Origin: a virus
Lineage: Duplodnaviria; Caudoviricetes
DNA: 38,393 nucleotides
IMG/VR virus record: IMGVR_UViG_3300032247_000374
Coordinates: 1 to 38,393 of that record
Strand: one strand, 5' to 3'
Of the stretch, positions 1 to 38,393 are shown one piece after another. The notes under the pieces were generated by a model. That model was given only the letters and a program-made list of their open reading frames with translations, was not told where the DNA came from and made no database searches. A program made the translations under genes and the position numbers. Position 1 is the first letter of the stretch. Every line of letters begins with the position of its first letter.

Positions 1-1
1 A

Positions 2-196
2 ATATCTACTGATTTAAATACGATAAATTCATATATGTCTGGAAAACAAACATCTGATGTTAATTTCTTCAATACATCAAACGCCATCGTTGCTGATCTA
101 AATTCTGCCAAAAAGTTTACGGCAATGGGTGAGACAGACAAGTATTTGGTTAATACTTTAGTTGGTTCAGATAAATTAAAGTCTAGGATTAATTGA
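2..196 (+). CDS. 3' end of an unknown phage protein (truncated by window start)
   Basis: Frame 2 is open from the window edge to TGA at 194-196 (ISTDLNTINSYMSGKQ...LVGSDKLKSRIN*); not in the ORF track; same strand as all downstream genes. Confidence 0.7.
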   Translation: MSTDLNTINSYMSGKQTSDVNFFNTSNAIVADLNSAKKFTAMGETDKYLVNTLVGSDKLKSRIN

Positions 197-203
197 ATAA
201 ATA
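196..203 (+). promoter_or_regulatory. T4-type late promoter motif (AATAAATA)
   Basis: 7/8 match to TATAAATA in the 11-nt gap before the gp25 ATG at 208. Confidence 0.65.
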
Positions 204-207
204 AAAG

Positions 208-603
208 ATGGCAAGTACATTAACAAAACTTTACTCGGATCTGGACTTTAGTTTTACTAAAACGCCTGGTCGGAACGACATTGCACTCAGCTATGACGAT
301 ATGGCTGTGATTCGTGCTGTTCGATATTTACTTCTGACTAAGCATTACGAGAGACCATTTCAACCGAACTTAGGATCTGGCATCGAAGAATTGTTATTTG
401 AACCGATCAGTCCGATTACTGCCGCAGCATTAAAAACAGAAATAGAATCAGTTATACGAAATCATGAGCCTAGAGTCAATCTCGTTCAGGTTACTATTGA
501 TGAAGACATAGATAGAAATGCATATTCAATATCGATTGAATTCTATATTGGCAATAACGTGCAAACAACAACAGTCAATCTTATCCTTGAGAGAACACGA
601 TAA
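208..603 (+). CDS. gp25: baseplate wedge subunit, T4 gp25-like (GPW/gp25 family)
   Basis: 131 aa; motifs YSDLDFSF, LLLTKHYERPFQPNLGSGI, IRNHEPRV; directly upstream of gp6. Confidence 0.93.
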   Translation: MASTLTKLYSDLDFSFTKTPGRNDIALSYDDMAVIRAVRYLLLTKHYERPFQPNLGSGIEELLFEPISPITAAALKTEIESVIRNHEPRVNLVQVTIDEDIDRNAYSISIEFYIGNNVQTTTVNLILERTR

Positions 604-2705
604 TGGCATCAGCAAATTCTGGGCTCCAAATTACGAATCTAGACTTTAATTCGATTAAAGATAGTTTTAAGACGTTTCTGCAACAACAGCCGACGCTTAA
701 AGACTATAACTATGATGCATCTGCGTTATCTGTTCTAATTGATCTACTCGCATACAATACTCAATACAATGCATACTATTTAAATATGGTTGCAAATGAG
801 ATGTTTCTTGACTCGGCAGTACAAAGAAACTCTGTAATTTCTCATGCGAAGTTGCTGAATTACATGCCATCTTCTGCATCTGCGCCACGTGCAACTGTTA
901 AAGTTACGGTTAATGGTGTCACAGATTCATCGTTGACTTTGCCTAAATTCACACAATTTATTTCTGAAGCGATTGATTCTGTCAACTATACTTTCGTCAC
1001 GACAGATGCATACACTACAACAGTAACTGGCGGTACTGCAACTTTTGAAGATATTAATATCGTTCAAGGTACTTCTGCATCATATAGTTTCACAGTTAAT
1101 AAGACTACAAACCCAAAGTTGACGTTTGATATTCCAGATTCTACGATTGACACTTCAACAATTGTTGTGACCGTGCAAGAATCTTCTAGCAATCTAACAT
1201 TTGAATCATATACTCAAGTGTCTGACTATTTGACTTTGAGTCCATCAAGTAAAGTTTATTTCCTACAAGAAGGACTTAACGGCAAATATCAAATCTATTT
1301 TGGCGATGGCATATTAGGATATGCACTTAAAGATGGTAATGTTGTTAACGTCACATATGTTGCAACGGATGGTACTGTTTCTTATGGTGCGAATAGTTTC
1401 TCTTTAATGTCAACTGTTGGTGGATACTCTAACGTATCAGTATCTTCAGTATCTTCTGCAACTCAAGGCAAAGATAAAGAGTCAATTTCTTCTGTTAAGT
1501 TTACTGCACCTAAAGCATATTCTGCACAAGGTAGAGCAGTAACTAAAGAAGACTATATGTATTTGATACAGAAAAATTCTACCAATCTGCCTATTGAATC
1601 TGTAGTAGTTTGGGGTGGTGAAGAGAATGATCCACCTGTATATGGTAGAGTATTCTGTTCGATCAAACCTTCTGGCGGGTATACACTAACAGAAACACAG
1701 AAACAAAAATTAATCGTAGATGTAATTAAGCCTGTCTCTGTTATTACGGTTTTGCCAACGATTGTTGATCCTGATTACATATATGTTAAGTTGAATACTA
1801 ATATTTTGTATGATCCAAGAAAAACAAATCTAACACCAGGACAACTAAAACAGTTAGTTATTTCTACGATCAGAAATTTCTCATCAAAAACTTTGAATTC
1901 ATTTAACGCTACGTTAAAATTACCAGAGTTAATTACTTCAATTCAGTATTGTGATCCTTCGATTGTTACCAACGACACTCAGATTAGAGTTGAGAAGAAG
2001 TTATATCCAGTATTAAATTCTGCTTCGACATATGATTTAAAATTTGGATTCCCTCTCAAACGTAATTACTCTGATGTTAGAATTCAATCTTCTCTATACA
2101 CTGAACCAAATATTACTGTCTTAGACAATTCTGTTTTTCCATCGGTATCTAGATCTGGAGTTTACTATCGGGAGATATCACCTATAGGTGGCAAAATTAC
2201 AGGAAGTGTTACGGCAATAAATGTTTTAAATCAAGGATTTAATTACACTAAAGTGCCTACTGTTACTATTTCTGGTGATGGTTCTGGTGCCACTGCATAT
2301 GCAACACTATCGAACGGCCGAGTGATCAATATCACCATCACAAGTCATGGATCAAATTACACACAGGCTTCTGTTACAATAACACCTGCTTCTGGCGATA
2401 AAACCGGACAATTAGCATTTGCTGTTGCCACACTAGACTCAACGACAGGTTATCTTGAAACATTTTACTATAAAAACTTAGTTCCACAGACTATTAATTC
2501 AAATGCAGGAACAATTGATTATCCAACAGGAATTGTAACACTTAAAAACTTCTCTGCAACATCGATCAATAATGAATTTGGATACTTGAAAATTTCTGCG
2601 ATTCCTACATCAACAATTATTACATCAAATTATAATAGAATATTAACAATCGATGAATATGATCCAACATCTATCGAAGTAACAATTAGTTCAATTTCCA
2701 GATAA
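603..2705 (+). CDS. gp6: baseplate wedge subunit, T4 gp6-like
   Basis: 700 aa; LDFNSIK, LLAYNTQYNAYYLNMVANEMFLDSA, YFGDG, APKAYSAQGRAVTKEDY, VWGGEENDPPVYGRVF, GTIDY; TAATG overlap with gp25. Confidence 0.95.
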   Translation: MASANSGLQITNLDFNSIKDSFKTFLQQQPTLKDYNYDASALSVLIDLLAYNTQYNAYYLNMVANEMFLDSAVQRNSVISHAKLLNYMPSSASAPRATVKVTVNGVTDSSLTLPKFTQFISEAIDSVNYTFVTTDAYTTTVTGGTATFEDINIVQGTSASYSFTVNKTTNPKLTFDIPDSTIDTSTIVVTVQESSSNLTFESYTQVSDYLTLSPSSKVYFLQEGLNGKYQIYFGDGILGYALKDGNVVNVTYVATDGTVSYGANSFSLMSTVGGYSNVSVSSVSSATQGKDKESISSVKFTAPKAYSAQGRAVTKEDYMYLIQKNSTNLPIESVVVWGGEENDPPVYGRVFCSIKPSGGYTLTETQKQKLIVDVIKPVSVITVLPTIVDPDYIYVKLNTNILYDPRKTNLTPGQLKQLVISTIRNFSSKTLNSFNATLKLPELITSIQYCDPSIVTNDTQIRVEKKLYPVLNSASTYDLKFGFPLKRNYSDVRIQSSLYTEPNITVLDNSVFPSVSRSGVYYREISPIGGKITGSVTAINVLNQGFNYTKVPTVTISGDGSGATAYATLSNGRVINITITSHGSNYTQASVTITPASGDKTGQLAFAVATLDSTTGYLETFYYKNLVPQTINSNAGTIDYPTGIVTLKNFSATSINNEFGYLKISAIPTSTIITSNYNRILTIDEYDPTSIEVTISSISR

Positions 2706-5656
2706 TGACAACTTATCTTAATAACAAGCCATCGATTAAGGTACCGTTTCAACTACCCGAGTTTCTTCGGATAGATGATAACTACCAGACTTTTATTGCT
2801 TTTGTCAAAGCATATTACGAGTGGGCTGAACAGAATGACATAAAAGATTCAGCAAACACTGAAGGTGCTATCTACGGATCTCAGAACCTACTCAACTACA
2901 ATGATGTAGATTTCTCAGAAGATCCAACGAGTTTCAATAGATTTATTGATTACTTCTTTAATGATTTTCTGCCCAGTTTTCCAACGGAATGCTTGACAGA
3001 CAAGGCAAAGTTAATTAAAATTGGTAAGCAGTTCTACTCTTCCAAAGGAGTTCCTGCTGCATATAAGTTTATCTTCAGAGCAATCTATAACTCTGATGTT
3101 GAATTGTTTCCTACAGGAGAAGCAGTTCTTCGTGCATCTGATGGTAAATGGTATGTATCTAAGAGTTTAAAAATTGCGACGAATGATGAGCAGTTTTTAT
3201 CTATCGACAATCTAAGATTATTTGGTGAAACGTCGAAGTCTTTTGCTGCTGTAGAAAGATCGAGAAGAGTTGGTGATAGAATCGAGGTGTATATATCAAC
3301 AATCGAAAGGTTATTCCAATCTGGCGAATATATTCGTGTTGTGGATAATAAAAATCAAGATGTTTATTTTAAAGATGGAGTTATAGTTCCTGAAGGCACT
3401 TCTGGTTCGATGATTCTTCGTGCAAAGATTTTAGGTTCAATCTCTTCCCTTAAAGTTAATCCAAACAAACGTGGACTTCTTTATCTAGGACAATCAGCAA
3501 GTTATCCTGGCGATCCAGTTGTATTCTATGGTGGTTTAAATCCAAACACATCAAATCCAATTGGCGCTAATGCATTTGTACACGAGACAACATTAGGTTC
3601 ATTGGATCGTCTGGATCTAATCGATGGATCATATGGTTATAGATTGGATCCAAACACCAGAATTTCGATAACTGGTGGTGGTGGTAAAGGTGCCTCTGCG
3701 AACGTGGTTGCAGTTGATATTGCTGGTTTGATTAGAACAACATGGATTCCGCAAGACTATCTCAGTAATGCTGTTCGCAGTCAAGTTATTGGTTCTGCAT
3801 ATAGTATATTTCCAGCAAACACTGGCGCAAGAGTAACTAGCACACTTGCAAATGCTTTTACATACACTGGATTCGCTACGTATCCAATTGGTGGTATATT
3901 GATGAGGTCTGGTGGTAGTGGTTATAAAAGATTGCCCAGAGTTAAAGCACTTTCTCTATATGACACAACATCTCATTTAACAACAAAAGGTATTCTTGGT
4001 AATCTAGGCATACTAGGTCCAATTAAAATTCGTGACGGTGGAACAGGTTACGCTAATGGTCAATTCATAAGATTCGTGTCAAATGGATACGGAGGCGGTG
4101 CTGGTGCAAACGCATACGTTAATGTAAATTCAACAGGCAGTATTGTGAGTGTCACATACAACTATGCAAACACAGACACTAACATTAGATATCCAAAAGG
4201 TGGACTTGGATACATTCAGGAAAAATTGCCAACACTACAAGTTGCAACAGTTTCTGGAGTTGGTGCTAATTTATATGTTTCGACTATCCTAGGTGAAGGC
4301 GCAAAAATTAATCCAATTATGGATGCAAGAGGTATTGGAAGAATTATCTCATTTAGAATTGAAAATTATGGCGAAGATTATATCACTCAACCTAAAGTAT
4401 CGTTAAAGGTTCGAGATATAGTTGTTACAAATGTGGATAAAACCAACATCGTCAAATCTGGTGAGATAGTATTTCAAGGTGCTAATTTAAACTCATATGT
4501 TTTCAAAGCGAACGTAGATTCTATAAGTTTATTGCAACTCGGTGCAACAAGAGCAGATGATAAGTATAGACTCAGAGTTTATAACTATACGTCGAATACC
4601 AAAACAGATAGATTACTAACTGTTACGAGAACCGAATCATCAAATCTTTATATGAATGTTGATACGACATATACGACAGTGGATTCAGAAGGCGAATACA
4701 TTTTCAAAAACGGTATTCGTACTTATGGTAATGGTCTAGCCGAAGCGACTGCAAAGTTTTTAGGCGGCATCATCGTCAGTGATGGTCAGTATTTAAATGA
4801 AGATGGATTCCCGTCCTCGTTCCAAGTATTAGAAAGTGAAGACTATAATAGTTTCACATATCAACTGAAAGTTCAGAAATCATTTGATGCATACAGGACT
4901 GTATTGTATAGACTTCTGCATCCAGCAGGAACAAAAGTTAAACCAATCACGACGATTAAAGCAAACACACAAGAGATTATTGTACACAGAGAAGCATTCT
5001 TCTCTAACTCTCATGCACTCTCTTACTACACCGGAACAACTTCATCAAACGCTGCTATGTATGCTTCGTTTGAAAAACCAAGCAACAACATAATTAAATT
5101 TACGAATCTATCTGGCGCAAATCTAGAACAGATTTTAAAGACTGGTAATAGAATATCTTTCACATATAATGGATTTGGACCAAACGTATATTCTGAAATT
5201 GTTTCTGTCAGTAAAACGAGCAACACGGCTGTTATTAAAGATAATGTGTATCTAAGATTTGCTAATGTTGCTTATGCGAATTTGATTTCTTCTTCTGGAA
5301 AAATAACAATTCCAAGTCTGACTGGTAGTTATGATCTAATAAATAATGGAGAGTATGTCTATCGATTGACTAAAGTTAGAGATATTTTTTGCGTTGGTGA
5401 TGTTCTTCGTGCAAATAGTGGCGCAAACAGTTATTCTGGAACAGTAACATATGTTAGTTATTCAAACAACGTTCTTTTCGTTACACCTTCGCCATCATTT
5501 ACGGCTAATCTTGCGTTAGTTTCTAGTGGTAGAGATATTAAATCTGATGATGTGTTCATATATAATTCATTGGGCACGGTGTTCTATCCAGAATTGACGA
5601 CGGAGACTGGGGACACGATTATAACCGAAGACGGAAGACGATTAATTTTAGGATAA
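2705..5656 (+). CDS. gp7: baseplate wedge initiator, T4 gp7-like
   Basis: 983 aa; QLPEF..FVKAYYEW, FYSSKG..AYKFIFRAIY, LRASDGKW, and later DYNSFTYQLK..LLHPAG; position after gp6; TAATG overlap. Confidence 0.85.
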   Translation: MTTYLNNKPSIKVPFQLPEFLRIDDNYQTFIAFVKAYYEWAEQNDIKDSANTEGAIYGSQNLLNYNDVDFSEDPTSFNRFIDYFFNDFLPSFPTECLTDKAKLIKIGKQFYSSKGVPAAYKFIFRAIYNSDVELFPTGEAVLRASDGKWYVSKSLKIATNDEQFLSIDNLRLFGETSKSFAAVERSRRVGDRIEVYISTIERLFQSGEYIRVVDNKNQDVYFKDGVIVPEGTSGSMILRAKILGSISSLKVNPNKRGLLYLGQSASYPGDPVVFYGGLNPNTSNPIGANAFVHETTLGSLDRLDLIDGSYGYRLDPNTRISITGGGGKGASANVVAVDIAGLIRTTWIPQDYLSNAVRSQVIGSAYSIFPANTGARVTSTLANAFTYTGFATYPIGGILMRSGGSGYKRLPRVKALSLYDTTSHLTTKGILGNLGILGPIKIRDGGTGYANGQFIRFVSNGYGGGAGANAYVNVNSTGSIVSVTYNYANTDTNIRYPKGGLGYIQEKLPTLQVATVSGVGANLYVSTILGEGAKINPIMDARGIGRIISFRIENYGEDYITQPKVSLKVRDIVVTNVDKTNIVKSGEIVFQGANLNSYVFKANVDSISLLQLGATRADDKYRLRVYNYTSNTKTDRLLTVTRTESSNLYMNVDTTYTTVDSEGEYIFKNGIRTYGNGLAEATAKFLGGIIVSDGQYLNEDGFPSSFQVLESEDYNSFTYQLKVQKSFDAYRTVLYRLLHPAGTKVKPITTIKANTQEIIVHREAFFSNSHALSYYTGTTSSNAAMYASFEKPSNNIIKFTNLSGANLEQILKTGNRISFTYNGFGPNVYSEIVSVSKTSNTAVIKDNVYLRFANVAYANLISSSGKITIPSLTGSYDLINNGEYVYRLTKVRDIFCVGDVLRANSGANSYSGTVTYVSYSNNVLFVTPSPSFTANLALVSSGRDIKSDDVFIYNSLGTVFYPELTTETGDTIITEDGRRLILG

Positions 5657-5660
5657 AAAA

Positions 5661-7784
5661 ATGTCATTAGTAAAAATCTCCGAACTGCCAGTAATTGCAG
5701 CGCTTCAAAGTAATACATCAAACACAATACTTGTTGGTGTAGATATACCCACGAATATCACTGGAAGAATTACTGCCAACGTTTTAGCAAGAGGTTTATT
5801 CTCTAATGAGATTTTAAACGTAGGTAACAATTCGATTGTTTATCCTAATGTTATTGGTCAATTCGCATCTAACAGCAATACTTACATACAAATCAATCTT
5901 CAGAACTTTAATTCAAATGGATCTGGAGACTTTGTTGCATCTACTAGCGACAGTGACAACTCAAATAGTTATATTGATTTTGGTATTAGTGGCAAAACAT
6001 TCTCTGATCCTGTAAATTATGGTGCATTTAAACCATATGATGGATACATTTATGTTTACGGTCCTTCTGCAACAAGCGCACAAGGTAATTTAATCGTTGG
6101 CACAGCATCAACTCGCGCAAACATCGTATTCATGGTTGGTGGATTAAGTACAGACAATATTGTCGGTAGAGTTAGTAATTCTGCATTTGATTTTTTGAAA
6201 CCAGTTTATGTGACGGGTAACGTAAAGACTTCTGGATCTTTTGTATTCTCTGACGGGTCGGTTCAATCTACTGCTGCCACCGGATCAGCGTTATCTTCTC
6301 AGGCAGCATTCGATAAAGCAAATAGCACGTATTTACACGCGAACGGCGCATTTAATTTAGCAAACTCAGATTTCCTACACGCTAATGCAGCGTTCAACTT
6401 AGCAAACTCAGATTTTCTACACGCTAACGCTGCATTCAATTTAGCAAACTCAGATTTCCTACACGCTAACGCTTCATTTAATCTAGCGAATTCTAACTTC
6501 TTACATGCGAATGCTGCATTCAATTTAGCAAACTCAGATTTCTTACATGCAAACGCTGCATATAATCAAGCAAACTTAGACTTTATACATGCAAATGCAG
6601 CATTCAATTTAACAAACACAGCAGTTCAAAACACTGCAAGTATTCAATTAAGAGAACTTAAACTATCTGGAAATCTGATTGCAAACTCACTCAACCAAGG
6701 TATTTTCGTTGATACATTTAGAGCAAACACTGCTCAGTTTACGAAAGATATGAATATTACTGGTACATTAACATGTAATACTTTATATGGTAATGTCTAC
6801 TTCTCGAATATCATTGCCGCAACAGCAACTGCAAACTCTATTCAGTGGTTTCCACAATCATTATCACCAGTACAGACATCAGGTCAAGTTTGGTACTCTG
6901 CTAATACAATCTCATTAGTACAAGACACTGATGTTGCTGGTGATAGACCTTCGATTTCTAAAGTTCTATTTGAACGTGTGTATAATGCAACAGGTTCTAC
7001 AATTCCTGCAAACTCATGGGCAAGATTGGCAGGTGCAGTAACTCAGAATTCTGTGCCATATATCACACTTGCTGATGCAGGATCTGCTGCTAATTCCATA
7101 GTTGAAGGATTCGTTAAAGTCGGCATCGCTAACGGCGCATACGGTTTCTTGTACACACGAGGAATCGTGTCCGACATGGATGCATCTTCTTTTGGTAACA
7201 ATGGACAGATAATCTTCTTATCTACAGTTCCTGGTCAAGCAACAAACGTAGCACCAACTGGAGCAAACTCTGTCTTCCAAGTAGCAAAGATTCTTTCAAA
7301 CGGATCTGCAAACGGTAAGATTCAAATCGATATTGCGGCACGACAAGCATATGGTAAACCAAACGGCGCTATTCTCTTTGCAAACAACAATTTGATTCAA
7401 TCAAGTAACGTTGCAATTATCGATGAAGCAAACTCGACGTTGTATGTTCCAAATGGATTAGTGTATAATTCGAGATCATATGCGGGTAATCAAACAGCAA
7501 TTACATTAGACTTTGGAACAGACACTTGGGTTCGTTGCAACGTTGTTGCGAATATGGCAGTGACACTAAGTAATTTTAAAGCAGGTTCTGACATTACTTT
7601 GTTTGTCACTAATTATTCTACTGGTGGTGGTTCTGCAAAAACAATCACACATGGATGTTCTGCTGTGAATTCAACTGTTGGTGCAACAACATTTACATTG
7701 AGTGGCACGACAACAGCACGAATTAAATATTATTCATTTGGTGGCGATCTTGCAAATACATATTGTTCTATCTCATATTCATAA
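5661..7784 (+). CDS. fibre-like virion structural protein with 14-aa coiled-coil repeats
   Basis: 707 aa; N-terminal KISELP motif, (NAAFNLANSDFLHA)n stalk, beta-rich S/T/N/G composition; SD-like AGGA upstream; lies between gp7 and gp8. Confidence 0.7.
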   Translation: MSLVKISELPVIAALQSNTSNTILVGVDIPTNITGRITANVLARGLFSNEILNVGNNSIVYPNVIGQFASNSNTYIQINLQNFNSNGSGDFVASTSDSDNSNSYIDFGISGKTFSDPVNYGAFKPYDGYIYVYGPSATSAQGNLIVGTASTRANIVFMVGGLSTDNIVGRVSNSAFDFLKPVYVTGNVKTSGSFVFSDGSVQSTAATGSALSSQAAFDKANSTYLHANGAFNLANSDFLHANAAFNLANSDFLHANAAFNLANSDFLHANASFNLANSNFLHANAAFNLANSDFLHANAAYNQANLDFIHANAAFNLTNTAVQNTASIQLRELKLSGNLIANSLNQGIFVDTFRANTAQFTKDMNITGTLTCNTLYGNVYFSNIIAATATANSIQWFPQSLSPVQTSGQVWYSANTISLVQDTDVAGDRPSISKVLFERVYNATGSTIPANSWARLAGAVTQNSVPYITLADAGSAANSIVEGFVKVGIANGAYGFLYTRGIVSDMDASSFGNNGQIIFLSTVPGQATNVAPTGANSVFQVAKILSNGSANGKIQIDIAARQAYGKPNGAILFANNNLIQSSNVAIIDEANSTLYVPNGLVYNSRSYAGNQTAITLDFGTDTWVRCNVVANMAVTLSNFKAGSDITLFVTNYSTGGGSAKTITHGCSAVNSTVGATTFTLSGTTTARIKYYSFGGDLANTYCSISYS
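6303..6617 (+). repeat. 42-bp coding tandem repeat (about 7 units, AAFNLANSDFLHAN)
   Basis: Repeated ttagcaaactcagattt.(c/t)taca(c/t)gc unit with mostly synonymous variation. Confidence 0.92.
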
Positions 7785-7797
7785 TCGGTATTAAAAC

Positions 7798-9177
7798 ATG
7801 GCATCAGCAAACGTAGGTCTTTTAACATATAATTCTGGCGTATTTCATACTACGTCAACTTATTATTCTCCATCTGTTGTTATTCCAACGACGGGCCAGT
7901 ATTTGAATTCTATTTATTGTTTTCTTTCTAGAGTTGTGCCCTGGTCAACTGAAACTAATCCGCCGATGCCATCTCAGTCGCAAAAGTATATCAAAGAACT
8001 CTATAAAAACATGTTCATTGCGAAGAGAGTTACTTCAAGTGAAATGTCTCCTGTCGTTGAAAGAATTGACTGGGCTTCTGGTGAAGTGTTCGACTATTAT
8101 CGTGACGATATTGATATGTTCCAGAAAGATTCAAACGGAACAATTACAAAAAGATTCTATGTAAGAAACAAATTTGATCAAGTTTTTAAGTGTCTTTGGA
8201 ACAATAACGGCACTACTTCTACCAAAGAACCTTACTTTGAACCAGGCACATATTCTACTAATAATGTCTATCAAGGTTCAGACGGTTATAAATGGAAGTA
8301 TATGTATACTATTACATATGCAAACAAGATTAAATTTCTAGATGACACATGGATGCCCGTGCCTATGTCTAGTACTGTTCCTAATGCCGCAGACACTTTT
8401 GCTGGTTCAGGTTCGATTGATGTTATTAATGTAACAAATGGCGGATCTGGTTATGATCCAACGAACGCCGTTATTTACGTTACAGTTACTGGAGATGGAA
8501 AATATGCGGCAGGAAATGTTACTGTAACTTCAGGAGTTATCACTGACATTGCTGTCGCAAATACTGGTTCAAATTACACATATGCTAATGTTGCAATCAC
8601 ATCAACTATAGGATCAGGCGCTACTGCTGCGGTATATCCTTCTACGATTGGTGGACACGGATTCAATCCGATTTCTGAATTAGGATGTATGCATGTAATG
8701 ATTACTGCATCTTTTGAAAAATCTGAATCTGGAATATTACCAAATGATATTGACTTCAGACAAATTGGACTGGTTTCAAGTCCATATGTTTATTCTGGAG
8801 AAGAAAAGATTTTAGCAAATGGATCAATATATCAACTCACGACGGACTATATTGTTTCAACAGGATCAGGTGCATACACTAAAGATGAAGTAGTGTACCA
8901 GTCAAATAATGGATTATTAGCTGATGCATATTTTACTGCCACTGCGTTGAGTTTTGATTCGACTGCAAATCAATTAAAGTTACTAAATAATGTAGGTACT
9001 GCGAACTTAAATCAAATATTTTATGGCAACGATTCAGGCACAGGAAGAGTAGCGCTGCAAAAGAACGACACAATCTTTGTTCCATTCTCTGGTTATTTGA
9101 TGTACATTGAAAACAGAGAAGCTGTTACTAGAAGTGCTGATGGTTCTGAACAATTTAAACTAGTTTTAGGATATTAG
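7798..9177 (+). CDS. gp8: baseplate wedge subunit, T4 gp8-like
   Basis: 459 aa; RIDWASGEVFDYY, FYVRNKFDQVFKCLWNNNG, DGYKWKYMYTI, GGHGFNPISELG, DFRQIGL, SGYLMYIENR..R..EQFKLVL. Confidence 0.93.
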   Translation: MASANVGLLTYNSGVFHTTSTYYSPSVVIPTTGQYLNSIYCFLSRVVPWSTETNPPMPSQSQKYIKELYKNMFIAKRVTSSEMSPVVERIDWASGEVFDYYRDDIDMFQKDSNGTITKRFYVRNKFDQVFKCLWNNNGTTSTKEPYFEPGTYSTNNVYQGSDGYKWKYMYTITYANKIKFLDDTWMPVPMSSTVPNAADTFAGSGSIDVINVTNGGSGYDPTNAVIYVTVTGDGKYAAGNVTVTSGVITDIAVANTGSNYTYANVAITSTIGSGATAAVYPSTIGGHGFNPISELGCMHVMITASFEKSESGILPNDIDFRQIGLVSSPYVYSGEEKILANGSIYQLTTDYIVSTGSGAYTKDEVVYQSNNGLLADAYFTATALSFDSTANQLKLLNNVGTANLNQIFYGNDSGTGRVALQKNDTIFVPFSGYLMYIENREAVTRSADGSEQFKLVLGY

Positions 9178-9181
9178 AAGA

Positions 9182-12100
9182 ATGTTAAATTTTAATGTGG
9201 ATCCCTATTTTGACGATTTCGATCCAAGTAATAATTATCACAAGATTCTTTTTAAACCTGGTCGTGCTGTTCAAGCAAGAGAGTTAACTCAGGCGCAGAC
9301 AATTCTTCAGAATCAAATCTCTAATTTTGCAGACCATTTCTTTACTCAGAACACGCCAATCAAAGGCGGCAAGTTAACTATCAACACCAATGTTGAGTAT
9401 CTGAAACTAAACTATGAATATGCTGGTTCTGAAATTGTTGCTGCCGATCTAAAGAATCAATTTATCACAGACGATACTGATACTATTCGAGCACAAGTTA
9501 TTGCAACTGAAGAAGGCGTCACTGATGGTGATCCTCCTACTCTAATTCTAAATTATTATTCTTCTGATAAATTTTCAGCAAGTGCAAATGTTAGAAATCT
9601 AGATACATTAGAAGTCGTTGGTACAGTCGTTTCAGCAAACGCAAACGGCAAATCTTCTATTGCTTCTATTTCAAACGGTGTATTTTACATCGTCAATGGT
9701 TACTCAATGTCATCTAAACAAAATGATGATGGCACTTACAACAGATATTCTATTGGTAATTTTGTAGATGTATTGCCACAGACAATTATTCTGAATAAGT
9801 ATGACAGTATTCCGACAGCTAGAATTGGTCTAGATATCGTTGAGTATGTCACAGATTATGTTACAGATTCTACACTACTTGATCCTGCATTAGGTGCATC
9901 TAATTTTCAAGCGCCAGGTGCAGATCGATACACTATCAATTTAAATTTAACGACTAAGAAATCAACTGATACGGCGGGTTCAGATTCAAACTTTATTGAA
10001 TTGGCCAAAGTTGAATCGGGTCAAATTATCAGACTAGTGAATTCAACATCATATTCTCAGATTGATGATTACTTTGCAAAGAGGACATTCGAGACTAATG
10101 GTGACTATGTTGTTAACAACTTTAGTTTAATTCCAACAAAGAATACATTTCCAACAGGATCTGATAAGTATGTTCTCAGTGTCGGACCTGGCGTAGCATA
10201 TGTTCACGGATATAGAGCAGAAAATCAAGGCGCATTAAAACTTGACGGAAAAAGAGCGAGAACAACGTCCAACGTTAATAACAATATTATTACTCCATCT
10301 TATGGTAATTACTTTTATGTGAATACATTATTGGGTGCTAATGGTGAATATATCGACACCACTACACTTCAGACTATTGATTTTCATGTTAGTAATACGT
10401 TGATGATCAACACAACAAGCACTTCGACATATAATTCGACTCTTGCTGGAACAGGTAAATTACGTTTCCTTCGATACTCTACAAGTGGTACTGACTCTGA
10501 TACAACGTCTTACGTTTATAAAGCACACGTATCAGATTTATCTACCACATCTTTATCTGGCAGTATCACAAGTGCTACATCTACTGTTATAACCATCTCT
10601 GATGCCACTAATAAATTTTCCACCAGAGTCGCTAACTTATATGCTGGAATGACATTAAGAATTGATAGTGGTCCAGGAGCTGGACAAACAAGAACTATTC
10701 AATCTTATAACGCTTCGTCGAAACAACTCACAGTTTCCTCAGCGTTTACTGTTTTGCCAACGTCAGCTTCAACATTTTCGATTAAATTTGATATTAAAGA
10801 CATTAAGAGTATTGCAAGAGCTAGTGGATCTGGACCATACACTATATACGGTTCTGCACAGATTGATAGTAGAAGTAAGACTGGTCCACTAGGAACAGGC
10901 GACACAGTTCTCTCTGATGCTGGTGATGGAGAATTGGTTTTCCCTATTGGAAATCAGTACGTTAACACTGTAGCCGACACATCATATGTTTCATCTCAAG
11001 TGTATCGTGGTCAGTCATTTACGACAACCACAACTGGTGTTTATAAAACTATAACTATTGATTTTGCAGCACAATCGGTGTTAAACTTTACAAGAACTGC
11101 TGCAACAGAAAGCATCGATTCAGTAAAACAAAATTTTATCGTTATAGTCACAGATCCTCAGACTAATGCTAATTTGTCCGCTGGTCAAATTGTTCCATTT
11201 GTTAGTAATGCTGTCCCAGGATTGAATAGAACTGTTGTTGTTAATTCGGCAAAGACTAGTGTTACTCTATCTGCACCAGACCTTCAACCATTTGTTGCAT
11301 CAGTCTATTGTAGAATGAACGTTATTGGGGCAGACAATACAAGTTTTGTAAGAAAAACTAAAGCATTAGCTGTTGCGAATACTTATTCATTAGGAATAAG
11401 TGGCACTTCTGGCACAGTTAACACTAATACGTTAATAGATTTGACTAGAGGGCAAATCTATATCAATAGTACTTCTGCTGTTGTTAAAAATGGACTTCCA
11501 CAATCTCTTTATGTTTCTGACGTTAAGAGAATTGTTAAAATTATCGATCCGGGTGCAACAACACCAACGTTAGCAATGTTAACGGATGTGACTAAAGATA
11601 TAACTAACGATTACATCTTCGATAATGGTCAACGAGACACTTACTATGGTCATGCATCGATAAAATTAAAACCTGGTAGATCTGTTCCAACAAGACTTTG
11701 GATTCTGTTCGATTTCTATGAACATTCTGGTGGAGACGGTTATTTCGATGTTCGGTCATATACAAACGAAGACTATGCCGAAATTGGATCTTTCACTAGT
11801 TCTAGTAACACACCATATAAATTAAGAGATTGTATCGATTTTAGACCAGCCGTTAAAAATGTTCAATCTAATCCTAATTTAATTAAGTATTCTGTTACAC
11901 CAACACCAAGTAATTTTTATGGATCGTTAATTCCAGAAGATGAATCATCTTTCACTTGTGATTACTATTATTACTTAGGAAGAAAAGACATATTAGTTAT
12001 CACCAAAGATTCAGTTATTAAACTAATTGAGGGTGTTCCTAGTTTAAATCCAGAGTATCCATCTGAGGAAGCTAATAGTCTAGTTCTAGCAAAACTAGTA

Positions 12101-13255
12101 TATGATCCATATACTGCGTATATTCCTGGTGAATATCCTGGCGTTATTCCAAATTTATCAATCATTCCTGTCGCTCATAAAACATGGTTAATGAAAGATA
12201 TTACTACACTGAACGACAGAATTAAAAATCTTGAGTATTACACATCACTAAATCTATTAGAACAATCAACAGCATCCCTACAAGTTCAAGACGATCTTGG
12301 ATTAAATAGATTTAAAAATGGTATCTTAGTAGATAACTTTACAACATACAGTATCGCAGACACTCGTGATAAGAGTTATTTTGCACAGATAAACACAAAA
12401 GATAAAACTTTATCGGCTACTACAATCACTGAAAGTTTTCATTTGTATAACAAAGATTATGATCCTCTTTTATCTAAACAAACGTCTGGTGATTTAGTAG
12501 ATTATAAAGCACATAAAATTGGCACAACAAATGTCTTCACTTTACCTTATACACAGACGGAATTAGTTACTCAAAAATTAGCATCCAGATTTATCAATAT
12601 TAATTCTTTCTCTGCAAAAAATATTGAAGGTGTTATGCAGATTTCTCCTGCAATTGACAATTGGGTGGACGTTATAACTCCTCCGTCAAGTCAAGGAACA
12701 CAAGGTACAGTTGGAGTTGAAACACCAGTTTCTACACCGGTGGCGCAAACACCAGTAGTGACTGTGCCTCCACCTGAGTATTTCAAAATTGGACCTATTC
12801 CAGGAACATCTGTTACTTCTGTTTTCACCAGTAACAATCCTCCTTCTGGCGCTGGCGCAGTTTATATTTCACAACAAGGTGATGAGTGGGATCAATTTAG
12901 ACTTGAATATGGCGTATGGGGATATCCGGATCTAGGTGTAACGAATAAAACTTTTAGTAGAACATACACCGTAACATTCACTAAAAGCGGATACTATCAG
13001 TTCGAAGGTGCGGTTGACGATACAGGTTCAGTATCACTTGACGGCACTGATATTTTTGGAGCAATGGGATATTTCGGTGGAAAATACACACAGTATCTTT
13101 ACGTTGCCGCAGGTAATCATACGATTTCTTACACAGCAACAAATACGATAGATCTTGGATGTATGGCTTTAAGAGTCTCCTATTATGGCGAAGAACCATA
13201 TGTTGCAGTCGAACTAACACCATATATTTGGGAAACTTTCTCAGGTGGTTATTAA
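9182..13255 (+). CDS. VrlC/DUF4815-like baseplate/tail structural protein, N-terminal segment, with C-terminal PA14-like domain
   Basis: 1357 aa; NVDPYFDDF..ILFKPGRAVQARELTQAQTILQNQI, APGADR, AKRTFETNGDY, FDNGQRD, LRDCIDFRP, RIKNLEYYTSLNLLE, RFKNGILVDNF; position after gp8 as in T4-like aquatic phages. Confidence 0.85.
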   Translation: MLNFNVDPYFDDFDPSNNYHKILFKPGRAVQARELTQAQTILQNQISNFADHFFTQNTPIKGGKLTINTNVEYLKLNYEYAGSEIVAADLKNQFITDDTDTIRAQVIATEEGVTDGDPPTLILNYYSSDKFSASANVRNLDTLEVVGTVVSANANGKSSIASISNGVFYIVNGYSMSSKQNDDGTYNRYSIGNFVDVLPQTIILNKYDSIPTARIGLDIVEYVTDYVTDSTLLDPALGASNFQAPGADRYTINLNLTTKKSTDTAGSDSNFIELAKVESGQIIRLVNSTSYSQIDDYFAKRTFETNGDYVVNNFSLIPTKNTFPTGSDKYVLSVGPGVAYVHGYRAENQGALKLDGKRARTTSNVNNNIITPSYGNYFYVNTLLGANGEYIDTTTLQTIDFHVSNTLMINTTSTSTYNSTLAGTGKLRFLRYSTSGTDSDTTSYVYKAHVSDLSTTSLSGSITSATSTVITISDATNKFSTRVANLYAGMTLRIDSGPGAGQTRTIQSYNASSKQLTVSSAFTVLPTSASTFSIKFDIKDIKSIARASGSGPYTIYGSAQIDSRSKTGPLGTGDTVLSDAGDGELVFPIGNQYVNTVADTSYVSSQVYRGQSFTTTTTGVYKTITIDFAAQSVLNFTRTAATESIDSVKQNFIVIVTDPQTNANLSAGQIVPFVSNAVPGLNRTVVVNSAKTSVTLSAPDLQPFVASVYCRMNVIGADNTSFVRKTKALAVANTYSLGISGTSGTVNTNTLIDLTRGQIYINSTSAVVKNGLPQSLYVSDVKRIVKIIDPGATTPTLAMLTDVTKDITNDYIFDNGQRDTYYGHASIKLKPGRSVPTRLWILFDFYEHSGGDGYFDVRSYTNEDYAEIGSFTSSSNTPYKLRDCIDFRPAVKNVQSNPNLIKYSVTPTPSNFYGSLIPEDESSFTCDYYYYLGRKDILVITKDSVIKLIEGVPSLNPEYPSEEANSLVLAKLVYDPYTAYIPGEYPGVIPNLSIIPVAHKTWLMKDITTLNDRIKNLEYYTSLNLLEQSTASLQVQDDLGLNRFKNGILVDNFTTYSIADTRDKSYFAQINTKDKTLSATTITESFHLYNKDYDPLLSKQTSGDLVDYKAHKIGTTNVFTLPYTQTELVTQKLASRFININSFSAKNIEGVMQISPAIDNWVDVITPPSSQGTQGTVGVETPVSTPVAQTPVVTVPPPEYFKIGPIPGTSVTSVFTSNNPPSGAGAVYISQQGDEWDQFRLEYGVWGYPDLGVTNKTFSRTYTVTFTKSGYYQFEGAVDDTGSVSLDGTDIFGAMGYFGGKYTQYLYVAAGNHTISYTATNTIDLGCMALRVSYYGEEPYVAVELTPYIWETFSGGY
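12686..12700 (+). repeat. 15-bp direct repeat copy 1 (tcaagtcaaggaaca, SSQGT)
   Basis: Exact second copy at 14236-14250; both in codon phase. Confidence 0.9.
12900..13185 (+). other. PA14/GLEYA-like putative carbohydrate-binding domain
   Basis: FTKSGYYQFEGAVDDTGSVSLDG...LYVAAGNHTI resembles the PA14 pattern G.Y.F....DD...+.+DG...G.H.I; boundaries approximate. Confidence 0.6.
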
Positions 13256-13263
13256 CCACCTGA
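13241..13263. promoter_or_regulatory. perfect hairpin over the stop codon (TCAGGTGGTT-att-AACCACCTGA)
   Basis: 10-bp perfect inverted repeat, 3-nt loop; TAA 13253-13255 at the apex. No immediate U-tract, so function is uncertain. Confidence 0.6.
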
Positions 13264-13293
13264 TGAATAAAATTAATTTTTAAGAGAAAGTAA

Positions 13294-14790
13294 ATGGCAA
13301 CAACAACATCAATACCATCAACACCGGTTGCAATTCCATATTGCCGAGAAAAACAAATTAGTTTTTCAGTGTCTAATTTACTTTTCAACACTGAATTGGA
13401 TGCATGGTTGGATGAGTATCGTGTCACACGATTAATTAGAAGACCTAATACCATAAAAGTTACCAACACTTCTGGAAAATTTAAAGTTGGTGATACTGTT
13501 GGATATAAACCAACATCATCAACGTTTATCGGAGTTGGAACAGTTATTGATGTATACAAAGAAGAATCTGGTTCAATGTACAATATGACATTGTACATTA
13601 TTGATGATTTAGAAAATGTTCCAACAAATCTAGCTGTAGGCGGAACATTATATAATGGTTTCTTCGATTCGAGTGGATCATATTACAGTTCTTCGGATTC
13701 AGGCACAATATCAGCACTTGAACACTTATCAGGTAAAATTGCAACATCTGGTTCAGTAACAACAACTGTAACATTAAACGGTAGAGCATCTTCTGTTACT
13801 GACTACTATGTTGGTCAAACATTTAATATTGTAACTGTATCTGCGAAAACATCAACTGATACATTACATTCTGATGAAGTTGATGTGGATTATCCTATCA
13901 TAACAATTACTGCATATAACGGCTCGACTAAAGTTGCTACACTAAGTTCTGCTGTTTCTGTTATCGCTGGTGTCACTGTTTATTCGATTGGAAAACCTAG
14001 AAGTAATGAGATCGGTAAATGTTCTGGCGTTTTTTATATGCGTGGTGGTGTTTTTCCAACAGGTAAAAGAATCTTTAGACTCGATAATAGATATGTTTCA
14101 GTTAACGCCGGTCAATTGACACATAGACCAGGTACAGAAACAACGTATGCTACGGCAACTTATTTTGCATCTGGCGTAACTCAAAAAGCTACTGATTCTG
14201 AATTTTCTGCTGGAACAGGATCATCCACGTCAACATCAAGTCAAGGAACAACCGCATTATCAACACCAATTGCTAAAAGTGCTCCTGTTGTTGCTTCGGT
14301 TGATTATATTCCATGCACTGACGTTCATTATGGTGGCGGTTGTCCAGATCCTGATACATTAATCTTTATGCCAGACTTCTTGTGGGTTCGTGCGGGTGAT
14401 CTAAATGTCGGTGATTCTATCTTAACAATCCATGAACACACAAGAGATCCAGGTACATTTAAGATTCTAGAAGCAGAAAGAATTGTTCAACCCAAAGTTG
14501 AGATTGAATTTGCGAATGGCCAAAAACTTAAAGTATCCACTACTCATAAGTTTCTAATGTCTGACGATACATGGAAGAAAGTCTGCGACATTTCTGTCGG
14601 TGAAGCTGTTATGGGAATGAATTACGACGTTATCTATGATCTAAGTAGCAAAGAAATTGTTTCGATCACAGATATTGGAGAAGGTGAAGTAATTAAATTT
14701 GAGATTGAAGATGCACATACATACATTACAGAAGGTTTAGTTTCACACAATCAGAAAGCTGTGATAGACACAAACGTAGTACTCGCATAA
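13294..14790 (+). CDS. VrlC/DUF4815-like middle segment with C-terminal Hint (intein-like) domain
   Basis: 498 aa; IPYCREKQISF..LLFNTELDAWLD, SNEIGKCSGVF, FPTGKRIFRL, ATATYFASG resemble the mid-region of VrlC-like proteins; Hint motifs in the last 150 aa. Confidence 0.8.
   Translation: MATTTSIPSTPVAIPYCREKQISFSVSNLLFNTELDAWLDEYRVTRLIRRPNTIKVTNTSGKFKVGDTVGYKPTSSTFIGVGTVIDVYKEESGSMYNMTLYIIDDLENVPTNLAVGGTLYNGFFDSSGSYYSSSDSGTISALEHLSGKIATSGSVTTTVTLNGRASSVTDYYVGQTFNIVTVSAKTSTDTLHSDEVDVDYPIITITAYNGSTKVATLSSAVSVIAGVTVYSIGKPRSNEIGKCSGVFYMRGGVFPTGKRIFRLDNRYVSVNAGQLTHRPGTETTYATATYFASGVTQKATDSEFSAGTGSSTSTSSQGTTALSTPIAKSAPVVASVDYIPCTDVHYGGGCPDPDTLIFMPDFLWVRAGDLNVGDSILTIHEHTRDPGTFKILEAERIVQPKVEIEFANGQKLKVSTTHKFLMSDDTWKKVCDISVGEAVMGMNYDVIYDLSSKEIVSITDIGEGEVIKFEIEDAHTYITEGLVSHNQKAVIDTNVVLA
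14236..14250 (+). repeat. 15-bp direct repeat copy 2 (tcaagtcaaggaaca, SSQGT)
   Basis: Identical to 12686-12700. Confidence 0.9.
14341..14751 (+). other. Hint / BIL-type autoprocessing domain (137 aa, no endonuclease)
   Basis: Block A CPDPDTLIFM..RAGDLNVGDSI, block B LKVSTTHKFL, blocks F/G EIVSITDIGEGEVIKFEIEDAHTYITEGLVSHN; +1 residue Gln. Confidence 0.88.
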
Positions 14791-14808
14791 CAACGTGGAA
14801 AAAAATAA

Positions 14809-16467
14809 ATGGCACTAACGATTCTTGATCCATTAGCACAATCATTCATCATTGATTCTGCATCTTATCCATATGGTGTGTTTCTGAGTTCTATTCGGTT
14901 GTTTTTCAGAACAAAACCAACTGTTCAGATTCCAGTTCACTTATCTATCGTCACAACTCAGAACGCATATCCAACTGCGAAGATGTTAGACTATTCTGAA
15001 GTCGTTTTGCATCCAAGTGATATTAAAGTTTCAAATGAACCACAGTACTTAGATTCTACAACATATACTGAGTTTACTTTTCCTGCGCCTGTTTTTATTA
15101 AACCGGATGAATTGTATGCGTTTGTTTTAAGAACTAATTCGTCTGAGTACAATCTGTGGTGCGCACAACAAAATGATTTGCCTATACCATCTTCTGTAAA
15201 ATTGGTATCAACTGATGCGACTCCGGAAACTTTATCAAAAATAGCCAAGAGTCCATATATTGGAACATTGTATGAATCTCAGAACGGTATCAACTATGAT
15301 GCTGATCAAACAAAAGATTTAATGTTCGTCATCAATAGATGCAGTTTCACGGTGAGTTCTCAACCCGTGTTGAATTTTATAGTTCCAGATGGATTAAATA
15401 AAAATAGTCTGATTGAATCTGGTGGAAGTAAAAACTATTCAGCTAACGTCATATATGACCAGTACAATCTATCTGTCTCGGAACTTAAATCTGAGAAAAC
15501 TAGAATCGATTATTCAACACAATTAATGTCAAATACTTCTTTCTCATTAGAAGCAGATAAACCTGTAAGTCCTGGTATTTATGGAGTTCCTTCTGCGAAA
15601 ATGATTTATTTGAATGATAATAATGGAAAACGTGTTCTAACAAAAGAGAATACAAGAGAATCATTTTATCTAAATGCAACATTAAGCTCTGAAGATGAGA
15701 AAGTTTCTCCTGTAATTTCTGATGATGGTACTAATTTATTTGTATCTAAAAATATTATTAATGAAATGCCTATCTCAAATAATATTATCGTTATTACTGG
15801 AGGCGGTACAGGATACTTAGGTGGTGCAAGTGGAAGATTGTATGGTAATATCTCCATTTCAGCACCAAATGAATCTGATGGTCAACAGGCAACGATTGAA
15901 GGTTATTGCACTTCAGGTGTACTATCTAAAATTTATGTGACTGATCCTGGATCTGGATACACAACGAATCCAACAATCTCAATCTCTGCTGCAAACACTG
16001 TCCCAGCCAATGTTTCGGTTTTCGGTGAAACATCATCTGCTGGCGGAAATGGTTTAGTTAGATATCAAACTATTCCTGTCGTTCTTGCATCAGGAAATGA
16101 TTCTGGGGATCTTCGTGTTTATATTACTGCGTATAGACCACTATACACGGACTTTTATGTTTATTATAAAATTATATCTAGAGGCGACACTCTTCAAATC
16201 GAAGAATCCTCATGGCAAAAGATGACGGTGACCAGTAAGAATACTAGATATTCAAGAACTAGAGATGAACTAATTGAATTAGAATTAGCACCTGGAACAG
16301 GAGGGGTAGCACAAAACTATGTGGCATACACTAATCCTAATACAGGAATAAAATATAACGATTTCTACAAATATGCAATTAAAATCGTCATGTCATCGTA
16401 TGATTCAACTTTCTGTCCATTCATAAAAGATATGAGAGTCATTGCACTACCACCAGGTTCATATTAA
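14809..16467 (+). CDS. VrlC/DUF4815-like C-terminal segment
   Basis: 552 aa; starts at DPLAQSF..GVFLSSIRLFF, T.FTFPAPVF, GTLYESQNG, DQTKDLMF, VSPVI, FYKYAIKIVM..P.IKDMRVIAL, characteristic of the VrlC-like C-terminal half. Confidence 0.83.
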   Translation: MALTILDPLAQSFIIDSASYPYGVFLSSIRLFFRTKPTVQIPVHLSIVTTQNAYPTAKMLDYSEVVLHPSDIKVSNEPQYLDSTTYTEFTFPAPVFIKPDELYAFVLRTNSSEYNLWCAQQNDLPIPSSVKLVSTDATPETLSKIAKSPYIGTLYESQNGINYDADQTKDLMFVINRCSFTVSSQPVLNFIVPDGLNKNSLIESGGSKNYSANVIYDQYNLSVSELKSEKTRIDYSTQLMSNTSFSLEADKPVSPGIYGVPSAKMIYLNDNNGKRVLTKENTRESFYLNATLSSEDEKVSPVISDDGTNLFVSKNIINEMPISNNIIVITGGGTGYLGGASGRLYGNISISAPNESDGQQATIEGYCTSGVLSKIYVTDPGSGYTTNPTISISAANTVPANVSVFGETSSAGGNGLVRYQTIPVVLASGNDSGDLRVYITAYRPLYTDFYVYYKIISRGDTLQIEESSWQKMTVTSKNTRYSRTRDELIELELAPGTGGVAQNYVAYTNPNTGIKYNDFYKYAIKIVMSSYDSTFCPFIKDMRVIALPPGSY

Positions 16468-16468
16468 A

Positions 16469-16705
16469 ATGTATAACGAAACTTTAGTTAAGGTGGACGG
16501 GTTAAATTTTGTCAGAGACATCAATACCATGCAGCTCTCTAACACCGACTACGCTGAGAGAAATGAATACTTTCTTAAAGTTAAACTATTGAAGACACAG
16601 AAACAAGAAATAAATAAACTAAATGATGAACTCTCATCGATTAAGAATGACATGCTAGATATTAAGAAACTATTAGCAGAATTAATCAAGGATAAAAATG
16701 TCTAA
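16469..16705 (+). CDS. small conserved coiled-coil protein following the VrlC-like gene
   Basis: ATG at 16469 (2 nt after the upstream stop) preferred over the track start at 16442; VKVDG.NFVRD..NTD then heptads INKLNDELSSIKNDMLDIKKLL. Confidence 0.75.
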   Translation: MYNETLVKVDGLNFVRDINTMQLSNTDYAERNEYFLKVKLLKTQKQEINKLNDELSSIKNDMLDIKKLLAELIKDKNV

Positions 16706-18350
16706 TCAAGTAGTACCATTAGGATATGCCAATACTTTTGGTGATTGGATAGTCACCTCGAACAAAACACTTGCTGAAACTAATGACATTGGTGCGAATA
16801 ACTACATCAAAGATTCTGGCACATTTACAATCAATAGTTCTGGAACAGGCCTTCTAGTTAAGAATGATGCAATCGTTCAAGGCATTTTCACCGTTGCGGG
16901 TACAGGTTCATCTGCAACTGTCCAAAACGATCTGACAGTAGGAAGACAACTTTATCTTACCAATACATCGACAAGTTTATTAGCTAACGGCACAGCGAAC
17001 ATTCTTGGAAATACAATAGTTGGTGCCATGATTATGGCATCTCACGGATCTGGATCAAATGGTATTTCATTTTTGGGTGGCACGACAGGTGATACTGCAA
17101 CAATTAAATATTATACTACCACTGGAGATGCAAGAAAACTTCACATTCAAGTCACTAATGATCCAAGTGACGATATCTATCTTGATGCTTCTGGTACTGT
17201 TGTAATCCCTAATAGTAGAGACTCGACTTCTGTATATACTGGCGCACTAGTTGTTGCTGGTGGTATTGGCGTTGGCGGTGACATGAATGTCGGCGGTACG
17301 TTAAAGGTTAATCCTACCGCAGCGATTGAACTTGGTGGTTTTGTTAATGTTTCAAACTCAATGTTTGTTAGTAATAACGTAGAGATTGGAAAAGCATTAA
17401 CCGTTGGCGGTAATACTATACTGAAAGGAACACTAACAACATACGGTCAAGCATTTTTCTCTAATACTGATCAATCAACATCTGCTGCGACTGGAGCAAT
17501 TGTAACTGCCGGTGGTATCGGAGTAGCAAAGAATATTACAGTCGATGGAATCATTCAACCGAATAGTGGATCTTCATATGGTATCTCATTTAAACCTAAT
17601 CCAGGTGGTGGCACTGGAGATACAGCAACAATTAAATACTACGCTGTTTCGGGCGAACAAACAGTTCTAGAACTTGCAGTGAATAATGATGCTGATGATA
17701 CAATTAATCTATCATCAACAGGTCCTGTTAATGTTACAAATACTGGAGCGAATGCATTTCGAGTTGCTGGTGGCGCCAGTGTGGGTGGCAATTTTAGCGT
17801 CACTGGTACTTCTGCTTTCACAGGCGCAGCAACTTTCTCAAGCACAGTCAAAACTGGCGCTTTGACTGTAGATTCGATATCTCTATCTGATCCTGCGACC
17901 ACTCCAGCAATATCAACAGCTTCTGGAGGTACTGGTCTAAAATCTTTCACTCAGTATGGTGTCATGTATGCAACATCGACTTCAGCACTAGCGACTGGAA
18001 CCGCACTGGCATTTAACGGCACAAATTTGACTTGTGCTGGCAACATTACTGCATACTCAGATGCAAGACTGAAAAAGAATATTAAGATTATTGAAAATGC
18101 ACTTGAAAAAGTTAAAGAATTGAATGGTTACACATTCGAGAGAACTGATATAGATGTTGGTCGACAGACTGGTGTAATTGCACAAGAAGTTATGCATGTA
18201 CTTCCTGAAGCGGTATCGTTTACTGAAGACGGTAAATACACGGTTTCTTATGGAAACATGGTCGGTCTTTTAATTGAATCCATTAAAGAATTAAATTCTC
18301 AAGTAACATCTTTAAAAGAAGAAATAGAGAAATTAAAGAATCCTTCTTGA
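16698..18350 (+). CDS. tail fibre protein with C-terminal intramolecular chaperone (peptidase S74)
   Basis: 550 aa; N-terminal NTFGDW anchor; YSDARLKKNI..ALEKVKELNGYTF..GVIAQEV..VLPEAV..VSYGNMVGLLIESIKEL plus terminal coiled coil; SD AAGGA. Confidence 0.9.
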   Translation: MSNQVVPLGYANTFGDWIVTSNKTLAETNDIGANNYIKDSGTFTINSSGTGLLVKNDAIVQGIFTVAGTGSSATVQNDLTVGRQLYLTNTSTSLLANGTANILGNTIVGAMIMASHGSGSNGISFLGGTTGDTATIKYYTTTGDARKLHIQVTNDPSDDIYLDASGTVVIPNSRDSTSVYTGALVVAGGIGVGGDMNVGGTLKVNPTAAIELGGFVNVSNSMFVSNNVEIGKALTVGGNTILKGTLTTYGQAFFSNTDQSTSAATGAIVTAGGIGVAKNITVDGIIQPNSGSSYGISFKPNPGGGTGDTATIKYYAVSGEQTVLELAVNNDADDTINLSSTGPVNVTNTGANAFRVAGGASVGGNFSVTGTSAFTGAATFSSTVKTGALTVDSISLSDPATTPAISTASGGTGLKSFTQYGVMYATSTSALATGTALAFNGTNLTCAGNITAYSDARLKKNIKIIENALEKVKELNGYTFERTDIDVGRQTGVIAQEVMHVLPEAVSFTEDGKYTVSYGNMVGLLIESIKELNSQVTSLKEEIEKLKNPS

Positions 18351-18358
18351 CATAAATA
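18351..18358 (+). promoter_or_regulatory. T4-type late promoter motif (CATAAATA)
   Basis: Intergenic, immediately after a stop codon, followed by SD-like GAGGGG and ATG at 18383. Confidence 0.7.
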
Positions 18359-18382
18359 TGATATAAAGAAGAGGGGATTCGA

Positions 18383-18718
18383 ATGAGTGCTTCCTATTAT
18401 TATCTGTACATTGAGAAGGGTTCTTCCTTTACAACGAGTGTTACATTAGATGACACTTATGGTGCATCATACAATCTGATGAATTTTTCAGCGTCTAGTC
18501 AGATTAGAAAGTCTTACTATTCTGCAAACACGACTGCAACATTTACAACTGCAATCAATACAGGCACTGGATCAATAACATTAAGTTTGGATGCTAATAC
18601 TACATCCAATATTGCGCCTGGGCGATATGTTTATGATCTAATCATCAATGATGATCTTGGAAATAAGAGTAGAATCCTTGAGGGTATTGCTGAAGTTTCT
18701 CCTAACGTAACTAGGTAA
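18383..18718 (+). CDS. small virion structural protein (beta-sandwich, T4-like tail-associated)
   Basis: 111 aa; LYIEKG..F, SQIRKSYYS, ITLSL...T....GRYVYD..RILEG.AEVSP.VT pattern common in T4-like phage structural regions. Confidence 0.75.
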   Translation: MSASYYYLYIEKGSSFTTSVTLDDTYGASYNLMNFSASSQIRKSYYSANTTATFTTAINTGTGSITLSLDANTTSNIAPGRYVYDLIINDDLGNKSRILEGIAEVSPNVTR

Positions 18719-18724
18719 ACAAAA

Positions 18725-18940
18725 ATGGCAACTCAAACGATTGGTACAATTTCTGTCAGATCACAAAGACCAGAAACTGCTAGAGTCACAATTGGTACCG
18801 GCGGTGGAGGAGTATCACAATTAAAAAATCTTACCGACGTTAGCCTTACTGACGTTCAAGATGGATATGTTCTCGTTTACAAAGCCAATACGAATACATT
18901 TGTTTTTAGTCCATATGTAATAGATGATGGATACTTTTAA
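18725..18940 (+). CDS. small fibre-associated protein
   Basis: 71 aa; LKNLTDV..DGYVLVY fibre-type motif and terminal DDGYF; SD AGGT; TAATG overlap with next gene. Confidence 0.7.
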   Translation: MATQTIGTISVRSQRPETARVTIGTGGGGVSQLKNLTDVSLTDVQDGYVLVYKANTNTFVFSPYVIDDGYF

Positions 18941-19944
18941 TGGCAGCAAATAACGCATCAATTCAAGTACTAAGATCGTATGCTAATTCAGCGCCGAACA
19001 ATCTTCTAGATGGTCAGTTAGCATACTCGTTTGTATCTAATACACTATACATTGGATCGAACACTGCTAATGGTAATCTTATCATTAATATTGGTGGTCA
19101 GTCAACAGTTAGTACACTGAATACTCTTTTTGATCTTGTAAATACAGTAATTATTTTTGCCAACTCTGCCTACGGTCAAGCAAATACCGGCACGGCTATA
19201 GCTAATGCTGCATATGATCAAGCAAATATTGCAACAGTAATTGCAAATGCTGCATACGATCAAGCAAATACTGCAAGGATAAGTGCTAATGCAGCATATG
19301 ACCAAGCAAATACCGCAAGGATAAGTGCTAATGCTGCATATGCACACGCTAATTCTTCATACAATCAAGCGAATACTGCGACTATAAGTGCTAATGCAGC
19401 ATATGCACAGGCTAATTCCGGATATAATCAAGCAAATACTGCAAGGATAAGTGCTAATGCTGCATATGCGCATGCTAATTCAGGATTTAATCAAGCTAAT
19501 GCTGCCTATGGTCAAGCGAATACTGCGACTATAAGCGCTAATGCTGCATATGCACATGCTAATTCTTCATACAACCAAGCGAATGCTGCATTCGATAAAG
19601 CGAACACTGCAAACACATTAGCTAACGCTGCGTATCGCCAAGCAAATATTGCAACGATTAATGCAGATGCAGCATTTGCTTTTGCAAATAATATTGTTTC
19701 TGGTAATATTGCTTTCTCTAATGTATTAATTACAACTGGTGGATCAGTATTCTTTGGAAGCAACACGTGGGCACAAAGCAATCGTGCTGCAATCTTTATA
19801 ACCAATACTGACTGGAATGCTGGTCTAGATATAAATACTTTACTACCAGGCGACTTCTATTATGATGACACAACAGATAGTATATACCTCTATACTGACT
19901 TCACTACATATAATGACTTCAAAGACTTAACAGTTAGGTTTTAA
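18940..19944 (+). CDS. fibre protein with Mtd/hyaluronidase-like N-terminal anchor and Ala/Asn coiled-coil stalk
   Basis: 334 aa; IQVLRS....P..LLDGQLAYSF..NTLYIG N-terminus; long (ANAAYxQANTAxIS) repeats. Confidence 0.72.
   Translation: MAANNASIQVLRSYANSAPNNLLDGQLAYSFVSNTLYIGSNTANGNLIINIGGQSTVSTLNTLFDLVNTVIIFANSAYGQANTGTAIANAAYDQANIATVIANAAYDQANTARISANAAYDQANTARISANAAYAHANSSYNQANTATISANAAYAQANSGYNQANTARISANAAYAHANSGFNQANAAYGQANTATISANAAYAHANSSYNQANAAFDKANTANTLANAAYRQANIATINADAAFAFANNIVSGNIAFSNVLITTGGSVFFGSNTWAQSNRAAIFITNTDWNAGLDINTLLPGDFYYDDTTDSIYLYTDFTTYNDFKDLTVRF
19159..19690 (+). repeat. 21-bp-based (21/42/63) coding tandem repeats encoding AN-heptads
   Basis: Recurrent gcaaatactgcaaggataagtgctaatgc.gcatatg and gcgaatactgcgactataag units. 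Confidence 0.9.
19830..19837 (+). promoter_or_regulatory. candidate internal late promoter (TATAAATA)
   Basis: Exact consensus inside the 3' end of the 334-aa gene, about 120 nt before the 2902-aa gene start; could be chance in AT-rich DNA. Confidence 0.45.
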
Positions 19945-19953
19945 TAGAAAAAT

Positions 19954-22900
19954 ATGGCAATTTTTTATTCTCCGTATCCATCGACACAACCATCTACAGG
20001 TTATGCTCAATATTCTATTGGCGATTACTATGTATCAAATGGTGCGCCAGTTGTTCTAACGAAACCTGCCGCTATTAAACTGTGGAGTAAATATACAGGA
20101 ACAAACCCATCAATTCCAACTAGTGCTCCTGCGTTAATTTCTTCTGTATTAATAACAACTAAAACTTTAAATGTAGGACAATCTGTTGATTTTGATATTG
20201 GTTCTGTTTATGGTGGTGGTGCTGTTGCATCAACATACACTGGAACTGGTACATTTATTGGATTAAGTTATACGATTTCTCCTGCATTACCTGCTGGATT
20301 AACTTTAAATAAAGTATTTTCGACGATCACAGTTGGCACATCTTTATATAATAATATTGTATTGTCTATTACTGGTTCTCCATCAGTAGCATCACCATTA
20401 ACATCATATAAAATAAATGTTACAGATTCAACTGGATTATCTGCCACTCTTTCATTTAGTTTAAGTACTCAATCTGCTGTATCCATTTTATCATTAACGA
20501 AATCAGTTCCAACTAAGACTGAAACTGTTGGTGTTGCGGAAGCTGGATATACTCCTGTTACGGCTACTGGTGGTTCTGGAGCATTAACATTTACTGTTGC
20601 TCCGCCATTACCAACTGGATTTAGTTTTAATGCATCAACTGGTGAAATTACAGGTACAGGTTCTGCTGCATCGGCAACAACAACTTATACTGTAACTGTT
20701 AAAGATTCAGCATCTCCTGCTCAATCTAAAACAGAAACATTTTCTTTATCTGTAGATTCGATTCCTATAGTTATTAAAACTGTTATTCCAACAAAAGTAT
20801 TACAAGAAAACATCAATTCGGGTTCATTTACTCCGATCACTGCAACAGGTGGTGTAGGAACATTAACATTTACTGTTTCTCCAACTCTACCAAATGGTTT
20901 AACTTTCTCTTCTACTGGTACAATCACAGGCACTGCAAGTGTGCCTAGTACACCCACAACATATACTGTAACTGTTAAAGATTCTGGTTCAATTCCATTA
21001 TCATCAACTGCAACATTCATATTGTCTGTTGATGCATTAACTGCGCTATCAACAACTCAAGTAATTCCAACAACATCGTTGACAAAAAATGTTGCAGTTG
21101 TTGCTTTCACACCCGTTACCGGATCTGGTGGATATGGAACATTAACATATGCAATTTCTCCAGCATTACCTGCAGGACTAGCATTCTCTGCAACAACCGG
21201 TGCAATTTCTGGAACTCCTACTGTATCAAGTTCTGTAACAACATATACTGTCACAGTATCAGATCAAGCAGCACAGTCAAGTAATAAAACATTCTCATTA
21301 ACTGTTGCTGCTACTACACTTACTTCTACGTTAGATATTCCAACAAAGATTATCACGGCAAACGTTGCAGTTGTTGCATTTACACCAGTCGCTGCAAATG
21401 GCGGAACAGGAACAATAACATATAGTATTTCACCATCATTATATCCAGTACTAAATTTTTCAACAACAACTGGTGAAATTACAGGTACTGCTAGTTCTGT
21501 TCGTGGCAACTCGTCATTCGTTGTCACCGCAACAGATCAGACACCGACTAGTGTAAGTAAAACATTCTATCTGACTGTTAATGCACCTGTTCCTCTTGTA
21601 ACCACTACTGTAATTCCTTCACAGAATGTTATAGCAGGTGACACCACGACTGCTCCATTCTCGCCAGTGTCTGCAACTGGTGGTTATGGCACACTGTCTT
21701 GGAGCACTACTCCAACATTGCCGACTGGTCTTTCGATTAATGCTGCAACTGGTGCAATCTCTGGCACTGCTGCTTCATTTGTTAATGCTAACAATTATGT
21801 TGTCACTGTTCAAGATCAAGCAAATCAGATTAGTAACAGCACATTCTCACTAACTGTCGATAGTCCTACTCTATTAGTTAAACAAGCAGTACCAACAAAG
21901 ACAATAATTAAAGATGTTGCCACAGAAGAATTTGCGCCCGTTACAGCAACTGGTGGATCTGGCGTATATGAATTTACTATTTCTCGTGCATTACCATCGG
22001 GTCTTTCTTTTTCAACATCTACTGGTAAAATCACTGGAACTCCAACTGTTATTGATGGTCCTAGAACATACACAATAACAGTAAGAGACACATCAAATAA
22101 AACTGCGTTCAAAACATTTACGTTAACAATTGAGCAAGCACCTGCCATATCAACGACAACTGATATTCCAGTCAAAACAGTAATTAAATTAGTTGATACA
22201 GTTTCATATACACCAGTAACGGCATCTGGCGGTTATGGAACAATTACTTTCTCTATTACTCCAACGTTACCAACTGGATTAACATTCTCTACTACGAATG
22301 GTTTAATTTCCGGTCTTTCAACAGTTAAATCTGCTAACGCACTCTACACAGTTACCGCGGTAGATGAGATAAGTCAGAATAGTAAAAGTTCATTCTACTT
22401 TACTGCTATCAATCAACCGCTATTAGCGAATAAGACAACAACAAGTAATACTCAGTTGTATCGTTATTTGGTGATGACACCGTTCACACCAGTTGAAGCG
22501 AAAGGTGGATCTGCACCATACACATATTCTATTTCTCCAACTCTACCGCCATATGTTGAACTTAACACCAATACTGGTGTACTGTCCGGTAATGCAGTAA
22601 ATATACTTTCAAATACAACATATACTATTACAATTACTGATTCGGAAAGTGCAACAAATAGTAATACATTTATTTTAGGCGTGACTGTTCCACCAGCACT
22701 ATCTGCAAATACAGTTGTTCCTTCTGTTAATGCAACAACATCTCTAGCACTCACATCAGTTACTCCAGTTACTGCTAACGGTGGATATCAACCACTAACA
22801 TACTCGATTGGTCCAAGTCTACCAACTGGATTAAAACTGAATGCAAACACTGGTGCGATCACAGGTCTAACAACCGATCTGAGTTCAAATACATTATATA

Positions 22901-25900
22901 CAATTACTGCAACAGATATTTTGTTGAATAGTACATATAGTACATTCTATTTAACTGCTTCTGCTCCTAAACTATCAGCTGATGTCAAATATCCAACAAA
23001 CACACTTGTTAAATATAAACAAACGAATGCTTTCACACCTGTTGCAGCTAATGGTGGTTTTGATCCTCTGACGTTTAGTATTTCTCCTGCTTTACCTAGT
23101 CTTCTCAGTTTTAATACTTCGACTGGTGAAATCACAGGAACACCAAGCAACACAACATCAAATACACTATATTCCGTTGTGATTTCTGATAGTGCAAGTC
23201 AAACTGCACAATCAAACTTCTACATGATAGTTGCAGAAACTCTGCCTGTTCCATTAGAAACAAATCTTCAAGTCTCAAACGTCGATATTTATCAGGGCGA
23301 TGTAACAAGTGTTTTACCTGTCACTGGTATTGGCGGCACTGGTACATACAAATATTCTATTTCGCCATCATTACCTGCAGGTTTAGTATTTGATACTGTT
23401 ACCGGTACAATTAGTGGTGTAGCTAGTGTTAATTCTGTTAATTCACCTTATGTTATTACAGTAACAGATGAAGTTCCACAATCTAAAAGTCAAACTGTTT
23501 ACATTCTAGTTAACACCGCACCAGTAAGTTCAGTCGATAGAGTTGCACGACAGATTGCAAACTCAAAAGCATCTCTTGCTTTCTATAAAATTGTTGCCAA
23601 TGGTAATGCAATCACTGCATCATCAAATGCAGATACTGTATACATTAATGCTAACGTTGCAAATGGTATCATAATTGTATCCAATACAACAACAAAGACA
23701 ATCAATCTTTCGTTGTCTACAATCTTTGCAAATGCTGGCACATATGGAGCTAACAATCAGATTCCTATCATCACAGTTGGTTCTGATGGTAGAATATCGA
23801 ATGTAGTCACGGCAAATATTGATACGACTACAGCAAATGCTGCATTCGCACAAGCTAATAGTGCCACTGCGAATGCAAACATAGCATATATTGTTGCTAA
23901 TACTGCATATGCTCAAGCCAATTCCGCTACTGCGAATGCAAACATAGCATATATTGTTGCTAACTCAGCTTTCGCAAAAGCTAATGATGGTTCGACTACC
24001 GCACAGGCTGCATTCAATGCTGCCAACACTAAGTTCTCATCATCTGGCGGCACGATATCTGGAAACGTAACAATTCAAAATGATCTGAGTGTTCTAGGTA
24101 ATGTCAACTTCATCGGCAATGTAACATCTATTGCCGTAACAGGTAATGCTGGACAGTTCTTTGGTTATGCTGCAAACGGATTCAACGCTTTTTATGCTGG
24201 TATTCCAGTAGGATATCTTGTAGAAGGACAAATAGTTCAGCAGTTATCTGCGAACTATGATGGTTATGCTGGACTTAATATGCAGAATATTAACTCTGGC
24301 GCTAATGCATCTTTTGATGTATTCATTACTGCTGATAACGGAACTTCGACAGAAGGTTATCTTGACTTAGGTCTTGCAAGTAGCAACTACGATTATATTG
24401 GTGATGACTTTGATCTCATCAAAAAGAATGATGGTTACCTCTTCACACACGGCAACACAACTACTCGTGGCGGCAACACAATCATTGGTTCGATTCATAA
24501 TGATGTTGTTATCACTGCAAACGGCATGGGCAAGAGTTCTGAGATTGTTAGGATCACGGCCGGCGCTAATGGTAAAACAGTTATTATCACGGGTAATCTA
24601 ACATCTAATTCTGTAAACACAAAAGCAATCTCAATAAACGGCGTAGATGTAGCATCACAAATCAATGCTGCGTTTGCTCAGGCAAATGTTGTGCCTACAT
24701 TACAACAAGTTACTGAGCAAGGCGCTTCGACATTTATTCCTGTTCGCATCTATAACAATACGATCTCCAGTGGCATCACAACTGGTGCTCTAATTGTTGA
24801 CGGCGGTATCGCATCTAAACAACGTATCTCTGCGAACACATTAGTAATTAATGGTGAAGCAAACATAGGATCAATACTCTATCTGAGTGGCGATCTTTCG
24901 ATGGCAAACAACACGACGATTAGACCTGCTCGAGGTAACACTACAGATTCTCCATTAAAGTTTACACCAGGCACATTAAAAACTAACCCACTTAATGGTG
25001 ACTTCGAATTTGATGGTGGTCAACTTTACATTACAGTTGATGCTAATCAAAGAAAATCACTTGCTACATCAGATAAAGTTCCATTCGGTGCATTTCTTAA
25101 ACCTGTCAGAGCTGTTGTCACATCTAATACATCTGTAACTTCTGTTGCAAACAACGTATCAAATTTAGACAAATACGACGGCGTTGTTCTACAACAATAT
25201 GATCGTGTTCTATTCACTGGTCAAGATAGTCCAATAGATAACGGTATCTATGTGTTCCAAGGTGAAGGTCAATACTATGTCAGATCGTCTGATATGAGTG
25301 TTAATTCTAATACCGTGGGCGGCACGATGGTTGCTGTCTCTGATGGCACATCTTATCAAGGAACTATCTGGACACTGAAGACAATTGATCCAATTCTGGT
25401 TACTAGTGATCCTTTATTGTGGGAAAGAACAGTAAGTCGTGATGTCATTTCGATCAGTAATCTCAGCAACAGTGCTGGTATATTAACTAAGACTCAAGAC
25501 GGTAGCGTTGTCAAACGTACCATTACTGCAAACTCACAAGCAGGTTTATTCGTAACGAACGGAACTGGTGCTAATGGCAATCCACAAATTGATATTTCTG
25601 TTATTCCAATTAGTCATGGTGGTACTGGAGTAACGAATACTAACGATCTTCTTGATGCACTCGGTGTTGCAGGTTCTGGTGTCAATACTAATATTACAGA
25701 ATTGGATGGACTAACAGCAGGCATAAGAGTTGCATATGGCGGCACTGGATCTTACGATGGAAGAAAATCTGATGGTAAATCCAATTCTACTGCTGCATAC
25801 TTTGGCCGATTAGGCGCTAAGAAGAATCTTCTACTTAAACCAAATCAATATGGTGTAACAGAATCTGGAACATACACAGATCAACTATCTTGGCCATCAC

Positions 25901-28662
25901 AGAACAGTGCTACAGTCTACACTCAAGGATTTGGCACAGATTATGTTCTAACTCTAAAGATGCCAGATGCTCCAGTGGGATCAACATATGCTGGTACTGG
26001 TGATTTCATAGACTTTAAATCGCCTTATCCTTCAATGGTTGGAAAGAACGGTCAGAAGTTAACTGTAGTAGAAACATATAATGCAGATTTAAATTATTGG
26101 ACTCGTCAGGCACAGTGGAAAGCAGTGATTGACGTAGGTTTCGACTATGCCAATAACAGATATGACACTGCCAACGTAGGCATGGGTCTGATGATGGATG
26201 CGTATGGTCAGATTCAGTGGAACACTATGGCAGGTATGGGTACCGTCATCGGTGTTCGCGGTGAAGCGAACGATTCTGACATTACCGTAATCAATTACAA
26301 CACTGCTGGCAACTCAATCGGATACATCACAAGCAATGGAAGAATTAACATTGCTCTGAATACGATTACACATTCGAAGTTGCCGGTTGTTCAGATGACA
26401 AAAGGTGGTACTGGTAATCCAAGTATGGGTTCTGGTTATCTATCCAGTAATGGTACGATTGTAATAGCAACTCCTACGATTCCAGGTAATGTGATCGCTG
26501 GTAATCTGTTGCTTCAGTACATGAATGTTCAACATGGCGGCACTGGCGCTAACAACAGAGTTGGTGCTATGATCAATCTGTTGCCTTCGTATGTTGGCAA
26601 TAATGGTAAAGCACTTCTAATCAATGCTGCCGCATCTGATGTTGAGTGGGTATCCGTTTCTGGTGTCGGTACAGTAACATCTGTTGGTATTAATGTACCG
26701 AATGATAATTCAATAATTATTGGCAACTCACCAATTACTGCTGCTGGTAATATCACGATGAAATTGGGCGAAGTACCAGTTGCGAACGGCGGCACTGGTA
26801 ATGGTGCAATGACAATGGGTTATGTGTATGTGAACGGCAATACTGCTGGTTCACGCATGACTTCAAACATCTATATTCCTGGCACAGCAATCTCTGGTAA
26901 CATTTCTGGTGCTTCTAGTGGATTAATTCCTGGCGCAATTCTTCCATTAAGAAATGGTGGAACTGGTGGTGGCGGATCACTTGATGATGACATCAGTAGA
27001 AGAAATGCAAAAGCAAGTTTCCTAAAACTAAGTACTGAAAATCCTAGTCATAGACAGGTTCTAACGTATTGGAATCCACCAGCATCTGGAACATTAGATA
27101 AGATTACATGGCAGTCATTATATTCGACACCGAATACTGATTCTTCTAATGCTGTATTTGCTAACACTCGTGGTTCTTATTTCACCAGCGCTGGCGGTAC
27201 ATCGAACACATATCTATTATCACCATTCTTACGATATAAACCTGCTGATCCGTATCAACCAACCGGAGACATTTCTCTTGAATGGGAATATCCATATCCT
27301 TCACCGAATGGCACCTCGAACACAGTTCTAACTCATATCGGTAATAATGAACTTGCATGGACTGGAACTTCTCAAGGTATCGTTCGTGATGTAGTCAGCA
27401 CAAGTTTCTTGGTTACAACTGCGAATGTTGGACAAACTGTTTACATTAACACTCCTGTAAATGGACTTGCAATTGCAAACGGTGGTACTGGTGCTACGAC
27501 TAGAGCAAATGCAGTCAATAATCTGTTACCCGTTCAGACTAATGAAAAGAATGGTTGGGTTCTCTTTACGGATGGCGCAAATGCATATTGGCAATCAGTC
27601 CCTGGAACTGGCACTGTAACATCTGTAGGACTAGCGTTTGATCCAGGTGAACCATTCTCGGTGTCTGGATCACCAATCACTGCTGCTGGTACTTTTAATC
27701 TTGCACTGAGTACAGTTCCTATCTCTAAAGGTGGTACTGGTTCTACGACAATTGGTGGTGCAAGAACTAATCTAGGTGCTGCAAAGTCTGGTGTTAACTC
27801 TGACATTACTCGTCTAACCGGACTTGTTACACCTTTAGCTGTGTCTCAAGGCGGTACTGGTACTAACACACTAACTGGATATATCAAAGGTAATGGCACT
27901 GGAGCATTCACTGCTGTAGCATCGATTCCTGCTGAAGACTTAGGCATCGGCACACTTGGTATGCAAAACGCTGATGCAGTCAATATCATCGGTGGATCGA
28001 TCGGTAACGTAGCACTCAGGCATGTTACTATTGGTAACAATTCACTTGGCATGTCTACAATTAGTTATTCGATCATTAAAGATTCTGTTCTGACAAGTAA
28101 CGTTAAAGTAACACTAGACTCAGCAACGATTACTGGTAACACAGTTCTATCTGGCAACGTAGTAATTCAAAGTGATCTAACTGTATCTGGTGACATTACT
28201 ACTACATCGAATCTACATGCAAATTATGTACAATCCGATAATGATGTAACAGCGAATGGCAATCTGATATCACTAGGTAATAGTAGAGTAGCAGGAACAG
28301 CAAACGTTGGATCACTAACAGCAAACAACGGTGTTTATTTAAATCCAATCTCTTGGATGTCATCAAACACATATACGACTTCCTCACTGTCACAAACTAC
28401 TGTTGATAGATTCTATGCACTTCAATTTAGAAGCGCTAAGTATTTTATTCAAATGACTTCTGGAACAAAGTATCAGGCTACAGAATTGACGTTAGTGCAT
28501 GATGATGTGAATGCATATATATCACAATTCGGTACTGTTAAAAATAATGTTATATTAGGCACTTTTGATGCTTCTGTTGTTGCGGGTGAGCTTATTCTTA
28601 AATTCACACCAACGTTTTCCAGTACCGTAGTGAAATTACATCGAACAACAATCCGCAAATAA
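19954..28662 (+). CDS. giant fibre/adhesin with about 12 putative Ig (He_PIG/cadherin-like) repeats, coiled coil and GGTG fibre repeats
   Basis: 2902 aa; repeated PVTATGG.G..TF.ISP.LP.GL.F...TG.I.GT; AN-heptads; DGV.L..DRVL..Q...NGIY domain; nine xxxGGTG motifs; C-terminal FRSAKYFIQ..VHD domain. Confidence 0.85.
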   Translation: MAIFYSPYPSTQPSTGYAQYSIGDYYVSNGAPVVLTKPAAIKLWSKYTGTNPSIPTSAPALISSVLITTKTLNVGQSVDFDIGSVYGGGAVASTYTGTGTFIGLSYTISPALPAGLTLNKVFSTITVGTSLYNNIVLSITGSPSVASPLTSYKINVTDSTGLSATLSFSLSTQSAVSILSLTKSVPTKTETVGVAEAGYTPVTATGGSGALTFTVAPPLPTGFSFNASTGEITGTGSAASATTTYTVTVKDSASPAQSKTETFSLSVDSIPIVIKTVIPTKVLQENINSGSFTPITATGGVGTLTFTVSPTLPNGLTFSSTGTITGTASVPSTPTTYTVTVKDSGSIPLSSTATFILSVDALTALSTTQVIPTTSLTKNVAVVAFTPVTGSGGYGTLTYAISPALPAGLAFSATTGAISGTPTVSSSVTTYTVTVSDQAAQSSNKTFSLTVAATTLTSTLDIPTKIITANVAVVAFTPVAANGGTGTITYSISPSLYPVLNFSTTTGEITGTASSVRGNSSFVVTATDQTPTSVSKTFYLTVNAPVPLVTTTVIPSQNVIAGDTTTAPFSPVSATGGYGTLSWSTTPTLPTGLSINAATGAISGTAASFVNANNYVVTVQDQANQISNSTFSLTVDSPTLLVKQAVPTKTIIKDVATEEFAPVTATGGSGVYEFTISRALPSGLSFSTSTGKITGTPTVIDGPRTYTITVRDTSNKTAFKTFTLTIEQAPAISTTTDIPVKTVIKLVDTVSYTPVTASGGYGTITFSITPTLPTGLTFSTTNGLISGLSTVKSANALYTVTAVDEISQNSKSSFYFTAINQPLLANKTTTSNTQLYRYLVMTPFTPVEAKGGSAPYTYSISPTLPPYVELNTNTGVLSGNAVNILSNTTYTITITDSESATNSNTFILGVTVPPALSANTVVPSVNATTSLALTSVTPVTANGGYQPLTYSIGPSLPTGLKLNANTGAITGLTTDLSSNTLYTITATDILLNSTYSTFYLTASAPKLSADVKYPTNTLVKYKQTNAFTPVAANGGFDPLTFSISPALPSLLSFNTSTGEITGTPSNTTSNTLYSVVISDSASQTAQSNFYMIVAETLPVPLETNLQVSNVDIYQGDVTSVLPVTGIGGTGTYKYSISPSLPAGLVFDTVTGTISGVASVNSVNSPYVITVTDEVPQSKSQTVYILVNTAPVSSVDRVARQIANSKASLAFYKIVANGNAITASSNADTVYINANVANGIIIVSNTTTKTINLSLSTIFANAGTYGANNQIPIITVGSDGRISNVVTANIDTTTANAAFAQANSATANANIAYIVANTAYAQANSATANANIAYIVANSAFAKANDGSTTAQAAFNAANTKFSSSGGTISGNVTIQNDLSVLGNVNFIGNVTSIAVTGNAGQFFGYAANGFNAFYAGIPVGYLVEGQIVQQLSANYDGYAGLNMQNINSGANASFDVFITADNGTSTEGYLDLGLASSNYDYIGDDFDLIKKNDGYLFTHGNTTTRGGNTIIGSIHNDVVITANGMGKSSEIVRITAGANGKTVIITGNLTSNSVNTKAISINGVDVASQINAAFAQANVVPTLQQVTEQGASTFIPVRIYNNTISSGITTGALIVDGGIASKQRISANTLVINGEANIGSILYLSGDLSMANNTTIRPARGNTTDSPLKFTPGTLKTNPLNGDFEFDGGQLYITVDANQRKSLATSDKVPFGAFLKPVRAVVTSNTSVTSVANNVSNLDKYDGVVLQQYDRVLFTGQDSPIDNGIYVFQGEGQYYVRSSDMSVNSNTVGGTMVAVSDGTSYQGTIWTLKTIDPILVTSDPLLWERTVSRDVISISNLSNSAGILTKTQDGSVVKRTITANSQAGLFVTNGTGANGNPQIDISVIPISHGGTGVTNTNDLLDALGVAGSGVNTNITELDGLTAGIRVAYGGTGSYDGRKSDGKSNSTAAYFGRLGAKKNLLLKPNQYGVTESGTYTDQLSWPSQNSATVYTQGFGTDYVLTLKMPDAPVGSTYAGTGDFIDFKSPYPSMVGKNGQKLTVVETYNADLNYWTRQAQWKAVIDVGFDYANNRYDTANVGMGLMMDAYGQIQWNTMAGMGTVIGVRGEANDSDITVINYNTAGNSIGYITSNGRINIALNTITHSKLPVVQMTKGGTGNPSMGSGYLSSNGTIVIATPTIPGNVIAGNLLLQYMNVQHGGTGANNRVGAMINLLPSYVGNNGKALLINAAASDVEWVSVSGVGTVTSVGINVPNDNSIIIGNSPITAAGNITMKLGEVPVANGGTGNGAMTMGYVYVNGNTAGSRMTSNIYIPGTAISGNISGASSGLIPGAILPLRNGGTGGGGSLDDDISRRNAKASFLKLSTENPSHRQVLTYWNPPASGTLDKITWQSLYSTPNTDSSNAVFANTRGSYFTSAGGTSNTYLLSPFLRYKPADPYQPTGDISLEWEYPYPSPNGTSNTVLTHIGNNELAWTGTSQGIVRDVVSTSFLVTTANVGQTVYINTPVNGLAIANGGTGATTRANAVNNLLPVQTNEKNGWVLFTDGANAYWQSVPGTGTVTSVGLAFDPGEPFSVSGSPITAAGTFNLALSTVPISKGGTGSTTIGGARTNLGAAKSGVNSDITRLTGLVTPLAVSQGGTGTNTLTGYIKGNGTGAFTAVASIPAEDLGIGTLGMQNADAVNIIGGSIGNVALRHVTIGNNSLGMSTISYSIIKDSVLTSNVKVTLDSATITGNTVLSGNVVIQSDLTVSGDITTTSNLHANYVQSDNDVTANGNLISLGNSRVAGTANVGSLTANNGVYLNPISWMSSNTYTTSSLSQTTVDRFYALQFRSAKYFIQMTSGTKYQATELTLVHDDVNAYISQFGTVKNNVILGTFDASVVAGELILKFTPTFSSTVVKLHRTTIRK
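20170..23520 (+). repeat. array of about 12 Ig-like (He_PIG) domains of about 92 aa
   Basis: Twelve S/AP.LP.GL-type motifs counted in the translation (first one divergent); boundaries approximate. Confidence 0.85.
23833..24027 (+). repeat. 63-bp coding duplication encoding AN-heptads
   Basis: actgcgaatgcaaacatagcatatattgttgctaa occurs twice, 63 bp apart. Confidence 0.85.
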
Positions 28663-28665
28663 ATA
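28658..28665 (+). promoter_or_regulatory. T4-type late promoter motif (AATAAATA)
   Basis: Overlaps the stop of the giant gene; followed by purine-rich AAGGGAAG and TTG at 28693. Confidence 0.65.
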
Positions 28666-28692
28666 TTATAAAACTAAAGGGAAGAATAGACC

Positions 28693-31443
28693 TTGGCTAT
28701 AATTCAAGCGTTTAATATAGATAGTGGCATTGCGGTAGGTGATGTTGATATCATTAATACTCAGGGTGAATTCACTGGGTATTTTTATGCAGCAAACACA
28801 TACAACGTCACAAGCAATGGCACATCATCATTCCTATTTAATGGTGCTGATAACCCAACACTATCACTGGTTCGAGGTTTCACTTATAGATTTGCAGTAA
28901 CATCGACTGGTGATCCTCTATGGATCAAGACAGATCAATCTGCTGGCAGTGCAAATGCATACGCAAATGTAATCAATAACGGTACTGATGCAGGGACGAT
29001 AACGTTCCCAGTTCCATTTAATGCACCAGATACATTATATTATAAGTCACAGAATCATTCTTCGATGGCGGGCACAATCTATGTGAAAGATGTTGGTGCC
29101 GCAGGTCCTGTTCTACAAGTTACCGGTACAGATGCGTCTATTTCTAATTCAACTGGTGCATTGACCGTCGTTGGCGGTACAGGTATTGGTGGCAATCTAA
29201 ACGTTGGTGGTGCTAATTCAGTATTCTCAGGTAACGTAACTGTCGGTAGAGTTTTAACTGCTAACATTCTAACAGCAAACACATTAGTAGTTTCTGGTAA
29301 TATTACTGGTAATACTTTAACTGTATTCTCGTTAAACGTTACATCTGGTGTTCAATCTACAAATGGTATTACTGTACAAGGTAACACGTCCACGTTTACA
29401 GGTAATGTTGTAATTGGTAACAGCAATACAACGATCAATACTACAGGTATACTAACAACAACAATAAGAGCAAATGCGATATTTGCTAACTATTACTTTG
29501 ATGCAAACGGTAACGTATTCACATCTTCTGGTAATACTGGTGGTGGTGGTGGCACAGTTGGTGGTGCATCTAATGCATTCACGCAGATTGCGGTAGCAGG
29601 ACAATCATCTTTAATTGCCAATAGTAATAGTTCAGTTCTGACATTTTCTTCTGGGACTGGTATTACATTATCAACAAATGGTATATCTAATACGATTACT
29701 ATTGCTACAACATATGGCAATACAGTACCATTTCTAAGTCAATCTTTTACAGCCAATGGTGCACAGACTTCTTTTGTTCTGAGTCAGACTGTTTCTGCCA
29801 CTGACATTTTAGTTACTGTTGAAAATATTACACAGATTCCAAACGTTGACTATACAATGTCTGGTGCCGTATTGACGTTTGATGGTCCACCAGATGCTGG
29901 CGCAGTTATTGCAGTGAGAACGTTCGGCACAGCATCACCACTGTCAAATACAATTCCAATTCTAACTCAGACATTTACTGCGAATGGATCACAGACAACA
30001 TTTCCATTAAATGGATATGTATTATCAACTGATTTATTAGTTCTTGTTGATACAGTGCCACAACAACCATTGACTAACTATTATGTTAATGGACTGAATC
30101 TAACATTCACTGATCCACCCGCAGCAAATGCAATTATCGACATTCGTACATTCGGTAACTCTTATGCTGGCAACGGATACACTTCTCTTACGGGCAACAT
30201 ATACACGGATAAAGTATATGCATCTTCATTCTATGCGGGTAAATACTATTACTATGATGGTACTCCATTTGCAACAAACACGGCAATCGCTGTAATCAAT
30301 CAATCGTTTGTTGCAAATGGCGCTCAAACAACATTCACTCTAACCAGTAATACAACTGCAACTGATATATTAGTTTCTGTTGATGGACTAATTAAACCGA
30401 TAGGTAGTTATACCGTTAACAATGGAAAAGTGTTAACATTTGGTACAACAGTTCCTGTTAATTCACTTATCGAAGTACGAACATTTAATGGAACATCTCC
30501 ATTAGTACAGAATGCGATAACATCATTTGCAGTATCAGGGCAAACATCTATTATGATAGATGCGCCAACACCAGTTACACTTGTTGCTGGCACTGGTATG
30601 ACTCTGACAACGAACAACACAACAAAGACCATCACATTCTCATCGTCTGGTGGTGGCGGCAGTGTAGGGACAATCGGTAACACATTCTCTAATTTTGTAG
30701 TATCTGGACAATCTCCTGTCGTAGCAAACAGTAACAATTCCACATTGACTTTTGTTGCTGGATCAGGAATGACGATCACGACAAATCCGTCAACAAATAC
30801 AATTACATTCGTATCATCTGGTGGCACTGGCGGAAGTCCTACATCCGGTTCTTTGTCTGGCACAAACGACACATTCACTGCTAGTGGTGTTCAAACTGCA
30901 TTCACAATAACTTCGGCAAATATATCGGCTAATGATATGATTGTCACGGTTGATTCTGTAATTCAAACTCCAGGCACAAACTATACGGTTTCAGGTAATA
31001 CTGTAACATTTACAGAAGCACCTCTTTCTGGTGCAGCAATCGAAGTTAGAACATTCACTACTGGTAGCACATATGTTGGTGATAATCTAAGTTATGTTTC
31101 AGCGAATACTGCATACCTATCAAATATTATTTCTTCTACATTTACATCTGCAATTCCTGTTACCACTAGTGCGACAACAATAGATCAGTTTGAAACTTCT
31201 AAGTATAGAACAAGTAAATATATACTATCTGCAACAAATGGTAGCGAACATCAAGCATCAGAAGCAATGATTGTACATAACGGTACTACTGCATACATAG
31301 TTACATATGCGACAGTCTACACTGGTGCATCTAAGTTGGTGAACTTCACATCTAGTATTTCTTCTGGTAATGTTCTACTGCAAGGCACTAGTTTATCTGG
31401 CACTAGTAATGTCAAAGTGCAAAAAACTTATATTGGAATATAG
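28693..31443 (+). CDS. modular virion structural/fibre protein with cupredoxin-like N-terminal domain
   Basis: 916 aa, TTG start; NPTLSLVRGFTYRF..VPFNAPDTLYY...H..MAG; four F.A.G.QT.F..RTF units; C-terminal YRTSKY..VHNG domain. Confidence 0.78.
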   Translation: MAIIQAFNIDSGIAVGDVDIINTQGEFTGYFYAANTYNVTSNGTSSFLFNGADNPTLSLVRGFTYRFAVTSTGDPLWIKTDQSAGSANAYANVINNGTDAGTITFPVPFNAPDTLYYKSQNHSSMAGTIYVKDVGAAGPVLQVTGTDASISNSTGALTVVGGTGIGGNLNVGGANSVFSGNVTVGRVLTANILTANTLVVSGNITGNTLTVFSLNVTSGVQSTNGITVQGNTSTFTGNVVIGNSNTTINTTGILTTTIRANAIFANYYFDANGNVFTSSGNTGGGGGTVGGASNAFTQIAVAGQSSLIANSNSSVLTFSSGTGITLSTNGISNTITIATTYGNTVPFLSQSFTANGAQTSFVLSQTVSATDILVTVENITQIPNVDYTMSGAVLTFDGPPDAGAVIAVRTFGTASPLSNTIPILTQTFTANGSQTTFPLNGYVLSTDLLVLVDTVPQQPLTNYYVNGLNLTFTDPPAANAIIDIRTFGNSYAGNGYTSLTGNIYTDKVYASSFYAGKYYYYDGTPFATNTAIAVINQSFVANGAQTTFTLTSNTTATDILVSVDGLIKPIGSYTVNNGKVLTFGTTVPVNSLIEVRTFNGTSPLVQNAITSFAVSGQTSIMIDAPTPVTLVAGTGMTLTTNNTTKTITFSSSGGGGSVGTIGNTFSNFVVSGQSPVVANSNNSTLTFVAGSGMTITTNPSTNTITFVSSGGTGGSPTSGSLSGTNDTFTASGVQTAFTITSANISANDMIVTVDSVIQTPGTNYTVSGNTVTFTEAPLSGAAIEVRTFTTGSTYVGDNLSYVSANTAYLSNIISSTFTSAIPVTTSATTIDQFETSKYRTSKYILSATNGSEHQASEAMIVHNGTTAYIVTYATVYTGASKLVNFTSSISSGNVLLQGTSLSGTSNVKVQKTYIGI

Positions 31444-31445
31444 TA

Positions 31446-31949
31446 ATGCCATTTAAAAGACTTAATATCACTAGTCAATTAGTATCGACAAATACAAGAG
31501 TAAGTACAAGCAATGTAACTGGTGCTTTGTTATTATCTGGCGGTGCTGGTATTAGAGGTAATGTGTATGCGGACAATATTGTATTGTCTGGAAATACTAG
31601 CACGATTAATGATGGTGGTGCAAATAATTTTACGATTGGATATAAAGCAATACCTCCAAGTTCAACATCATCCGGTAATCTAGCATTAACAGATGCAGGC
31701 AAACATGTTTATGTGAGCGCTGGCGTTACTGTACCACCAAACTCTACTGCTGCATTTGATATAGGAACAGTCATCACAATCGTAAACTCAAGTGCATCTT
31801 CTATAACAGTCACTCAAGGATCTGGCGTGACTCTTAGACTATCCGGTTCAGCATCTACAGGAAACAGAACTCTTGCTGCATATGGACTTTGTAGTTGCAT
31901 TAAAGTTGCAACAGATACTTGGTATATCTCTGGAAGTGGAATGACATAA
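31446..31949 (+). CDS. short tail-fibre-related/adaptor protein
   Basis: 167 aa; TGALLLSGGAG fibre motif then IGYKAIP..LTDAGKH..FDIGTVITIVN..GNRTLAAYG..KVATDTWYISG. Confidence 0.72.
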   Translation: MPFKRLNITSQLVSTNTRVSTSNVTGALLLSGGAGIRGNVYADNIVLSGNTSTINDGGANNFTIGYKAIPPSSTSSGNLALTDAGKHVYVSAGVTVPPNSTAAFDIGTVITIVNSSASSITVTQGSGVTLRLSGSASTGNRTLAAYGLCSCIKVATDTWYISGSGMT

Positions 31950-34099
31950 TGAGTGGCGTATTAGGCATAATGATGATGAATCAAACTGTAGCGCAAGTAA
32001 GTGCGACAGGTGGTCAAACAATTTACGACGGCACAGGCACGTTGGCAGGTTATAGATTTCATGTATTCACTGCGAATGGAAATTTTACAGTCACTAGTAA
32101 TCTTGGAAATAAAACATTTGATGCAGTATTAGTTGGCGGTGGTGGTGCAGCCGGGAGTTTTACTGCTCAACTTCCAGGTGGAGGTGGTGGAGGTGGTGGT
32201 GCTGTTGTAGATGTGACTGGAGCAATAGTAATCACAAACACACCATATGCAGTAGTGGTAGGTAGTGCAGGAACAACTGGACCAGGAGGTCCTATTCCAC
32301 AACCAATTATTCTTTATCCGGGCGGCGCCTCGACGTGGAATGGATTTACTGCTGCCGGAGGAATACGAGCAAATGGTCCTTCACTCGGCGGTGCCAGTGG
32401 TAACGGCAATCCTGGAAGCACAACGCCATCGTCAATTGGTGGAGGTGGAGGTGGTGCTGGTGGACCAGGACTTACTGGAACACCAGGAAATCCTGTAGGA
32501 AACATTCCAGCGCCAGGAGAGCCACAAGTTCCTTTCTGGTTAAATGGTGGTGGTGGACCTGGATACACATCAACAATAGATGGAAAACCATACGGTGGAG
32601 GCGGTGGAGGTGGTCCTAATTTTGGTCCAGCGCCTGTTTATAATGCTAATCCTAATTTTGCTAACGCTTATACTCCTACTGCAACCACATTTAACCCTGT
32701 ATCATACAGTGTAATATATGGAAGTGAATTTGTTCCAGGAGGTGGTGGTCTTGCTAGATCGCCTGGAGTAAACGGAAAAGGCGGCGGCGCTGGTGGACAG
32801 ATGGGTGGACCGCCGGGATATAATAATCAAATCTACCCTGGTGGTTCTGGTACGGTAGTCATTAGATATCCATATATAACAGCGCCTGGTGAACCTACAA
32901 ACGTAACTGCTGTTGTTGGAAATGGACAATCGACGGTATCGTTTACTGCACCAGTTGCTGATGGAGGCAGCGCAATCATAGATTATACCGTGACATCATC
33001 TCCAGGAAATATAACTGCAACTGGATCTGGATCACCTATAACAATTACAGGTCTAACTAACGGTACAACATATAAGTTTACAGTCAAAGCAAGAAACAGT
33101 GTTGGTTCTAGTTTAGCAAGTGCTGACAGTAATGCAGTAATTCCTGATGCGTCTCCTGTTCAAAATCTTGTTATTGCAACAGGTGGTCAAACGATTTATG
33201 ACGGAACAGGTGCATACTCTGGTTACAGATTCCATGTGTTCACTGCAAATGGAACATTTAATATTGCTAGCAATCTTCAAAATAAAACATTTGATGTTAT
33301 AATAGTTGGTGGTGGAGGTGGTAGTGGCGCTCCGGGTGCTATCAGCGGTGGTCGTGGTGGAGGTGGTGGAGGTGCTGTCTTAGAGGTTCCAACATTAACT
33401 TTATCATCGAACACTGATTATGCAGTAGTAGTCGGCGCAGGAGCAGCCGATGAACCAGGAGTTCCTCAACCAGCAATGAGGCCGGCTGGTCATAAATCTA
33501 TTTTCTATGGATACAATGCTGCTGGAGGATCACGAAACGCACCAGCTGCTGGTGGTACAAGCGGAAACGGAAATGTTGGCGGAGTTGGTAGTCCGAGTCC
33601 TCTTGGAAATTCTGTCGCCGGTGGTGGAGGTGGAGCGGGTGCTGCTGGAAATAATGGAAGAGCTTGGACAAATCCACCAAGTCCAACAGCGCCTCCGGGC
33701 TTGCCTATAGGTCCAGTATATGTTTCGGCTTTTGCCGGAGCAAATTATCCTACACCATATGAAACATATTGGAGAACAGGAAGTTGGGCTGGAGGAGGTG
33801 GATCTGGTTACACATCAAGTATAGATGGCAAATCGTATGGTGCTGGTGGTGCTGGAGGAGCAATTAAGGATGGAGCTGGAGCTGTTCCTTCTGCAGCTTG
33901 GAACGGCAAGTATACACCTGAAACTGATCCAACAGGTACTTCTTTCATTCCTGGCGGCGGTGGTGCTTTCATGACTCCTGGAGTAACTGGAACAGGCGGT
34001 GGTTCTGGAGGCACGTCAGGCGGTCCGCCGCAATACAGTGCTGATAACTTCTTAAATGGCGGTTCAGGCACCGTAGTAATTCGTTATCCTTATCCATAA
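31949..34099 (+). CDS. glycine-rich adhesin-like protein: Gly-rich domain - FN3 - Gly-rich domain
   Basis: Start reassigned to ATG 31949 (TAATG overlap). Two H.FTANG.F..VGGGG..GGSGTVVIRYPY domains flank an FN3 domain (PGEPTNV..VSFTAP..DGGSAIIDYTV..TGLTNGTTYKFTVKARNSVG). Confidence 0.85.
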   Translation: MSGVLGIMMMNQTVAQVSATGGQTIYDGTGTLAGYRFHVFTANGNFTVTSNLGNKTFDAVLVGGGGAAGSFTAQLPGGGGGGGGAVVDVTGAIVITNTPYAVVVGSAGTTGPGGPIPQPIILYPGGASTWNGFTAAGGIRANGPSLGGASGNGNPGSTTPSSIGGGGGGAGGPGLTGTPGNPVGNIPAPGEPQVPFWLNGGGGPGYTSTIDGKPYGGGGGGGPNFGPAPVYNANPNFANAYTPTATTFNPVSYSVIYGSEFVPGGGGLARSPGVNGKGGGAGGQMGGPPGYNNQIYPGGSGTVVIRYPYITAPGEPTNVTAVVGNGQSTVSFTAPVADGGSAIIDYTVTSSPGNITATGSGSPITITGLTNGTTYKFTVKARNSVGSSLASADSNAVIPDASPVQNLVIATGGQTIYDGTGAYSGYRFHVFTANGTFNIASNLQNKTFDVIIVGGGGGSGAPGAISGGRGGGGGGAVLEVPTLTLSSNTDYAVVVGAGAADEPGVPQPAMRPAGHKSIFYGYNAAGGSRNAPAAGGTSGNGNVGGVGSPSPLGNSVAGGGGGAGAAGNNGRAWTNPPSPTAPPGLPIGPVYVSAFAGANYPTPYETYWRTGSWAGGGGSGYTSSIDGKSYGAGGAGGAIKDGAGAVPSAAWNGKYTPETDPTGTSFIPGGGGAFMTPGVTGTGGGSGGTSGGPPQYSADNFLNGGSGTVVIRYPYP

Positions 34100-34105
34100 A
34101 AAATA

Positions 34106-35845
34106 ATGGTCAATAAAGCAAGAGCGTCAGCGTTTGGTGCAGGATCAGTATCAGTATCCAAATTCTCACCAACTGTACCTATAGATACTCCTAAAGTATC
34201 TTCTATTGCATATGTTGGTGATGACACGGCAACGAATACTGCTGGTGGTGATACAATCACCGTTAATGGATCATCTTTTAAATCTGGTTGTTTTGTCTAT
34301 GTTGACCGATCACAAGCAAGTGTCGTATCTTTTATATCATCAACACAAATAACATTCGTTGCACCCGCAAAGAGTGCAGGAACTTATACACTATATGTCT
34401 ACAATCCAGATGGTGGTACTGCAATTTATCTTCCAGGTATTAGTTATTCTGGTACTCCCACTTGGATAAATGCTGCCGGTTCGATAGGTACTGCATATGA
34501 AACGGTAGAATTATCTTCTAATGTTTCTGTTCTTTCTGCGACAAGTAATTCAACTGTTAAGTATAGACTGTACAGTGGATCATTACCAACTAATGCATCA
34601 TTGAACACTAATACTGGTGTTATCAGTGGTGTCACCAACTCAGTTGCAGGAATAACGACATATACGTTTGTAATAGAAGCATACGACTTAGAGAATCAAG
34701 GTACACTTAGAACATTTTCTATCACACTTAATCCAGATATTGTCATATGGAATTCTCCATCAAATGAAGCTTCATATTCTACAAATATTAGTGTGCCCTT
34801 TTCTCTGTCACTGTCTGCATCTTCTATAACAGGCGATAGAAATATAACGTACACATCGAGCACATTACCAGCAGGATTAAGTATAACTGGGAATACTATA
34901 TCCGGTAATGCATCGGTGTTAGGAAATACGACAAGTTATATTACTGCAACATCGGCAACAACTTCTAAATCTTCAGTCAGAACTTTATTATTCAGCGTTG
35001 TTCCAAATATAATCTCATCGGTTGAATACTTGGTTGTTGCTGGTGGTGCTGGTGGTGGTGACGGTAGTTTTTATTATACTGCTGGTGGCGGAGGTGCTGG
35101 AGGATTATTAGCCGGCACATTACCTGTTTCTGAAGGCACTACATACGCAATTACAATTGGTGGCGGAGGGCCTCGAGCCACTAATGGATCCAACTCTACA
35201 TTCTCTTCAATAACAACAATTGGAGGTGGAGCAGGAGTAAATGCATTTGGCGGAAGTGCTGGGGGATCTGGTGGAGGCGGAGGATGCTGGTTCCAAGACA
35301 GTTATGCTAGTGGTCCCGGCGGCGCAGGTACTGTGGGTCCACCAAGACAAGGGTATAGTGGTGGAGCATCTGGCACACTAGGTGAAGGTCGAACAGCAGG
35401 TGGTGGTGGAGGAGCTGGCGGACCAGGCGGAACAGGGACAACACGAACGGTACCTGCCAACGGAGGAATAGGTGCCCAATCTAGTATCACTGGTGTATCA
35501 ACATATTATGCTGGCGGTGGAGCTGCGGGAGCAGGTGGATACGATACTGTACCATTTAGTCCGTTACCCTATCCAACCGGCGGCGCTGGTGGTGGTGGTA
35601 ATGGTGGACCTACTAACATAGACGGTACAACAAACACCGGTGGTGGCGGATCAGGAGGAACTGGTGACCAATACTATGCTCGCAATGGTGGTGTTGGAGG
35701 TTCTGGTATAGTTATACTTGCTTTTAATGCCTTTTATAATTCATTAACAATTTCTGCTGGATTAACATACATATTAGACACATCTAGTAGACCCGGATAC
35801 AAAGTGTACAAGTTCACGGCAGGTACTGGTACTGTTTCTTGGTAA
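34106..35845 (+). CDS. adhesin-like protein: IPT/TIG + Ig-like domains + Gly-rich domain
   Basis: 579 aa; GGDTITVNGSSF..ITFVAPAK.AG.Y...VYNPDG (IPT), SGSLP....LN..TGVISG (He_PIG), VEYLVVAGG..YYAGGG..NTGGGG..GGSGIVIL (Gly-rich). Confidence 0.85.
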   Translation: MVNKARASAFGAGSVSVSKFSPTVPIDTPKVSSIAYVGDDTATNTAGGDTITVNGSSFKSGCFVYVDRSQASVVSFISSTQITFVAPAKSAGTYTLYVYNPDGGTAIYLPGISYSGTPTWINAAGSIGTAYETVELSSNVSVLSATSNSTVKYRLYSGSLPTNASLNTNTGVISGVTNSVAGITTYTFVIEAYDLENQGTLRTFSITLNPDIVIWNSPSNEASYSTNISVPFSLSLSASSITGDRNITYTSSTLPAGLSITGNTISGNASVLGNTTSYITATSATTSKSSVRTLLFSVVPNIISSVEYLVVAGGAGGGDGSFYYTAGGGGAGGLLAGTLPVSEGTTYAITIGGGGPRATNGSNSTFSSITTIGGGAGVNAFGGSAGGSGGGGGCWFQDSYASGPGGAGTVGPPRQGYSGGASGTLGEGRTAGGGGGAGGPGGTGTTRTVPANGGIGAQSSITGVSTYYAGGGAAGAGGYDTVPFSPLPYPTGGAGGGGNGGPTNIDGTTNTGGGGSGGTGDQYYARNGGVGGSGIVILAFNAFYNSLTISAGLTYILDTSSRPGYKVYKFTAGTGTVSW

Positions 35846-35847
35846 AG

Positions 35848-35855
35848 TATAAATA
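35848..35855 (+). promoter_or_regulatory. T4 late promoter (TATAAATA)
   Basis: Exact consensus in the 34-nt intergenic gap before ATG 35880. Confidence 0.8.
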
Positions 35856-35879
35856 TTAGCAAAAAGGCGACTAGTCACT

Positions 35880-38393
35880 ATGGTAAGTAAGATTAAAGAA
35901 AAGTCGATTGCTAATAATGCAATCACAACATCAAAATTATCAGCAGAAGTTGTAGCCGTTACCGGCATAAAAGTATCTTCTATTGTATATCTGAATGATG
36001 ACACTGCTGCTAACACTTTAGGTGGTGATGTAATTACAGTCAATGGTTCTGGATTCTCTCCAACCACTACCGTATATGTTGACAGAACTCAAGCGGGTGT
36101 TGTTACTTATCTTTCAAACAATCAGATAACTTTCAGTTCACCTGCAAAGACTGCTGGTTCTTATATTCTTTATCTCTACAATGCTGATGGTGGATCTGCT
36201 GCATATATTCCTGGCATCAATTACTCTGGTGTTCCTGCATGGTCAACTGCATCAGGTTCTATTGGCACAACATATGAATTCACAAGTTTTACGGGTAACG
36301 TTTCCACACTTTCTGCAACATCAGATTCTACAGTTTACTATCTTTTAAATTCAGGTACATTACCACCAGGCTCAACTCTGAATGCAAACACTGGTGTTAT
36401 CTCAGGTAACACTAGTGTCATTAATTCACAGACAACATATAATTTTACTATTGAAGCAAAAGATCAAGAGAATCAGGGAACACTTAGAAACTTCTCTATC
36501 ACTATTAATCCAGATGTTGTCACTTGGAATTCACCTGCAAATGGTGCAACGATTAATGTTAGTGTTGGTACAGCAGCATCTCAATCATTAAATGCTTCAA
36601 GTGCTGGTGGTCAATCTATAACATATACAGCAAATACACTACCAACTGGACTCAGCATAAGTGGCAATACTGTTACGGGTACACCAACAGTAGTTCAATC
36701 AATAACTAGTTTAATAACTGCAACTGCTGCGTTAACAAATAGAACTGCAACAAGAATATTAAATTGGATTGTTGCGCTTGCAAATGATTTAAATTTTCCA
36801 TATGTTTCAACACTATTGAAAACTAGTGCATCATCTACTCGCAGTACGACAGTAGTTGACTCAAGTACTAATGCTTTTACAGTAACACGAAACGGAGCAC
36901 CTAGCACTGGTTGGACTTCTCCATATCAAACTGATGGATATTGGGGTAATTATTTTAATGGCAGTACAGATTATTTAACGACTCCGGCAAATGCTGCTTT
37001 TGCTTTTGGTACTGGTGATTTTACAGTTGAATCGTGGGTTTACACTACTGCTAGAATTGGTTCTGGTAATTATGGTTCCCAAATTGCAGGATGTAACATT
37101 TTTGGCACAAGTGCAGATTGGATTTTTAATATAAGTCCTACTGGAAATTTGTTTTTTCAAATAGGTTCTTCTCCTACTGGCGCAATACTTTCATCTTCTA
37201 CAGTTCCGTTGAATACATGGACTCATATTGCAGCGGTTCGTTCTAGTGGTGTGGTCACTCTTTATATAAACGGGACAAATGCAGGAGGTTCTGGTTCTTA
37301 TACATCATCAGTGACTAACGCTTCTACGCCTTTTAGTATCGGCGGCGCTTCTAATGGTTCTGCAAACAGTTTGTTGCAAGGTTACATATCTAATCTTCGT
37401 ATCGTAAAAGGTACAGCAGTGTACACAGGCGCATTCACGCCCAGCACGACTCCACTCACGGCGATTACCAACACTTCTTTACTCACCTGCCAAAGCAACA
37501 GGTTCAAAGACAACAGTACCAACTCTCTTACATTTACATCAAATGGTACACCACAGGTAACGCCTTACTACTATCCCAGCACGTTTACTGCGCCCGCTGC
37601 TAGTCCTGGTGCTGGGTATTTTAATGGAACATCAGATTATTTGACTGGTGCAGCGAATGCGGCCCTAGCAGTTGGCACTGGGCAATTCACAATCGAAATG
37701 TGGATTTATTTTAATAGCCTAGCGTCAGCTCCAAATGAAATATTTACAACTAGCACTGATGTGACTAGCGGGAAGTTAGTTATATATTATGCGTCAAACA
37801 GTTTGCAAGTTGTTGCATCTGGTGGCGCCGGAGGGACGTCCGCAAGTTTTACTCCAACAACGGGGCAGTGGTATCACATTGCTGCATCAAGGGATGCTTC
37901 AAACAACCAAAGACTATTTGTAAATGGGGCCTTGTTAGCGACTGCAACTTCAACAAATAATTATTTACAAAACGGATTTGCTCTTGGGCGCAGTGGAGGT
38001 GGGGCTGGGGCCAACTACACAAATGGATATATATCAAACTTACGTTTGGTTGTTGGCACAGCCGTCTATACCGCTGCTTTTACACCTCCAACATCACCAG
38101 TAACAGCAATCTCTGGCACTCAACTCCTGCTCAACCTCGCAGACAGCAACTATACTAGCGCGACGAACGGGGTCCAGAACAACACGTTCATTGACAGCAG
38201 CAACTACGCCTTCCCGATCACTAGGAACGGAACCGCCACGCAGGGTTCTGTCACTCCGTATTGGCCTAATGGGTATTGGAGTAATTACTTTGATGGGTCA
38301 AGTTATATAACCGCGCCCAACAATGTTGCTTTTGCTTTTGGTACTGGAAATTTTACAATTGAAGCATGGGTTTATGTAACTAATTTTTCTTCA
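35880..38393 (+). CDS. adhesin-like protein: IPT/TIG + Ig-like + tandem LamG/ConA-like domains (truncated by window end)
   Basis: Absent from the ORF track (no stop in window). My translation: MVSKIKEKSIANNAITTSKL..GGDVITVNGSGF..; FGTGDFTVESWVY..NTWTHIAAVRSSGVVTLYING..GYISNLRIVKGTAVY, a second full LamG and the start of a third; open for 838 codons. Confidence 0.88.
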   Translation, partial: MVSKIKEKSIANNAITTSKLSAEVVAVTGIKVSSIVYLNDDTAANTLGGDVITVNGSGFSPTTTVYVDRTQAGVVTYLSNNQITFSSPAKTAGSYILYLYNADGGSAAYIPGINYSGVPAWSTASGSIGTTYEFTSFTGNVSTLSATSDSTVYYLLNSGTLPPGSTLNANTGVISGNTSVINSQTTYNFTIEAKDQENQGTLRNFSITINPDVVTWNSPANGATINVSVGTAASQSLNASSAGGQSITYTANTLPTGLSISGNTVTGTPTVVQSITSLITATAALTNRTATRILNWIVALANDLNFPYVSTLLKTSASSTRSTTVVDSSTNAFTVTRNGAPSTGWTSPYQTDGYWGNYFNGSTDYLTTPANAAFAFGTGDFTVESWVYTTARIGSGNYGSQIAGCNIFGTSADWIFNISPTGNLFFQIGSSPTGAILSSSTVPLNTWTHIAAVRSSGVVTLYINGTNAGGSGSYTSSVTNASTPFSIGGASNGSANSLLQGYISNLRIVKGTAVYTGAFTPSTTPLTAITNTSLLTCQSNRFKDNSTNSLTFTSNGTPQVTPYYYPSTFTAPAASPGAGYFNGTSDYLTGAANAALAVGTGQFTIEMWIYFNSLASAPNEIFTTSTDVTSGKLVIYYASNSLQVVASGGAGGTSASFTPTTGQWYHIAASRDASNNQRLFVNGALLATATSTNNYLQNGFALGRSGGGAGANYTNGYISNLRLVVGTAVYTAAFTPPTSPVTAISGTQLLLNLADSNYTSATNGVQNNTFIDSSNYAFPITRNGTATQGSVTPYWPNGYWSNYFDGSSYITAPNNVAFAFGTGNFTIEAWVYVTNFSS

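What the first reader, a model, noticed from the sequence alone, without database searches (positions are those of the whole stretch)
9182..16467. VrlC/DUF4815-like baseplate protein split into three genes, the first two ending in an accessory domain
Seen: three ORFs (1357, 498, 552 aa), each with its own ATG and purine-rich leader, separated by double in-frame stops, so a single-base sequencing error does not explain it. From my recollection of T4-like VrlC homologues, the motifs SP..DNW.D, IPY.R..I.F and DPLAQSF usually follow one another in one polypeptide. Here the breaks fall between these blocks, and the freed C-termini carry a PA14-like and a Hint domain. Inference: gene fission created display sites for exchangeable domains on the baseplate.
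Basis: partly seen in the sequence, partly recalled or inferred. Interest (0 to 1): 0.78.

Follow-up and report, generated by a model that had tools for sequence, protein, structure and literature searches.

The report
Three-piece phage baseplate with swappable caps
An uncultured T4-like phage encodes its giant baseplate "tripod" protein (VrlC) as three genes instead of one; the first piece ends in a predicted sugar-binding domain and the second in an intein-like domain that likely cuts itself off, and close relatives broken at the same places carry different end-caps, which makes these breaks look like evolutionary swap sites.

Summary
Confirmed. Three ORFs (1357, 498, 552 aa) tile single-chain VrlC/DUF4815 in order, in unsplit environmental relatives and in four cultured phages. 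The three-way split is clade-conserved, with spacers of different length and frame, so it is no error. It arose in two steps: break B (before DP.AQ) is shared with sister lineages; break A (after P..DNW) came later and removed a ~90-100 aa segment. Breaks recur independently at three hotspots. Caps are exchanged: relatives 82-89% identical carry different caps (Hint, CFI-box-like, CCVxTA, IICxxL, S74, none), and one PA14-like allele is swapped (core 90%, domain 43%). Corrections: PA14-like and Hint domains also sit inside unsplit VrlC, so fission did not create display; inside this clade the Hint is fixed and under purifying selection. It has Cys1, block-B His and His-Asn but no +1 Cys/Ser/Thr; its family has Lys at +1/+2 in 149 of 160 domains, hinting at isopeptide chemistry (untested). 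My paper searches found no description. This scan has noted two-way splits with Hint caps many times, and a three-way split once, on other DNA.

The parts
9182..13255 (+). ORF1, 1357 aa: N-terminal piece of the VrlC/DUF4815 tripod-like baseplate protein plus a C-terminal PA14-like domain
9182..12676 (+). Conserved VrlC core of ORF1 (aa 1-~1165), ending just after the P..DNW motif (aa 1156)
   Evidence: DUF4815 179.6 bits; phrog_358 5-1119; phage 812 chain 9euf E=1e-21; L026 2-1185 to 3-1179, 52%
12677..12766 (+). Pro/Thr-rich variable stalk (aa 1166-1195) in place of the ~90-125 aa segment that joins DNW to PY.R in unsplit relatives
12767..13189 (+). PA14/CBM-like jelly-roll domain (aa ~1196-1336); Asp-Asp at aa 1279-1280
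   Evidence: Pfam PA14 E=0.032; AF2 model pLDDT 75-89 over model residues 61-140; fold hits Z 8.0-8.7
13256..13293 (+). Junction A spacer, 38 nt, two more stops in the ORF1 frame, leader AGAGAAAG; ORF2 begins in another frame
13294..14790 (+). ORF2, 498 aa: middle piece of VrlC plus Hint cap
13333..14193 (+). ORF2 core (aa ~14-300): two conserved blocks found in all four cultured VrlCs tested, with a lineage-specific insert between them (hotspot C of other lineages lies in this insert)
14194..14340 (+). Ser/Thr/Pro-rich linker ending in invariant Gly-Gly-Gly (aa 301-349)
14341..14751 (+). Hint domain (aa 350-486): Cys350, Ser415-x-Thr417-His418, His485-Asn486, all invariant in 27 of 27
14752..14787 (+). 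12-aa tail; +1 is Gln here (V23/Q3/K1 in 27), Lys at +2 (Lys488; Lys at +1 or +2 in 27 of 27)
14791..14808 (+). Junction B spacer, 18 nt with second in-frame TAA directly before the ATG
14809..16467 (+). ORF3, 552 aa: C-terminal piece of VrlC starting M-x5-DPLAQSF
   Evidence: phrog_358 1422-1583
7798..9177 (+). Upstream context: T4 gp8-like baseplate wedge gene (gp25 and gp6 homologues further upstream)
16442..16705 (+). Downstream context: small virion protein (phrog_473); a small gene of similar size follows VrlC in the four cultured phages viewed

Best explanation
The locus is one VrlC/tripod baseplate gene broken into three conserved genes at two variable linkers; the three chains likely co-assemble on the baseplate, the first likely displaying a swappable sugar-binding (PA14/CBM-like) domain at its free end and the second carrying a Hint cap that likely excises itself. 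Shown: collinear tiling, clade-wide conservation, two-step origin (break B older, break A later), independent recurrence of the breaks, exchange of caps among close relatives, purifying selection and intact catalytic residues in the Hint. Inferred: non-covalent co-assembly into a trimeric tripod as in phage 812; glycan binding; N-S acyl shift at Gly349/Cys350 and Asn486 cyclisation, with the thioester resolved by water or by the conserved Lys at +1/+2 (an isopeptide), so that the Hint leaves the mature particle. The breaks are best read as permissive linker hotspots where cassettes land, with or without a stop codon, rather than as an invention needed for display.
For: Tiling on unsplit L026 (2107 aa): ORF1 to 3-1179, ORF2 to 1259-1555, ORF3 to 1562-2105; same order in 4 of 4 cultured single-gene VrlCs. 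Three-way split in L002-4, L076-78, and break A in L001, with spacers of 38/24/10/9 nt at A and 18/0 nt at B. Trees of the ORF3 region (118 rows) and ORF1 core (34 rows) both put the window's clade as sister to B-split lineages (99*, 100*). AU tests reject one origin for B splits (p 2e-59), for Hint+helix caps (p 7e-4) and for A splits with L209 (p 1e-6). Cap swaps: L005 CFI-box-like vs L212 Hint+helix, 82%/84% identical; L086 Hint+helix vs L090 CCVxTA, 86%/89%; P0172 vs L002 core 90%, PA14-like 43%. Hint vs core against L002: amino-acid changes 19 of 137 vs 85 of 286 codons at equal synonymous share (0.43 vs 0.40). Hint family: 1069 clusters at E<=0.001 on many host proteins; of 160 His-Asn ends among the best 150 proteins, Lys at +1/+2 in 149, Cys+1 in 0, Lys at +3 to +10 only 1-7%. 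ACG-2014f has only ~24 aa between DNW and PY.R in one chain, so the lost segment is dispensable.
Against: No biochemical or proteomic data; assembly of the three chains, cleavage and glycan binding are all unshown. In the window's clade the cap types are fixed (27 of 27 Hint; 12 of 12 break-A clusters of the clade PA14-like). The AU test on the PA14 swap did not reject the vertical tree (p=0.086). Most caps seen in relatives (CCVxTA, IICxxL, CFI-box-like) have no known activity, no mutual homology by hhalign (probabilities 0.1-7%) and, for CCVxTA, no fold match (best Z 4.1), so 'processing cap' is supported only for Hint and S74. PA14 is not separated from CBM6/35 or GH2-N folds (ties within 1 Z). 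Trees are 'quick' with long branches; cap type still follows the tree more than chance (10 changes vs shuffled mean 15.3), so swaps are occasional.
Confidence: 0.58

Rival explanations
1. Selfish or neutral passengers: caps are mobile cassettes that land in permissive linkers and are tolerated because they remove themselves or do no harm; the fissions are neutral and confer nothing.
For: Unrelated domains replace one another at the same site and capless splits exist; the Hint family decorates many unrelated proteins, only 6 of the best 150 matching my VrlC profiles; split and unsplit forms are interleaved (L102 unsplit vs L112 split, 78-85%).
Against: A C-terminal cap could be lost by a single nonsense change, yet 27 of 27 ORF2 clusters keep it with fewer amino-acid changes than the core; no endonuclease domain in the 137-aa Hint (sequence).
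Confidence: 0.2
2. One reading: all terminal domains, the Hint included, stay on the virion as displayed, exchangeable adhesion modules made possible by fission.
For: Fits the PA14-like domain (CBM-type fold, allele swap); phage 812 tripod domains are proposed glycan and cell-wall binders (PMC13433997, passages).
Against: Hint catalytic residues invariant; S74 caps in relatives are a known auto-cleaving chaperone family (function from established knowledge); PA14-like copies are carried internally without fission.
Confidence: 0.1
3. The Hint is a ligase: it activates the ORF2 Gly-Gly-Gly end as a thioester and joins it to a lysine or N-terminus of ORF3 or a neighbouring subunit, re-joining or cross-linking the tripod, as BIL2 does for ubiquitin-like domains.
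For: Invariant GGG before Cys350; Lys bias after His-Asn; precedent of Hint-made isopeptides in Tetrahymena BIL2 (PMC8616854, passages); in unsplit relatives ORF2's end and ORF3's start are contiguous.
Against: The same break is carried with non-Hint caps or none in 12 of 15 distinct B-split rows, so ligation is not required; the conserved Lys lies in cis in the 12-aa tail, not on ORF3.
Confidence: 0.1
4. Artefact, pseudogene or recoding (read-through, frameshift or hop) giving one long protein.
For: Junction B is in frame; only the possible source run bridges the junctions.
Against: Same breaks in relatives at 70-85% identity with spacers in all three relative frames; 27 clusters of full-length stand-alone ORF2 and 97 listed stand-alone ORF3 clusters starting M-x1-10-DP.AQ; synonymous-rich divergence.
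Confidence: 0.02

Closest known systems
Single-chain VrlC/DUF4815 (PF16075, phrog_358): HTVC008M VrlC AGE60391 (2001 aa), phiM12 AGR47761 (1802 aa), vB_OspM_OC QIG65714 (1942 aa), ACG-2014f AIX30306 (2406 aa)
   Same: Same gene position after the gp8 wedge gene, same blocks in the same order.
   Different: One gene there, three here; the DNW to PY.R segment is replaced by stalk, PA14-like domain and stop; Hint cap before DPLAQ.
Staphylococcus phage 812 tripod protein (1152-aa DUF4815 chain in PDB 9euf/9euj/9tic; Binovsky et al., PMC13433997) and Listeria phage A511 gp106
   Same: Sequence match of ORF1 (E=1e-21); an unsplit relative aligns across DNW, PY.R and DPLAQ. In Bacillus phage homologues the Cwp84-lectin-like domain starts at ~811 (PMC11406892, table passage), close to DPLAQ (~790 in the 812 chain), so ORF3 probably begins with the 'leg' domain (inference).
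   Different: 812 tripod is one chain of 1152 aa, homotrimeric, whose domains move up to 88 A on contraction while covalently tethered; here the tethers at two linkers are cut at gene level and the total is 2407 aa.
A-type bacterial intein-like (BIL) domains; Tetrahymena BIL2 of the BUBL locus
   Same: Cys1, block-B His, His-Asn end, no +1 Cys/Ser/Thr, location in a hypervariable region (definition from PMC7765530 passages). BIL2 forms a Lys isopeptide (PMC8616854 passages).
   Different: No PT-HINT (PF07591) match for ORF2 at E<=0.01; sits on a phage virion protein with a 12-aa tail; family-wide Lys at +1 or +2.
PA14 domain (PF07691) and CBM6/CBM35/GH2 N-terminal jelly rolls
   Same: Beta-sandwich fold: 3abz residues 392-557 Z 8.3 (rmsd 3.5, 114 aligned), 4i3g 442-590 Z 8.0, Marinomonas PA14 among Foldseek hits.
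   Different: Below Pfam cut-off; tied with GH2-N (6ncw Z 8.7) and CBM6/35; no binding data.
Peptidase S74 intramolecular chaperones of tail fibres (PF13884)
   Same: C-terminal self-removing cap on a virion protein; S74 itself serves as a cap at hotspot C in L109/L111/L114.
   Different: Unrelated fold and chemistry to the window's Hint.

Membership tests
VrlC/DUF4815 (tripod-like) | DUF4815 / phrog_358 match above threshold | tested here: met
   ORF1 179.6 bits vs cut-off 30; phrog_358 E=1e-208 for ORF1, 1e-82 for ORF3
VrlC/DUF4815 (tripod-like) | All conserved blocks present, in order | tested here: met
   Across the three ORFs. The ~90-100 aa DNW to PY.R segment is missing but is also short in single-chain ACG-2014f
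VrlC/DUF4815 (tripod-like) | Position after gp8-like wedge gene in a T4-like baseplate operon | tested here: met
VrlC/DUF4815 (tripod-like) | Encoded as one polypeptide (as in the cultured examples viewed) | tested here: not met
   Three genes; this is the variant
VrlC/DUF4815 (tripod-like) | Forms trimers on the baseplate | not testable with these tools
   Needs virion structure or proteomics
Class 1 intein | Cys/Ser at 1, block-B His, terminal His-Asn | tested here: met
   C350, H418 (S-x-T-H rather than T-x-x-H), H485, N486 in 27 of 27
Class 1 intein | Cys/Ser/Thr at +1 | tested here: not met
   V23, Q3, K1 of 27; family: C 0, S 5, T 1 of 161
Class 1 intein | Interrupts a conserved host site whose halves are rejoined | tested here: not met
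   Only a 12-aa variable tail follows
A-type BIL | His-Asn end without obligatory +1 nucleophile, in a hypervariable region | tested here: met
   definition from PMC7765530
A-type BIL | Sequence match to PT-HINT (PF07591) | tested here: inconclusive
   Not listed for ORF2 at E<=0.01; precomputed for one distant relative, P0029
A-type BIL | Autocleavage activity | not testable with these tools
   Needs expression and mass spectrometry
Hedgehog Hog (Hint + adduct-recognition region) | C-terminal adduct-recognition region after the Hint | tested here: not met
   12-aa tail only in the window; helical extensions occur in other caps (L062, L098, L212)
PA14 (PF07691) | Profile score above gathering cut-off | tested here: not met
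   14.5 bits vs 24, E=0.032
PA14 (PF07691) | PA14-type beta-sandwich fold | tested here: inconclusive
   Jelly roll matched, Z 8.0-8.3 to PA14-bearing regions but tied with GH2-N and CBM6/35; model mean pLDDT 63.7
PA14 (PF07691) | Ca-dependent glycan binding through an Asp-Asp motif (motif recalled, from no call) | not testable with these tools
   Asp1279-Asp1280 present in the window's clade, absent from many internal copies
CFI-box-CTERM (NF041770), for caps of relatives | Score above cut-off 40 | tested here: not met
   L005 cap 15.2 bits, L007 small ORF 15.8 bits; used here only as 'CFI-box-like'

The most novel reading that the evidence does not exclude
Aquatic T4-like phages run a modular end-cap system on virion proteins: recurrent gene breaks free C-termini that take interchangeable caps, and the Hint cap is a new chemical class that uses a conserved Lys at +1/+2 as nucleophile to make isopeptide bonds, ATP-free, which trims or cross-links the baseplate tripod whose moving domains are no longer covalently tethered.
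Probability: 0.2. Interest if true: 0.82.

Novelty: new variant of a known kind. Interest (0 to 1): 0.58.

Why it matters
VrlC/tripod proteins are the largest baseplate components of cyanophages, pelagiphages, Ackermannviridae and Herelleviridae, and the one solved example is a single chain whose domains swing far during infection. A natural three-chain version marks which linkers need no covalent bond, gives ready-made domain boundaries for structural work, and shows hotspots where receptor-binding and self-processing modules are exchanged. The Lys-after-His-Asn Hint family (over 1000 clusters) offers a simple, testable lead to a lysine-based splicing or ligation chemistry.

Tried and rejected
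Complex prediction of ORF1(994-1167) + ORF3(1-185) + ORF2(1-349): 'no answer' (score 0.77, but a control with ORF3 replaced scored 0.65); not used as evidence either way. Promoter/terminator scan: fewer sites than shuffles (20 vs 31.8; 1 vs 3.7); TATAAATA (T4 late promoter, recalled) occurs twice in the window, neither in this locus, not above chance. Solved-structure search with ORF3: no hit. tblastn of the ORF2 core against GenBank phages: no match. First ORF3 scan of viral contigs found nothing. hhalign among CCVxTA, IICxxL and CFI-box-like caps: no homology shown. CCVxTA model (pLDDT 82, all helical): no PDB match above Z 4.1, only weak unnamed phage hits in BFVD; ESM Atlas gave unnamed viral clusters at low recognition. 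Search with P0185 returned only distant relatives (~30%), mostly unsplit, so its gene context is unknown. Runs X2, X3, X5 hold small shares and no listed piece spans a junction; not used for habitat or support. No tRNAs in the window. GC3 of the accessory domains (0.25, 0.27) is close to the cores (0.18-0.23): no sign of recent import. My PA14 motif regex undercounts (misses L002, L078, L109, L114). L154 and L161 show single breaks among unsplit kin and may be errors; not counted as hotspots. Exact phage 812 domain boundaries could not be read: the appendix (MOESM1) was too large, so the mapping of breaks to base/fin/leg domains stays an inference.
Full report
OBSERVATION. The window is the baseplate and fibre operon of a T4-like phage: gp25, gp6 and gp8 homologues precede the locus, and a small virion gene and fibre genes follow. 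The three ORFs are as described. At junction A, ORF1 stops at 13255, two more TAA follow in frame, and ORF2 starts 38 nt later in another frame; at junction B an 18-nt spacer holds a second in-frame TAA directly before the ORF3 ATG. Contigs of run X1 bridge both junctions at flat depth, differing only by a stop one codon earlier in ORF1; X1 may be the source sample.

ONE PROTEIN IN THREE PIECES. ORF1 matches DUF4815 and phrog_358 5-1119, ORF3 phrog_358 1422-1583. On the close unsplit relative L026 (2107 aa) ORF1 maps to 3-1179 (52%), ORF2 to 1259-1555 (41%) and ORF3 to 1562-2105 (47%). Profiles of the three regions hit 4 of 4 cultured single-gene VrlCs in order, e.g. HTVC008M 1067-1231, 1320-1459, 1474-1631. 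The only solved relative is the 1152-aa DUF4815 chain of PDB 9euf/9euj/9tic, entries that the phage 812 baseplate paper lists; I take it to be the tripod protein, which is trimeric and whose domains move up to 88 A on contraction (PMC13433997: abstract, outline, passages, section 24; appendix not readable). About 90-125 residues that join DNW to PY.R in most relatives (median 108 over 110 ORFs) are gone in the window's clade; ACG-2014f has only ~24 there in one chain.

THE SPLIT IS REAL AND CONSERVED. Of 40 hits to ORF2, 27 are full-length stand-alone proteins of 495-522 aa at 66-100% identity, all ending in the same Hint. Of the 120 listed hits to ORF3, 97 start within 12 residues of DP.AQ, 17 carry a 160-215 aa N-terminal extension (a different break) and 6 lack the motif. 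Loci L002-4 and L076-78 have all three genes, and L001 has break A before its contig ends. Spacers at A are 38, 24, 10 and 9 nt, covering all frames; at B 18 or 0. Error, pseudogene and conserved recoding are excluded.

HISTORY. Among 118 distinct ORF3-region sequences from loci L002-L155 plus the window (133 usable rows before removing duplicates; rows without a full ORF3 match were dropped), the script scored 74 unsplit, 3 split at A+B, 12 at B only, 23 at a third site C inside the ORF2 insert, and 6 open or unclassified. These are best-scoring hits of capped scans, not a random sample. Trees of the ORF3 region and of the ORF1 core agree that the window's clade is sister to B-split lineages (L005, L006, L212), so B is older and A was added. 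B arose at least twice (L032/L136 lie among unsplit forms; AU p 2e-59). A arose at least twice: L209 breaks in the middle of the same segment with no cap (AU p 1e-6), and P0185, a distant protein without context, ends there with another domain. Unsplit forms nest among split ones (L026; L102 vs L112 at 78-85%), implying re-fusion or repeated fission.

CAPS ARE EXCHANGED. At B: Hint (window's clade), CCVxTA helical domain followed by a small CFI-box-like ORF (9 rows), CFI-box-like (L005), Hint with helical extension (L211/212), or none (L032, L136). At C: Hint+helix, IICxxL, CCVxTA, S74 or none. Most follow a Pro- or Gly-rich linker. L005 and L212 are 82% and 84% identical over both proteins yet differ in cap; so do L086 and L090 (86%, 89%). 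Cap type still tracks the tree (10 changes among 25 rows, shuffled mean 15.3, 0 of 300 as low). At A, all 12 clusters of the clade carry the PA14-like domain, but P0172 is 90% identical to L002 in the core and 43% in that domain, and 35-49% like internal copies in other lineages; the AU test for this swap was not significant (p 0.086).

THE ORF1 DOMAIN. Pfam PA14 E=0.032. The AF2 model (mean pLDDT 63.7, core 75-89) is a jelly roll matching GH2-N, PA14-bearing glucosidase regions and CBM6/35 at Z 8.0-8.7 or E 1e-4 to 1e-3. Homologues sit internally next to site C in split and unsplit relatives, so display does not need fission. CBM folds in VrlC homologues are proposed to bind host polysaccharide (PMC11406892, passages); glycan binding here is inferred.

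THE HINT. Residues 350-486; Gly347-349, Cys350, His418, His485, Asn486 invariant in 27 of 27; +1 never Cys/Ser/Thr. It is more conserved than the core (86% vs 69% to the window; 19 of 137 vs 85 of 286 codons changed at equal synonymous divergence), which is purifying selection, not recent exchange. The family has 1069 clusters at E<=0.001. In the best 150 proteins (166 domains, 160 with His-Asn) Lys stands at +1 in 89 and at +2 in 62, at either in 149, against 1-7% at +3 to +10 and 4.5% background; rows are related, so this is no independent count, but the flanks are unrelated and the Lys shifts position. It fits A-type BIL features (PMC7765530, passages); BIL2 shows that a Hint can make a Lys isopeptide (PMC8616854, passages). 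Most likely the cap activates Gly349 as a thioester, cyclises Asn486 and leaves; whether water, Lys488 or a partner takes the acyl group is open.

LITERATURE AND EARLIER NOTES. Searches for VrlC+baseplate, CFI-box, Hint domain+phage+virion, BIL+autoproteolysis+phage tail, DUF4815 and gene fission/split gene+baseplate (listings only, plus passages of PMC4621102, PMC7029224 and PMC3556154) gave no description of a split VrlC or of these caps; the library lacks most subscription papers. The scan's own notes report two-way splits with Hint caps in at least eight other windows, a three-way split in one related genome, and the Lys after stacked Hints once; these are unchecked notes and are not counted as support.

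VERDICT. Real, conserved, new variant of a known protein family. Assembly, cleavage and binding remain untested. Interest 0.58.

Noticed in passing
L006:9571-9990, L007:9571-10020, L093:9572-10000 and kin: A conserved 139-149 aa ORF (Cys/His-rich start, weak CFI-box-CTERM match) sits between the CCVxTA cap and the DP.AQ gene at break B, but not where CCVxTA caps site C; possibly a dedicated partner.
   Followed up: partly
L212:11505-12065: A 186-aa ORF between the Hint+helix cap and the last VrlC piece; by eye like a permuted papain-type (YiiX/YebB, recalled) protease; no Pfam hit at E<=0.05.
   Followed up: partly
L009:9178-9564 (CCVxTA domain): A 120-aa all-helical phage domain with invariant Cys-Cys start, confident model (pLDDT 82) and no PDB match above Z 4.1; a 1220-member unnamed Atlas cluster is nearest.
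   Followed up: partly
window:13252: The assembly of run X1 and database protein P0161 read a stop here, making ORF1 1356 aa (ending Gly-Gly) instead of 1357.
   Followed up: yes
window:19954-28662: 2902-aa protein with 12 He_PIG (Ig-like) repeats and no PHROG match, in the host-recognition cluster after VrlC.
   Followed up: no
window:31919-35845 and 35880-38393: Three related fibre-like genes (fn3/TIG/He_PIG plus glycine-rich or laminin-G domains); the last runs off the contig end and follows a TATAAATA at 35848.
   Followed up: no
window:5661-7784: 707-aa ORF between the gp7-like and gp8-like genes with no Pfam or PHROG match; length varies in relatives (696 aa in L001, 628 aa in L002).
   Followed up: no
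L245:6001-13194: A C-split first piece of 2397 aa, about 600 aa longer than its kin, ending in Hint+helix.
   Followed up: no
P0029, P0190-P0194: Proteins with two to four tandem Hints of the same family, separated by short basic or Gly linkers.
   Followed up: no
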